Shown: piece after piece, positions 1 through 64,000 of the stretch | How the letters are laid out: every line of letters starts with the position of its first letter | Position numbering within the stretch: position 1 is the first letter of the stretch | Assembly (NCBI GenBank): GCA_963731245.1 | Contig: CAVSVA010000019.1 | Coordinates: forward strand, 165,404-229,403 | Length of the DNA: 64,000 nucleotides | Direction: 5' to 3' | Origin: an uncultured Bacteroidota bacterium | Lineage (GTDB): Bacteria > Bacteroidota > Bacteroidia > Chitinophagales > Chitinophagaceae | Notes under the pieces: generated by a model | Seen by the model: the letters and a program-made list of their open reading frames with translations, nothing else | Databases searched by the model: none | What the model was told of the DNA's origin: nothing | Translations under genes and position numbers: made by a program

Positions 1-655
1 CGCCACATCTCTTCCATCAGCCTGCTGGCGCATCAACTGAAGCATTAAACATTCCTGCAAATCTCTTGCACAAACGCCGGGCGGATCAAACTGCTGAATT
101 AATTTTATTATTTCTTCAATTTCTGTTTCGGTGGCATCAATATTTTGCCTGAAGGCAAGATCATCACCAATAGAAGAAAGTTCACGTCTTAAATATCCAT
201 CATCATCAACACTGCCCACAATTTGTTCTGCAATTTTTAATCTTCTTTCATCCAACGATAACATGCCCAACTGATCAACCAGCAAATCATGCAATGTTGT
301 TTCAACACGCAGCGGAACTGTTTTCTGTTCTTCATTATCGCCATAATTATCATCGCGCAATTTATAATCTGCCACCTCATCATCGCTCTCACTTACATAA
401 TCAGAAATATCTATATTTTCATATTCATCTTCACTTCCATCATAATTCTTCTTCTGCGCTGTCAAAATCTTCAGCATGCTCTTCAAACTCACCTTCGCCT
501 TCTTCTGTAACTTCAAGCGCAGGGTTTTCTTCGAGTTCTTCCTTTATTCTTTCATCAAGATTTGCGGTAGGTATTTGCAGCAATTTCATTAACTGAATTT
601 GCTGCGGAGATAATCGTTGTAATAATTTTTGCTGTAAAGTTTGACTTAATGCCAT
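1..655 (-). CDS. rpoN: RNA polymerase sigma-54 factor, 5' part (runs off the window start; one frameshift near 442)
   Basis: N-terminus LQQKLLQRLSPQQIQLMKLLQ...EELEENPALE. After a frame change it continues with IVGSVDDDGYLRR and QQFDPPGVCARDLQECL, typical of the RpoN core-binding domain. Confidence 0.93.
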
Positions 656-727
656 GCTCTTTGAAAGTAAAGTTTAATCAATTATTAAGATGCAAAATAA
701 TTACTTGCTGTAAATTTACCTGCAAAT

Positions 728-1037
728 ATGAACTTGAAAAAGAAAACATTTCTTGCATTAACTGTTAAATTACTGTTCTGCGCTGTTTGTGCGCAGGCGC
801 AGGTTTCAAAAGATTCTGCAAAGACAGATACAACACACTTTTTGCATGTTTACAATAATTTTTCATTTTTAAATCAAACAAATTTTAAAAATCAACTGCC
901 TGCAAATTTTTATGCAAAGCAATTACCTTTTTTCTGCACAAAAGAATTGCAGGTTCAAAAAGCGGTGGGCTTTCCAATAAAGTTTCGTGTTGGTTCTGTT
1001 GATGAATTGTGATAAACTGGAAGGAAAGAACAGGTGA
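728..1037 (+). CDS. Small secreted hypothetical protein (probable frameshift near 1005)
   Basis: ORF 728..1012 has a signal peptide ending AQA. The C-terminus FFCTKELQVQK...FRVGSVD continues as CDKLEGKNR* in the shifted frame to TGA at 1035-1037. Confidence 0.6.
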
Positions 1038-1045
1038 AAGAATTT

Positions 1046-1414
1046 TTAACTGTGAGCTATTAGCCATTCAACAATATCTTCAAATTTAAATTTTCCTGAT
1101 GCTACCTGAATTATGAAATTATATTTTTCGTTTTGTGTGGCGTGTATATCAAAGCCATTCATCAGCAAAAAAATTCTTACTAAAGTATAACCCGTTCTTT
1201 TATTACCATCTATAAACGGATGATTAATTAGAATACTTTCAAGCAAAGAAGCGGCTTTTTGAATGACTGTTTCGTAAAGTTCATTGCCGTCAAAAGTTTG
1301 AAAGGGTCTTGCTAATGCAGATTCAAGTGCATTTATATCTCTTATACCATGTAAACCACCAAACTTATCAATCAAAATTTTATGAATTTCTTCAGCTTCT
1401 TTTGTTGAAATCAT
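1046..1414 (-). CDS. doc: Death-on-curing (Doc/Fic) family toxin
   Basis: 122 aa, GG..GIRD..LESALARP N-terminus and HPFIDGNKRTG Fic/Doc motif; overlaps the upstream small gene by 4 nt. Confidence 0.9.
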   Translation of the reverse strand: MISTKEAEEIHKILIDKFGGLHGIRDINALESALARPFQTFDGNELYETVIQKAASLLESILINHPFIDGNKRTGYTLVRIFLLMNGFDIHATQNEKYNFIIQVASGKFKFEDIVEWLIAHS

Positions 1415-1599
1415 TGAGCAAGTTTTGCTAATAAATGCTTATCTTCTTCCAAAACCTTATTCAGCAGATCCGTTATTGAACCATTGGAATTATACTTTGA
1501 ATCAAGCGTTTTTAAAAAAGTCAGAAGCTCGCTTAATGCATCTTCTGAAAAATTATTAAGAACTTTATTTATTTCACTCTTTATTTCGTTGCTCGACAT
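1411..1599 (-). CDS. Putative antitoxin of the Doc toxin
   Basis: 62 aa, ATGA-coupled to doc; C-terminal helix VLEEDKHLLAKLAQ resembles Doc-binding antitoxin tails. Confidence 0.7.
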   Translation of the reverse strand: MSSNEIKSEINKVLNNFSEDALSELLTFLKTLDSKYNSNGSITDLLNKVLEEDKHLLAKLAQ

Positions 1600-1710
1600 A
1601 CTGATTGTTATTAATCAAAATTAAAGTTTTTTAGTAATTATTGAATTATGCTCATGGCAATAACTTTTTATAATAATTTTTATGCGCTTCTTCAATTTAT
1701 TTTATCTTGA

Positions 1711-3221
<1,511 letters not shown>

Positions 3222-3247
3222 CCTAAACAATTGTTTTAAACGATTGC

Positions 3248-4669
3248 TTAATTATTTGGCAGCACAGTTACAATTACCCGTTTATATCTTGTTAGTTGCG
3301 GTGTGCCTTTATCTGTTACCTGCAAAATAAAATGTATGGTTTGAGGTGTTTTAACCGGCGGCGCCGTAACAGGCAAATTATACAAATTAGCAGCATAAGG
3401 TTTAAAGCTTATTATGCCTGGATAAGTTCCTGCTTCTTTATATTGAAACCACAAATAACTCATCGAATCTCCATCCGGATCATAAGTGCCATCAGCATTT
3501 AAATAAAATTGTTCTCCTGAATGTACGCTGAAAGAATCAGGTATTGCAAGCTTTACAACAGGCGCATGATTGCATTCTTTATAAGATTTGGTGCACCAGC
3601 TTATACGTGCTGCAAAATCGTTTTGATAAGCCTGCCGCCATCTCCAGATAGTTGCCTGTGCGCTTTTATAACTTTGCTTGTCAGCTCCGGTTACAGAATC
3701 TTCTGCATTTGTCCAGATGGGGCGTGTTTCAGGTTCATCCTGCGGCCAGTTGTCTCTTTTAAACATGCCGGTATTTGAGTCGTGAAATTCCGGAAGATAA
3801 AACGCATAACGTCCGCCCCAGCCGCCATATTCAGGATGCGTGGCATCGTTCAATCCATTATCAATCAAATTTAAAAAAGAAGGTGTATCGCCTTCCATTC
3901 CATACGCAACATCAGGATATATGGCGCCCAATGCACCATGCCCTTGCTGAATGTTTTTGGCAAGCCAATCGTTTGAAACAACTTCTGTATTAGAACCCGC
4001 AAAAGGAAATGACATGCCCAGCCATTCTGCATTTGCATAATTATAGCCGGGCGTTACCACATAAAATATATTGGTAAACGTTTTTCTTATCCACGGGCCG
4101 CTATCATCCTGGTCTGAAATAGTATAAACCCGCACTTTTTTATAAACCTGCTGCGCATCTGCATTGCTTAATGCATGTTGAATTTTCCATAACGCTTGCG
4201 CCAGCACATTTGTTCCGCCCCATACACAAAACCATACAGGCCTCTTATCGTTTTTTTCTAACACCTGAACAATCCAGTCTGAGCCCTGCGAATCTTTTCC
4301 TTCACCAACACCTTGCATACCATATACCGGCAACCCTTTTTTTACTTTTGATAATAATGCTTCATAAGAAGGATATCCTTTTTCATGTTTCAACAAATTA
4401 GGTTGTACGTTTTTATAAGCAAGTAAAATTCTTTGAATGCTTTCTGGCGCTACTCTTGTTTTTTGATGGATGGAAGTTACTGCAATCAATGCTTCTACAT
4501 CCCATTCGTTTGAATAAGTAAGAAACCGCACCATTGATTCTGCATCATCCGGGTCGGCTTCAATATCGGTTAAAACAACAACCCGCTTTTTTTGATTAGT
4601 TTGTGCATACAATGATTGATAACATTGCATGAATACTACAATACAAATCAAAATAAAAATACTTTTCAT
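3248..4669 (-). CDS. Secreted DUF1593 (nucleoside hydrolase-like) protein with C-terminal Ig-like domain
   Basis: Signal peptide; RVVVLTDIEADPDDAESMVRFL, WGGTNVLAQAL, ISDQDDSG, MEGDTPSFL, GGWGGRY and TDKGTPQLTRYKRVIVTV motifs. Confidence 0.82.
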   Translation of the reverse strand: MKSIFILICIVVFMQCYQSLYAQTNQKKRVVVLTDIEADPDDAESMVRFLTYSNEWDVEALIAVTSIHQKTRVAPESIQRILLAYKNVQPNLLKHEKGYPSYEALLSKVKKGLPVYGMQGVGEGKDSQGSDWIVQVLEKNDKRPVWFCVWGGTNVLAQALWKIQHALSNADAQQVYKKVRVYTISDQDDSGPWIRKTFTNIFYVVTPGYNYANAEWLGMSFPFAGSNTEVVSNDWLAKNIQQGHGALGAIYPDVAYGMEGDTPSFLNLIDNGLNDATHPEYGGWGGRYAFYLPEFHDSNTGMFKRDNWPQDEPETRPIWTNAEDSVTGADKQSYKSAQATIWRWRQAYQNDFAARISWCTKSYKECNHAPVVKLAIPDSFSVHSGEQFYLNADGTYDPDGDSMSYLWFQYKEAGTYPGIISFKPYAANLYNLPVTAPPVKTPQTIHFILQVTDKGTPQLTRYKRVIVTVLPNN

Positions 4670-4897
4670 AAGTAAATATTACTGCTAATGTAAGAAGGTA
4701 AGGCGTTACCACGAATTACATATCCAATAACTGAAATTAGTTTATGTTGAAATTGATAACTTGAACGAGCTACATAATTTTAAATCGAACAAAAAAAGTT
4801 TGCACACATACTGCGCAACTTTAATGATGCATTAAAATAAATTGCCGCAATACATAAACATGCATTGCGGCAATGAAATATAAAATCAATAAAAAAT

Positions 4898-5746
4898 TTA
4901 CGGCAATAATATATTAAATGTAATGCCTGCAATGGTAACGGTAGCTTTATTATCGCAGTCGCCATTTCCAAAATCAATGGTGCGTGTTAGTTTGCCACTT
5001 GGTGTAAATTCAACTGTACCTTTTGTTATCCAATGACAATTTAATGCAACAATTAAAGGGTTGGTTATATTTTCGGTATAAGATGCCCCGCTGAACGTGG
5101 TGCCACTCGCAGATCCGGTTATACTATATACATCATCGCGCCATCCGCCAATGCCTGAAGTGCTTTCGCCCTGCACCCATTCTCTTGTACGCGTTGACGC
5201 AAACGTAAGTTTATGCCCCGCAGTATCTGTAATAGTAGTGTTATCCTGCACGGTAAAAGAAGTATTGCCTGCCGTATTACGCCCATTATTGGTAACAGTT
5301 TGCGTGCCATCAACCTTATAATTATTTACGTAATAATCGTTAAACGTAATTGAGTGCACACTTCCGGAATCTCTGTAGCGGCCGTTATAAGTAACAATTA
5401 TTTCTCCGCGCCTGTATTTGCCATCATAGCAACGGCAGTTTGTATTTCCAAAATTTATAGTGAGTGTGTACGGAGATGAAGCCAGATTAAAAGTTATAGT
5501 TGCACAAGGACTGAGAATATAGCTTGAAGTTGAATCGTGGTAACTTCCGGCAACACCATTATCTTCTGACTGAGCGCTTACAGAAGTAACATCATCATTG
5601 GTACTTTGTGCAAATGAATTATCAGCAGCAGTTTGTGTTTCAGTGTCTGCTGCACTTTGAGAACTGTTATTTTTTGTGCATGAATAAATTAATAAACCTG
5701 ATAAAACGCAGCATAGCAGTAAAACGGATTTAATTGTTTTTGTCAT
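4898..5746 (-). CDS. Uncharacterised beta-rich lipoprotein
   Basis: Lipobox LIYSC; Thr/Gly-rich beta strands with paired Cys (C..DGKYRRG, DFGNGDCDN). Confidence 0.75.
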   Translation of the reverse strand: MTKTIKSVLLLCCVLSGLLIYSCTKNNSSQSAADTETQTAADNSFAQSTNDDVTSVSAQSEDNGVAGSYHDSTSSYILSPCATITFNLASSPYTLTINFGNTNCRCYDGKYRRGEIIVTYNGRYRDSGSVHSITFNDYYVNNYKVDGTQTVTNNGRNTAGNTSFTVQDNTTITDTAGHKLTFASTRTREWVQGESTSGIGGWRDDVYSITGSASGTTFSGASYTENITNPLIVALNCHWITKGTVEFTPSGKLTRTIDFGNGDCDNKATVTIAGITFNILLP

Positions 5747-5768
5747 TTTGATTTTTTGATTTGGGTAC

Positions 5769-5793
5769 GACTATCAGTTACTACAACGGTTTA
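5769..5793 (-). promoter_or_regulatory. Putative ECF-sigma promoter TAAACC-N16-GTC for the lipoprotein gene
   Basis: Minus strand TAAACC gttgtagtaactgata GTC; same motif and spacing at 15953-15977 and 16862-16886. Confidence 0.6.
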
Positions 5794-5904
5794 AACAACA
5801 AATTATTTTTTAAAAATGATGTTCATTACAAAATTGTTTGTCAGTACCAAACCGAATAATTTTTACTGCTTTATCAAAACATTGTAAAGCTTTAAACAAT
5901 ATGT

Positions 5905-6684
5905 TTATTCCATCTCCGTCGCAATTAATTCAGCAATATCCATCACTTTAACAACGTCTTCTTTTTCTTTATTTTTTACACCATCAGTTAGCATGGTATT
6001 GCAGTAAGGGCAGGCAGCCGCAATAATGTTAGCGCCGGTTTCAATGGCTTCTTCGCTTCGTTCAAAATTTATACGTGTAGTTCCTTTTTCTTCTTCTTTC
6101 CACATTTGCGCACCACCGGCACCGCAACATAAACCTTTGCTGCGGCAGCGTTTCATTTCAATTAATTCAGCATCTAACATTTCAAGCACTTTACGCGGTG
6201 CTTCATAAATATTATTGGCACGGCCGAGATAGCAACTATCGTGATACGTAATTTTCTTTCCTTTAAAGCTGCCTCCATTTTTTAATTTAATTTTCCCTTC
6301 ATCCATCAACTGCTGTAAAAATGTTGTATGATGAATTACCTCATAATTGCCACCCAATTCAGGATATTCATTTTTAAAAATATTAAAGCAATGCGGGCAT
6401 GCTGTTACAATTTTTTTGATGCCATATCCATTTAAGATTTGAATATTATTATAAGCCATCATCTGAAATAAAAATTCATTTCCGGCACGGCGAGCCGGGT
6501 CTCCGGTGCACGCTTCTTCTTTGCCAAGAATAGCATATTTAATTTCTATCTTATTTAAAATTGCTGCAAAAGCACGTGTTATTTTTTGAGCACGCTGATC
6601 GAAACTGCCGGCACATCCAACCCAAAATAAAATTTCAGGCGTTTCGCCATTTGCCATCATATCTGCCATTCGCGGAACCTGCAT
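5905..6684 (-). CDS. CCG-domain Fe-S oxidoreductase subunit (GlpC/HdrB-like)
   Basis: WVGCAGS, CTGDP, TACPHC, YHDSCYLGR, CCGAGG and ACPYC motifs. Confidence 0.88.
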   Translation of the reverse strand: MQVPRMADMMANGETPEILFWVGCAGSFDQRAQKITRAFAAILNKIEIKYAILGKEEACTGDPARRAGNEFLFQMMAYNNIQILNGYGIKKIVTACPHCFNIFKNEYPELGGNYEVIHHTTFLQQLMDEGKIKLKNGGSFKGKKITYHDSCYLGRANNIYEAPRKVLEMLDAELIEMKRCRSKGLCCGAGGAQMWKEEEKGTTRINFERSEEAIETGANIIAAACPYCNTMLTDGVKNKEKEDVVKVMDIAELIATEME

Positions 6685-6792
6685 ATAATTTGTTTGATAA
6701 TTTCAAAAATAAAACAAACAGGCTTGTATTAACAAACAAACTGTTGATGCATACAATTGCAATACTATTTTTGCTTCACTAAAAACAATTGG

Positions 6793-7833
6793 TTGAAAAA
6801 AAATTATAACTGGGAAAAACTTCCGTTCAATGTAATTTATGCGCCATTTGTTTTTATATGGTTGTATTACTGGATAAAAAGCCGCAGCCTTTGGTTTTTT
6901 TCAAACGTAAACCCAATTATGTATTTCAGCGGTTTTGAAGGAGAAACAAAAGAAGAAATGTTTCAACACCTGCCGCCGCAATTTTGCCCTGCAACAATTT
7001 ATATAAATCCATTAGAAAACTTTGATTGCGTTTTGCAAAAAATGCTTGCTGCCGGTTTGCAATTTCCAGTTGCAGTAAAACCTGATGTGGGCACCAAAGG
7101 TTTGTTGTTTAGAAAAATTGCAAATGAAAAACAGCTTGCCGCGTACCATGCATTATTACCTTTTACTTATGTTATTCAGCAAATGATAACCATGCCGCTT
7201 GAACTAAGTATTTTTTATGTGCGTTATCCCGATGAAACAAAAGGAAAAATAACCGGGCTTATTGCTAAAGAATATTTGCATGTAACGGGAGATGGAACAT
7301 CAACTTTAAAACAATTGATAGAACATCATCCCAAAGCATTTATGATTTCCGCGGAACAAAAAATTAAACATGCAGAAAGATTAAATACGGTGATTGCTGC
7401 TAACGAAATTTTTTATTTAAATGAATTGGGCAATCATAACCGGGGCGCAAGATTCATTAATTTAAAAAATGAAATTGATGAACAACTATTATGTACAATT
7501 GATAAAATAAATTTATTCAGCAAAAGTTATTTTTATGGCCGCTACGATATAAAAACAACTTCATTAAAAGATTTAAAACAAGGAAAAAATATTTCAATAC
7601 TCGAATTTAACGGCGTAGGTTCTGAACCAAATCATATTTATGATATTGGATTAAGTTATAAACAGGCAATACAAATTCTTGCGCAACACTGGAAATACAT
7701 GTATGAAATTGGAAGAATAAATTATAAAAAAGGAATAGCATATATTCCATTTTGGAAAGGCATAAAAATGCTGAAAGCCTCAAAGAAAAACACAAAGCTT
7801 ATGAAACAATTAGACCTGCAATGCAAAATTTAA
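6793..7833 (+). CDS. ATP-grasp fold protein (carboxylate-amine ligase-like)
   Basis: FPVAVKPDVG, GNHNRGA, GRYDIK and ILEFNG.GSEP motifs. Start placed at TTG 6793 because a TATTTTTG -7 box lies at 6766-6773. Confidence 0.72.
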   Translation: MKKNYNWEKLPFNVIYAPFVFIWLYYWIKSRSLWFFSNVNPIMYFSGFEGETKEEMFQHLPPQFCPATIYINPLENFDCVLQKMLAAGLQFPVAVKPDVGTKGLLFRKIANEKQLAAYHALLPFTYVIQQMITMPLELSIFYVRYPDETKGKITGLIAKEYLHVTGDGTSTLKQLIEHHPKAFMISAEQKIKHAERLNTVIAANEIFYLNELGNHNRGARFINLKNEIDEQLLCTIDKINLFSKSYFYGRYDIKTTSLKDLKQGKNISILEFNGVGSEPNHIYDIGLSYKQAIQILAQHWKYMYEIGRINYKKGIAYIPFWKGIKMLKASKKNTKLMKQLDLQCKI

Positions 7834-7839
7834 CAGCAT

Positions 7840-8487
7840 ATGAATGAATGGCTGCCTGTTATGTTTGCCGGATTTGGAACAAGTTTTTTAGGGCAACTGC
7901 CGCTGGGCAATTTAAATGTTGCTGCCACACAAATTGGCGTAGAAGAAAATTTTAAAAAAGCATGGTTGTTTAGTATTGCTGTGGCGCTTGTTGAAGTTAT
8001 TTATTTGCGTATTGCGCTAAATAGTAGCGCATGGATAATGCATAATAAAATGCTCTTTAATTATATAAGCTGGTTTACAGTAGCCTTGTTTTATTTACTT
8101 GGTTTTTTAAGCATTCGCAAAGCCCTGCGGCAACAAGCACCTGAAAAAAAAGGCTTACTGATTGATAATAAAATCAACCGTTTTTTACTTGGATTAATGT
8201 TAAGTGCCATAAACCCGTTGCAAATTCCGTTTTGGTTTTTTTGGGGCACTTATTTTATTAATAACGGCACCATAAAACCATTTGCAATAGATTTTAATCT
8301 TTTCACAGCAGGTGCAGGTTTAGGCACACTAAGCGGCCAGGCAATATATATTTATGGCGGCAGTTTGCTTATAAAAAAATTAAGGGCAAGCCATAAAATT
8401 TTGAATATAATAATGGGTGCTGTATTTATAATTTCTGCTTCCATACAGGTGTATAAAATTTTCTTTGAAAGCTGGATAAAAAAATAG
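7840..8487 (+). CDS. LysE family exporter
   Basis: 215 aa, ~6 TM segments, PLGNLN and SAINPLQIPFW motifs; 6 nt downstream of the ATP-grasp gene. Confidence 0.8.
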   Translation: MNEWLPVMFAGFGTSFLGQLPLGNLNVAATQIGVEENFKKAWLFSIAVALVEVIYLRIALNSSAWIMHNKMLFNYISWFTVALFYLLGFLSIRKALRQQAPEKKGLLIDNKINRFLLGLMLSAINPLQIPFWFFWGTYFINNGTIKPFAIDFNLFTAGAGLGTLSGQAIYIYGGSLLIKKLRASHKILNIIMGAVFIISASIQVYKIFFESWIKK

Positions 8488-8507
8488 ATCAATCCTTATT
8501 ATATATT

Positions 8508-8530
8508 AAAAATGCCGGCATTTGCCGGCA
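8508..8530 (-). terminator. Intrinsic terminator
   Basis: TGCCGGCA-aa-TGCCGGCA hairpin followed by TTTTT on the minus strand. Confidence 0.7.
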
Positions 8531-8595
8531 CTCGCCATTGGGTTTTTTATTGATTAGCAACGTCCAATGTACTTTATGAGAAAAACAGATTCTTT
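8508..8595 (-). ncRNA. Candidate small RNA (or structured 3' UTR of the permease gene)
   Basis: UUUUUCUCAUAAAG single-stranded tract, then a CAUUGG/CCAAUG stem (8536-8569), then a terminator; no ORF; 5' end not defined. Confidence 0.35.
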
Positions 8596-8740
8596 AATGA
8601 AGAAATAATTAAATGCACTTCATTCAACTTAAATAAATAAGATGAATGCTTATTAAACGAAATCCTGCTGCTTAAGGAAACAACTTTAGAGAATTATTTT
8701 TGAAGAATTTGTTTGATTGATTTGCTTATAAAAATATTGC

Positions 8741-10480
8741 TTAAGAAACGCTCAATTTGCTCTTTCTGTATCCATAAGAAAAATAAACGATCAATCCTAA
8801 CGCAAGCCATGAGCCAAACCAAGCCCAGTTTGTGCCCGTCATTCCGGTTAGTAAATACAAACAGGTTGAAAGGCCAAGCAACGGTATCAGCGACCAGTTT
8901 TTTATAAATGTTATCACCGAAAGAATAATCATCACACACCAAAAAATAATAGTTGAAATATTCAGCGATGCATTGTCTTCTGTAATAATAAAAAGATGGC
9001 TGATATAATTACTGCTGCTTAATTCAAGTATTACCAAAGCAGCAATAATAATAAGCGGAAATATAAATCTTGAATTGATATATGGTATATTGAATTTACC
9101 CGGCATTTTTTGCTTTGTTGGTATTAACAGCACGCCGCCGCAAACCAATACAAAAGCAAATAATGTAGCGATGCTTGTAAAATCGAGCACGAAAGTTTTA
9201 TCGGTAAATAAAACCGGAATGCCTACAATTAAACCGGTAATGATTGTTGAGAAAGATGGTGTTTGATATTTAGGATGAATTTTTTCAAACACAGGCGGCA
9301 ATAAGCCATCGCGGCTCATGCTCATCCAAATTCTTGGCTGCCCCATTTGAAAAACAAGCAGCACGCTTGTCATTGCAATAACGGCGCATATTGAAACAAG
9401 AAACTGCATCCATCCAACATTTAAATTTTCGGGTTCAAAAATAAATGCCAGCGGATCGCCCACATTTTCAAACTTTGAATACACAACTGCGCCGGTTAAA
9501 ACTAATGCAAGCACTATATAAATTACAGTGCAAATAACAAGTGATAATATCATTCCACGCGGCAGATCGCGTTGCGGGTTTTTGCTTTCTTCAGCCAAAA
9601 CACTCACAGCATCAAACCCAATATAAGCAAAGAAAACACCGCTTACGGCAGCCATCACTCCATTAAATCCATTCGGCATAAAAGATTGTACACCGGCTGC
9701 ATTTACCGGATGCCAGTTAACGGTAAGCCCGTTATGAAAAATAACATATCCGCCAACAATAATCACTAAAACTACAATGGCAAGCTTAAGCATAACCATT
9801 GTGTTGCTGAAATTTCTGCTCTCTTTTATGCCGCGATAAACAAGGTAAGTGATGAGAAAATTAATAACGATTGCGGGCAGATCAAATATAATTTTTAAAC
9901 CACCAATTACCGGCGCACTATTCCATGCATTTAATAACGCTTTTGTTGAGTTGGTTACCTGCCCTGCTGTATTTGCAGCGGCGCTTAGCACTGCGCCATG
10001 CGCTTCCATATAACTGCAGGTTAAATAATCTGGAATATGAATGTTTATTTTATCAAGAAAACTTGTGAAATAATCACTCCATGAAAAGGCAACATAAATA
10101 TTACCGATAGAATATTCCATGATGAGTGCCCAGCCAATAATCCATGCAAACAATTCTCCGAACGATGCATACGCATACGTATAAGCGCTGCCCGCAACAG
10201 GAATGCGGCTTGCAAATTCTGAATAACACAACGCCGTAAAACCGCATGCAATTCCGCAAATAATAAACAATACCACAACACCCGGGCCGCCTGAAAAAAC
10301 AGCTAAACCCAAACTGCTGAAACTGCCAGCACCAATAATTGCAGCTATACCAAAAAAAGTAAGATCACGCATGGTAAGCACACGCTTTAAACCAGCGCCT
10401 GCATGCGGATCTTCGGCCATGGTTGCCGCATCACGCAAAATTTTATCTATCTTTTTTGTACGAAAAAGCGGATGCGCCAT
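8741..10480 (-). CDS. APC family amino acid permease (cationic amino acid transporter-like)
   Basis: GIAAIIGAG, CYSEFASRIPVAGSAYTY, FFAYIGFDA and ESKNPQRDLPRG motifs; many TM helices; start taken at MAHPLF. Confidence 0.92.
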   Translation of the reverse strand: MAHPLFRTKKIDKILRDAATMAEDPHAGAGLKRVLTMRDLTFFGIAAIIGAGSFSSLGLAVFSGGPGVVVLFIICGIACGFTALCYSEFASRIPVAGSAYTYAYASFGELFAWIIGWALIMEYSIGNIYVAFSWSDYFTSFLDKINIHIPDYLTCSYMEAHGAVLSAAANTAGQVTNSTKALLNAWNSAPVIGGLKIIFDLPAIVINFLITYLVYRGIKESRNFSNTMVMLKLAIVVLVIIVGGYVIFHNGLTVNWHPVNAAGVQSFMPNGFNGVMAAVSGVFFAYIGFDAVSVLAEESKNPQRDLPRGMILSLVICTVIYIVLALVLTGAVVYSKFENVGDPLAFIFEPENLNVGWMQFLVSICAVIAMTSVLLVFQMGQPRIWMSMSRDGLLPPVFEKIHPKYQTPSFSTIITGLIVGIPVLFTDKTFVLDFTSIATLFAFVLVCGGVLLIPTKQKMPGKFNIPYINSRFIFPLIIIAALVILELSSSNYISHLFIITEDNASLNISTIIFWCVMIILSVITFIKNWSLIPLLGLSTCLYLLTGMTGTNWAWFGSWLALGLIVYFSYGYRKSKLSVS

Positions 10481-10578
10481 GCAATTGATTTTGTAAGTGA
10501 AAATAAGCAATTGGCTAAGAGATAAAAAAGGAAAAGAAATTAATTTCTCTTTTTCTCCTTTGCTCCTTTAACCTCTTA

Positions 10579-13101
10579 CTATTTATTTTGTGGCAACGCA
10601 ATTAAATTGGCCATTAAACGATAAGCACCTGCAACACCTGCAGGCAACTGGCGAAAGAACACAATACCGGCATATACAAAATTTCCTTTGCCATATTTTG
10701 CAATAATTAATGCGCCGTTACTTTCGCTTTCATTTACATCGTGCATGCCAATCGGCGCTTCATAATGCGCATCAAATTGTTCTGCATGATACGTGCTTCT
10801 TTCCTGTATCCAGTTCTTAAAATCTGCACCGGTAATTTTATTTGGATAATTTAATGCTGAATTATTTGGCAATAAAATATGCACGTCAGCATTTTCTTCA
10901 GTAACTCTTGTGCGGCCGATCGTAAAATTATACGGACCAATATCTGCTTTTACCGAACCAATCTGGTTGTTTGTGTTGTATTGAACAATTAAGTTGCCGC
11001 CATCTTTTATATAATTCATCAGCACATTATATTTTTCGCTCAGCCATTCATGCACATTATATGCACGAACACCGGTTATAATTGCATCAAACTGTTTTAA
11101 GTTGGCGGACGTAACATCTTTTTCATTCAGCATAGTTACATTATAACCCATTTGCTGCAAACTTTGCGGCAGTTTATCACCTGCGCCGGCAATATAACCA
11201 ATGTGTTTGCCTGCCGTTTTTACTTCTTCATTAATTACATGAATTTTATCTGTTGCATAATAATGTATGTAAGGAATATGATCGTATTGAATTGAATGCA
11301 GATCACCGTTGTAAGCGCCTTGTTTGTTATTGATGTTTGCTTCAACGGCAACAGAAGGTTCGCCCTTTGATTTGTTATAATATTTTGACAAAGGAAAACT
11401 AAAATCATACGTTTGATTGTATTCAAGATCAACCGTTGTATCTTTTATAAAAACAGAATCTTTATCCTGCACAAACAACAATCTCAATTTTGTTTTGGGT
11501 GATTGAACATAAGATTTTATTTCGGCAAAAACTTCATCAATATGTATGGGTTGATTATTTTGCTTGATATCATTTAAAACAACATTTGGCTGCAACGAAA
11601 TGCTTAAAGGATCTATAACAATAAACGGTTCATACATTTCTCCTTTAACCGGATCAGTAAATTTATATTGAACAGGTTTTTGAATAGTTATATCGGTTCC
11701 ATTTATGTTTAAAATAAGTGAAGCAGTAAATGCTGCGCTATTTTCAGGCTTGCCGATCAGTTGCTGATTTTTTACGGTAAAACTTCCAATGCCATCTAAT
11801 GGATATTGCAACCAGTAAGGCTGCGTTACAGGCATTGAATCATTAACCCAAAATGTTTTTGAAAAATTATTGTTTATGTTAGTTGAAAGATTGGTGTTGA
11901 TGGAAGAATCAAAATTTAAAAACTTTATTTCTTTCAACTGCACATTGCTGTTTAATCTTTTATTAATAAAAAATTGCACGTTGAATTTCTGTTGCTTTAC
12001 AGCAAATTCAAAATTGCTTGTTGCTTCTGCATACATGCCGCTGCATTCAACAATTAATTGCTTTACTTCATCCATCTTTTTATTCTTCCAGTAACCATCC
12101 GGCAATTGCTGTATCAATTTATATAAATTAACCAATGCATCAACAGAATTTTCAGGATGATCAAACTGAAAATTTTTAATTATATCATTTATTTTTTGCT
12201 GAATATCATCGCTGCCTGCAACTCTTTTCCAGCTTGTATCAACGCCATCAAACAAATTATTTTTTACCGGCGCACCTGCAGTTAATTCAAAATATTCATA
12301 CGCTTCGCCGCGTTGTGCCGAAACACCAAAACCCTGGCTTTTATGCTGGCTGCGGCTTTTAGCAGCTATCTCGCCATAACTTTTTCCGAGCAAAGTATTG
12401 TAACCGCCAACATCCATTTTAAACTGGTTCTCGCTTGTTGTGTTTACGCTGCCAAAATTAAACGTGTTCCATAAAATTCTTTTTGCCTGCCATGGTTGTA
12501 CACCATATTGAAATTGTTCAGGAAATTTTGTTGAATCTGCGGCAGCCGTAAATGCTTCTTTTGCTAAAATTTCTGAAGCAGCATGATGGCCATGGCCAGC
12601 TCTTTCATCGCCGGGAAAACGTGTGATAATAACATCCGGCTGAAACTTTCGAATCACCCAAACAACATCGCTTAATATTTTATCGTGGTTCCAAATTCTT
12701 AATGCTTCATCAGCACTTTTTGAAAAACCAAAATCATAAGCACGGCTAAAAAATTGTTCTGCGCCATCAATTCTTCTTGCAGATAATAATTCCTGTGTGC
12801 GAATTAAACCCAACTCAATTCCCTGTTCATCACCAATTAAATTTTGGCCGCCATCGCCACGCGTTAAACTTAAATAGCCGGTTCTGTATAAATCACCATT
12901 TGAAAAGTAAGTAAGCAGCCTTGTATTTTCATCATCAGGATGTGCAGCAATATATAACACGCTGCCAAGCACATTTAATTTTTTTAATTGAAGATAAATA
13001 TCTGCGCTGTTGTATGAAGGCGGCGCTTGTGCAAACGATGCATTAAAACCAAAAAATAATACCATCAATAAAAAGCAACGGGCATTTTTTATTATCATCA
13101 T
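10579..13101 (-). CDS. Secreted PIG-L/LmbE family deacetylase with C-terminal GATase-like domain
   Basis: Signal peptide; AHPDDE, TRGDGGQN, RAYDFGFSK and GHGHH motifs. Confidence 0.88.
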   Translation of the reverse strand: MMIIKNARCFLLMVLFFGFNASFAQAPPSYNSADIYLQLKKLNVLGSVLYIAAHPDDENTRLLTYFSNGDLYRTGYLSLTRGDGGQNLIGDEQGIELGLIRTQELLSARRIDGAEQFFSRAYDFGFSKSADEALRIWNHDKILSDVVWVIRKFQPDVIITRFPGDERAGHGHHAASEILAKEAFTAAADSTKFPEQFQYGVQPWQAKRILWNTFNFGSVNTTSENQFKMDVGGYNTLLGKSYGEIAAKSRSQHKSQGFGVSAQRGEAYEYFELTAGAPVKNNLFDGVDTSWKRVAGSDDIQQKINDIIKNFQFDHPENSVDALVNLYKLIQQLPDGYWKNKKMDEVKQLIVECSGMYAEATSNFEFAVKQQKFNVQFFINKRLNSNVQLKEIKFLNFDSSINTNLSTNINNNFSKTFWVNDSMPVTQPYWLQYPLDGIGSFTVKNQQLIGKPENSAAFTASLILNINGTDITIQKPVQYKFTDPVKGEMYEPFIVIDPLSISLQPNVVLNDIKQNNQPIHIDEVFAEIKSYVQSPKTKLRLLFVQDKDSVFIKDTTVDLEYNQTYDFSFPLSKYYNKSKGEPSVAVEANINNKQGAYNGDLHSIQYDHIPYIHYYATDKIHVINEEVKTAGKHIGYIAGAGDKLPQSLQQMGYNVTMLNEKDVTSANLKQFDAIITGVRAYNVHEWLSEKYNVLMNYIKDGGNLIVQYNTNNQIGSVKADIGPYNFTIGRTRVTEENADVHILLPNNSALNYPNKITGADFKNWIQERSTYHAEQFDAHYEAPIGMHDVNESESNGALIIAKYGKGNFVYAGIVFFRQLPAGVAGAYRLMANLIALPQNK

Positions 13102-13133
13102 TTAAAAAATTAGTTGCGAAGATAAGTGCTCTT

Positions 13134-13172
13134 AAAAAAAGAAAGTTGCAACATTAAAGCAGTTGCAACTTT
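13134..13172 (-). terminator. Intrinsic terminator after the trpS-dNK operon
   Basis: AAAGTTGCAAC / GTTGCAACTTT inverted repeat followed by a T-run on the minus strand. Confidence 0.75.
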
Positions 13173-13193
13173 ACTTGTTCATTCAGGTGAATG

Positions 13194-13829
13194 TTAAAAC
13201 AATCCAAACAAAAGAGAATCTATTTTGCTGATGATTTCGCCAAGATGTTCTTCGTTTTCAGGAAATTTATTTTTATCAACGTCAATTATAAGTATCGGGC
13301 CTTGCTTATAATTTTCGATCCAGCGGTTATAGAGTTCATTTAATTTTTTAAGATAATCAAGACGGATGTTTTCTTCATATTCGCGGCCGCGTTTTTGAAT
13401 TTGATCCACCAGTGTTGGAACAGATGCTTTAAGATAAATAAGCAGATCCGGCGGCTGCACCATTAATTGCAATGTTTTAAAGAAATTAAAATAATTGTCA
13501 AAATCACGCTTATTCATCAAACCCATGTCGTGAAGATTGGGTGCAAAAATGTGTGCATCTTCATAAATAGTTCTGTCCTGAATTACGGTTTCTGTTCCGT
13601 TTTGAATATCGAGCAATTGATTTAATCTTCCGTTTAAAAAATAAATTTGCAGGTTAAAACTCCAGCGGGGCATGTCTTCATAAAAATCCATCAAATAAGG
13701 ATTATGATCAACATCTTCAAACTGCGGAATCCATTTATAATGTTTGCTCAGCAACTCTGTTAGCGTGGTTTTTCCGGCACCAATATTTCCGGCAATAGCA
13801 ACGTGCTTAGGTTTTTTTTGTTTGGCCAT
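13194..13829 (-). CDS. Deoxynucleoside kinase (dCK/dGK family)
   Basis: P-loop GNIGAGKTT; DRTIYED, PDLLIYL and RGREYE motifs. Confidence 0.92.
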   Translation of the reverse strand: MAKQKKPKHVAIAGNIGAGKTTLTELLSKHYKWIPQFEDVDHNPYLMDFYEDMPRWSFNLQIYFLNGRLNQLLDIQNGTETVIQDRTIYEDAHIFAPNLHDMGLMNKRDFDNYFNFFKTLQLMVQPPDLLIYLKASVPTLVDQIQKRGREYEENIRLDYLKKLNELYNRWIENYKQGPILIIDVDKNKFPENEEHLGEIISKIDSLLFGLF

Positions 13830-13893
13830 TAGATTTTAAAATTCTGAAATTCAAATTACAATTCCCAAATTATTTAAAAAACAATTTTACTAT

Positions 13894-14892
13894 TTAAACA
13901 TAATTTAAACCCATTGCATTTCTAATAAGCTTTAATGTTTGTGCGGCGCTGGCTTTTGCTTTTTCTTCACCCATTTTTAAAACTTTTGAAAGATAGGCTT
14001 TATCATTTTGAATTGCTTCAGCTTTTTCGCGAATGGGTTTTATAAATGCAACCATATCTTCTGCCAATTGCTTTTTCATATCACCATAACGAATGTTGCA
14101 GTTTTCATAATCAGCTTCAAATTTTGCAACCACATCATACCTGCTTACCAACTGCATTAATGCAAAAATATTTTCAATATAATCGGGCTTGGGAGTTGCT
14201 TTTTGCGTTGGGCCGCTATCTGTTTTTGCACGCATTATTTTTTTAAGAATAAGATCATCATCATCACCCAAATAAATTGTTGCCATTTGGTTTTCGCTCT
14301 TGCTCATTTTTCCATTTCCATCCAAACTTAAAATTTTTGCAAGCGATTCTCCGTAATTAAAAGCATAAGGCAAAGGCAGCACTGCTTCATACCTATAATT
14401 AAAACGCTCTGCAAAATTTCTTGCCATTTCTAAATGCTGTTCCTGGTCTTTACCAACGGGAACTTTTACAGCACGATGCGCTAAAATATCTGCAGCCTGC
14501 AGCACCGGGTAAGTAAGCAATCCGGCATTTATATTTCCAGGTTGCTGGCGCACTTTATCTTTAAACGTTGAAGTTTTTTCAAGCTCACCTTTGTAGGCAA
14601 GCATGTTTAAATACAAATACAACTCGGCAATTTCGGGCACATCACTTTGCACATATAAACAGGCAACGTTTGCATCTAAACCACATGCAAGATATTCTGC
14701 CAGCACACGATGTACATGTGCTTTTAAATTTTTTGTGTCAGGATGTGTGGTTAAACTGTGCCAGTCTGCAATAAAAAAATAGCAATCATATTCATGTTGC
14801 ATGCGTACATAATTTTTTACGGCACCAAAATAATTTCCAAGATGCAAAAAACCTGTTGGCCTTATTCCGCTTACAACCACTTCTTTTGGCAT
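13894..14892 (-). CDS. trpS: Tryptophan--tRNA ligase
   Basis: SGIRPTGFLHLGNY (HIGH), YPVLQAADIL, VPVGKDQEQH and KMSKS motifs. Confidence 0.97.
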   Translation of the reverse strand: MPKEVVVSGIRPTGFLHLGNYFGAVKNYVRMQHEYDCYFFIADWHSLTTHPDTKNLKAHVHRVLAEYLACGLDANVACLYVQSDVPEIAELYLYLNMLAYKGELEKTSTFKDKVRQQPGNINAGLLTYPVLQAADILAHRAVKVPVGKDQEQHLEMARNFAERFNYRYEAVLPLPYAFNYGESLAKILSLDGNGKMSKSENQMATIYLGDDDDLILKKIMRAKTDSGPTQKATPKPDYIENIFALMQLVSRYDVVAKFEADYENCNIRYGDMKKQLAEDMVAFIKPIREKAEAIQNDKAYLSKVLKMGEEKAKASAAQTLKLIRNAMGLNYV

Positions 14893-15016
14893 GAAGCGAA
14901 GATAAGAGCTTGAAAAGTTCAAAACATAAAATTTAAAAAGCACTTATAAATCTTTTAAATTTTAATTGCTGATTATGCAGGATTATATACTTTCAACCCT
15001 GAACTTTTTTTTAATA

Positions 15017-15496
15017 ATGATTATAAGAAAAATTGCTGTTGAAGATAATTATGCAGTGGCGAAAATGATAAGAGAAGTTTTTGATGAATTTAATGCGCCA
15101 AAGCAAGGCACTGTTTATGCAGATGCTGCAACTGATAATTTGTTTGATTTGTTTAAAAAACCGAAATCAGTTTTTTGGGTGTTGGAAATTGATAATAAAA
15201 TTGAAGGATGTTGCGGCATCTATCCAACAAACGGACTTGATGCAGAATATGCCGAACTGGTTAAACTGTATTTAAGTAAAAATGCAAGAGGCAAAGGCTT
15301 TGGTAAACTTATGTTGCAAAAATCAATTCAATCAGCCAAACAATTTGGTTATAAATATTTGTATTTGGAAAGCTTGCAGCAATTTTCAAATGCGGTAAAC
15401 ATGTACGAAAAACAAGGGTTTAAAAAAATAAATTATCCGCTTGGTAATTCAGGGCATTGCAGTTGCAATATCTGGATGTTGAAAGAACTTGATTAA
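15017..15496 (+). CDS. GNAT family N-acetyltransferase
   Basis: ELVKLYL..ARGKGFGK acetyl-CoA motif; YEKQGF. Confidence 0.88.
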   Translation: MIIRKIAVEDNYAVAKMIREVFDEFNAPKQGTVYADAATDNLFDLFKKPKSVFWVLEIDNKIEGCCGIYPTNGLDAEYAELVKLYLSKNARGKGFGKLMLQKSIQSAKQFGYKYLYLESLQQFSNAVNMYEKQGFKKINYPLGNSGHCSCNIWMLKELD

Positions 15497-15514
15497 GATT
15501 GATCATAAAAACAA

Positions 15515-15543
15515 AAACCGTTCAAAATAATCTTGAACGGTTT
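15515..15543. terminator. Bidirectional terminator between convergent genes
   Basis: AAACCGTTCAA-aataatc-TTGAACGGTTT hairpin. Confidence 0.75.
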
Positions 15544-15563
15544 AAGAATTTACAATTGTTAGA

Positions 15564-15929
15564 TTAATGATGCCTGTGGCGAATTTGATGATGTGCCCTG
15601 CGAACAGGATGTTTTACACCATCTTGTTTCAAATCTTTTGCATCGCTGCGGATGTCTTTTTTATCCGCTTTAATGTCTTTAGTTTCTTCTTTTGCGCCAG
15701 CCTTGTTGCCATCTTTAATATCATCCTTTCTCATCACCTTTTCTTTATGCTCAGTGCGAACGTCATTCCTTAAATCTTTCATGTCTGCATGTTTATCTGC
15801 AGAAGAAGTAACGGATGGGTTTTGTGTTGAAGGTGCAGTACCTGCCGGATTTTGAGAAGGAGTTTGGGCAAAGATTGCAGTTGAAAAAAATGCAAGCAGC
15901 AGTGTTAAGATTTTTGTTTTAGTACTCAT
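15564..15929 (-). CDS. Small secreted highly charged helical protein
   Basis: Signal peptide ending AIFA-Q, P/S/T linker, repeated KD[ILM][KR]xD heptads, His/Arg-rich C-terminus. Confidence 0.72.
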   Translation of the reverse strand: MSTKTKILTLLLAFFSTAIFAQTPSQNPAGTAPSTQNPSVTSSADKHADMKDLRNDVRTEHKEKVMRKDDIKDGNKAGAKEETKDIKADKKDIRSDAKDLKQDGVKHPVRRAHHQIRHRHH

Positions 15930-15952
15930 TGTTTAAATTGTTTGCATTTAAA

Positions 15953-15977
15953 GACTAATGATGAAAATGAAGGTTTA
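15953..15977 (-). promoter_or_regulatory. Putative ECF-sigma promoter TAAACC-N16-GTC
   Basis: Minus strand TAAACC ttcattttcatcatta GTC, ending 23 nt before the ATG. Confidence 0.6.
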
Positions 15978-15989
15978 AAAGTTTAAAAA

Positions 15990-16844
15990 TTAAAAATCAA
16001 AAGCCGCATTTATGTTTAAATAAAAGCTATTGCTTAACTGTTCCTGCTTTGCAAAAACACCATTTACAGCATATTGAATTGGGTTTACAGGTATAACGTA
16101 ATTTGGTGAAATATAAAACGACCATTTATTAATATCATAATAAAGCGGCAGCGAAAATTCATAATCAAGCATTGAAAAATTATTTTTACCGGTAACAGTA
16201 ACTGGTGTTGATCTTGTACTGCGCTTCTTTTTAAACTTCCGGTTTTTATAATAGTTTTTATAAAAATTTAAAGACCCGATGTTGGTTAAAAATGTTGGCG
16301 TTATGGCCCATTCATCACTGTTTCCAAAATAAAATTCGTGAGATAAACCTGCGTTTAAAATTAAATCTGCAGGGCTTGAAAATAATACATCAGCGCCGCC
16401 ATTCAAACTTACCGGGCCAAAATTGTAAGATGCTATTGCATCTGTTTCGCCGCTTATTTCTGAACGCACTGATTTGCTTGAAGTATTAAAAAAATATTTT
16501 GCTGCAAATAATTCGCCTGTAAATTTTTCATTGTTGCTGTGAAAATCGTATCCGCCATCAATGGCAAAAAGATCAATGCCTGCACCGGCTTTGGGAATTA
16601 CAGATAACGAACCTTCAATAAATAATCCGGAGCGATGATAATAGCCAATTTCAGGTGTTAAGTATGGAATTTTTGCAGAATCCTTCCGGCCTAAATACAC
16701 ATTATTGTTCACGTAATCCACGCCAACTTTAAAATACGAAAACTTCAACGTATCTAAATTGTTGTTTGTTTTTTCCTGTGCAAATGAAGCTGCATGAAAC
16801 AGCAATAAAAAAAAGGCAAATAAAAGCAGGTTAATTTTCAGCAT
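15990..16844 (-). CDS. Putative outer-membrane beta-barrel protein
   Basis: Signal peptide, alternating aromatic beta strands, C-terminal ..AAFDF. Confidence 0.7.
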   Translation of the reverse strand: MLKINLLLFAFFLLLFHAASFAQEKTNNNLDTLKFSYFKVGVDYVNNNVYLGRKDSAKIPYLTPEIGYYHRSGLFIEGSLSVIPKAGAGIDLFAIDGGYDFHSNNEKFTGELFAAKYFFNTSSKSVRSEISGETDAIASYNFGPVSLNGGADVLFSSPADLILNAGLSHEFYFGNSDEWAITPTFLTNIGSLNFYKNYYKNRKFKKKRSTRSTPVTVTGKNNFSMLDYEFSLPLYYDINKWSFYISPNYVIPVNPIQYAVNGVFAKQEQLSNSFYLNINAAFDF

Positions 16845-16861
16845 TGGTTTTAACTGGTATA

Positions 16862-16886
16862 GACGTTAAAGCGGTTTAATAGTTTA
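16862..16886 (-). promoter_or_regulatory. Putative ECF-sigma promoter TAAACT-N16-GTC
   Basis: Minus strand TAAACT attaaaccgctttaac GTC, ending 17 nt before the ATG. Confidence 0.55.
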
Positions 16887-16964
16887 ATTATAAAAACATG
16901 AAATATTATTCTGCTATTTAAAGGAAAGCAGAATAAAGCATGAGGTTTATCTTTATTTAAAAAT

Positions 16965-17378
16965 ATGTGGTGGATATATGCTTTGCTTTCTGCATTCTTT
17001 GCTTCGCTAACAGCGATCTTTGCTAAAATAGGTGTAAAAGATATTGATTCTGATTTGGCAACTGCCATCCGCACGGTTGTAATTTTAATTCTTGTTTGGG
17101 GAATTGCGTTGTTTAAAGGCATAATACCAGGCATTCAAAATTTTAATAAACAAAACTGGCTGTTTCTTATTTTATCAGGATGCGCTACAGGTTTATCATG
17201 GTTGTTTTATTTTAAAGCTTTACAAATTGGAAAAGTTTCGCAGGTTGCACCTTTGGATAAATTAAGTGTTGCATTAACAATTATTTTATCTGTGCTTTTT
17301 TTAAAAGAATCTGTAACGTTTAAAGATGCAATCGGCGCCTTACTTATTATCGGCGGTACGTTTGTATTAATATTATAA
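16965..17378 (+). CDS. EamA/DMT family small transporter
   Basis: ALLSAFFASLTAIFAKIG, TAIRT, SWLFYFKALQ and VAPLDKLS motifs. Confidence 0.88.
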   Translation: MWWIYALLSAFFASLTAIFAKIGVKDIDSDLATAIRTVVILILVWGIALFKGIIPGIQNFNKQNWLFLILSGCATGLSWLFYFKALQIGKVSQVAPLDKLSVALTIILSVLFLKESVTFKDAIGALLIIGGTFVLIL

Positions 17379-17380
17379 GT

Positions 17381-18196
17381 TTAATAAGATTCCGTATCTG
17401 ATGGAAATGCATTCGATTTTACATCATTTATATATTGCTGCACAGCATTCGTTACCTGCTCATATAAATTAAGATATTGCCTTAAAAACCTGGGCTTAAA
17501 TTCAGTGTTAATGCCAAGCATATCATGCATAACCAAAACCTGGCCATCGCAATATTTGCCGGCGCCAATACCAATAGTTGGTATGCTTAAGCTTTCAGTA
17601 ACTTCTTTCGCTAATTGCGCAGGAATTTTTTCAAGCACAATTGCAAAACAACCTGCTTCTTCTAAAAGCTTTGCATCATTGCGCAGTTTGGTAGCTTCTT
17701 CTTCTTCTTTTGCACGCACATTATACGTTCCGAATTTATAAATGCTTTGCGGTGTTAAACCAAGATGACCCATAACAGGTATGCCTGCAGAAATAATTCG
17801 TTTTACACTTTCCATCACTTCTTCCCCGCCTTCTAATTTAATAGCATGTGCGCCGGTTTCTTTCATGATGCGAATTGCAGAAGCCAATGCTATTTCAGAA
17901 TTAGATTGATAAGAACCAAAAGGCAGATCAACCACAACAAGGCAACGGTTTATGCCGCGAATAACAGATGAAGCATGATAGATCATTTGCTCTAATGTAA
18001 CAGGCAAAGTTGTTTCGTGGCCAGCCATTACATTGCTGGCACTATCGCCAACAAGAATTACATCAATGTTTGCATTATCAATAATTTTTGCGAAAGAAAA
18101 ATCATAAGCAGTAAGCATAGAAATTTTTTCTTTCTGCTGCTTCATGCGCTGCAAAGTGTTGGTGGTGATTTTTTTTATTTCTTTGTTGATAGACAT
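17381..18196 (-). CDS. panB: 3-methyl-2-oxobutanoate hydroxymethyltransferase
   Basis: [31 protein letters not shown] and DGQVLV motifs. Confidence 0.97.
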
Positions 18197-18293
18197 CTGA
18201 ATAAAATTGTAGTGATTGGGAACTGAATATGGTTCTGCGTTAGAATAAAACATATTCAGATGTCAAAGTGCAAATATATATTTCGGATTTAAA

Positions 18294-19175
18294 TTACTTC
18301 CCTTTAATTTCTTCATACAAATTTTGTATTAATCCATCTGCCAACCCAATATTAGGCACATAAATTTCTTCAATATCTGCCCAGCGCATAACGTTTACAT
18401 ATATCTGCAATGCAGGCACAATAACATCGGCACGATCTTCCTTCATTTTATACATGCGCACACGTTCTTCTGTTGAAAAACTGGAAAGTTCTTTATAATA
18501 ATCTTTTAGCAGTTGCAGTGTTAGCGGTTTGCCTTCTTTACGCTTGCTTAATGAAAATACTTTGTTGATGTTTCCGCCGGTGCCAATGGCAATAATTTTT
18601 AATTTGCTTTTTATGTTTGATTTTATTTTATCGCGAAACTCATCCCATTGCAATTCATCCACCATGTTTTTTAAAAGCCGGATGGTGCCAATATTTATTG
18701 ATTCTTTGTAGCGCAATTTGCCATCAGCAAAAAAACTTAGTTCGGTGCTGCCGCCGCCAACATCAATATAAACATAGGCATGTTCTTTATCTAAATTTTC
18801 TGCAACGTGGTTCTCGTATATAATGGCTGCTTCTTTATCTCCGCTTATAATTTCTATTTTAATGCCGGTTTCTAATTTTACTTTTTTAATTATTTCTGCA
18901 CTGTTTTGTGCATCACGCATAGCACTGGTGGCACAGGCTTTTACATATTTTACATCATAAGCTTTTAATAAAAAGCCAAATGCTTTCATGGTTTGCACAA
19001 GCATTATAGTTCGCTGTTTGCTTATTTCTTTTTTTTCAAATACATCAAAACCTAAACGCAAAGGCACGCGGATGAGATTGAGCTTTGTAAACACAGGTTT
19101 GTTTTCATCTTCCCTAATTTCTGAAATTAATAACCGGGCTGCGTTACTGCCAATATCAATCGCTGCGAGCTTCAA
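18294..19175 (-). CDS. ppx: Exopolyphosphatase (Ppx/GppA family)
   Basis: [28 protein letters not shown] and DRADVI motifs; overlaps the end of ppk1. Confidence 0.92.
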   Translation of the reverse strand: MKLAAIDIGSNAARLLISEIREDENKPVFTKLNLIRVPLRLGFDVFEKKEISKQRTIMLVQTMKAFGFLLKAYDVKYVKACATSAMRDAQNSAEIIKKVKLETGIKIEIISGDKEAAIIYENHVAENLDKEHAYVYIDVGGGSTELSFFADGKLRYKESINIGTIRLLKNMVDELQWDEFRDKIKSNIKSKLKIIAIGTGGNINKVFSLSKRKEGKPLTLQLLKDYYKELSSFSTEERVRMYKMKEDRADVIVPALQIYVNVMRWADIEEIYVPNIGLADGLIQNLYEEIKGK

Positions 19176-21242
19176 CAGGTTTCATTTTTTTATGGAGATA
19201 ATTATAGGTTTCAATTTGAGCGCGAATTCTTTTTTTGCCTGCTGAAGATACATAGTTATTATGCAAGGCATTATCGAGAATGCGTGCCTTTACATCATCA
19301 TGCAGTTGAATATCCAAAATATCTTTTAGTTCAGCGCAAAGCGCTTTATCTTTTACAGGAATGGCTGCTTCCACACGATGATCAAGGTTGCGGATCATCC
19401 AGTCTGCAGAAGAAATAAATATTTTTTCGTTGCCGCCATGATGAAAAACCATAATTCTTGAATGCTCAAGATATTCATCAACAATGCTGATTGCTTCTAC
19501 ACGATTATGCCATTTTTTATGTTTTAGTTTAGCACAACAAATGCCGCGAATAATAAGATGCAGCCTAACACCTGCATCCGCAGCATTGTATAATTTATTA
19601 ATCAACTGCGGATCGCTTAAAGAATTTACTTTTAAAATTATCGAGGATTTTCTTTTAGCTTTTGCATTTTTAATTTCGGTATTTATTAACTGCGTTAATT
19701 GATTGCGCATGCTAACAGGGCAAATCATCAGCGTTTTGCAGCCACTTAAAATTTTTTCTTTTGAAGCATTTTCAAGGTATTTAAAAATGCGGTTTATATC
19801 AGCCATTACATTGCGGTTGCTTGTAAGCATGCATTCATCTGCATAAACCATTGCGGTTTTTTCGTTAAGATTTCCGGTGCTTACAAAACCATACTGAACT
19901 ATTTTTTTACCGCTTTTCTTTTTAATTACACAAATCTTTGCATGCACTTTCATGTTTGGCAATTCCAATCAACACTTTCACGCCTTCTTCTTCCAAACGT
20001 TCTTTCCATGCAAGATTGGCTTCTTCATCAAACCGGGCACGCAGTTCAAGCACTACCGTCACTTGTTTTCCGTTACGAACTGCATTGATAAGCGCATTTA
20101 TAATTTTTGAATTTTCGGCAAAGCGATAGGCTGTAAGTTTTATAGAAATCACATCGGGATCAATTGCTGCTTCGCGAAACAAGATCAATAACGGAATTAA
20201 AAGAATGATAGGGAAAATGAAGCATAACATCCTGTTTTGAAATTACATCGGTAACACGGATGTTTTGCTGTAATGCCGGATGCGTAAATGGCTGTGCGCC
20301 GTACATGTTTGTGTTGGAAACACATCAGGAAAATCCATGAAATGCCGGAAGTTGTGAATGCGCCCGCCGGGAATAATGTTATCTTTTCTTGTAAGATTGA
20401 ATTTGCTGCATTAAATATTCCAGCAAGCCTGCATCCATTTCTTTATCATAACACAAAACGAGTAGGTTTTCCCTTGCGCCGGTTCTTAATTCCTTTTTCA
20501 ATTTTTTGCACGAATGAGTGTTGTTAGATCGTTGTCAATATCAATCTCCGCATCTTTGGTTACTTTAAAAATATACGAATCATAATGTTGCATAGTTAAA
20601 ATAAGAAAAAATATAAGGCAGGTTAAAACGAATGATGTCTTCAAGCAAAATAATATGTTGTTCGCCTTCGGGTGCAGGCAATAGAATAAAACGGCCAACA
20701 ATGTGGCTTGGCATTTCAATCAGCGCATATTTTTGTTGTAGGCCGTTTCTTGTTTCCGCATTACAACACCGAGATAAATACTTTTTTCGCGCAGGTAAGG
20801 CAAGTTGCGGAAGATTTTCAATCATAAACGGAATAATGTTTGAACGAACTTTTTCTTCAAAGAATTTTTTTACAAATTCCTGTTGGTCGTTTGCTAAATG
20901 TTTTTCATCAACCAAAAAAATATTCTGGCTTTGCATTTCTTTTAATATCTGCTGCCAGATGCGGTTAAACTCATTTTGCTGATTCAGCACAATGATTTGA
21001 ATCTCATCCAGAATATTTTCCGGATTTTTTTCCAAGATGCATGTTTGCCTTTTTTACCGCCAAATTCAATCATGCGTTTTAAAGTGGCAACACGCACACG
21101 AAAAAATTCATCCATGATTATTTGAATAAATGCCAAGAAACCGAATTCTTTCGCGCAAAGGCACCGATAAATCGCTTGCTTCCTGCAACACTCTTGCATT
21201 AAAACTTAACCAGCTTATATCTCTTGGAATAAGGTTTTTCAT
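19156..21242 (-). CDS. ppk1: Polyphosphate kinase 1 (multiple frameshifts)
   Basis: [47 protein letters not shown] and [15 protein letters not shown] across fragments. Confidence 0.93.
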
Positions 21243-21349
21243 ACGTAAACAAATCAAAGGTAAATAAGCTTATGTGCAGATAACATTAAGTTTTAAGTGA
21301 AAATTAAAAGTGTTTGTAATGAACTGAAGAAATTGATGAAGAAATTAAT

Positions 21350-21841
21350 TTATAAACTTTTAATTTTTTCAATAATGCCTGTTGTTGAAATATTTTTTAT
21401 TAAAGGATTTATTACAACACGGCCGCCATTTGCAATAACTTCTTTGGCGCCTACAACAGTATCAACTGTGTAATCGCCGCCTTTAATTAATACATCGGGC
21501 ATAATTTTTTTTATGAGTTCTAACGGCGTATCTTCTTCAAAAATCACAACAGCATCTACCAGCAAAAGCGAAGCAAGAATAAGCGAACGCACCTGTTGAT
21601 TGTTAATGGGGCGATGTTCGCCTTTTAATTTTTTTACGCTGTTATCTGCATTTACGCCAACAATTAAATAGTCGGCTTCTTTTGCGGCCTGCGATAAAGA
21701 ATAAATATGCCCTTCATGCAAAATATCAAAACAGCCATTGGTAAAGGCAATGGTTTTTGTAATTAGCCTGGCTGCATTTGCCCAATTTTGAATTTTATTA
21801 AATGGAATTATTTTCTCTTCTATTATTTTAATATTCTTCAT
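21350..21841 (-). CDS. rfaE2: D-glycero-beta-D-manno-heptose 1-phosphate adenylyltransferase (RfaE domain II)
   Basis: FTNGCFDILHEGH, KLKGEHRP, PDVLIKGGDY and STTGII motifs. Confidence 0.9.
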   Translation of the reverse strand: MKNIKIIEEKIIPFNKIQNWANAARLITKTIAFTNGCFDILHEGHIYSLSQAAKEADYLIVGVNADNSVKKLKGEHRPINNQQVRSLILASLLLVDAVVIFEEDTPLELIKKIMPDVLIKGGDYTVDTVVGAKEVIANGGRVVINPLIKNISTTGIIEKIKSL

Positions 21842-21857
21842 ATAGTTTGGTTGCAAA

Positions 21858-22685
21858 TTAAACAGCAACAGCTTGCTTTGGCATATAATAAGCTGTATTA
21901 AGGTTGCTGTTTGCCTGCTCTGCTTTTTCAATTATTGAATAATCAGAAAGTATTAAAGCTTTATTTTTTTTAACGCAAACATCGTGTTCAAAATGTGCAG
22001 ATGGTTTGCCATCGCGGGTGCGAACCGTCCATCCATCCTCATCAGTATACACATCTTTGGTGCCCATATTTATCATGGGTTCTATTGCGAGAACAGCATT
22101 TTCTTTTAAAACTTTTCCTATGCCGCGTTTGCCATAATTGGGCACCTGCGGGTCTTCATGCAAATTTCTTCCCAAACCATGGCCTACCAATTCTCTTACT
22201 ACGCCATAACCGTGTTTGCGTTCAGTATATTCCTGGATGGCATTTGAAATATCGCCCACACGGTTACCGGAAACAGCTTTTTCAATGCCTTTATATAAAG
22301 ATTCTTTGGTTACCCGCAACAATTGCAATACATCATCGCTTGCATCGCCCAATAAAAAAGTGTAGGCATGATCGCCATGCCAGCCGTTTAATATCACCCC
22401 AAAATCTATTGAAATAACATCGCCTTCTTTTAATGCATGATTATTTGGAAAACCATGCACCACCACATCGTTTACCGAGGCGCAAATAGTAAACGGATAG
22501 CCGTGATAATTTAAAAACGAAGGAATGGCTTTATGATCGCGTATAAATTCTGCACACAACCTGTCGATCTGAAAAGTGGTTATTCCTGGTTTTAGCATTT
22601 TGGCCACTTCGGTAAGTGTTTCGCTCACAAGCCTGGCGCTTTTCTTCATTAATTCTATTTCTGCATCTGTTTTGTATAGTATCAT
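21858..22685 (-). CDS. map: Methionine aminopeptidase type I
   Basis: CASVNDVVVHG, GHGLG..LHEDP, AIEPM and SAHFEH motifs. Confidence 0.96.
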   Translation of the reverse strand: MILYKTDAEIELMKKSARLVSETLTEVAKMLKPGITTFQIDRLCAEFIRDHKAIPSFLNYHGYPFTICASVNDVVVHGFPNNHALKEGDVISIDFGVILNGWHGDHAYTFLLGDASDDVLQLLRVTKESLYKGIEKAVSGNRVGDISNAIQEYTERKHGYGVVRELVGHGLGRNLHEDPQVPNYGKRGIGKVLKENAVLAIEPMINMGTKDVYTDEDGWTVRTRDGKPSAHFEHDVCVKKNKALILSDYSIIEKAEQANSNLNTAYYMPKQAVAV

Positions 22686-22783
22686 ATTAAATCTTCTGCT
22701 CAATGTGCAAATTTCACGAAAAAATATTAACCGTACACCATTAACTATTTATGCATGTAACTTACTGCATGTTATTTTGCGCC

Positions 22784-23164
22784 ATGAAATTTTTAGAAAA
22801 GATAGCAAAGTTTGGCGTAGTTGGCTTTATAGGCATGTGCCTCGATTTTTTTGTTACCTGGTTATTAAAAGAAAAGTTTCGTGTAAACAAATATATTTCC
22901 AACAGCATTGGTTTTACATGCGCCGTTATAAATAATTTTTATTTGAATTTAAGATGGACGTTTCAAACAAACGGCTCAAACACCAATATTTATTTTATAA
23001 AATTTATACTTATTTCAATAGTTGGTTTGGGGCTTAATAATATGTTCGTGTATTTGTTTAATGAAAAATTATCTGTAAATTTTTATGCTTCAAAAGCGCT
23101 TGCTGTGCTTTGTGTTTTTGTGTGGAATTTCTCCGCAAACAATTATTTTAATTTTCATGGATAG
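22784..23164 (+). CDS. GtrA family membrane protein
   Basis: KFGVVG N-terminus, NF.LN.RWTF and WNF motifs, four TM segments. Confidence 0.88.
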   Translation: MKFLEKIAKFGVVGFIGMCLDFFVTWLLKEKFRVNKYISNSIGFTCAVINNFYLNLRWTFQTNGSNTNIYFIKFILISIVGLGLNNMFVYLFNEKLSVNFYASKALAVLCVFVWNFSANNYFNFHG

Positions 23165-23258
23165 ATAATATTTGATGCACATTTTTTTCATAAACAAAAA
23201 CAATTCACAAAAGCATGTTTAAACCCGGTTTTTACGCTTAAAAACGCTTTATTTTTTG

Positions 23259-23266
23259 TAAGTTTG
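23259..23266 (+). promoter_or_regulatory. Bacteroidota primary-sigma -7 box for gyrB
   Basis: TAAGTTTG matches TAnnTTTG, 48 nt before the ATG. Confidence 0.55.
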
Positions 23267-23314
23267 CACACTCATATATTTTTTATCTGAAATATAATTT
23301 TCTCCTCTTTTTTT

Positions 23315-25301
<1,987 letters not shown>

Positions 25302-25324
25302 AGATCTTCATTTTTAAATGTAAA

Positions 25325-25406
25325 TAATTTGGTTGCCGGCAGCCGTGCAAATGGCATCACGGTTGTGTCACTCCCTTGTACTGCATATTTTCATGGCAAC
25401 AAATTA
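25325..25406. repeat. Structured intergenic element, copy 1 (REP/MITE-like)
   Basis: Outer stem TAATTTG(G)TTGCC / GGCAACAAATTA, inner stem GCAGCCGTG / CACGGTTGT, core GTTGTGTCACTCCCTTGTAC shared with 34661-34734. Confidence 0.6.
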
Positions 25407-25408
25407 CT

Positions 25409-26508
25409 TTAACTCCAGGCATTTCTTAAAAATCTTAACCAGTTGCCGTGCATAATATTTTCTATATCATTTTCTAAATAACCACGCTTGCTTAATAACA
25501 GTGGAATTTTATTCAGGTCTTCAATTGTTTCCACATCATACGGGCATTGTTCTTTACCAAAAGCGCCATCTAAATCAGAGCCAATGCCAACATGTAAAGT
25601 ATTGCCGGCAAGCTGGCAAATATGATCAATATTATCAATCACTTTTTCTAAATTACAATGCATATTTTCAGGCGTTGAAATTCCGCGTTTCCAGTTGGGC
25701 ACAAGCATCCATGCATCAAATGCGCAACCAATTACTGCATCACGCTCAATTAAAACTTTTATTTGTTCATCACTAAATTGCCGGTTATGATGTACAAATT
25801 TTCTGCAGTTATTATGGCTTGCCCAAACATGCCCGTTGAATAAATTCATTGCATCCCAAAAAGCATCATCGCACAAATGCGTTGCATCAAGAATTATGTT
25901 TAAACGCTCCATTTCTTTCAGCAATGCTTTTCCATCAGCATTTAATTTTCCGGTTGCATTGTTCCGTTTGCATAACGGCCCGGCCCATAATGCGCAAGGC
26001 CAATTGCTCGTAAACCATAATTATAAGCACGCTCTGCATAATCAATCGTAACAATTGAATCAGCACCTTCCAAACTTAAAATGTAACCAATTGGCTTCAT
26101 TTTGTTCTCATCATATTCCTCATTTTTATGTTTATCATTATTATTTTCCATCCAAACATTAATATGCGCATCAAGTTCATTAATATTTGTAATCATCTTC
26201 ATTTCGCCACAAGCTTCCATGGTTTTATACCATGCAAGCTGGGCCTGTGTTTGCGCCCATGCCTGTTCGGGCGAATGCCAGCCCGGTAAAGAATTTCCGG
26301 GTGCAACATATCTTGCAATTTGTGTTGCTACCACCAGCCCAATATTACCTTTTCTTAATTCAGGGAAAGCCACTGTGCCTTTTGCCCGGTCAGGTTTATC
26401 AGTTAATCCATTTTCAGTTTCTCTTATTTCAAAAACAGGTTTTCGCAAATCACGGTTCCATTCCATTGCGTTCATACTTAAATCTAAATGCGCATCTATA
26501 GTAAACAT
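25409..26508 (-). CDS. Membrane dipeptidase (peptidase M19), one frameshift near 25960
   Basis: DAHLD, LSLEGAD, LDATH, ASHNNCR, GIGSDLDG and GNWLRFL motifs. Confidence 0.9.
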
Positions 26509-26526
26509 TATTTTTAAGTTGATTTA

Positions 26527-27465
26527 TCAAACTTTATCTGCCAGTAACGATAGAAAAACAATAGGTAAATAAATATAACTGCTGAACATAACACGGCGCG
26601 CAGCTTTTGCATTTAACTCCAAATCAACAATCTGATACATTGAACAACCAAAAAAAGATTTGCTGCAAGAACAACCCATAAACTAATAAAACCGGTTATA
26701 TCAAAATAATATGGAAACATGCCAACAGGTATTATATAACACTGAATAAAACACTTGTAATGCTGTAAATTTTGTAGGGCCTTTTTTGGATGGCAACAAT
26801 TTAAAACCGGCCCTGCCATAATCGCCATGCGCTAACCAGGCTATGGCCCAAAAATGCGGGAACTGCCATAAAAATTGTATGGCGAATAAGACCCAGCCTG
26901 CGCCATGTGAAAAACTTGGTTTGGTGTATTGATCCAGTGCAAAAGGGTTGATAACACCTGTTGCGCAACCCAACCAATAAAGCAAGGTAATGCGCCGGGA
27001 AATGCGCCAACCAATACAGCAATGGAATTTACTTTCTTTAATGGCGTATAAATAAAAGCATATAAAAAAATACTGAATGCGGATACAATGCAGATGTAGA
27101 ATTGAAAAAAGAATACATCAAAATAATGCCGCAACTACCCGTAACAAAAGCAAAAGCGTATGCCTCGTTTACGCTCATTCTTCCGCTGGCAACAGGCCTT
27201 TTTGCCGTACGTTTCATTATGGCATCGGTATCTTTTTCAACGGCCTGGTTGATAGCGTTGGCGCTGCCTGCAATCATTAAACCGGCAATAAAGAAAAGAA
27301 TAATATAAATCCAGTCGTATTCAACAATATTGGGCGAAAGCAAATAGCATAAAACACAGGAAAAAACAACTGTAAAGCTTAAAGTAAATTTCATCAGTTG
27401 CAGATAATCTTTAACTTTTAAGGCGAAACTGTAAGATGTTTCTGTCTGTTTAATTCGCCTACCAA
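26527..27465 (-). CDS. cyoE: Heme o synthase (protoheme IX farnesyltransferase), frameshifted; start approximate
   Basis: NQAVEKDTDAIMKRTAKRP, YTPLK, GAFPGALP and WQFPHFWAIAW motifs. Confidence 0.9.
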
Positions 27466-27481
27466 AAGAGTTTTTGTAATT

Positions 27482-27510
27482 AAAAAAATGTCCCGAAAAA
27501 TTCAGGGCAT
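27482..27510 (-). terminator. Terminator after oxidase subunit I
   Basis: Minus strand ATGCCCTGAA-ttt-TTCGGGACAT followed by TTTTTT. Confidence 0.6.
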
Positions 27511-27528
27511 CATAATTTTAAAACAATC

Positions 27529-29356
27529 TTAATGGCTGAGTTCATTTTCATCAACCGGTAGTTCTGCGGAATAAAATCTCTTCCGTCTTTACCATAATCA
27601 TAAGCCCAGCGATGCACTTCCGGAATTTCACCCGGCCAGTTTCCATGTCCTGGTATTAATAGGCGTAGTCCATTCCAAAGTGTTGGATCCCCATGGATTT
27701 GGTGTTCTTACTTTTCTTCCTTTAAAAATTGAATAAAAGAAGTTGAAAATAAATAACAACTGTGCTGAAAAAACAACAATTGCCACTGTGCTTATAAAGC
27801 GGTTAAGATCTCCAAACTGGTTAAAGCTAATCCCAGGTTGAATAATCGTAATAACGGCGTGGCATACCGGCAAGACCTTCATAATGCATAGGCCAGAAAA
27901 TAAAATAAGCGCCGGCTATGGTTACCCAAAAATGAATATAGCCAAGTGTATTATTCAAATATCGTCCGAACATTTTAGGATACCAGTGATACACACCTGC
28001 AAACATGCCAAACATAGCAGCAACGCCCATCACCAGATGGAAGTGGGCAATGACAAAATAAGTATCATGCAAATGAATATCTAATGCTGAATTACCCAGC
28101 CAGATGCCGGTTAAACCACCTGAAATAAACAGTGCTTACAAAGCCAATAGCAAACAGCATGGCAGGAGTAAAACGGATGTTTCCCCGCCATAAAGTAGTG
28201 ATCCAGTTAAATACTTTAATGGCCGATGGAACTGCAATAAACAAAGTAAGTAAAACAAATATGGAACCCAGGAATGGATTTAAGCCGGTTACAAACATGT
28301 GATGTGCCCAAACCAAAAAAGAAAGCACGGCAATTGCAAATAAAGAGCCTACCATTGCCATATAACCGAAGATAGGTTTGCGTGCATTGGTTGACATAAC
28401 TTCGGAAACAATACCCATTGCCGGCAAGATAATAATATATACTTCAGGATGCCCAAGAAACCAAAACAAGTGCTGATACAAAATTGCACTTCCACCTTCA
28501 TTTGGCAATGCCCTACTCCGTTTCAATAAAAATATCAGAAAGATAAAAACTTGTGCCAAAATTTCGATCAAATATTAATAATATAAACCCTGATAAAAAA
28601 CAGGGAAAGAAAGTACGCCTAATATCGCCGTAAAAAACAATGCCCAAATGGTAAGTGGCAAGCGCGTCATGCTCATGCCTTTTGTACGCATATTTAAAAT
28701 GGTTGAAATATAATTAAGCCCGCCAACAAATGATGAAACCACAAATAAAGCCATTGCTATCAATCCAAAGATCCATACCATGCTTTAGAACCTGGAGAAG
28801 CATCATGCAATGCACTTAATGGCGGGTAAGCTGTCCATCCACCGCTAAAAGGGCCTGTAGAAACAAATATAGATGAAATCATTACAATACTGGCAAAAAA
28901 GAAAAACCAATAGCTAAGCATATTTAGAAACGGTGATGCCATATCTCTTGCGCCCACCTGCAGAGGAATAAGTAAGTTGGCAAATGTTCCGCTCAGGCCT
29001 GCTGTTAATACAAAAAAAATCAACACAGTGCCATGTGTTGTTACCAATGCATAATAAGCCTCAGCTGAGTAATATGACCACTTTTCCCCCATTTTCCAAA
29101 AATGTTTTGAAGAAGGGAAAATTATAATCAGGATAGCCGAGTTGCAAACGGAACAAAACAGACATAAAGCCACCTACAATTGCCCAAACCATTCCTGTTA
29201 TCAGAAATTGCTTCGAGATCATTTTATGATCCTGGCTAAATACATATTTAGTAATAAATGTTTGGTGATGATGATGATGAACATGTTCTTCATGAGGATG
29301 CGCTTCTACCGGAACACTTCGCTCGTATCTGTGTGCATAAATGCTTCGTTACTCAT
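27529..29356 (-). CDS. ctaD: Cytochrome c oxidase subunit I (A-type), frameshifted
   Basis: [36 protein letters not shown] and [11 protein letters not shown] motifs; His-rich N-terminus. Confidence 0.95.
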
Positions 29357-29400
29357 AAATAATATTGAAAATTTATAAATAAACACCTTAAAGTTCAAAA

Positions 29401-30471
29401 TTACATTTTTGTTTTTACAGAATCGCTTTTGCAGAGGCTGTGCTTTTTTGCTATCTGCCAGTTGCGGCTTTTTGCCTGATGGGTCTTTATCAGGAAAAGC
29501 CGTATAATAATTAGGCTTTTGCTGGGCCATCCAGACATCAAACTCATCCTGGGTAACCACTTCAATAATACCTTTCATGGAAAAATGCCCATTTCCGCAC
29601 ATTTGGTCGCAGCTTAATTCATATTCAAAATCAGGATTGTTGATCTTTTCCTTCATTTCTTTTGTGGTAAACATAGGTGTAAACCAAATGATAGTTGGTG
29701 TTCCAGGAACGGCATCCATTTTCATACGAAACTGGGTTAATCCAACATCATGTATTACATCCCTTGAACCGATAATAAAATTTACCGGTCTATCTTTTAC
29801 CACATAAACAGTTTGAGTTGTTACATGTCATCAAAATTTTTAGTGTCAGTCCAATCCTGGCCTAAAGAATTGCTGTTTGCATCATCTATCAATTTATAAT
29901 ATCGTTTACCAAATGTTTGATCCTGGCCCGGATACCGGAAAATCCAGCCAAATTGTTTTCCTGTAATTTCTATCTGCATCGCATTTTTTGGTGCAGGGCC
30001 TGTAAAAGAAAACCAGTGTTTCAATCCAAATACAACAAGGGCCGTCATGGCAATTGCAGGAACTGCCGTCCAAATTACTTCAAGACGATTGTTGTGCGGA
30101 TAATAATATGCTTTCCGTTTATCGCTTTCCTGATATTTGTAGCTGAACCAGAAAAGAAGAATTTGTGTGATGAAAAAAACAACACCGGTAATTACGATGG
30201 TTATCCAAAGCATTGAATCAAACTTATCACCCTGCACACTTGCAGCTTCATGCGCCAGTAAAGTTTTTGGGTAAAGTGCCTTATTGCACTAATATACTCC
30301 AATTAATCCGGCAATTAAAAAAGCAACCATAAAAAAACCATTCACTTTATTCTGTTGTTTTCTGCTTTTTTCTTCGCCTTTAATAACCGAAACATATTCA
30401 CTTGCCTTGGCAATCTGAAATATTATTAAAAACACTAAAACTATAACTGCTATGGTAAAAAACAATGACAT
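29401..30471 (-). CDS. ctaC: Cytochrome c oxidase subunit II, frameshifted
   Basis: HNNRLEVIWT, GKQFGWIFRYPG, SRDVIH and the CuA motif CDQMCGNGHFSM. Confidence 0.93.
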
Positions 30472-30504
30472 GATGGTGTTTCTGTTTTCAGTTTAAAACA
30501 ATTT

Positions 30505-31738
30505 TTATATATGATGAGCGATACTTTCTTTTAAGAAAGGATGATACTCTGAAACAAGCGGCTTTTTGGCTAACGCTCTTCCAACAAAATGTATCATTAA
30601 CCCGATAAATAAAGATGCTATTCCAAAGTCTAACCAGCTTAATGCGGCATCGTTTTTACGAAGGCTGCCCATTACCATCTGGTAAAAATCTATCCAGTGC
30701 CCAAAGATAATCAACACTGCCATAAAGGTCATTAACGTATAATTTCTTTTAACGGAGCGTTTCATTAAGATTAATATGGGGCAAACGAAATTTATAATCA
30801 TATTTAAAAAGAAAATTCCTTTCCATACACCCTGCACACGATGTTTAAAATAAATGGTTTCTTCGGGAATATTGCCATACCATATCAGCATGTATTGCGC
30901 AAACCACAGGTACGTCCAAAAAATAGAAAATGCAAACATAAATATACCGATGTTTTGCAAATGATTCTGATTGGCATATTCGAAGATATCCTTTGTTTTT
31001 AAGATAAATAAGCCATATTCCAATTAAAGCCATGCCGGTTACAAAAGAGCTTGCAAAAGTGTACCAGCTATACATGGTGCTGTACCAGCGTGCATCAATG
31101 CTCATTAACCAAAACCAGGGAACGGTTGAGCCAATGGTTAATGCAAACCATACTATAAATAAGCCTGCTGTAACCGTGTTTCGCCAGATATAACCTTTAC
31201 CGGTTTCACTATCCATTGGTTTGTCGTCAGTTTCGCTGCTAAGCTTTCGCATTCTGTAACCCAATATACTCCAAATGCCAATGGCAAGTATGCTCCAAAT
31301 CATAAAAAAAGTTGGGTTTAAAAAACCGCTTTTACCGCTTAACAGCGGGTCTTTCGCCACAATATCTTTATTAACCCATGGATAAACGCTACCGGTATGA
31401 TCTATCAAAACTAAATATATAAAAAGTACAAGCGTAATGCCTCCAAAAATGGGAACCATGGTTGAAATGGCTTCAGGAACCCTACTTATAACCACATGCC
31501 AGCCGCCCATGGCAAGTGTGGTGGCGCAAATAAAAAACATACTTGCGTTGCAAATAAGCATCCAGAAAATGCTGTTGTATAAAAGTGTTCCTAAAAATAT
31601 AGCCCGCTCTTCAGGGTTTTTGCTCACACCTTTTGTTATTAATCCCAATATGAAAGCTATTACACCAATGGCTATTAAAACCATTGACCATGTTTTCATT
31701 TTGGAAGGAATTTCAAACTGTTCTTTAACTGGTGCCAT
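30505..31738 (-). CDS. actF: Alternative complex III subunit ActF (one frameshift near 30980)
   Basis: Polytopic membrane protein with MSIDARWYST, FWTYLWFAQYMLIWYGNIPEE and HWIDFY motifs; position in the act operon. Confidence 0.87.
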
Positions 31739-31751
31739 TGTATTTATTTTA

Positions 31752-32450
31752 TCAATCTTTTTTTGATTTTGATGCTGCTTCAGACATTGTGCTGGTATGT
31801 GTGCTGTCTGATGCTGAACCAGATGCAGCACCAGAAGTTATATCAATTCCCTGCTTTGATTTGATATAAGCTATAACCATCCAGCGTTGTTGTCTTGTAA
31901 GCTGTGATGCATAAGAACCCATAAAATTTTTACCGTAAGTTACGGAATAAAACATCTGCCCTTCGGGCATTGCCTGATATTTTGGATCTCCAACCAGTGT
32001 TGCAGGTTTTGCAGGAAATGGCCCGTTGCCGCCATTGTAAAGTGGCCCGTTACCATCTAATTTTGGGCCGTGGCAAATACCGCAATAAATAAGATACAAA
32101 CGTTCTGCTTCTTTCATTTGAACATCATCCAATTTACCTATCGGGCTCTTAAATGCTTTTGATGCCACATAATTTGCAGTATCGCCAACTGCATCTTTTG
32201 CATAAGGAAAAGGCATTTCTTCGCCTCTGGCAATAGTGCCTGCAACCGGCAAATGATTATAAAATATTTTACGGCCCTGTTCTTTTACATCCGCGGTAAA
32301 TTTATCAGAATCAAGCGCAGCATAAGTTTCATAGGCCCTGCTGTAAGCCATATCAGGCACATAAACCCGGCCGGGATTACGCTGAATATCGCTGCAACCT
32401 GCAATTATTAAACCTGCGGTAAGGCATAGTATAATCAATCTCATTTTCAT
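31752..32450 (-). CDS. actE: Alternative complex III monoheme cytochrome c lipoprotein ActE
   Basis: Lipobox IAGC, PDMAYSRAYE, CGICH, axial Met in MGSYASQL. Confidence 0.88.
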   Translation of the reverse strand: MKMRLIILCLTAGLIIAGCSDIQRNPGRVYVPDMAYSRAYETYAALDSDKFTADVKEQGRKIFYNHLPVAGTIARGEEMPFPYAKDAVGDTANYVASKAFKSPIGKLDDVQMKEAERLYLIYCGICHGPKLDGNGPLYNGGNGPFPAKPATLVGDPKYQAMPEGQMFYSVTYGKNFMGSYASQLTRQQRWMVIAYIKSKQGIDITSGAASGSASDSTHTSTMSEAASKSKKD

Positions 32451-32460
32451 TCTTAAAAAT

Positions 32461-33049
32461 TTAAACTACAGCTTGTTCTTCTTTTATTAAGGTTTGTTCC
32501 TGGTCATACCTTCCCAGCCACCAGCTTGGTTCTGCCATCTGCACATTTACTTCAACAGCGCCGGCATTAGAAAGAAAACTTTGCAGGTCGTCTGCATTTG
32601 TTTTTGCTGTGCATTCAATCGCCATTACAAACATATCATCGGTAGCTCGTGGGTGAAAATGGTGTTTTTTTACAAACGGGCCTAACTGGCATAAATAGCA
32701 AAAAGTAAGCACCATTCCAACGGCTGAAAATAATACCGTTAGTTTCAAAGGTGATAGGTATAAATGCGGGCAAAGCAAAATGTGGTTTGCCACCAACGTT
32801 CATCGGCCAATCGCTTGTAAATACCCAGCCCATACCACCCAATGCGGTGGTTGTTCCTGTAATGCCATAAATAAAACCGGCAGTGTGCAAACTTGTTTCA
32901 CGCAATCCCAAAGCGTGGTCTAAGCCCATGCACTGGCAAAGGTGTATAAACATCATGAATTTTATACCCTGCCGTCCGACTTTTTTTACTGCAGGAAACA
33001 AAACATTTTCATCATCAAAGCATGCAACTACAAATTTCTTTTTTGCCAT
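32461..33049 (-). CDS. actD: Alternative complex III subunit ActD (DUF3341), frameshifted
   Basis: GLDHALG, DWPMNVGGKP, PAFIPITFE and PRATDD motifs. Confidence 0.85.
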
Positions 33050-33124
33050 ACACTAAAATCAATTTCATAATGAAAAGTTAAATCAAGCACTTTTGAATTT
33101 TCTGTACTTCAATTGTTACTTTTG

Positions 33125-34570
33125 TTAATGCTGCATAATGATGCGCAAATTCTTCAGCCGATTCTTCTTCCATCTTTCCATTTTATCTTTATAGCTTTCT
33201 CCTGATAGTTTTAATATTTGTTTGATTTCAGCCACCGCAATAACAGGGAAGTATTTGGAGAAAAGAAGAAACAGGTAAAGAACAATCCAAACGTTCCCAG
33301 GTAAAACCCGATTTCCCAAATGGTAGGGCTGTAATAAGTATGGCCAGGAAGAAGGCAAATAATCGCGATACAATGAAGTAACAATAATTACAAAACGCTC
33401 AAACCACATACCTATATTTACAATGATGCTCATAAAGAAGGTTACCTATAAATTTCTTCTCAACTTTCTAAACCAGAAAATTTGCGGAGATAATACGTTA
33501 CAAAACATCATGCCATAATAGCTCCATCCATAAGGGCTGAATAAATTGGCCCTGACTGTAAAAGAATGCATAACCTTCATATTGATTCTGGCTGTAAAAT
33601 GCCATAAACAATTCGGTAAATAAGCGACAGCCTACAATTGAACCCGTAAGCACAATTACTTTATTCATTGCTTCAATATGTCCAATCGTAATATAATCCT
33701 GCAAGATTTAAAACTTTTCTTGTAATCAATCAACAAGGTTTGCACCATGGCAAAGCCTGAAAAGATGGCGCCGGCAACAAAGTAAGGCGGAAAGATAGTT
33801 GTATGCCAGCCCGGAATTACAGAAGTAGCAAAGTCGAACGATACGATTGTATGCACAGAAAGTACCAGCGGCGTTGCCAAACCGGCTAACACAATGATAA
33901 TGATTCATGACGTTGCCAGTGTTTGGTTGAACCAGTCCATCCAAAAGAGGCAACACCATAAAAGAACTTTCGCAATTTTGTTTTGGCACGGTCACGTACC
34001 GTAGCAAAATCGGGCAACAAGCCTGAATACCAGAATAAAAGTGATACGGTAAAATATGTTGAGATGGCAAATACGTCCCACATCAAGTGGCGAATTAAAA
34101 TTTGGCCAAACAGGCCCGCGGGTATTTGGGATAAGGCAATACAAAAAAGCGCATCCATACACGGCCCATGTGCCAGATAGGAAACTGGCCGGCACACATT
34201 ACCGCAAAAATGGTCATGGCTTCTGCAGCACGGTTTACACCCGTTCTCCACCCTTGGCGGAACAATAAAAGATCGCAGAAATAAGTGTTCCGGCATGACC
34301 AATACCTACCCACCAAACAAAGTTAGTAATATCCCAACCCCAGCCAACAGTTTGTATTACAGGTTCCACTGGCCAATGCCATACACCACCTCACGGTAAA
34401 CACTGTAAATACCAAACAACAGCAAAGCCACAGAAATAAAAAAACCAATGTACCAAAGCTTGCTGGGCTTAACTTCAATGGGCGGCAAATATCTTCTGTA
34501 ACCTGGTGATAATCTTTGTTGCCATCTACCAGGGTTCCCTTAGCTGCGATTCGTATTTTAATATTGACAT
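33125..34570 (-). CDS. actC: Alternative complex III subunit ActC (NrfD family), many frameshifts
   Basis: [71 protein letters not shown] and [11 protein letters not shown] motifs. Confidence 0.9.
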
Positions 34571-34660
34571 ACCTGTTCTTTTTTCAAATGTTTTTTAGCT
34601 GTCAGCATCAATAATATCGCTCAATATGTTTTTAACCCAAAATAAATACTGCAATTTTTT

Positions 34661-34734
34661 ATGTTACCAGCCGCAGTATTTCAATTTAACTTCGTTGCGT
34701 CGCAACACTTGTACAACAACAAGTATGGCGGCAT
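34661..34734. repeat. Structured intergenic element, copy 2 (REP/MITE-like)
   Basis: Outer stem ATGTTACCA / TGGCGGCAT, core GTTGCGTCGCAACACTTGTAC; same spacing as 25325-25406. Confidence 0.55.
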
Positions 34735-37700
34735 TAACCTTCCTTATTTGTAACCATTTCTTCATCCCTGTTCGCACTTTAGCCAAATAATTTACATTAG
34801 GAAAGTATGCAGCTGTTCCAAAGAATAAATAATCTCAGTTGTATTATTTACACTCATTTGCGTTACAGCACTTTGTTATCATTGACGTTACCAAATACAA
34901 TTGCAATTGCTTGGGCAGGCTTGCTGACAGGCAGTTTGCACATCAGCATATTATCTGCCGTTACTGCATTTGTGTTTAATGGCCTGCTTTGCTTTTTTGC
35001 CTGTAAGTTTTCCATCCTGGTAAACGTTGCACACAGAAAGAACATTTTTCCATCACACCACGTGATCTAACCGTAACATCAGGATTTAAAACCATTCTTG
35101 GTTAAGGTCTTCATTCATTATAAGCACTGCAGGATCAAGTTTTCCAACACCGCTCAAATTCTGGTTATCCGGAAAACTATCTGCTCCGGTATAATCAGCC
35201 CAGTTAAAACGACGCACTTTATACGGGCAGTTATTAGCGCAATATTTTGTGCCAATGCAACGGTTATACGCCATTTGATTTAAGCCTTCGCTGCTGTGGT
35301 TGGTAGCGCTCAACAGGGCAAACATTTTCACAAGGCGCATTATCGCAATGCTGGCACATTAAAGGCTGAAAAACAACATGCGGATTTTCCATATCGCCGC
35401 TGTAATAGCGGTCAATACGCATCCAGTGCATATCATGAAAACGTTTTACTTCGCTTTTACCAACAATCGGAACATTATTTTCCTAAATGCAGGCAACCAC
35501 ACAGGCACCGCAGCCAATACAACTGTTCAAATCAACACTCATTCCCCAGTGAATACCCGGCTTGTCGTAATAAGGGTAAATGGTGCCTTCTTTTTCGTAA
35601 GCCGGTAACCCTCCAAAATGATCTGCTTCTTTTTCCCGGTCTTTTAATATTTCTTCAGGTTCGCTTTAAAATGAGCTAATGTTAGTTCTTTCATTACATC
35701 AGTTCTGTTGCCGGTTACAGTTGTATAAATATTGTGTGTTTGAATTTGAGCAATGTCAGCTCTGTCGCCCGTTTTTTCAACCGTAACATCAGTTACAACA
35801 CAACTGGTATTAGTGCCATTGAAAGATGCAAAATGGAAATACATCCTGGCCAACATTTTCTGAAACCTTTTCCAACTTTGCGGTACGGCCATAACCAACC
35901 GCAATGCCAATTACGTTTGGATGAACGCCCGGTACAATTAATATAGGCAAAGACACAGAGTCTTTTCCATTAACCGTAACTTTTATCACATCTTTTGCAG
36001 GGTGAACTTCGTAAGCATCCGCTTCGCCATTATCGTTCAAATCAATACCCAATAAACTTTTACCCATTGCTGGAGAAATAATAACATAATTATCCCATGT
36101 TGCCCTTGTTACAGGGTCTGGTAATTCCTGCAGCCACGGGTTAGTTGCGCCTTCGCCGCAACCGATACCTACTTTTTTATACAACACCAATTCTGTTGCA
36201 CCTGCTTTTGGTAAACTATTTATTGCAGTTACGGCATTATTTACAGAACCGCCGTTGTAACTGCCTGCATTACCTGTTCTTGCGGGCGCAGTTGTATTTG
36301 AGGTTGCGGCAGTACTATCTGTTGCAGACCTGCCCGTATTATTTGTAAGAGAAATATTTGTTGAAGCATTATTAATTACACCATCCTGAAGTGCTTTATC
36401 AAAAGCTGTTTCGCCGCCAACTTTGCCAACCCAGTAATTTTTAAAGAAGGTTTGATAATCTGTTGCAGCGCCAGACCATTTCAATAAACTATCCTGCCAC
36501 TGACGTGTTTTAAATAGCGGATTGATAGTTGGCTGCATTAATGAAACAAAACCTGATTTTGGTTCTGCATCGCCCCAGCTTTCTAAAAAGTGATGATCAG
36601 GAATTACATATTTGCAAAGTTGTGTGGTTTCATCATTTTTTGGGTTGAATGAAACGGTGGCTTTTACATTCTTCAAGGCATTTATAAATGTTTTGGCATC
36701 GTTCCAGGTATATGCAGGATTTGCACCGTGAATAATTAAAGCGCCGATCTTTCCTGCATTCATATCGTTTACAAGTGCAGCAAAATCAGCGTCAATACCT
36801 GCTTTGCTCTTATTGGTAACAGACCAATCAATTGTAGTGCCGCCAGCACCAATTGCATTATTAATGGCATTTACAACCTGCTGAATATTTGGATCGTTGC
36901 TGCCGCATACCACTACTGCTGCGCCATGGTTTGCACTTAAATCTTTTGCTGCTTTTGCAATACCGGCTTTTAGTTTTGCATCAGTTATGTTAGATTGCAC
37001 CTGCCCGGTTAAAGCATTTAATAAGGCAACCGCAACCGCTCCTGTTTCAGAAGGTTGGTGTATATAACGTTCATCAGCATTAGAACCGGTTAAGCTTAAA
37101 ATAGATTCAAACTGGTAATGTTTGCTCATGGCAGGGTTCATCTCATTTATTTTTCTGCCCACTGCATACTGAGTAGCAAATTCAACAGGGCTTAACCATG
37201 TTCCCAAAAAATCTGCACCTAAACTAACAATAACTTTTGCTTTATCGAAATTATATGATGGGATGGCGCGCTTGCCATAACTCGCTTCATTTGCCAGCAA
37301 TAAACCGGTGTAAGAATCAGCATCATAAATTACATGCCTGCTTCCCGGATATTTGCCCAAAAACTGGTTGATGGCTTCTAAACCTGTTGGAGAATTAATA
37401 GTGCTTGTAAGCAATACCACCGGTGCACCGCCAAGATCTGCCAAAGCCTGGGCAATGGACTGATCAATAGATTCAAGCGTTACTTCTTTACCATCAATTG
37501 TGGGAAAGCGAAGCCTTGCCGTATCATACAAACTTAAAACAGAAGCCTGCACTTTTGCAGATGTTCCGCCTTTGGTTATGGGCGATAAAGTGTTGCCTTC
37601 AATTTTAATGGGGCGGCCATCTCTTACTTTAGCTAAAACGCTTACCGCTTCACCATCCTGAACATACGTAGTGGCATAATAATTTGCAACGCCCGGAACA

Positions 37701-37945
37701 ATGTCTTCTGGTTTATTAGCAAAAGGAATTGTTTTTCTTACCGGCATTTCGCAACTGGCAGCAAGTAAAGCCGCTGTTGTGCTAAAGCCAAGATATTTTA
37801 AAAAATCTCTTCTTTGTGTGGGCGCTTTAAATAATTTGCCGGAAAGCTCAAAAGGTAATTCTTCACGAAACTCATCTTCAGCGCCTTGTTTTGAAGCCTC
37901 ACTTTCATTCAGCTCACTAAAATTTTGCCAGTACTTTTTCTCCAT
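34734..37945 (-). CDS. actB: Alternative complex III subunit ActB (Tat-variant molybdopterin oxidoreductase-like plus Fe-S domain); 3' third frameshifted
   Basis: KKYWQ N-terminus, RRDFLK Tat motif, [57 protein letters not shown] and NVNYLAKVR motifs. Confidence 0.9.
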
Positions 37946-37973
37946 AATATAATGTTCGTATCCTTATACTATC

Positions 37974-39233
37974 TTAATAATGACATTTTTGACATTCAGC
38001 ACCACCTATATCTTTTACCGTTACACTATCCATCCTGTGATTCTTTATATCTTCTTTATATTTTTCATACATGCTGTAAAAACCGTTATTATCAAACTGA
38101 ACTTTTGTTGTGCGATGACAATTTAAACACCAACCCATACTTAAAGGCGCAAACTGAAACATTTCATTGTAAGTGGTTACATTTCCATGGCAGGTTTGGC
38201 ACTGAACGCGGCCTGCATTTACGTGTTGTGCATGGCTAAAGAAAACATGATCGGGTAAATTATGAATGCGCACCCATTCAATTGGTTTTGCTTTGGAAGC
38301 ATCCCAGGGTTTGCCAGGTTCATATCCCGCATATTTATATAATTTTTGAATTTCTGCCGTTCCGTTTATTTCGTTGCCATTTCCGTCAACTATTTTCTCT
38401 CCTTTATATTCATTGATGGCCATGTGGCAATTCATACAAATATTTACAGATGGAACAGTTGCCTGTTTGCCCTGGTAAACACCAATATGGCAATACTGGC
38501 AATTTATTTGGTTAATGCCCGGATGCACTTTATGCGAAAAGAAAATAGGCTGTCTTGGCTCATACTTTTGCTGCCTGCCCAAACCAATGGCGCCCTGCGT
38601 AATATAATAACCGCCAATTAAAAACAACACCAGTGTAACTATTGTGATGTAGGTTTTATTTCTGTAAAAAGGTATAGGCTCTAATGAAGGAATGCCTTCT
38701 TTATCATCTGCCATCTTTTTAAGATTGGCATTTATATATAATAATGTAAAGGCAACAATGGCAAGAATTAAAGTAAGCACTCCATATAGCAATGCTTTAT
38801 CACCGTTTTCTTGGGGTGACTGAGTTTGCGTTCCGGGTGCTGCGGTTGAAGCTGTGGCAGTAGCTTTGCCTGCTTCAGATTTTACATAAGCAAGAATGGC
38901 ATCAATGTCTTTATCAGTTAACTGCGGAAAAGCAGTCATCTGTACTTTATTGTTTTCATTAAACAGGCTTACTGCATAAGGGTAACCGCTTTGAATAACT
39001 TTAGTGCTGTTATGCACCCAATCATAAATTTTATTTTTATCGGGCCAGCGGTCTTGCACACCTGCCAGTGCAGGCCCTACAAGTTTTGTATCCACTTTAT
39101 GGCAAGAGGCGCAATTTGCCTGAAAAAGTGCATGGCCATCCTGCGAAAAAGATGTAACAGAAATTAAAAAACCTGTTATTAAAAATACGGAAACTATCGA
39201 GGCTTTTACTAAGGTTATTCGTCTTTTAAGCAT
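37974..39233 (-). CDS. actA: Alternative complex III multiheme cytochrome c ActA (6 CxxCH)
   Basis: N-terminal CASCH monoheme domain, two TM helices, then CQYCH, CMNCH, CQTCH, CLNCH and CQKCH; LPDHVFFSHAQH. Confidence 0.92.
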   Translation of the reverse strand: MLKRRITLVKASIVSVFLITGFLISVTSFSQDGHALFQANCASCHKVDTKLVGPALAGVQDRWPDKNKIYDWVHNSTKVIQSGYPYAVSLFNENNKVQMTAFPQLTDKDIDAILAYVKSEAGKATATASTAAPGTQTQSPQENGDKALLYGVLTLILAIVAFTLLYINANLKKMADDKEGIPSLEPIPFYRNKTYITIVTLVLFLIGGYYITQGAIGLGRQQKYEPRQPIFFSHKVHPGINQINCQYCHIGVYQGKQATVPSVNICMNCHMAINEYKGEKIVDGNGNEINGTAEIQKLYKYAGYEPGKPWDASKAKPIEWVRIHNLPDHVFFSHAQHVNAGRVQCQTCHGNVTTYNEMFQFAPLSMGWCLNCHRTTKVQFDNNGFYSMYEKYKEDIKNHRMDSVTVKDIGGAECQKCHY

Positions 39234-39384
39234 ATCACAAATCTGGTTGTTGCGATGTTGATAAATCTTTCGGACAGCGACAAAAATATGACAGGATACT
39301 GACAATTCACATATCATAAAAAATTTTTTTTAACAATAATCATTGTTTAAGTTAAGCGCTTTTAAAGCTTTTACTTTGCAGGCA

Positions 39385-39981
39385 ATGAATGGGCTTCCTA
39401 AAAAAAAAATTGCTGTTTTTGCTTCCGGCACAGGAACAAATGCGGCTAACATCATTCAATATTTTTCTGATAAACAAACAGCACAGGTTGCGCTTATTGT
39501 TTGCAACAACGCAAATGCGGGCGTTTTAAAAATTGCAGCAGACAATAACATTCCATCTGTCATCATTCAAAAAGAAAATTTTTTTAAAGGCGATGCTTAT
39601 TTACCTGAATTAAAAAATGCAGGCATACATTTTATTGTGCTTGCAGGTTTTTTATGGAAAATTCCATCTTTAATAATACAAACTTTCCGGGATCGTATCA
39701 TCAACATCCATCCTGCATTGCTGCCCAAATTTGGCGGCAAAGGCATGTATGGAAATTTTGTGCACGAAGCAGTTTTATCAGCCAAAGAAAAACAAAGTGG
39801 CATAACCATACATTTTGTTGATGAGTTGTATGATAATGGAAAAACTATTTTTCAAACTACCTGCCCGGTTTATGAAAATGATACAACAGAAACTTTGGCC
39901 AAACGTATTCATGAACTTGAATACAAATATTTTCCAAAAGTGATTGAAGAACTGATTTGTGGAAATGAAGTAAAGCAGTAA
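39385..39981 (+). CDS. purN: Phosphoribosylglycinamide formyltransferase
   Basis: IAVFASGTGTNA, LAGF, INIHPALLP, GITIHFV and D.G motifs. Confidence 0.95.
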   Translation: MNGLPKKKIAVFASGTGTNAANIIQYFSDKQTAQVALIVCNNANAGVLKIAADNNIPSVIIQKENFFKGDAYLPELKNAGIHFIVLAGFLWKIPSLIIQTFRDRIINIHPALLPKFGGKGMYGNFVHEAVLSAKEKQSGITIHFVDELYDNGKTIFQTTCPVYENDTTETLAKRIHELEYKYFPKVIEELICGNEVKQ

Positions 39982-39986
39982 AAAAC

Positions 39987-40103
39987 TTATCTTTTAAATA
40001 AACCAAAGATCCAATCAACCAGCATAATAATTATAATACCGCCAACAATAATTATAGCAAAAACGTAAGGCATTAATTTTTTATTTTCATCATTATGTTG
40101 CAT
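39987..40103 (-). CDS. Unannotated 38-aa single-pass membrane microprotein
   Basis: Hand translation MQHNDENKKLMPYVFAIIIVGGIIIIMLVDWIFGLFKR*; below the ORF-track cutoff; fills the purN-helicase gap. Confidence 0.45.
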   Translation of the reverse strand: MQHNDENKKLMPYVFAIIIVGGIIIIMLVDWIFGLFKR

Positions 40104-40177
40104 AAAAACGCATTAACCTGCAAATTATATTTTTAAGAATTTGGATTGAAATCTTAATTTAATATTGGTATATATAA

Positions 40178-42690
40178 TTAAATGTTTTCTTTTATTTTTT
40201 GCCATTCTTTTGCAGCAAGCACCATTTTAATTTCACCAAAACTTACGGCATCGCCTAATTTTTGTTTGATGGGCGCAATGGTGTTGCCATCATAATTTTC
40301 AAGATGCGGTTCTATTAAAACAAGCTTTTCTGTTTGCACCAATTCATTTACAGAAATCATTCCGCGTTGCACATAAAATGTAAGATGGCTTTCAATAGTT
40401 GAAACAGCAAGATTGCGCAGTTTGGCAACTTCAGTAACAGATTTTCCTTCTTTATATAAATTATAACTGATGGCTTTGCTGTCGTCTTTTTCCTGCTTAA
40501 TTATTTTTTCTTTACGTTCTTTTTTTGGTTGCTTTTCATGCATGGATGATGATAGCTGATTGGCTTCGCAATACTCACGGATTATTTTTAAAAACATACC
40601 GCCGTATTGTTTTGCTTTTGCAGAACCAAAGCCTGTTATCTTAACAATATCATCAACGGTTTGCGGAAGATATGCTGCCATTTCGTCGATGGTTGCACTG
40701 CCCGCAACATAATAAACAGGCATATTTTTTTGATCGCAGATTTTATTACGCAACTCTCTTAATTGTTTATGCAATAAAGGATGCGGGCTTTCAATTTTTT
40801 TATCAGATGCAGTTGCATAAGCATTTGCAGCAAATGGCGGAACTATAAAACTTTTTTTATGCTGATAATAATTGTTTACAGAAAAATTTTCAGCACAACA
40901 ATGCATCAAATGTTTTTTTTCTGCTATTAAAATAAAAACTTCTTTTAATAAATCGTTGTATGCTTTTGCATGTTGCTTGCTGTCTGTTGATGCAGGTGAT
41001 TGTTTAATTTGATCAGCAATTTCATCAAGCTTATTTATAAAATAATTTGCTGCAGAAGATAAGCGTTCATTAAGCTGATTGTTTGCTTCAGGCAATACAT
41101 CGTTTTCAAAAAGATGACGAAGCTGCGCTTTAAATTTTTCTGCAATCGTTTTAAGCGAAAGCAACTTTTCTTCAACATCATCAATCTATAATATTAATTC
41201 ATTATTAAAAGCAGCCGCATTATCTTTTACTGTTGTATTTAATTCTGCATATTGTTGCATGATGGCTGCAAAATCAAACAACAATACAATAATATTTTGC
41301 TGGTATAATTTTTTTGACTGAAACAACTCATACTGCAACTGCGCTTCAGAATTATTGTTTGCAGAAAATTGCAGAATGCGGGCATCTGTATGCAAACCAG
41401 ATGCGGTTATATTGCTTTTAAGCACCATGCCTTTAAGCGATGTGCAGCGGCTGAGCGCAACATACACCTGGCCCGGCGCAAACGCACGGCCAGCATCAAT
41501 TACAGCTTTCTCAAACGTTAAACCCTGGCTTTTATGAATGGTGATTGACCACGCAAGCCGCAACGGATATTGACTGAATGTGCCCACAACTTCTTCTTCT
41601 AATTGCTGCGTTTGCCTGTTGATGGAATAACGCATATTTTCCCAGGTTTCTTTGTGCACTTCAATGGCTTCATCTTCATTTTTTGACTGCACAAAAATTG
41701 CATCGTTTTTAATTTCTGTAACAATGCCGATCTTTCCATTAAAATATCTTTTTGCTTTGTCTTTATCATTTTTAATAAACATAACCTGCGCACCAATTTT
41801 TAGTTCAAGCAATTCATCTGCAGGATAAAATTTTTCATTAAACTCTCCTGTTATTTCAGCTTTAAAAGCATATAATTTTTGTTTGAGTTTTGCAAGTTCT
41901 GCAGCGTTGGTTTTATCAGATGCATAATTATGCGTTGTAAGAAAAATATAACCATCATCATTATTTAATTCAAACCAGGGATCGTAACGGCTGTTTAATA
42001 ATTGCATGCTTTCGTTGCTTATATTGTTATGACGCACTTCATTCAAAAGCTGGATAAATGTTTCATCTGACTGGCGATAAATTTTATTGAATTCAATGTG
42101 CACCGGCGGATGTTGTTGCATAACCTGGCTATCAAAAAAATAAACGCTTTTATAAAACGGTGAAAGCAATTTCCATTCTTCATCGGGCATAATTGGCGGC
42201 AATTGAAACATATCGCCGATAAGCAAAATCTGAACGCCGCCAAAGGGTTCATTGTATTGCGATAACGAAAATGCCGGAGCACCGTATCAATTGCGTCTAA
42301 AGTATCGCAACGCACCATGCTTATTTCATCAATAATTAATAATTCAAGTTGTTGCAAAACTTTGCGTTTTTCGCTGTTCAACCGCATTCTTCCCAAAAGA
42401 CTGTGCTTATTTACAACTTCATTGTTTTGCATAAAACCTTTTGCTTCAGGAATGAAAGGCGATAAAGGCAGTTGAAAAAAAGAATGAATGGTTGCGCCGC
42501 CTGCATTTATGGCCGCAACACCGGTTGGCGCAGTTACAGCAATTTGCTTTATGCAATTTTGTTTGATGTATTTTAAGAAAGTTGTTTTGCCTGTGCCTGC
42601 TTTGCCGGTAAGAAAAATATTGCGATTGCTTTCGTTAACCAGGTTTACAGCAAGCTGAAATATTTCGTTACTATGGTTTATTGGTTGCAT
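40178..42690 (-). CDS. Pif1-like (SF1B) helicase with HRDC and C-terminal HTH; two frameshifts
   Basis: TGKAGTGKTT, APTGVAA, IIDEISM, GDMFQLPP, TIHKSQGLTF and YVALSR; HRDC-like LRELRNKI...TGFG..KAKQYG; HTH SVTEVAKLRNLAVSTIESHL. Confidence 0.88.
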
Positions 42691-42959
42691 AAAAAGTTAA
42701 GGTAACATTTTTTAGGAAGATAGGCGGCAAACAAGATAACTATTATGCAAACCCATTATGATGTGTGGAAATTTTTTCTTTTAACATTAGATTAAAGCAA
42801 AAAATATTAACGCTGTTATTATTTTATTTTTTAAACAAATATGTTTTGAATGATGCTTAAAACAATTGTTTAATAAATTATCATCGGCACATTCAGCGTT
42901 ATAAATTTTGTACAGGTCTGGTTTTTGATGTAACAATTAAACAATAAATCTTCAACAAA

Positions 42960-43379
42960 ATGAAAAGGCCAGATCACGTTCCAACATTTTCAAAAGCACT
43001 TTTATCTGGTGCACTTACAGGGCTTGCCGTAGCCGTACTAAATATTATTTACAACGTTATCTTCAGAGGAATTACGAGGTACCTGCCATCAGAAGAATTT
43101 AATATTGTTTCCATAGCGCTTGGTTCTGTAATTATTTTAATGCTTCTTGGAATGTTGTTTTTTTTGTTTATAAAATATGTAAACGTAACAGCCTTTGTAA
43201 TTGCAGTAATCATTTTAATTATAGGTTGCATTTGTATAACTGCGTTTGTACATGCCAACCCAAGCGAGCCGGCTTTTTATGGCAATCACGGTTTAATTGC
43301 CGGTTTTTTATTTATAAGCGGATTGCTTGCATTAACGCTTATGCCTTATTTATACAATCATCCTAAATTATATATTTAA
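42960..43379 (+). CDS. Hypothetical 4-TM membrane protein
   Basis: 139-aa ORF with four hydrophobic segments and an A-rich translation start. Confidence 0.7.
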   Translation: MKRPDHVPTFSKALLSGALTGLAVAVLNIIYNVIFRGITRYLPSEEFNIVSIALGSVIILMLLGMLFFLFIKYVNVTAFVIAVIILIIGCICITAFVHANPSEPAFYGNHGLIAGFLFISGLLALTLMPYLYNHPKLYI

Positions 43380-43676
43380 GCAGCGTTTGTTTCAATTGTT
43401 TTTTATGGTAAGCTCTGAAGAATATTAAACTAAACATTATTCAGATGAAATGTTTGGTTTAACCTTGCTTTTAAATTTTTATATAGGTTTAAAGTAAAAC
43501 TTAAAAGCACTTTGGAATACAAAGTAAATAGAAATTACCCTCTAAAAAAAATTGTTCGGAATGAAATTTGTTTTCGTTAATCGCTCACTTATTTACCTTT
43601 GACCGCTTCAGAATATGCTGTGGAAACATGTAAGGCATTGCTGATTTGTTATTATTCTGAACAAAAACTTTTAATT

Positions 43677-44147
43677 ATGGAAAGGATATCTTTTAATGAA
43701 TCACCTGCCGCTTATCATGCAATGAAACAATTACAAGATTATGTTGATAATTGCGGTCTTGATAAAAAACTTTTAGAACTAATGCGTTTCAGAATTTCGC
43801 AGATCAACAGTTGTGCATACTGTCTTGACATGCATTTTAAAGAAGCTGTTGAAATGGGCGAAACGCCCTTGCGTTTGTTTTCTCTTTCTGCATGGAGAGA
43901 AACGCCTTATTATACACCAAAAGAAGAAGCTGTTCTTGCATTTGCAGAAACGCTTACGAAGTTGCCTGCAGATGAAAGAAGTGATAACATTCATGATGAA
44001 TTGAATAAATATTTTTCAAAACAGGAAATTGTTAATCTTACACTTGCTGTTGTAGCAATTAATGGATGGAATCGTATTACAAGATCTTTTGGCTCAACGC
44101 CGGGAAAATATAAAACAACACACGTTCCAAAAATTTCTGAGAATTGA
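43677..44147 (+). CDS. Carboxymuconolactone decarboxylase / AhpD-like protein
   Basis: RISQINSCAYCLDMH, LSAWRE and INGWNR motifs. Confidence 0.9.
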   Translation: MERISFNESPAAYHAMKQLQDYVDNCGLDKKLLELMRFRISQINSCAYCLDMHFKEAVEMGETPLRLFSLSAWRETPYYTPKEEAVLAFAETLTKLPADERSDNIHDELNKYFSKQEIVNLTLAVVAINGWNRITRSFGSTPGKYKTTHVPKISEN

Positions 44148-44256
44148 TAAACGGAAAGGGGCTTACAAATCAGCAGCTTCTTTTATTAATCCTTTGATAA
44201 AATGCACCTGCTTCACAACTCATCTTTTTGTGAAGCATGTATCATAATAATTTTCT

Positions 44257-45369
44257 TTACAACTTAAAAAATATTTTCTTTTTGAATAAAAAATAGCAAA
44301 GATTCCATTCAAGAAAAAAAATAATCAGCGAGGAAATAATGAGTGATAAATAACCCGGAACATTAATCATTTTCATTAAGCCACTACTGATGGCTGTGAT
44401 GTAATTATTAAACCACCTTGATCCTACAATTTCAAAAAACAAATAAATAAATAAAGAATTCATGCCTGTAACAAGAAAAAATAAAAGATACTTTTTATGT
44501 GTTTTAATGTCAATCCACCAATAACAAAAAGCAAGGCCAAGCAAGCACCAGCCTAACGATGCAAGCGTAAACGAAGACGTGGCAATGCGTTTGATGATTG
44601 GTGTAATATTCAGCAGGTTTAATCCGTATCCGGCTATTAAACATATCGCTGCCCATATTAATAGATGCTTTATCTTATTGTTTTTGTTGCTTAAAAAAAG
44701 TTTGCCGGTTAATGCGCCTGCAATGGTATGTACAGCAGTTGGTATGCAATTAATAGCAACCCAGCCATCGCCATTAATTTTATTCATTAAAATAAGATCA
44801 ACGTAATTGCCAAAATTGTGCTGATCAGTAAACGGTTCATTAAAATTGGGAACGTTGGTAAACCGATACAATACTTCGGTTAACAATAAAAGAAAAACAC
44901 AGAAAATAATTTGGGCTGTATTACTCCAGTTAAAAATTAAGAAAGTAATTAGCGTAGTGAAAGATAATTGTGTAAGTACATCCCACAGCTCGAAACTTAA
45001 GCCACTTGGTCTAACTGCATAATCAAGAACGCCCCAAAAAAATAACCAGCCGCAACGCTTTAATGTTTTTATAAAAGATGCGTTCCAACTCATGCGCTGC
45101 GCACGCTGTTTTTTAAGTGAGTAAGCCATAGAAACACCCGCCATAAACATAAAGCCGGGTTGAATCAAATCCCAAAAATGCAAGCCATGCCAGGGATGAT
45201 GAAAAAATTGTTGTATAAAAAAATGGAATGACGTGCCTTGCGTAAGCGCAGATAAATGCTCATATAAACCAGTGCTTTCAAGCGTAAGCAGCACCATAAT
45301 AAACCCACGCATAAAATCAAGCGAAAGCAACCGGTTTGATATAACCGGCGGAAAAATTTCTGCCTTCAT
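44257..45369 (-). CDS. HGSNAT-like membrane acyltransferase (DUF5009 / NagX-like)
   Basis: RLLSLDFMRG, HHPWHG..WDLIQPGFMF, PIIKRIATSSF and GMNS motifs. Confidence 0.82.
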   Translation of the reverse strand: MKAEIFPPVISNRLLSLDFMRGFIMVLLTLESTGLYEHLSALTQGTSFHFFIQQFFHHPWHGLHFWDLIQPGFMFMAGVSMAYSLKKQRAQRMSWNASFIKTLKRCGWLFFWGVLDYAVRPSGLSFELWDVLTQLSFTTLITFLIFNWSNTAQIIFCVFLLLLTEVLYRFTNVPNFNEPFTDQHNFGNYVDLILMNKINGDGWVAINCIPTAVHTIAGALTGKLFLSNKNNKIKHLLIWAAICLIAGYGLNLLNITPIIKRIATSSFTLASLGWCLLGLAFCYWWIDIKTHKKYLLFFLVTGMNSLFIYLFFEIVGSRWFNNYITAISSGLMKMINVPGYLSLIISSLIIFFLEWNLCYFLFKKKIFFKL

Positions 45370-45484
45370 GTTTGTATTTTAAACACAAAATAAAAAATGC
45401 ATCGCAATGCTCTTTATATTATTGCTGATTATTCCTTTTGAGTAAAGAAATTTTTTTTGGAAGAGAAAATCGCTTCACTTACAA

Positions 45485-46054
45485 TTAATGTTTAAACGTT
45501 CTTAAAGTAATTGAATAACGCGTTTGTTTTACAGGCGCAATGCTGTGTTGCCAGTTCCACCTTGCATCATTTTGCATTGCATAAAGTGAGCGGCGTTCTA
45601 CGGGAAATGAAATAATGGATGAGCGTGTTTGTTTTGATTTCTCATACGGTCGCAATTTAAATGTGCAATCCGTAAGCAATGAAATGCCGGCAATTAAATC
45701 AAATTGCGGCACATCTCGATGCCAGTTAATAACAGCACCCGGCGGATATTCTGTAATCAGCAATTCTGCAAATTTGTTTTTTTCAATGGAAAGATGTTTC
45801 GCTGTTTTTTCAATAAGCCAATTAAATACCGCAGGAAAATCTTTTCCCTTGTTCAATTGATTGTTATCAAAATTATAATCATACCCAAAGCTTGCTGTTT
45901 TGCGGTTTGCTTTATAGCCGTGATAATTTAAGTTGTGTAATTCAATTTTTGATATTTGTTTATATAATTCTATTTCTTCATCTGCAGTTAAAAAATCAGG
46001 ATAATAATTAAATCCATCGGGAAAGTTTGGTTCTAAAGAGAATAAAGTGTTCAT
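45485..46054 (-). CDS. AlkB-like 2OG-Fe(II) dioxygenase
   Basis: EY.PG..INWHRD (HxD), WQHSI and RYSITLR motifs. Confidence 0.88.
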   Translation of the reverse strand: MNTLFSLEPNFPDGFNYYPDFLTADEEIELYKQISKIELHNLNYHGYKANRKTASFGYDYNFDNNQLNKGKDFPAVFNWLIEKTAKHLSIEKNKFAELLITEYPPGAVINWHRDVPQFDLIAGISLLTDCTFKLRPYEKSKQTRSSIISFPVERRSLYAMQNDARWNWQHSIAPVKQTRYSITLRTFKH

Positions 46055-46178
46055 GCTTTTGAAAGACAAATTTTTTACCAGAATGAAATGAATGCTGCTA
46101 ATTGAATTGAAAAGAGTTATGTATTACACGGCACATTGCAACAATAAAAAGATGCCTTTAAAGCAAACCAGTAACTAT

Positions 46179-47744
46179 CTAATTTCCATCATAATAAAAC
46201 ACAATTCTTGCATTTGTTTTCATGTCAGTGTTTACTGTTAATTTATAGATTTGTTTGCCTGCGGTTATGCGCATTAATGCAGAATTTGGCGGAATGCTTC
46301 CAAGGTTTTCTGCTATCAGCACAAATTCATGTTCACGGTTAGTTGAATCTGCATGAATGTTCATGGTGATAGGCTTTGTACCCAGCATTTGGTTGCTTAC
46401 AATAATAGTGTTGTTGTGATATACACTAACCCTGTCGCCATCAATTTCACCGTTATCAAACAGTTCAATTAAAATATCCGGCGAAGTAATGTGATAAGTT
46501 CCCAACAATACGTTTGAGCGGGATGTGAGCGCTTTGTCTGCAGCAGATAAAGTATTGCCGGTTGTTGCCGGCGGAACAGCTTTTGCCAAAGCAGCTTTTT
46601 GCAAAGAATCAGCTTGCTGTTGTTTGTGAACAGCCGCCACAGAATCGGCTTCCTGTTGTTTTTTTGTTGCCTGCACATCACGAAGTGAATCTGCAGTTCG
46701 CTGTTTTTGCAGGTTTGCAGCTACGCTTTGCAGCGAATCTTTTATGCGTTGCTGTTCTTTTTGTTTTACAAGATTAAGTGAATCAGCTATCTCCTGTTGC
46801 CGCTTTTTTTGTTGTGCAAGCTGAGTGGAATCGTCTATTTGTTGTTGCTTTATTTTGGCAATATTATCCAGCGAATCTTTTATACGCTGTTGTTCTTTTT
46901 GTGTTGCAAGATTAAGTGAATCGGTTATTTCCTGCTGCCGCTTTTTTTGTTGCGCAAGCGAAGTGGAATCGTCAATTTGTTGTTGCTTTATTCTTGCAAT
47001 ATCCAGTGAATCTTTTATACGCTGCTGTTCTTTTTGTTTTGCAAGATTGAGTGAATCGGCTATCTCCTGTTGTCGCTTTTTTTGTTGTGCAAGCAGCGTT
47101 GAATTGTCTGTTTGTTGTTGTTTTATTCTCGCAACATTATCCAGCGAATCCTGATTTCTTTTTTCTGATTTCTTTATTGCTTCGGTGGTGGAATTATTCT
47201 CATCATTGGAAACAACCGTTTTATTTTCCGGAGGACGGAATGGACGAAAACCAATTATATCTGCAGGTCTTCCAAACCAGTCAACAAGATACCGTTGTGT
47301 AGAATCGTCATATTCATACAGTAACCTGTAATAGTAGGTTTCACCATCACACCTGTTATCACAATCCGAAATGCTGTTAATTAAAATAAGACTGTCGCGG
47401 CGTATGATTAATTTATTAACCTGTGTGCATGCAGAACAATCATACCATTGCCCATTCTCTGGTTCTTTGTGTACAACCGCGCCGTTCTGCAAATACAAAT
47501 CTTTTCCTCTAACAAAACCAGCTATTGAAATGGTGATTTTAGCATTGTTAACTTCACTTGTTTTGTTGCCGGTAAAACTTTCACCTGAAACATCATTAAT
47601 TTGTATGGTGTTGATAACACTTCCTAAAGAAGTTATTGTTTCGCTTCTGTTTTTCCATGTACCCATCATCCAGCCTGCATTTTGAGCATGCGTTATTGTG
47701 TAAGTAAAAACGAATAAAGCAAGCAGTATTCGTTTTTTAGGCAT
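46179..47744 (-). CDS. Secreted protein with N-terminal Cys-containing domain, tandem-repeat helical stalk and C-terminal beta domain
   Basis: Signal peptide MPKKRILLALF..THAQ; three 45-46-aa repeats; C-terminal DNGEIDGDRVS and AENLGSIPPN motifs. Confidence 0.8.
   Translation of the reverse strand: MPKKRILLALFVFTYTITHAQNAGWMMGTWKNRSETITSLGSVINTIQINDVSGESFTGNKTSEVNNAKITISIAGFVRGKDLYLQNGAVVHKEPENGQWYDCSACTQVNKLIIRRDSLILINSISDCDNRCDGETYYYRLLYEYDDSTQRYLVDWFGRPADIIGFRPFRPPENKTVVSNDENNSTTEAIKKSEKRNQDSLDNVARIKQQQTDNSTLLAQQKKRQQEIADSLNLAKQKEQQRIKDSLDIARIKQQQIDDSTSLAQQKKRQQEITDSLNLATQKEQQRIKDSLDNIAKIKQQQIDDSTQLAQQKKRQQEIADSLNLVKQKEQQRIKDSLQSVAANLQKQRTADSLRDVQATKKQQEADSVAAVHKQQQADSLQKAALAKAVPPATTGNTLSAADKALTSRSNVLLGTYHITSPDILIELFDNGEIDGDRVSVYHNNTIIVSNQMLGTKPITMNIHADSTNREHEFVLIAENLGSIPPNSALMRITAGKQIYKLTVNTDMKTNARIVFYYDGN
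46740..47150 (-). repeat. Intragenic tandem repeat, 3 units of 138/135/138 nt
   Basis: Units start at 47150, 47012 and 46877 and encode DSLD(N)[VI]A[RK]IKQQQxD[ND]STxLAQQKKRQQEIxDSLNLxxQKEQQRIK. Confidence 0.9.
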
Positions 47745-48130
47745 AACAGGGGCAGGGCTTTGCTGAATTTTTAAGAACGGTTTCAAAATATCTAATTGCA
47801 AAAATGAATTAATTCAAAGTAATAGAATAAATAAGCAATATTACAACCTTATGTTGTTTGTACTTTTTTCACGGCGAAGTTTGCAACTTTCTTTAACTAT
47901 AGAATGTTTGAATGTTTTGCCTTTTGAGGTATGATATTCCTATGCCGCCTGCTAAAAATGAAAAGGTTTCAAAAATGACGCTCATCACTTCAATGCCTGT
48001 TTTTTTATTACAGTTTGATGTTGCAGATTTTGAAATGGCTGATAAAAAAATTTGTTTAAAAAATTTTCATCGCACAAAAAAAATACAAGGCTTTAAAGGC
48101 AAAATTTATGCACGAATTGCTGAATTGAAA

Positions 48131-50971
48131 TTAAAATATATTGTACGCAATGCTTATGTAATATAAGCCGCCAATGTATGGATTACCAAATCCATTGCGA
48201 TAATAATGATTGATAATATTTGTGCCGCCCAGTTTAAAGAGCAGATTTTGTTTTGGAAGTTTATAGCTTACGTCTGCATCAAGTGTGCCATACGCAGGCA
48301 AACTTCCCTGGCGAAAATCGCTTTCAAAAAAGAACGCATCCTGCCATCTGTATTGAATGTTGAAACCTAAGCGTTTTAATTTATCGATGCCGCTGTTTCC
48401 AAAACCTAAATTGTACCTGTACCTGGGCGTATTAAAATAAGAACTAAAGCCATCAGGAACATTTGTAATTACATCAGAAAACACATTAGCATTAATAAAA
48501 AATCCTCTTTGCAATAAATATTGTAATGATAATCCCCATCCGTTCGTATTAACCTTGTTATTGCTGTTTACTGAAACAGAATAAACATTTGGAGTAGCTA
48601 ACCCGGCAGGTGTTCCATCACTTGATTGAAGCACTGTAATGCGGCCAAGAAAATTTTCGTATTTTGATACATAACCATAAGCATCAATCAAAATCCTGTT
48701 ATTTATGAGTCCCTTATATCCAACTTCAAATGAATTGGATGATTCAGGTTTGTATTCACCAAATTGCTGAACCTGCGGAGTACCATTTTGAACACTTTCA
48801 GGAGTATAAACAGGGTTGGAATTAAAATTATATTTGTTTCTAAGCTCAGGTAATCCGCCAAGCAATCGTACGCCGCCGCCAATTAATAAATCAATCCATT
48901 GGTTTTGAGTGGTTGGAAAACGATATGCGGTTTGATACGATAAGCGTATATTTTGATTTTTAGCAACCGTTATAACAGCAGAAACCCTTGGCGTAAATCT
49001 TCCTTTAAAATTTTCATTTTTATCATACCTGCCCGATGCAGTTAATTTTAAAACATCATTAAAAAACTTTTGCGATAACTGAATATAACTGCCCACTTCA
49101 TTTATATAAATCGGATGCCCAACAGTATCAGCAAACAATGTTCCTTCAGAATTTAATACATATCTTTTAAAATTTGCGCCGACCAATACTTCAAGCCGTT
49201 CACCCGGTGCTCCTATGCGAAGTGCATCGGTTAAATTATACTGGCCCTCTGCCATATAAAGGTCAGAGCGATCTAAAAATTTACCTCCCTGCGGAATGGG
49301 TAATAATCTTACAGAATCGAGCAGGTGATTAAATTCCGGAGAACCAGGCTGAGGCCTGTTTGCATCAGCAACAGCTCTTGCAAAATTGTTTGCCTCGGCC
49401 GGAGTTTTATTGTCTGTAATTGCCTTAACATAAGCAATTGTGTAAGTAGGATACCAAACAGTAGCACTTGGGCTCCAGGCTTCATTAAATATTTGGGTAG
49501 TAACCGTTGCATTATATGATTGCCCTGAATTTTCTTGTGTGGTATATGCACGTAAAAACCAATTCTTGCTTTTTAATTCAACTTTATATTGGCCAATCTT
49601 AAGATCTTTTAAAGCAAACCTGTCGCTTCCCTGATAAACTGTATTTCCGGTACCCCAGTAAGCAACAATAGAAGCCTGCAGATTGGAATTTATGTTATAA
49701 TATAATCCCCCTGAAAGTTTAAAGTTGATTGTATTAGGCGGCACAACATCCGTTTCTTTATACCCTGTTCTGGATACATATTGGCCCTTTTGAATGATGT
49801 TATTATTTAAACCAACATAAAAAGGTTGCGTTTGCGGAGTAGTTGCTAAAAATTGATTGACTTGAGTTTGCGTAGGGTATGTGCCGGTTTGCTGATGATA
49901 TAAGCTGCGAAATACGCTTGTATAAGCATCCAACACACCATTTGCAACAGCAAACATATCGCCGGAGGTTTCATCACCATAAACATTTACGCCATTATAA
50001 TTTGGATCTGTTTCTCTTGTGCCGGAAATAACTTTTGAGTTTTGAAGATTAGCATCTGCATGATAATTTGAAGAATCATCAGCCACCCAATCTTTTGCCC
50101 AAACATACTGACCGCTTATTTTAAAAGCAAATTTATCAGATATCTTTTGGCCCCATCTTATAGTTACATCGTGGTAAGGAGATAAATTGCTGTGGCGATT
50201 ATCAACATTCATTATTCCTTCTCTTACCTGCACACTTACACCCTGGTATTTAAACGGGCTTTTACTGTTTATTAAAAGTGTTCCGTTCATGCCGCCGGGG
50301 CCGTATAAAGCTGATGATGCACCTTCAAGCAATTCCATATTATCTACATCAAGATCAGTTATGCCAATTACGTTGCCTACCGAAAAATTTAAACCCGGCG
50401 CCTGGTTATCCATTCCATCAACAATCTGGTTTAAACGCACGTTACCGCTGCCGTTAAAACCGCGGGTTGATATTGATTTAAATGTAAGACTTGATGTAAC
50501 CACATCAACACCTTTAAGGTTTTGCACCACATCATAATAACTTGATGCGGGTGAACGCAATATATCGTTAGCACTTACATGTTCAATTGAAACCGGCGAT
50601 TCTAAAATACGTTCCGGCAACCGCGATGCGGCCACAACAATTTCCTGCCCAAGCGCATAACCTGGTTCAAGCTCAACATTTACAGCCTGGTTTTCATTAT
50701 CAATATTTACTTCTTTTGATGAATAGCCAATAGAAGTTATAACAATTGTAAACGGAGGTTTTTGTGCGGTAACAAGCTTGAAGTTGCCTCTCTCATCGGT
50801 AAACGTTCCCGATGTGCTTCCTTTAATTGTAACAGAAACCGCAGAAAGGTTTTCTTTGGTTTGGCTGTTTTTAATATTACCGGTAATAGTATTTGTTATA
50901 GTCTGCGCATACATGTTATGGTTAATAAAACAAATGATTGCGCAGTATATAACAATCATCAAATTTCTCAT
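48131..50971 (-). CDS. TonB-dependent receptor with N-terminal carboxypeptidase-regulatory-like domain
   Basis: Signal peptide, GTFTDERGNF N-domain, plug motifs STRGF and EGASSALYG, C-terminal ..AYNIF; no adjacent SusD. Confidence 0.92.
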   Translation of the reverse strand: MRNLMIVIYCAIICFINHNMYAQTITNTITGNIKNSQTKENLSAVSVTIKGSTSGTFTDERGNFKLVTAQKPPFTIVITSIGYSSKEVNIDNENQAVNVELEPGYALGQEIVVAASRLPERILESPVSIEHVSANDILRSPASSYYDVVQNLKGVDVVTSSLTFKSISTRGFNGSGNVRLNQIVDGMDNQAPGLNFSVGNVIGITDLDVDNMELLEGASSALYGPGGMNGTLLINSKSPFKYQGVSVQVREGIMNVDNRHSNLSPYHDVTIRWGQKISDKFAFKISGQYVWAKDWVADDSSNYHADANLQNSKVISGTRETDPNYNGVNVYGDETSGDMFAVANGVLDAYTSVFRSLYHQQTGTYPTQTQVNQFLATTPQTQPFYVGLNNNIIQKGQYVSRTGYKETDVVPPNTINFKLSGGLYYNINSNLQASIVAYWGTGNTVYQGSDRFALKDLKIGQYKVELKSKNWFLRAYTTQENSGQSYNATVTTQIFNEAWSPSATVWYPTYTIAYVKAITDNKTPAEANNFARAVADANRPQPGSPEFNHLLDSVRLLPIPQGGKFLDRSDLYMAEGQYNLTDALRIGAPGERLEVLVGANFKRYVLNSEGTLFADTVGHPIYINEVGSYIQLSQKFFNDVLKLTASGRYDKNENFKGRFTPRVSAVITVAKNQNIRLSYQTAYRFPTTQNQWIDLLIGGGVRLLGGLPELRNKYNFNSNPVYTPESVQNGTPQVQQFGEYKPESSNSFEVGYKGLINNRILIDAYGYVSKYENFLGRITVLQSSDGTPAGLATPNVYSVSVNSNNKVNTNGWGLSLQYLLQRGFFINANVFSDVITNVPDGFSSYFNTPRYRYNLGFGNSGIDKLKRLGFNIQYRWQDAFFFESDFRQGSLPAYGTLDADVSYKLPKQNLLFKLGGTNIINHYYRNGFGNPYIGGLYYISIAYNIF

Positions 50972-51117
50972 AAAGGAGCTTTTGTTATAGCAATAATAAT
51001 GTTTGTTACAATCAAAAATTAAAAATTGTATACACATTATTTAAGTATTTTATAAATAGAAGGCTATTGGTTTTTCTAAATGATTTTGCAACCTTAAACA
51101 AGCTTTAGGTTTGTAAA

Positions 51118-52057
51118 ATGAAAAAAAATTTATTTCATTTTGCCGGCCAAACCAATTTTTACAGCGGAAAGGTAAGAGATGTTTACACCATAAGGAACAA
51201 TACATTGGTGATGATTGCCAGCAACCGCATTTCTGCTTTTGACGTGATATTGCCAAAGTCCATTCCTTATAAAGGTCAGGTGCTGAACCAGCTTGCAGCT
51301 TACATGCTTAATGCAACAAAAGATATTTGCCCTAACTGGTTATTGGCAACACCTGCGCCAAATGTATCAACAGGAAAAAAATGTATGCCTTTTAAAATTG
51401 AAATGGTAGTGCGTGGAAATTTAACTGGCCATGCCTGGAGCACTTATAACAGCGGCAAACGCAAATTTATGCGGCGTTGCTATGCCGGAAGGAATGAAAG
51501 AAAATGATGTTTTTCCAACACCCATAATTACGCCAAGCACTAAAGCAGCAGAAGGGCATGATGAAGACATTCAAGCAGAAGAAATTATAAAGCAAATTTA
51601 GCTACGGAAGAAGAATGGAAACTGTTAAGAAATATGCATTACGATTATTTGAAAGAGGCAAAGAAATTGCTGCAAAGCAAGGTTTGATTTTGGCTGATAC
51701 AAAATATGAATTTGGTAAAATTGGCGATGAAATTTATTTAATGGATGAAATTCATACGCCAGATTCCTCAAGGTATTTTTATGCAGATGGCTTTGATGAA
51801 CGTCAGCAAAAAGGTGAACGGCAAAAGCAATTAAGCAAAGAGTTTGTTCGTGAATGGCTGATCGAAAATAATTTTATGGGAAAGGAAGGGCAAACTGTTC
51901 CCGAAATGAGTGATGAATGGATAAACACCATTTCGCCAGCGTTACATTGAACTATATGAAACGTGATCGGTGAAACATTTATGCCTGAAAACATGAGTGA
52001 TGATGAAGTGCATGGAAAGTAGAAGAATGGTTAAAGAACAAGATTTTGAAAGATTGA
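51118..52057 (+). CDS. purC: SAICAR synthase, frameshifted
   Basis: [42 protein letters not shown] and SKEFVREWL motifs. Confidence 0.93.
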
Positions 52058-52114
52058 AAAGCTTGATAAAAGTGATGCAAATAACAAACTACTTCAGAGT
52101 ATTTAACATTCAAA

Positions 52115-53156
52115 TCACAAATCATTCAATTTCGGCCTTAATCTTTGTTTTGATTTATTAAAAACATTTCTTCCTTTATCAATTCCCTTTCTTATTTCTG
52201 CTTGCCGTTGCAAAGGCAAGTGAATGGTTTCTTTACATTCAATACTGCAACAATCATCGTATTTGGCTTTGTACATTCTTCACATTGAATAAACAACAAA
52301 TGACAGCCATTGTTTTTACAGTTTGTATGTGTATCGCAAGGCTTGCCGCATTGGTGGCAATTTGCAATAACATGTTCTGTAATTCTTTCGCCCAGACGAT
52401 TATCAAACACAAAGTTTTTACCGATGAATTTTGTTTATAATTTTTTTCTTTTACTTCTTTCGCATAATTAATAATGCCGCCTTCTAAATGAAAAACATTT
52501 TTAAAACCGTTGTGCAACATATAAGCACTTGCTTTTTCGCAACGAATGCCGCCGGTGCAATACATAATGATGTTTTTTTCTTCTTTTCCCTTCATCATGT
52601 CAGCGGCCATAGGCAGTTGTTCACGAAAAGTATCCGAGGGCAATTTCAATCGCATTTTCAAAATGCCCAACTTCATATTCATAATGGTTACGCATGTCAA
52701 TAACAATCGTATCGTTGTTTTCAAGCAAATTATTCATTTGCATTGCATTTACATAATTACCTTTGTTGTTCCATACTAAAATTAGGATCGTCTATGCCAT
52801 CGGCAACAATTTTATCCACGCACTTTTACAGATAAAACCCAAAAGCTTTTGCCATCATCATCAACAGCAATATTTAAACGAACGCCATTTAATTCATCAA
52901 TTGAATACAGAAAATTTTTGAAAGATTCAAAGTTTGATGAGGGAACACTTATCTGTGCATTGATACCTTCTTTGGCAACATAAATTCTTCCAAAAACTTT
53001 TAAATTATATAAGTGCTTATATAATTTATCCCGAAATTCCTGCGGATTATTAACAGGAAAATATTTATAAAAACTGATGGTAGTTCTTGGTTCAGTTTCT
53101 TCCAATAAACGGCGCTTTAATTCTTCGCCTGAAATACGGTTGTGTAATAAAGGCAT
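52115..53156 (-). CDS. trhO: Rhodanese-domain YceA/TrhO family protein (putative tRNA U34 hydroxylase), frameshifted
   Basis: [50 protein letters not shown] and C..C...HTNC...CH.L.IQC motifs. Confidence 0.85.
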
Positions 53157-53161
53157 GATTT

Positions 53162-53233
53162 AAAATTTCAGTCCCGGAATAAAATCCGGGTTCCATTAAA
53201 CAATATGGATTCCGTTGCAGGCGGAACAAAATT
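53162..53233 (-). promoter_or_regulatory. Structured 5' UTR of the trhO-like gene (three consecutive hairpins)
   Basis: UUCCG-CCUGCAA-CGGAA, UCCAU-8nt-AUGGA and CCCGGA-6nt-UCCGGG lie between the -7 box TATCTTTG (53240-53247) and the ATG. Confidence 0.55.
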
Positions 53234-53411
53234 ACTTTGCAAAGATAGATGCATTGCAACGATCAGTTAAAAAGAACAGTGCTAAAAATTAGAACATGCT
53301 GCCATAAAATATTACTGGCAATGAAATGCATTTATACAATTAAATCGATAAGCAAAAAGTGCTTTAAATAAAATCGTTCAAAAAAAAATTTAAAGATTTC
53401 TTAAAAAAAAT

Positions 53412-53442
53412 TTTGCTGCCTTAAAAAATAAACACAGTTTTG
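53412..53442 (+). promoter_or_regulatory. Putative primary-sigma promoter for the leader-MATE transcript
   Basis: TTTG-N19-CAGTTTTG, one mismatch to the Bacteroidota TTTG-N19..21-TAnnTTTG consensus. Confidence 0.5.
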
Positions 53443-53461
53443 CATCACAAAATTTTAAACA

Positions 53462-53560
53462 GTGAAATTGCAACGCACATATTTATTTATCAATTACAGA
53501 GAGAATTTTCTCGCTGTACCTGGTTATAATTTTGCGGGGCATGGTTACACCTTTAGCTAA
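53462..53560 (+). CDS. Putative 32-aa leader peptide
   Basis: GTG start after TTTTAAACA; MKLQRTYLFINYRENFLAVPGYNFAGHGYTFS*; contains the antiterminator strand. Confidence 0.6.
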   Translation: MKLQRTYLFINYRENFLAVPGYNFAGHGYTFS

Positions 53561-53588
53561 CGATACAACTGTTACTAACTGACTATAC

Positions 53589-53611
53589 AGCCCCGCTCAG
53601 CGGGGTTTTTT
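53589..53611 (+). terminator. Attenuator terminator upstream of MATE
   Basis: AGCCCCGC-tca-GCGGGGTT followed by a T-run, ending about 52 nt before the MATE start codon. Confidence 0.8.
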
Positions 53612-53663
53612 ATTGCCTTTCGCTGAGTTGCAGATAATGCCAAACTTTTTAAACTAACTATAA

Positions 53664-55082
53664 ATGATGAAACAATCAGCATATAAACAAAGCGGAGCTT
53701 TTTCTTTAATAATGCAGGCAATTAAGGGAATTGAAATGGATTATACCAAAGGCAGTTTGCGCAAAGCAATCTTCATGCTTGCAATACCCATGATTCTTGA
53801 AATGTGCATGGAGAGCGTGTTTGCTTTGGTAGATTTATTTTTTGTGGGCCATCTTCCAAATGCCCAGCATACAGTGCAAACAGTGGGTTTAACAGAATCT
53901 GTATTGTCAATAATTTATTCCATTGCATTTGGCGTAAGCATGGCTGCAACAGCGGTGGTGGCAAGGCGTGTGGGCGAAAAAAATAAAGAAGAAGCGGCGC
54001 ACTCTGCGGTGCAGGCAATATGGCTTGCATTGGTAATAACTGTTGTGATAAGTATAACAGGAATTGTATTTGCGCCTGAAATTTTAAAAGCAATGAGTGC
54101 TGATGTCGAAACAATAGCCATTGGCAGCACGTATGCAAGAATTGATATTGGCGGAAGCATTGTAATTATGATGCTCTTTCTCATCAACGGAATTTTTCGC
54201 GGTGCAGGCGATGCATCAATGGCAATGAAAAGTTTGTGGCTGGCAAACATCTGCAACATCATTCTTTGTCCGTTATTTATTCGTGGTTTTGGTGCTATAC
54301 CTGCGTTTGGATTAACCGGCGCAGCAATGGCAACAACAACAGGAAGAGGTGTTGGTGTTTGTTATCAATTGTATCATTTGTTTAAAGGCAAATCGAGTAT
54401 TCATATTCATCGCAAACATTTAAACATTGATTGGTCAATCATTAAATCGCTTGTTAACATTGCATCACCTGCAACATTGCAATTCATTATCGGCTCATGC
54501 AGTTGGATCGTGCTTGCAAAACTGGTTGCAGAAACAGGTGAAAGTGTTGCATCTGCAGGTTATCAAACAGCCATTCGTGTGGTGATATTTTTTATATTGC
54601 CCGCATGGGGAATGAGCAATGCTTCTGCAACACTGGTTGGTCAAAACTTAGGGGCAAAGCAACCACAACGTGCAGAAGAATCTGTATTGAAAACAGCAAA
54701 GTATAATGCAATATTTATGGGTTTGGTATCTGTTATATTTCTTGCAGGCGCATCACCCATCATATCTTTTTTTACAAATGATGAAGCTGTAAAAGAAATT
54801 GCTGTGCAGGCATTACGCATTATTACAAGCGGCTATATTTTTTATGGAATTGGGATGGTGATGACAAGCGCATTCAACGGCTCAGGCGATAGCTGGACGC
54901 CAACCTGGATTAATCTTTTTTGTTTTTGGTTATTTCAAATTCCGTTTGCCTATTTACTAACAATTACTTTAAAAATGGGTCCGCTGGGTTCATTTATTTC
55001 AATACCTATTGCCAATACAGTTGTAACATTTGTTGGTTTCTATTTTTTTAAAAGAGGCAAGTGGAAAAAAATAAAAGTTTGA
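53664..55082 (+). CDS. MATE family efflux transporter
   Basis: ~12 TM segments; LAIPMILE, VDLFFV, RGAGD, GLTGAAMAT and LVGQNLGA motifs. Confidence 0.93.
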   Translation: MMKQSAYKQSGAFSLIMQAIKGIEMDYTKGSLRKAIFMLAIPMILEMCMESVFALVDLFFVGHLPNAQHTVQTVGLTESVLSIIYSIAFGVSMAATAVVARRVGEKNKEEAAHSAVQAIWLALVITVVISITGIVFAPEILKAMSADVETIAIGSTYARIDIGGSIVIMMLFLINGIFRGAGDASMAMKSLWLANICNIILCPLFIRGFGAIPAFGLTGAAMATTTGRGVGVCYQLYHLFKGKSSIHIHRKHLNIDWSIIKSLVNIASPATLQFIIGSCSWIVLAKLVAETGESVASAGYQTAIRVVIFFILPAWGMSNASATLVGQNLGAKQPQRAEESVLKTAKYNAIFMGLVSVIFLAGASPIISFFTNDEAVKEIAVQALRIITSGYIFYGIGMVMTSAFNGSGDSWTPTWINLFCFWLFQIPFAYLLTITLKMGPLGSFISIPIANTVVTFVGFYFFKRGKWKKIKV

Positions 55083-55160
55083 ACAGGGATTTGCGAAGAT
55101 TTCAGGATTGATGGATTAATCTTTTAATCATCTGAATCTTTTTAAATCTCCGTTCAAACT
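55076..55160. repeat. 85-nt imperfect palindrome overlapping the MATE stop codon
   Basis: AGTTTGAAC / GTTCAAACT ends with nested GATT/AATC units. Confidence 0.65.
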
Positions 55161-55320
55161 ACATGAAAAAACAAAAGCGTTGAAAATTATGTTGCTCATT
55201 AATTGTTAACGTTTTAATAGGCTTTATTTACTGCCTGTTTTAATTTATTTTTGCAGCTTGCTTTTTTCTGAACCATGGTTTTGAAAATCGCAAATCTGAA
55301 ATCATAAATCATACATTAGC

Positions 55321-58300
55321 TTGGCTTTACCATATTTAATTAAATACATCTACAATAACGGTACTGATGAAGTTATACGCCGCGGCAAAAAAATTTTCTC
55401 TTCCGGTTATGTTGAGATGATCGAAAACGACGAGTTGCTTGCTGCTGTTATTTTTAGAGTAAGAGATGATGCGTATAACACTTATTATAAAGTTTATTTA
55501 AATCGTTATAATAATATTCAAACGCTTTCGCTTCGCTGCAGTTGCCCATATAACCTTGGCGATATTTGCCGCCATGAAGCAGCCGCATTATTTCGTTTGC
55601 AGGAAATGATTGATAACAATCAATTGGGCGAAACAGAAACCGAATACAGGCAGCAACATACGGTTGTAAAACTAAAGCAGCTTGACATACGTTCCGTTAA
55701 ACTGCTTTCGGCAGCCGATGCATTAACGCTTGCAGAAGATTTTTTGCGCAGTTATAAAGCCAATATTATTGAAGCCGCAAATGATATTGTAAAGGCAGAA
55801 TTAAATTACGAAGGCCAAAATTATACGTTACAATTTCGCCGCAATGATGAAAAAAATTTAGATACAAGCTGTACCTGTAATGCAGAAACGCATTATCCTT
55901 TGTGCCTGCATAAAACCATTGTGCTGCTGCAATTGCATAACAGTTATGGCCCGGCATTTTTTGATACGATAAGCAACCGCGACCGCGAAAAAAATAAGTT
56001 GCTTGCTTTATATGGTTATTCAACCGATGATGACCTTGAAGGAAAATTTGAATTTACTTTTCGTGATGGCAAACCTTTTTTGCGTGTGCTCGATCCTTCA
56101 ATCAAACGCATTATAGCGCCGCCCCCGGAAAAAACCCGTGCATATTTAATGCCCATTCACAAAGAAGTTTTGGTTGAAGAAAAACCGCCTGCAGTTTTAC
56201 ATTATCAAAAGTTAGGTGTTGTATTAAGATATGATGCGCAGCAATATCCTTTTATGCAGGCAGATGCTATTAAAGGTGAATCAAATGATGAACAAAAAAA
56301 ATTTACCGGCAAAACAGAAAGGCTTGATCTTACAAAGTTTGTAAATACAGAAGACCTGAATGAAGATGATAAAATGCTCATTCAGCACCTGCGTAAATTA
56401 TTGCCTTTAGAAGTTACGCGTTATCTCAACCGCAATTCACCATTCAGTGGCATTTGGGAAAACATAACGCAACAACATACTGATGATCTTCCGGAAGAAA
56501 CGCGCCATCTTATCATAGAATATCTTCTTCCTAAATACAAAAAATTATTTTCGGATATAAGCGAAAGCAATTTTGCTTTTACATTGCCGCCGCAAAAAAC
56601 TTTTGTAAGTGCCAATCTTGCACCGGCTGTTTTATCAAACCAATATATACAACCGCAGTTTGTTGTTGCTTATAATAACAATGCGTATGAAATAAAATGT
56701 TTTGTAAAGTTGTTGAACGCAGTTGTTGCCATCGAAGAAAATGCAATGAACTCACCGTTGGTTTTTCAGCATGAACAAACATTTTATTTATGGCAAAAAA
56801 CAGAAGATGTTTTATTGGCTGAACGTTTTTTAAAAGAAGGAAAAATTTCAGTTGCAGCAGATGATTGGAATAAGCAGCTAACTGAATTTGTGTTGCCGCT
56901 AACGAAACAATATGATGTGCAATTCAGCGGCATACAAAAAGAAGAGCTTAAAAACATTAAGCCAGAAATGCGGCTGATGATTAAAGAAAAAGGCGATTAT
57001 CTTTTGTTTCAGCCATTTTTTAATTACAATGGTTATGATGTAAGGCACGAAGATAAAGACAGAATTATTGTGCCTGCTGCAGGCAAACTTGTTATTATTC
57101 ACCGCAACGATGAAGTTGAAAAATCACTTATAAAAAAAATTGAAAATCTTCATTCATCTTTTATACATACAGATGCAGACACGCTTGCTTTAAAAGGCAC
57201 TGATGTTTTAAAAAACAACTGGTTCTTTTTATTTGCCGATGCTGTGAAGGAAATGAATATTCCGGTGTATGGATTTGATGCTTTAAAAAAATATCGCTTT
57301 AATACGGCAAAGCCATCAACCAAAATTTTTATAAGCAGTAATACAGATTGGTTTGATGCAAGAATTGATATACATTTTGGCGATCAGAAAATTACGGTGG
57401 CTGATGTAAAAAAAGCATTGGCTAATAAACAGCAATTTGTTCCGTTGGCAGATGGAACGCTTGGCATTTTGCCCGAAGAATGGATACGCCGTTATTCAAT
57501 GTTATTTGCTGTGGGCGAAGGCAAGGCCGCTAACATTAAACTAAGCAAATATCATTTTGGCGTAATTGAAGAATTGTATGCACAGCGCAATGAAGAAGAA
57601 ATATTTTTTAAGCTTGAAGAAAAATATGAGCGATTAAAAGAAAATCATACCGTAAAACAAATTGAGCCGCCAATACATCTTGCCAACATTTTGCGCCCTT
57701 ACCAGGTTTCAGGTTTTCAATGGTTGAATTATTTAAGCGAAGTGAATTGGGGCGGCATACTTGCAGATGATATGGGGCTTGGTAAAACGGTGCAGGCTTT
57801 ATCTTTTTTGCATCATTATAAAACAGAGCACGGCAAAATAAAAGCGCTTGTTGTTTGCCCAACCACGTTAATGTTTAACTGGGAAAATGAAATAAAAAAA
57901 TTCACGCCTTCTTTGGTTTGGTATATCCATCATGGCAGCACACGTTCGCAGCAAATGGAGTTATTTCAAAACGCAGATGTTGTAATTACAACTTATGGAA
58001 CGTTGCGCAGCGATATTCAATTATTTACTGAATCAGAATTTGATTATGTGGTGCTTGATGAAAGCCAGGCAATAAAAAATCCGCAAAGCAAAGTAACAAA
58101 AGCAGCCAGTTTATTAAGCGCAAAAAACCGTTTGTGCATGAGCGGAACACCTTTGCAAAACAATACATTTGATATGTATGCGCAAATGAATTTTTTAAAT
58201 CCCGGTATGTTGGGCAGCATGGAATTTTTTAGGCAGGAATTTGCAATACCCATTGATAAATTTGGTGAAAAAGAACAGAAAGAACATTTGCGCAAGCTGT

Positions 58301-59079
58301 TATATCCATTTATTTTAAGAAGAACAAAAGAACAGGTTGCAAAAGATCTTCCTGAAAAAAGCGAGATGATCTTATTCTGTGAATTGGGTGATGAGCAGCG
58401 CAAAATTTATGATGCCTACCGCAACGATTACCGTGATAAAATTTTAGGTGTTGTTGAAGATAAAGGCGTAGGCAAATCACAACTTACAATTTTGCAGGGC
58501 TTGATGAAGTTAAGGCAGATATGTGATAGCCCGGCTATTATAAATGATGAAGAAAAATATCCGAATGTTTCAGTTAAGTTAGAAGAGTTGGGAAGAGAAA
58601 TTTCTGAAAATATTGGTGATCATAAAGCGCTGGTATTTTCACAATTTTTAGGTATGCTTGCGTTGATAAAAGAAAAGATGAAAGAGCTTGGTATTGATTA
58701 TGCTTATTTTGATGGAAGCACTTCAGCACCGGATCGTGAAAAAGCAATACAGCGTTTTCAAACCGATGAAAATTGTCGTGTGTTTTTAATTTCTCTTAAA
58801 GCGGGTGGCGTTGGTTTAAATTTAACGGCCGCAGATTATGTGTACATTGTTGACCCATGGTGGAACCCGGCGGTTGAACAACAGGCAATTGACAGAACGC
58901 ATCGCATTGGCCAAACGAAAAATATTTTTGCTTACCGCATGATTTGTAAAGACACTGTTGAAGATAAAATTTTAAAACTGCAGGAACGTAAAAAGGCACT
59001 TGCTGCTGAATTAATTACCGATGATACAACATTTGTAAAGAGCCTTACCAAAGAAGATGTTGAATATTTGTTTAGTTAA
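55321..59079 (+). CDS. SWIM-domain SNF2 family helicase/ATPase
   Basis: CSC...CRH and CTC...CLH SWIM-like fingers; LADDMGLGKT, LDESQAIKN, SGTPLQN, SLKAGGVGLNL and WWNPAVEQQAIDRTHRIGQ; -7 box TATTTTTG at 55246-55253. Confidence 0.93.
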   Translation: MALPYLIKYIYNNGTDEVIRRGKKIFSSGYVEMIENDELLAAVIFRVRDDAYNTYYKVYLNRYNNIQTLSLRCSCPYNLGDICRHEAAALFRLQEMIDNNQLGETETEYRQQHTVVKLKQLDIRSVKLLSAADALTLAEDFLRSYKANIIEAANDIVKAELNYEGQNYTLQFRRNDEKNLDTSCTCNAETHYPLCLHKTIVLLQLHNSYGPAFFDTISNRDREKNKLLALYGYSTDDDLEGKFEFTFRDGKPFLRVLDPSIKRIIAPPPEKTRAYLMPIHKEVLVEEKPPAVLHYQKLGVVLRYDAQQYPFMQADAIKGESNDEQKKFTGKTERLDLTKFVNTEDLNEDDKMLIQHLRKLLPLEVTRYLNRNSPFSGIWENITQQHTDDLPEETRHLIIEYLLPKYKKLFSDISESNFAFTLPPQKTFVSANLAPAVLSNQYIQPQFVVAYNNNAYEIKCFVKLLNAVVAIEENAMNSPLVFQHEQTFYLWQKTEDVLLAERFLKEGKISVAADDWNKQLTEFVLPLTKQYDVQFSGIQKEELKNIKPEMRLMIKEKGDYLLFQPFFNYNGYDVRHEDKDRIIVPAAGKLVIIHRNDEVEKSLIKKIENLHSSFIHTDADTLALKGTDVLKNNWFFLFADAVKEMNIPVYGFDALKKYRFNTAKPSTKIFISSNTDWFDARIDIHFGDQKITVADVKKALANKQQFVPLADGTLGILPEEWIRRYSMLFAVGEGKAANIKLSKYHFGVIEELYAQRNEEEIFFKLEEKYERLKENHTVKQIEPPIHLANILRPYQVSGFQWLNYLSEVNWGGILADDMGLGKTVQALSFLHHYKTEHGKIKALVVCPTTLMFNWENEIKKFTPSLVWYIHHGSTRSQQMELFQNADVVITTYGTLRSDIQLFTESEFDYVVLDESQAIKNPQSKVTKAASLLSAKNRLCMSGTPLQNNTFDMYAQMNFLNPGMLGSMEFFRQEFAIPIDKFGEKEQKEHLRKLLYPFILRRTKEQVAKDLPEKSEMILFCELGDEQRKIYDAYRNDYRDKILGVVEDKGVGKSQLTILQGLMKLRQICDSPAIINDEEKYPNVSVKLEELGREISENIGDHKALVFSQFLGMLALIKEKMKELGIDYAYFDGSTSAPDREKAIQRFQTDENCRVFLISLKAGGVGLNLTAADYVYIVDPWWNPAVEQQAIDRTHRIGQTKNIFAYRMICKDTVEDKILKLQERKKALAAELITDDTTFVKSLTKEDVEYLFS

Positions 59080-59100
59080 GATTGCTTCTAATGTAATGAT

Positions 59101-59424
59101 TTATGCAACAGTGTTCGGGTGCTGATAAAAACATATACCCGCTCTGTTAATATGCTCAATTAATTCGTTATTTTTTATAGCAGTATAATTCAATATATCA
59201 AATTTATAAGGCATCGTTGTTTCTTCGTTTAGTAAATAACTTATATGTGCAATAGTTTCAAAATTTAGTTTGCCTTTTAAAGCAATATCAACATCACTCC
59301 CATTTTTATAATTGCCTTTAGCCCGGCTTCCAAATACAATTGCTTCTTCTATTTCTGTGTACTTTTTTAAAATAGAAATTATATTTTCAAGATCCTTTTT
59401 TCTTAATCCAAAAGTTTCATTCAT
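59101..59424 (-). CDS. Minimal nucleotidyltransferase (MNT) antitoxin
   Basis: FGSRAKGNYKNGSDVDIAL (GS-x10-DxD); ATGA-coupled to the upstream HEPN gene. Confidence 0.88.
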   Translation of the reverse strand: MNETFGLRKKDLENIISILKKYTEIEEAIVFGSRAKGNYKNGSDVDIALKGKLNFETIAHISYLLNEETTMPYKFDILNYTAIKNNELIEHINRAGICFYQHPNTVA

Positions 59425-59822
59425 TTTATTGCAAGGGTGTTATATAGTTCATTTAAAAGCGGGTAATATTTGTTATGTATCAGCTTTTCAATTTCTGTTA
59501 TTTTTTCTTCGTCGTAAGTGTGTGCCGTTAAATTACGATCAAGCAGCAGTTCCATCCATGCATGCCCGTTCAAAATTAATCCTGTTTCAAATGCTTTTTT
59601 AATAGCTGCTCTGGGAGATTTCACATCAGTAAAACCTTCATTTTCAAGAAAATCTTTAATAGTGTTCCATGCAAGTTCATAACTCATTTCAAAAAACTGA
59701 ATAATACCTGCTTTTTGAATAATATCAGGATTAATAATGTGCAATGCGTTCGTCAAATGGTTTAATGATTTCTCAAAATTTTTAAACCGTTGTTTCCACC
59801 GAATATCTTTATTCATTATCAA
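59421..59822 (-). CDS. HEPN-domain protein (HI0074 nucleotidyltransferase substrate-binding family), putative toxin
   Basis: RWKQRF, IQFFEMSYELAW, SPR and RNLTAHTY (Rx4HxY) motifs. Confidence 0.88.
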   Translation of the reverse strand: MIMNKDIRWKQRFKNFEKSLNHLTNALHIINPDIIQKAGIIQFFEMSYELAWNTIKDFLENEGFTDVKSPRAAIKKAFETGLILNGHAWMELLLDRNLTAHTYDEEKITEIEKLIHNKYYPLLNELYNTLAIK

Positions 59823-59885
59823 AATTTAATTTCTTGTTGTTCTTGGTTAGCTTTTAATACAGCGTTTTTATTAAATGATTTATAC

Positions 59886-60623
59886 TTATCTTTTTTCCAG
59901 CAGCCACCACAATTTTTTACGCGGTTTAATTTTATAATTGCCTGTTATGTATGTTCGAATATGTTCCATCGCTTCATCAACACTGTCTGTTATTAAAACA
60001 AGATGTAAATCTTCAGGATTAATTGTTTGCTGCTTTACCATATCTGCCATCAAATCTGCAAGCTCTTTATAAAATTCTTTTCCAAATAAAATAACAGGAA
60101 ACTGTGTAATACTTTTTGTTTGAATTAAAGTAAGCGTTTCAAAAAACTCATCCATCGTTCCAAAGCCGCCGGGCATGCAAATAAAAGCATAAGAATATTT
60201 TATAAGCAATGCTTTGCGCACAAAAAAATAGTCGAACGTTACACATTTATGCAAATATTTATTGGCCTTTTGTTCAAAAGGCAATTTAATGTTGCAGCCA
60301 ACGCTCATGCCGCCATTTTCATAAGCGCCGCGGTTAGCGGCTTCCATAATGCCAGGGCCGCCACCCGTCATGGTTGTAAATCCTATCTCTGAAATGCGTT
60401 TACCAAATTCTCTTGCTTTTGCATAATAATTGCCATCTTCTTTAAATCTTGCAGAACCAAACACAGTAATGCACGGACCAATAAAATGCAGATTGCGAAA
60501 CCCCTTTATAAACTGCAGCCAAACTTTAATGGTAAATAAAAATTCATAGCTGCGGCTTTTTGGCCCTTCAAGATAAACTGATTTTTTTGCAGGAATTATG
60601 CGCTCTGTTGCCTTTAATGCCAT
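59886..60623 (-). CDS. LOG family nucleotide monophosphate nucleosidase (TIGR00730)
   Basis: TVFGSAR, TGGGPGIMEAANRGA, FFVRK and PGGFGTMDE motifs. Confidence 0.92.
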   Translation of the reverse strand: MALKATERIIPAKKSVYLEGPKSRSYEFLFTIKVWLQFIKGFRNLHFIGPCITVFGSARFKEDGNYYAKAREFGKRISEIGFTTMTGGGPGIMEAANRGAYENGGMSVGCNIKLPFEQKANKYLHKCVTFDYFFVRKALLIKYSYAFICMPGGFGTMDEFFETLTLIQTKSITQFPVILFGKEFYKELADLMADMVKQQTINPEDLHLVLITDSVDEAMEHIRTYITGNYKIKPRKKLWWLLEKR

Positions 60624-60684
60624 ACGTAAAAATAAATATCATTTGTTCTAACTTAGTATTATTTGTTATTAAAAAAGATGCAAT

Positions 60685-61293
60685 ATGCTTTTACATATCA
60701 ATGCAAATAATCCTAACAGCCGCCATATAAAAACTATTACAGAATGTTTGCTTGATGGTGGTGTAATTATTTATCCAACCGATACCATTTATGGTTTAGG
60801 CTGCGATATTTTTCAGCAAAAAGCTATTGAAAAAATATGCAGAATTAAAAATGTATCTCCGCAAAAAGCACAGCTAAGTTTTGTTTGTTATGATTTAAGT
60901 GATTTAAGCAAATACACAAAAGGAATTTCAACCCCTTTATACAGAATGCTGAAAGAACATTTGCCTGGCGCTTATACTTTTATTTTGCCGGCAAGCAAAG
61001 AAGTGCCAAAAATTTTGCAGAGTAAAAAAAGCACAATTGGCTTGCGTGTGCCGGATAATAATATTGCAAGAGCAATTGTGTTTAACCTGCAGCATCCCAT
61101 TTTATCTGCATCGTTGCCTGGCGAGATGGTTGAAGAATATACAGATCCGGAATTGATATACGACAACTTTAAAAATCTTGTTGATATTGTTGTTGATGGC
61201 GGCATTGGCGGCACCATTCCATCAACAATTATTGATTGTACAAAAGATGAATACGAAGTTTTAAGAATGGGTGCAGGAGAATGGGCGGAATAA
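60685..61293 (+). CDS. Sua5/TsaC/YciO family protein
   Basis: YPTDTIYGLGC, LPGAYTFIL, IGLRVP and PSTIID motifs. Confidence 0.9.
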   Translation: MLLHINANNPNSRHIKTITECLLDGGVIIYPTDTIYGLGCDIFQQKAIEKICRIKNVSPQKAQLSFVCYDLSDLSKYTKGISTPLYRMLKEHLPGAYTFILPASKEVPKILQSKKSTIGLRVPDNNIARAIVFNLQHPILSASLPGEMVEEYTDPELIYDNFKNLVDIVVDGGIGGTIPSTIIDCTKDEYEVLRMGAGEWAE

Positions 61294-61323
61294 GTATTTA
61301 TAAAAAGTTAGTTTCGAAATGAC

Positions 61324-62415
61324 TTAACTGAACGGCATTTTTACAATTTTAGCTTTTACTGCGTTATTGCGGATATCAATAAAAATTTCATTGTCCAATC
61401 CCGCTTTATCAATATCAACATAACCCATGCCGATAGCTTTATTTAATGATGGCGATTGTGTGCCGCTTGTTACTTTGCCAATATTATTTCCGCTTTTATC
61501 TTTAATAATATAATCATGCCGCGGAATGCCGCGTTCAATCATTTCAAAACCAATAAGTTTTCTTTTAATGCCTTCTGCTTTTTGTTTTTCCAAAATTTCT
61601 TTTGCCGTGAAAAATGAATTTTTATTCAGTTTTGTTATCCATCCCAAACCTGCTTCAAGCGGCGAAGTGGTATCATCAATATCATTGCCATATAAACAAT
61701 AACCCATTTCCAAACGCAGCGTATCTCTTGCACCCAAACCAATTGGTTTTATGTTTGATTGTTTGCCTGCTTCAAATATTGCATCCCAAATTTTTTCAGC
61801 ATCATCATTTTTATCTTCAAAATAAATTTCTACGCCGCCTGCTCCGGTATAACCGGTTGCGCTGATGAGTACATTATCAACACCGGCAAATCTTCCTTTT
61901 ACGAACGTGTAATATTTTAAGTTGAGAATATCAATATCCGTTAATGGCTGTAAAATTTTTGTAGCATTCGGGCCTTGTATTGCAAGCAAACAGGTTTTAT
62001 CGCTAATGTTATGCATCTCTGCATTGTTTGTATTATGCTTTGCAATCCAGTTCCAGTCTTTCTCAATATTGCTTGCATTTACCACAAGCATATACACGCT
62101 GTTTTCTTCAATACAATACACAATTAAATCATCAACAATGCCACCTTTATTGTTTGTGAGTGAGCTGTATTGCGCTTTTCCGTTGGTTAGTTTTGATGCA
62201 TCGTTTGTTGTTACGCGTTGAATGAGATCCAAAGCTTGTTCACCTTTCAAAATAAATTCTCCCATGTGGCTAACATCAAATACGCCGGCATTGTTGCGCA
62301 CTGCCGCATGTTCATCATTAATTCCCGTATAACTTATCGGCATATTATACCCGGCAAACTCAGCCATCTTTGCTTTAAGTTCAATATGTTTTTTTGTGAA
62401 AGGCGTATTCTTCAT
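61324..62415 (-). CDS. gcvT: Glycine cleavage system aminomethyltransferase T
   Basis: [33 protein letters not shown] and VTSGT.SP motifs. Confidence 0.97.
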
Positions 62416-62470
62416 TCAAACAAATTTGTAACAAAAAAAAATATAAAAAAATAAAGCTTTAAACAGTTGA

Positions 62471-63649
62471 TTATTTTTGTGTGATGTATCTTTTTATTGA
62501 ACTGCTGTTTACAAAAGTTAAAAGCAGCAGTATAATAAACGCTGCAATTAATGTGTAATAAGAAAGATATGGACTGATAAAAACATTTTGTGCTGCAAGT
62601 GTTTTTTGCAAGATGAATTGCACAACAGAAATAATAATAAGCGTAAGCAAAATTGTAATAATGTTTGCAGGAAAAAATTGTTTCTGCAAAAATTTTTGTA
62701 ATTGTTTTGGCGATGCACCAAGCGTAATAAGCAATGCAATTTCTTCTTTTGCTGATGCAATGGTAAGCTGAATAAACAACGTAAAAATTAATAGCGAAAA
62801 TAAAAACATAAGTGCGCCGGTTATCCATGAAATAAGTACAACCGCATTTATAATACCCCGGTATTTTTCAAAGCGGGTTTTTTCTGTGCTGGTTGATAAA
62901 TCATGTTTTGAAAGATATGCTGCGAGTTTTGGATCAGCAGCATTTTTTACCTGGATGATAACACGTGAAGGTTGCACGTTTGTGCTGTCTCCAAACTTTT
63001 TGTTAGCCCAATTCATAAACGCCTGCGGCACTAAAACCGACGAAATACGATCACTGAAACCAACTACTCTGCCATAATAATTTACAACACCTTTTGGTGT
63101 TTGAATATCTATTTGAACCGGAAGATTTTTTATAAGCTCTTGCGAAAGCTGCGGTAAATGCTGCGATTGTGCAAAGCCAAAATTGTACATATCCAAAAAC
63201 ATATTCGGAATAATCATCGGAATAAAACTGCTGCTTTCATTCCATTGCCAATCAGGTGTATGCACATCCAAAAATTCATCGGGCACACTTTCAAAAAAAA
63301 AGTCGGTGTAAAACGGAATTTGCCTGCTTATGCTTTGCACGCCAACACGAAAACGGCTTGCAGTAAGCGTTCCTATTTTTTCAACAAAAGATTGCTTTTT
63401 AAGATCATTAATTTCTTGTTCGCTTAAAGTTGCTTCGCCTATATTTTTACTGGTTAGCGTTTTGTTGATAACAAGAAAATCTGCAATGCTGTCCTGGCTT
63501 GTTTTGTTGTATAAAATTTGCTGATAATTAGATTGTATTTGAACCGCAGCAAGCATTAATAACAATGCAATAAACAATCCAAGCACTGCCATTGTGTTGC
63601 GGCTGCCCGAAGCGGTGCGTATAAGTTTTTTTAAAAGCGTGTTTAACAT
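62471..63649 (-). CDS. FtsX-like ABC transporter permease
   Basis: N-terminal TM, large extracytoplasmic domain, three C-terminal TMs with EIALLITLGA. Confidence 0.78.
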   Translation of the reverse strand: MLNTLLKKLIRTASGSRNTMAVLGLFIALLLMLAAVQIQSNYQQILYNKTSQDSIADFLVINKTLTSKNIGEATLSEQEINDLKKQSFVEKIGTLTASRFRVGVQSISRQIPFYTDFFFESVPDEFLDVHTPDWQWNESSSFIPMIIPNMFLDMYNFGFAQSQHLPQLSQELIKNLPVQIDIQTPKGVVNYYGRVVGFSDRISSVLVPQAFMNWANKKFGDSTNVQPSRVIIQVKNAADPKLAAYLSKHDLSTSTEKTRFEKYRGIINAVVLISWITGALMFLFSLLIFTLFIQLTIASAKEEIALLITLGASPKQLQKFLQKQFFPANIITILLTLIIISVVQFILQKTLAAQNVFISPYLSYYTLIAAFIILLLLTFVNSSSIKRYITQK

Positions 63650-63653
63650 TTGA

Positions 63654-63685
63654 CCTCACCCCAACCCCTCTCCAAAAGAGAGGGG
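63654..63685. repeat. REP-like GC-rich hairpin element
   Basis: CCTCACCCCAA-CCCCTCTC-caaaa-GAGAGGGG in a 45-nt AT-rich gap within an operon. Confidence 0.6.
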
Positions 63686-63694
63686 CAATAAATT

Positions 63695-64000
63695 TTACAA
63701 ATTCAAAAATTGCGTATAATTAAAATGATCATCTTCTTCCAAATCAGTTAGTATAAAACCTGCATTACGTTTTTTGCATTCTGCGTTAATTAAAGCAGCC
63801 GCTTTATCAATATTATTTTTATCTAAATGGCTAAAAGGTTCATCCATTATAAGCCATTTAAATGGTTGCATTAAAGAACGAATTATTGCAATACGCTGCT
63901 GTTCTCCATAACTGCACATAGCTGCTTTCTGATTTAAAACAGAAGAAATATTTAACGCATCGGCCATTACATCAATCATACCCGTTTCATACATCGGCGG
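63695..64000 (-). CDS. ABC transporter ATP-binding protein, 3' part (runs off the window end)
   Basis: CSYGEQQRIAIIR signature-like motif and MDEPFSHLD Walker B/D-loop. Confidence 0.88.
   Translation of the reverse strand, partial: PPMYETGMIDVMADALNISSVLNQKAAMCSYGEQQRIAIIRSLMQPFKWLIMDEPFSHLDKNNIDKAAALINAECKKRNAGFILTDLEEDDHFNYTQFLNL

Follow-up and report, generated by a model that had tools for sequence, protein, structure and literature searches.

The leader in front of a MATE-family efflux gene of an uncultured Chitinophagaceae bacterium is predicted, with high confidence, to be a ribosome-dependent transcription attenuator. It lies in a stretch of 64,000 nucleotides (contig CAVSVA010000019.1, positions 165,404 to 229,403), referred to here as the window. 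The signal to which the attenuator responds is probably general trouble in elongation, as would be caused by tRNA loss or cleavage, starvation, or ribosome antibiotics.

Layout of the leader in the window

The promoter, the 32-codon upstream open reading frame (uORF) with four Tyr and four Phe codons, the terminator, and the MATE gene were confirmed where a preliminary description of this DNA had placed them (Table 1). Promoters of Bacteroidota follow the consensus TTTG / TAnnTTTG, and the window promoter departs from it at one position, in the -7 box. The TT(T/C)G of this box is kept across alignments A1 and A2. A search for a sigma70-like promoter at 53412-53442 found none.

Table 1. Coordinates of the leader elements in the window and of amino-acid leaders.
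Feature	Position	Strand	Details
Predicted Bacteroidota-type housekeeping promoter	53412..53442	+	From sequence; -33 TTTG 53412-53415, 19-nt spacer, -7 CAGTTTTG 53435-53442
Transcription start, inferred	near 53448	+	From promoter position
uORF	53462..53560	+	GTG start, 32 codons, 4 Tyr and 4 Phe; translation inferred
Region 1, anti-antiterminator TGCAACGCA	53469..53477	+	Codons 3-6; pairs with region 2 in the naked OFF fold
Region 2, antiterminator box TGCGGGGCA	53533..53541	+	Codons 24-27
Window-specific antiterminator extension	53541..53586	+	53541-53547 with 53580-53586, around stop-codon hairpin 53553-53578
Spacer motif CAACTGTTACTAACTG(A)	53566..53582	+	First 14 nt invariant in 18 genus leaders
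Intrinsic terminator	53589..53611	+	Region 3 53589-53596, region 4 53600-53607, U-run 53606-53611
Region 5, C-rich tract	53615..53627	+	Can pair with region 4 after read-through
MATE-family efflux transporter	53664..55082	+	472 aa; first gene under the leader
Trp, Phe, His, and Lys/Thr-type leaders of the source genome	C3:154642, C1:337877, C14:64519, C20:122344
trp leaders with WW/WWW	L307:4969-5099, L308, L309		Before trpE

The terminator stem (53589-53607) is predicted at -13.5 kcal/mol. The competing antiterminator pairs GCGGGGC (53534-53540) with GCCCCGC (53590-53596) and ATGGTTA (53541-53547) with TGACTAT (53580-53586, two G-U pairs); this 7+7-bp helix reaches -16.5 kcal/mol alone and -22.5 kcal/mol together with the nested stop-codon hairpin (53553-53578). 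Folding of the whole window leader gives z = -4.2 relative to 200 shuffles. Terminators by themselves are not above chance in the window (2 found, 2.0 expected), so this one is taken as real because it is conserved and not from its own score. The preliminary description had presented the 7+7-bp antiterminator as a unit. Its outer GC helix is conserved, whereas the inner seven pairs, with a mean of only -1.9 kcal/mol over 31 leaders, were rejected as a family feature. The pairing of CTCAGCG with CGCTGAG (53621-53627), put forward in the same description, forms in the folds and is supported for the genus, but is weak in most other genera: region 5 pairs with region 4 at -11.6 in the window versus -6.7 when shuffled, and this pairing beats the shuffled one in 19 of 20 Parafilimonas-type leaders.

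RNA polymerase pauses at the pattern G-10 Y-1 G+1. T53580/G53581 together with G53571 fit this pattern, a weak match given that the leader holds three such sites. The TAAC/GTTA core of the stop-codon hairpin shows zero double changes within the genus. No further copies of the leader were found in the source genome by profile or covariance models. With the families of Rfam 15, the window gave 0 matches at the gathering threshold and only noise at E up to 10; the best leader-type match was Trp_leader at 17.1 of 41 bits, below threshold, and 20 related loci gave tRNA-clan matches only. No tRNA genes were found in the window.

Conservation and covariation of the leader

MATE orthologues are present in 20 of the 23 same-genus genomes. 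An open uORF of 31-34 codons, the GCGGGG box, the spacer, and the terminator were found at 18/18 Parafilimonas MATE loci, these being the loci with complete upstream DNA. The loci were chosen via the MATE protein and not via the leader, so this count is not circular. A nineteenth genus MATE locus with the leader (L305) was located later, and named Parafilimonas records bear the same leader, the cultured Parafilimonas terrae DSM 28286 (L068) being one of the carriers. Nucleotide identity of the uORF is about 55% among the 18 loci. A set of 72 leaders, 52 from the family and 20 of Parafilimonas type, was used for further comparison, with uORFs of 27-34 codons throughout. In the first set of 31 leaders, which are related homologues, the uORF is open in 31/31 and the other two frames in 5 and 1 (4.2 expected after shuffling). 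The distance from box to stop codon is nearly constant (median 26 nt, quartiles 26-27), and the terminator begins 23-39 nt after the uORF stop.

It is very unlikely that a protein or small ligand binds the leader, for example at the invariant CAACTGTTACTAACT spacer, and that the ORF is incidental. The spacer is invariant within the genus, as a binding site might be, but it degenerates in other genera while the ORF persists. Only 12 and 1 of the 72 leaders have the alternative frames open, no Rfam riboswitch was matched, and the same layout bears Trp, Phe, or His runs elsewhere in the source genome.

At the RNA level, the predicted attenuator has three mutually exclusive helices, 1:2, 2:3, and 3:4, each with compensatory changes in the alignment of the 72 leaders (A4). 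Conservation of the small ORF and covariation of the helices had been named as checks in the preliminary description, and both were found. The homologues are related, which inflates the counts of double changes, and the shuffle counts given here are not probabilities; the covariance model used to gather leaders scored terminator pairs only. Helix 2:3 is 89.9% paired and carries 5 double changes (0/500); the terminator helix is 92.6% paired, and 6 of its 8 pairs contribute 13 double changes (0/500). In a smaller set of 28 sequences, helix 2:3 showed no double change. Helix 1:2 carries 23 double changes versus 12.9 after shuffling (0/500). Controls with slid helices were paired at 26-53%, compared with 78-93% for the true helices. 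Homologues read region 2 in each of the three frames, which places the constraint on it at the RNA level.

Region 1, the anti-antiterminator at the start of the uORF, was absent from the preliminary description. Its duplex with region 2 averages -11.0/-11.5 kcal/mol over the 72 leaders versus -5.7/-5.3 kcal/mol when shuffled, and the cognate pairs were beaten by non-cognate ones in 0/5000 and 6/5000 permutations. In other genera, region 1 is the start-codon region itself. Another candidate for this role, CTCGC at about 53510-53514 (from RNAalifold), was rejected at -7.4 kcal/mol versus -6.5 kcal/mol for shuffles.

Ribosome position and the proposed switch

The three helices suggest how ribosome position could set the outcome. 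A ribosome that keeps pace would reach codons 22-30 and cover region 2 as region 3 emerges, so that the terminator would form. Once the ribosome has arrived at the stop codon, or if no ribosome is present, region 1 would capture region 2 and transcription would likewise terminate. A ribosome held at the start or at codons 1-21 would mask region 1 or separate it from its partner; region 2 could then pair with region 3 before synthesis of region 4, allowing RNA polymerase to read through. A ribosome lagging anywhere in roughly the first 21 codons would thus let transcription enter the MATE gene.

Footprint folding of the window leader fits this scheme at most positions: of the 21 in codons 1-21, 18 give P(2:3) > 0.5, and P(terminator) is 1.00 from codon 22; the terminator is also favoured without a ribosome. 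Among homologues, helix 2:3 forms before region 4 is made in 51-52 of 52 family leaders and 18-20 of 20 genus leaders. Leaving region 2 free does not stop the finished terminator from prevailing at equilibrium in about 42/52 family and 14-16/20 genus leaders. In naked RNA before region 4, helix 2:3 beats 1:2 in 50/52 family and 15/20 genus leaders, and helix 1:2 exceeds P = 0.5 before region 3 is made in only 23/52 and 12/20. Equilibrium folding is not decisive across homologues, so the switch would have to be kinetic. The Trp, Phe, and His control leaders of the source genome likewise retain their terminator when folded in this way. In the excerpt of PMC13323073 drawn on here, the phyla listed with runaway transcription do not include Bacteroidota.

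Amino-acid variety of the uORF and selection on the peptide

The uORF has no run of any one codon, and across homologues it holds many different amino acids. Family uORFs (52 leaders) carry 17.4 different residues in 29 codons, compared with 14.0 in proteins of the source genome and 14.7 after shuffling; Parafilimonas-type uORFs (20 leaders) carry 16.7, compared with 14.4 and 15.1. Within-column permutation of non-consensus residues gave 16.5 for the family (0/3000) and 16.1 for the genus (3/3000). The same permutation on 14 control windows from MATE genes shifted the count by at most 0.19, with one window at z 3.4. Starting from the richest sequence, neutral drift to 35% divergence would leave about 15.2 residues, and the observed mean divergence is 32%. 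In the sensing window of the uORF, 14.6 amino acids occur in 18.9 codons in the family versus 11.8 when shuffled (51/52 leaders above), and 15.0 versus 12.5 in the genus (20/20 above); such breadth of codons ahead of the antiterminator is expected of general translation-stress attenuators of the whiB7/bmrB type. The window peptide alone is not significantly diverse (16 different amino acids after the initiator, p 0.3), with Cys, Asp, Trp, and internal Met missing.

The lack of a single-codon run, together with the many amino acids kept, suggests that the signal is general. Selection for amino-acid variety rather than for sequence is an unusual signature, and it could be used to find such sensors elsewhere. 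A side observation concerns isoleucine: ATA makes up 52 of 126 Ile codons in family uORFs, with 28% genome-wide in the source genome. The tRNA arrays found behind leaders in other genera (L207, L210, L212, L215, L226, L233, L234, L241, and others) often include a tRNA-Ile with a TAT anticodon.

The same attenuator might instead act as a narrow sensor, responding mainly to drugs that trap the ribosome at initiation or at the first codons, or to drug-dependent arrest at a peptide motif. Three observations would suit such a sensor: region 1 overlaps or adjoins the start codon, the first gene here is a drug pump, and a consensus (H-I-E, F-S-P, D-Y) can be recognised in the family peptides, where Ile and Pro codons vary synonymously. 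However, pN/pS values are 0.75 and 0.84 (uncorrected), variability differs little between codon positions 1-3, the peptide of the genus bears little resemblance to the family consensus, and the 3' end of the uORF is found in all three frames. A sensor of initiation only would not need about 20 diverse codons. Arrest peptides of the ermCL type have a conserved nascent-peptide motif under strong purifying selection, and the weak peptide-level selection observed here argues against an arrest peptide; a drug-dependent arrest peptide was rejected on these grounds, with the frame changes and the difference between genus and family peptides. The narrow sensor as a whole is considered unlikely.

Amino-acid leaders elsewhere in the source genome

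A de novo scan of the source genome for a promoter, uORF, box, and terminator returned 8 candidates, one of which was the studied element. Four others belong to the Trp, Phe, His, and Lys/Thr types and precede trpE, prephenate dehydratase, hisG, and asd. The source genome evidently uses this layout for ribosome sensing, as its Trp, Phe, and His leaders show. The trp leaders of Parafilimonas score weakly on model R2 (47-55 bits) and have the start motif, the G-rich box, and the GCCCCG arm in common with the studied element, which suggests a shared chassis. No Rfam leader matched the three trp leaders L307-L309 at E up to 0.05.

The preliminary description had also offered the leader as an aromatic amino-acid sensor. 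Of the window codons, 8/32 are Tyr or Phe, and Tyr makes up about 7% in the genus versus 4% in the proteome. Across 30 leaders, however, Tyr and Phe together number 2-8 per uORF without a run, the window being the maximum, and Tyr7 is the only near-invariant aromatic residue. The source genome has separate Phe-run (prephenate dehydratase, pheA-type), Trp-run (trpE), and His-run leaders. Aromatic sensing was rejected because Tyr and Phe are not conserved and these dedicated leaders exist; the run of cognate codons and the matching biosynthetic gene that mark amino-acid-specific leaders are also absent, the downstream genes being MATE, tRNA, and RtcB genes. It is the least credible of the readings weighed here.

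Operons headed by the leader family

The family set was extended by a pattern scan of GTDB and by the covariance model with terminator pairs only. The pattern scan returned at least 119 loci, many of them chance or gene-end terminators. Among the top model matches that were fetched, 42/44 had a promoter-like box and an ORF of about 30 codons; L216 and L244 were not leaders and were dropped, one of the 42 accepted leaders doubled as a training locus, and G047:C1 and G055:C58 lie in the same score range outside the set. Downstream genes were tallied by hand at 40 loci, leaving out L206 and L224 at contig edges, and Pfam was run on 97 of the 114 listed downstream ORFs (the first four per locus, short ones dropped).

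Genes linked to tRNA supply and RNA repair predominate behind these leaders in other Chitinophagaceae genera. tRNA genes follow on the same strand at 28/40 loci (five or more in 20, up to 18), together with RtcB at 15, an RNase-H-like protein (PF04308) at 19, AAA at 16, SPFH at 13, and TROVE at 2; at least one of these is present downstream at 39/40. Among cultured bacteria, Foetidibacter luteolus (L132) carries a leader of the tRNA-array type. The breadth of codons in the uORF, combined with the tRNA/RtcB output, points to a sensor of general elongation stress. The translation-stress or antibiotic sensor proposed in the preliminary description is favoured, judging from conservation, covariation, the genes of relatives, and look-alike attenuators.

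In the genera closest to Parafilimonas, MATE sits inside the operon, beside AAA, RlaP, RNase-H-like, or RtcB genes and a few tRNAs, and AAA or RtcB still follows MATE in several Parafilimonas genomes. Five genomes carry a second leader copy, and three of these copies head tRNAs with RNase-H-like and RtcB genes, or RtcB. We take the leader to have been, ancestrally, the switch of the Chitinophagaceae spare-tRNA/RtcB operon, which MATE probably joined as a passenger particular to certain lineages. Two single loci are also of note. A second leader (L306, G161:C105:135033-135189) lies directly after leader, MATE, and AAA at a contig end, forming tandem attenuators. In a Parafilimonas record (L078:1850-3141), the gene immediately behind the leader is the ABC ATPase gene found after MATE in other members, and MATE appears to have been lost from this position.

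Outside the family, model R1 on 150 genomes of the phylum scored at most 37.3 bits beyond Chitinophagaceae, the top match being an ordinary gene-end terminator, and model R2 on 150 genomes of the class scored at most 48.5 bits, compared with 66-126 for true leaders. The leader thus was not found outside Chitinophagaceae with these two models, a result that does not establish absence.

MATE orthologues of other Chitinophagaceae genera (L007-L030) have a different leader, with a promoter-like box and a very short uORF (MKF, MKIC, MIF, MKL, and similar, summarized as MK(F/I)x; up to 25 codons). A permissive pattern recovered a short uORF at 24/24 of these loci, counted without a chance control. 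In many folds, the ATGAAA start pairs with a U-rich stretch just before the MATE start, and the MK(F/I)x leader is a candidate translational attenuator from this modelling. The MKF uORFs presumably resemble the leader of Listeria lmo0919. Short uORFs before other-genus orthologues suggest that ribosome-linked control of MATE recurs.

Loss of the surrounding genes could also mean that the leader is a relic in the source lineage, allowing low, fixed read-through into MATE after sensing decayed with the loss of tRNAs and RtcB. RtcB, AAA, SPFH, TROVE, and a tRNA array were not found with the queries used in the source genome, which is 83% complete; its RNase-H-like gene is separate from the leader and frameshifted, and MATE is the only recognisable operon member left behind the leader. 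Amino-acid variety is weaker in the genus, with Glu missing in 13/20 leaders. However, 18/18 genus loci retain the ORF together with the three helices in spite of the divergence of the uORF, variety in the genus is still above permutation, and ribosome-linked control of MATE seems to recur with the MK(F/I)x uORFs. Decay of the sensor is accordingly held to be quite improbable.

Relation to known attenuators

The comparisons in this section draw on excerpts of the cited articles. The whiB7 attenuator of mycobacteria also combines a uORF with an intrinsic terminator and antiterminator; it responds to ribosome antibiotics and to shortage of the amino acids of its uORF, which encodes 19 of the 20 amino acids in M. 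smegmatis and whose amino acids decide which starvations induce (PMC10274678). It belongs to another phylum, and its uORF is longer, enriched in Ala, and controls a transcription factor (PMC10274678), whereas the studied leader has about 30 codons without enrichment and controls tRNAs, RtcB, and MATE. Loss of the start codon raises expression in whiB7 (PMC10274678), and region 1 predicts the opposite here. In bmrB-bmrCD of Bacillus subtilis, a GTG leader ORF, terminator, antiterminator, and anti-antiterminator precede a drug-efflux gene, ribosome antibiotics induce, and start loss lowers read-through (PMC4191407). That pump is an ABC transporter, and the bmrB excerpt holds no link to tRNA or RtcB (PMC4191407); the pump here is a MATE transporter. 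The bmrB ORF of 162 bp also encloses its terminator (PMC4191407), which in the studied leaders lies past the stop codon. Overall, the studied leader is predicted to work in the manner of whiB7 and bmrB, on an apparent chassis shared with the amino-acid attenuators of its own genome.

The 1:2 / 2:3 / 3:4 logic is that of the trpL, hisL, and pheL attenuators. Unlike these, the studied leader has no one-codon run, a longer ORF with variety kept, and genes for translation rescue or efflux instead of biosynthesis. In Escherichia coli, many classes of ribosome antibiotics are sensed by a single uORF, toiL (before topAI-yjhQ), on which ribosomes stall at varying positions; the mechanism there is translational attenuation followed by Rho termination (PMC12121999), as opposed to the intrinsic terminator switch predicted here. 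Spare tRNAs with RtcB, the genes headed by the leader in other Chitinophagaceae, also make up the trn L-array and rtcB of Anabaena PCC 7120, which are co-regulated and induced by translational stress such as chloramphenicol (PMC8421152). That array is controlled at initiation via direct repeats over the -10 box (PMC8421152), with TrcR reported as the repressor (PMC10272220). Neither the stem 'attenuat' nor Chitinophagaceae occurs in the main text of PMC8421152. No description of the studied leader was found in the open-access literature, excluding the supplements of papers on trn arrays and riboregulator prediction.

A more specific proposal, which we put forward tentatively and at somewhat less than even confidence, is that the chassis of Chitinophagaceae amino-acid attenuators had its one-codon run replaced by a 'test strip' of about 30 codons in which selection maintains nearly every amino acid. 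Destruction or shortage of almost any tRNA, for example through anticodon nucleases, would then directly switch on spare tRNAs and RtcB without a regulator protein, and MATE would be wired to the same sensor in Parafilimonas and close genera. If this proposal is true, the pump likely exports a translation inhibitor. It predicts that recoding one uORF codon removes the response to loss of that tRNA. The leader would constitute a protein-free answer to spare tRNA/RtcB induction outside cyanobacteria, in a large soil family. For the window itself, the MATE pump is predicted to be induced by ribosome-targeting compounds and may export them.

The MATE gene and its neighbours

The protein encoded under the leader matches TIGR00797 (E 8.7e-85, above cut-off) and PF01554, and its closest solved relative is PF0708 (4mlb, E 1e-43). 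In the sole RNA run examined, two short pieces of the MATE ORF were covered by reads from another organism, and no reads lay over the leader. An SNF2 helicase gene (55321-59079), with an N-terminal motif that we take to be SWIM-like, begins 238 nt after MATE; it does not follow MATE in the genus loci listed and is therefore probably not part of the unit. Upstream, purC (SAICAR synthetase, 51118-51950) and trhO (52254-53156) are each split over several frames. The trpE and RNase-H-like genes of the source genome are split as well, and a related contig set has a single-base indel at 52816, so indel errors in the assembly are likely. Elsewhere in the source genome (C12:161490-164500), a CRISPR-like array of GTTGTGATTTGCTTTCATT... 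repeats is present, with copies that differ by small indels.
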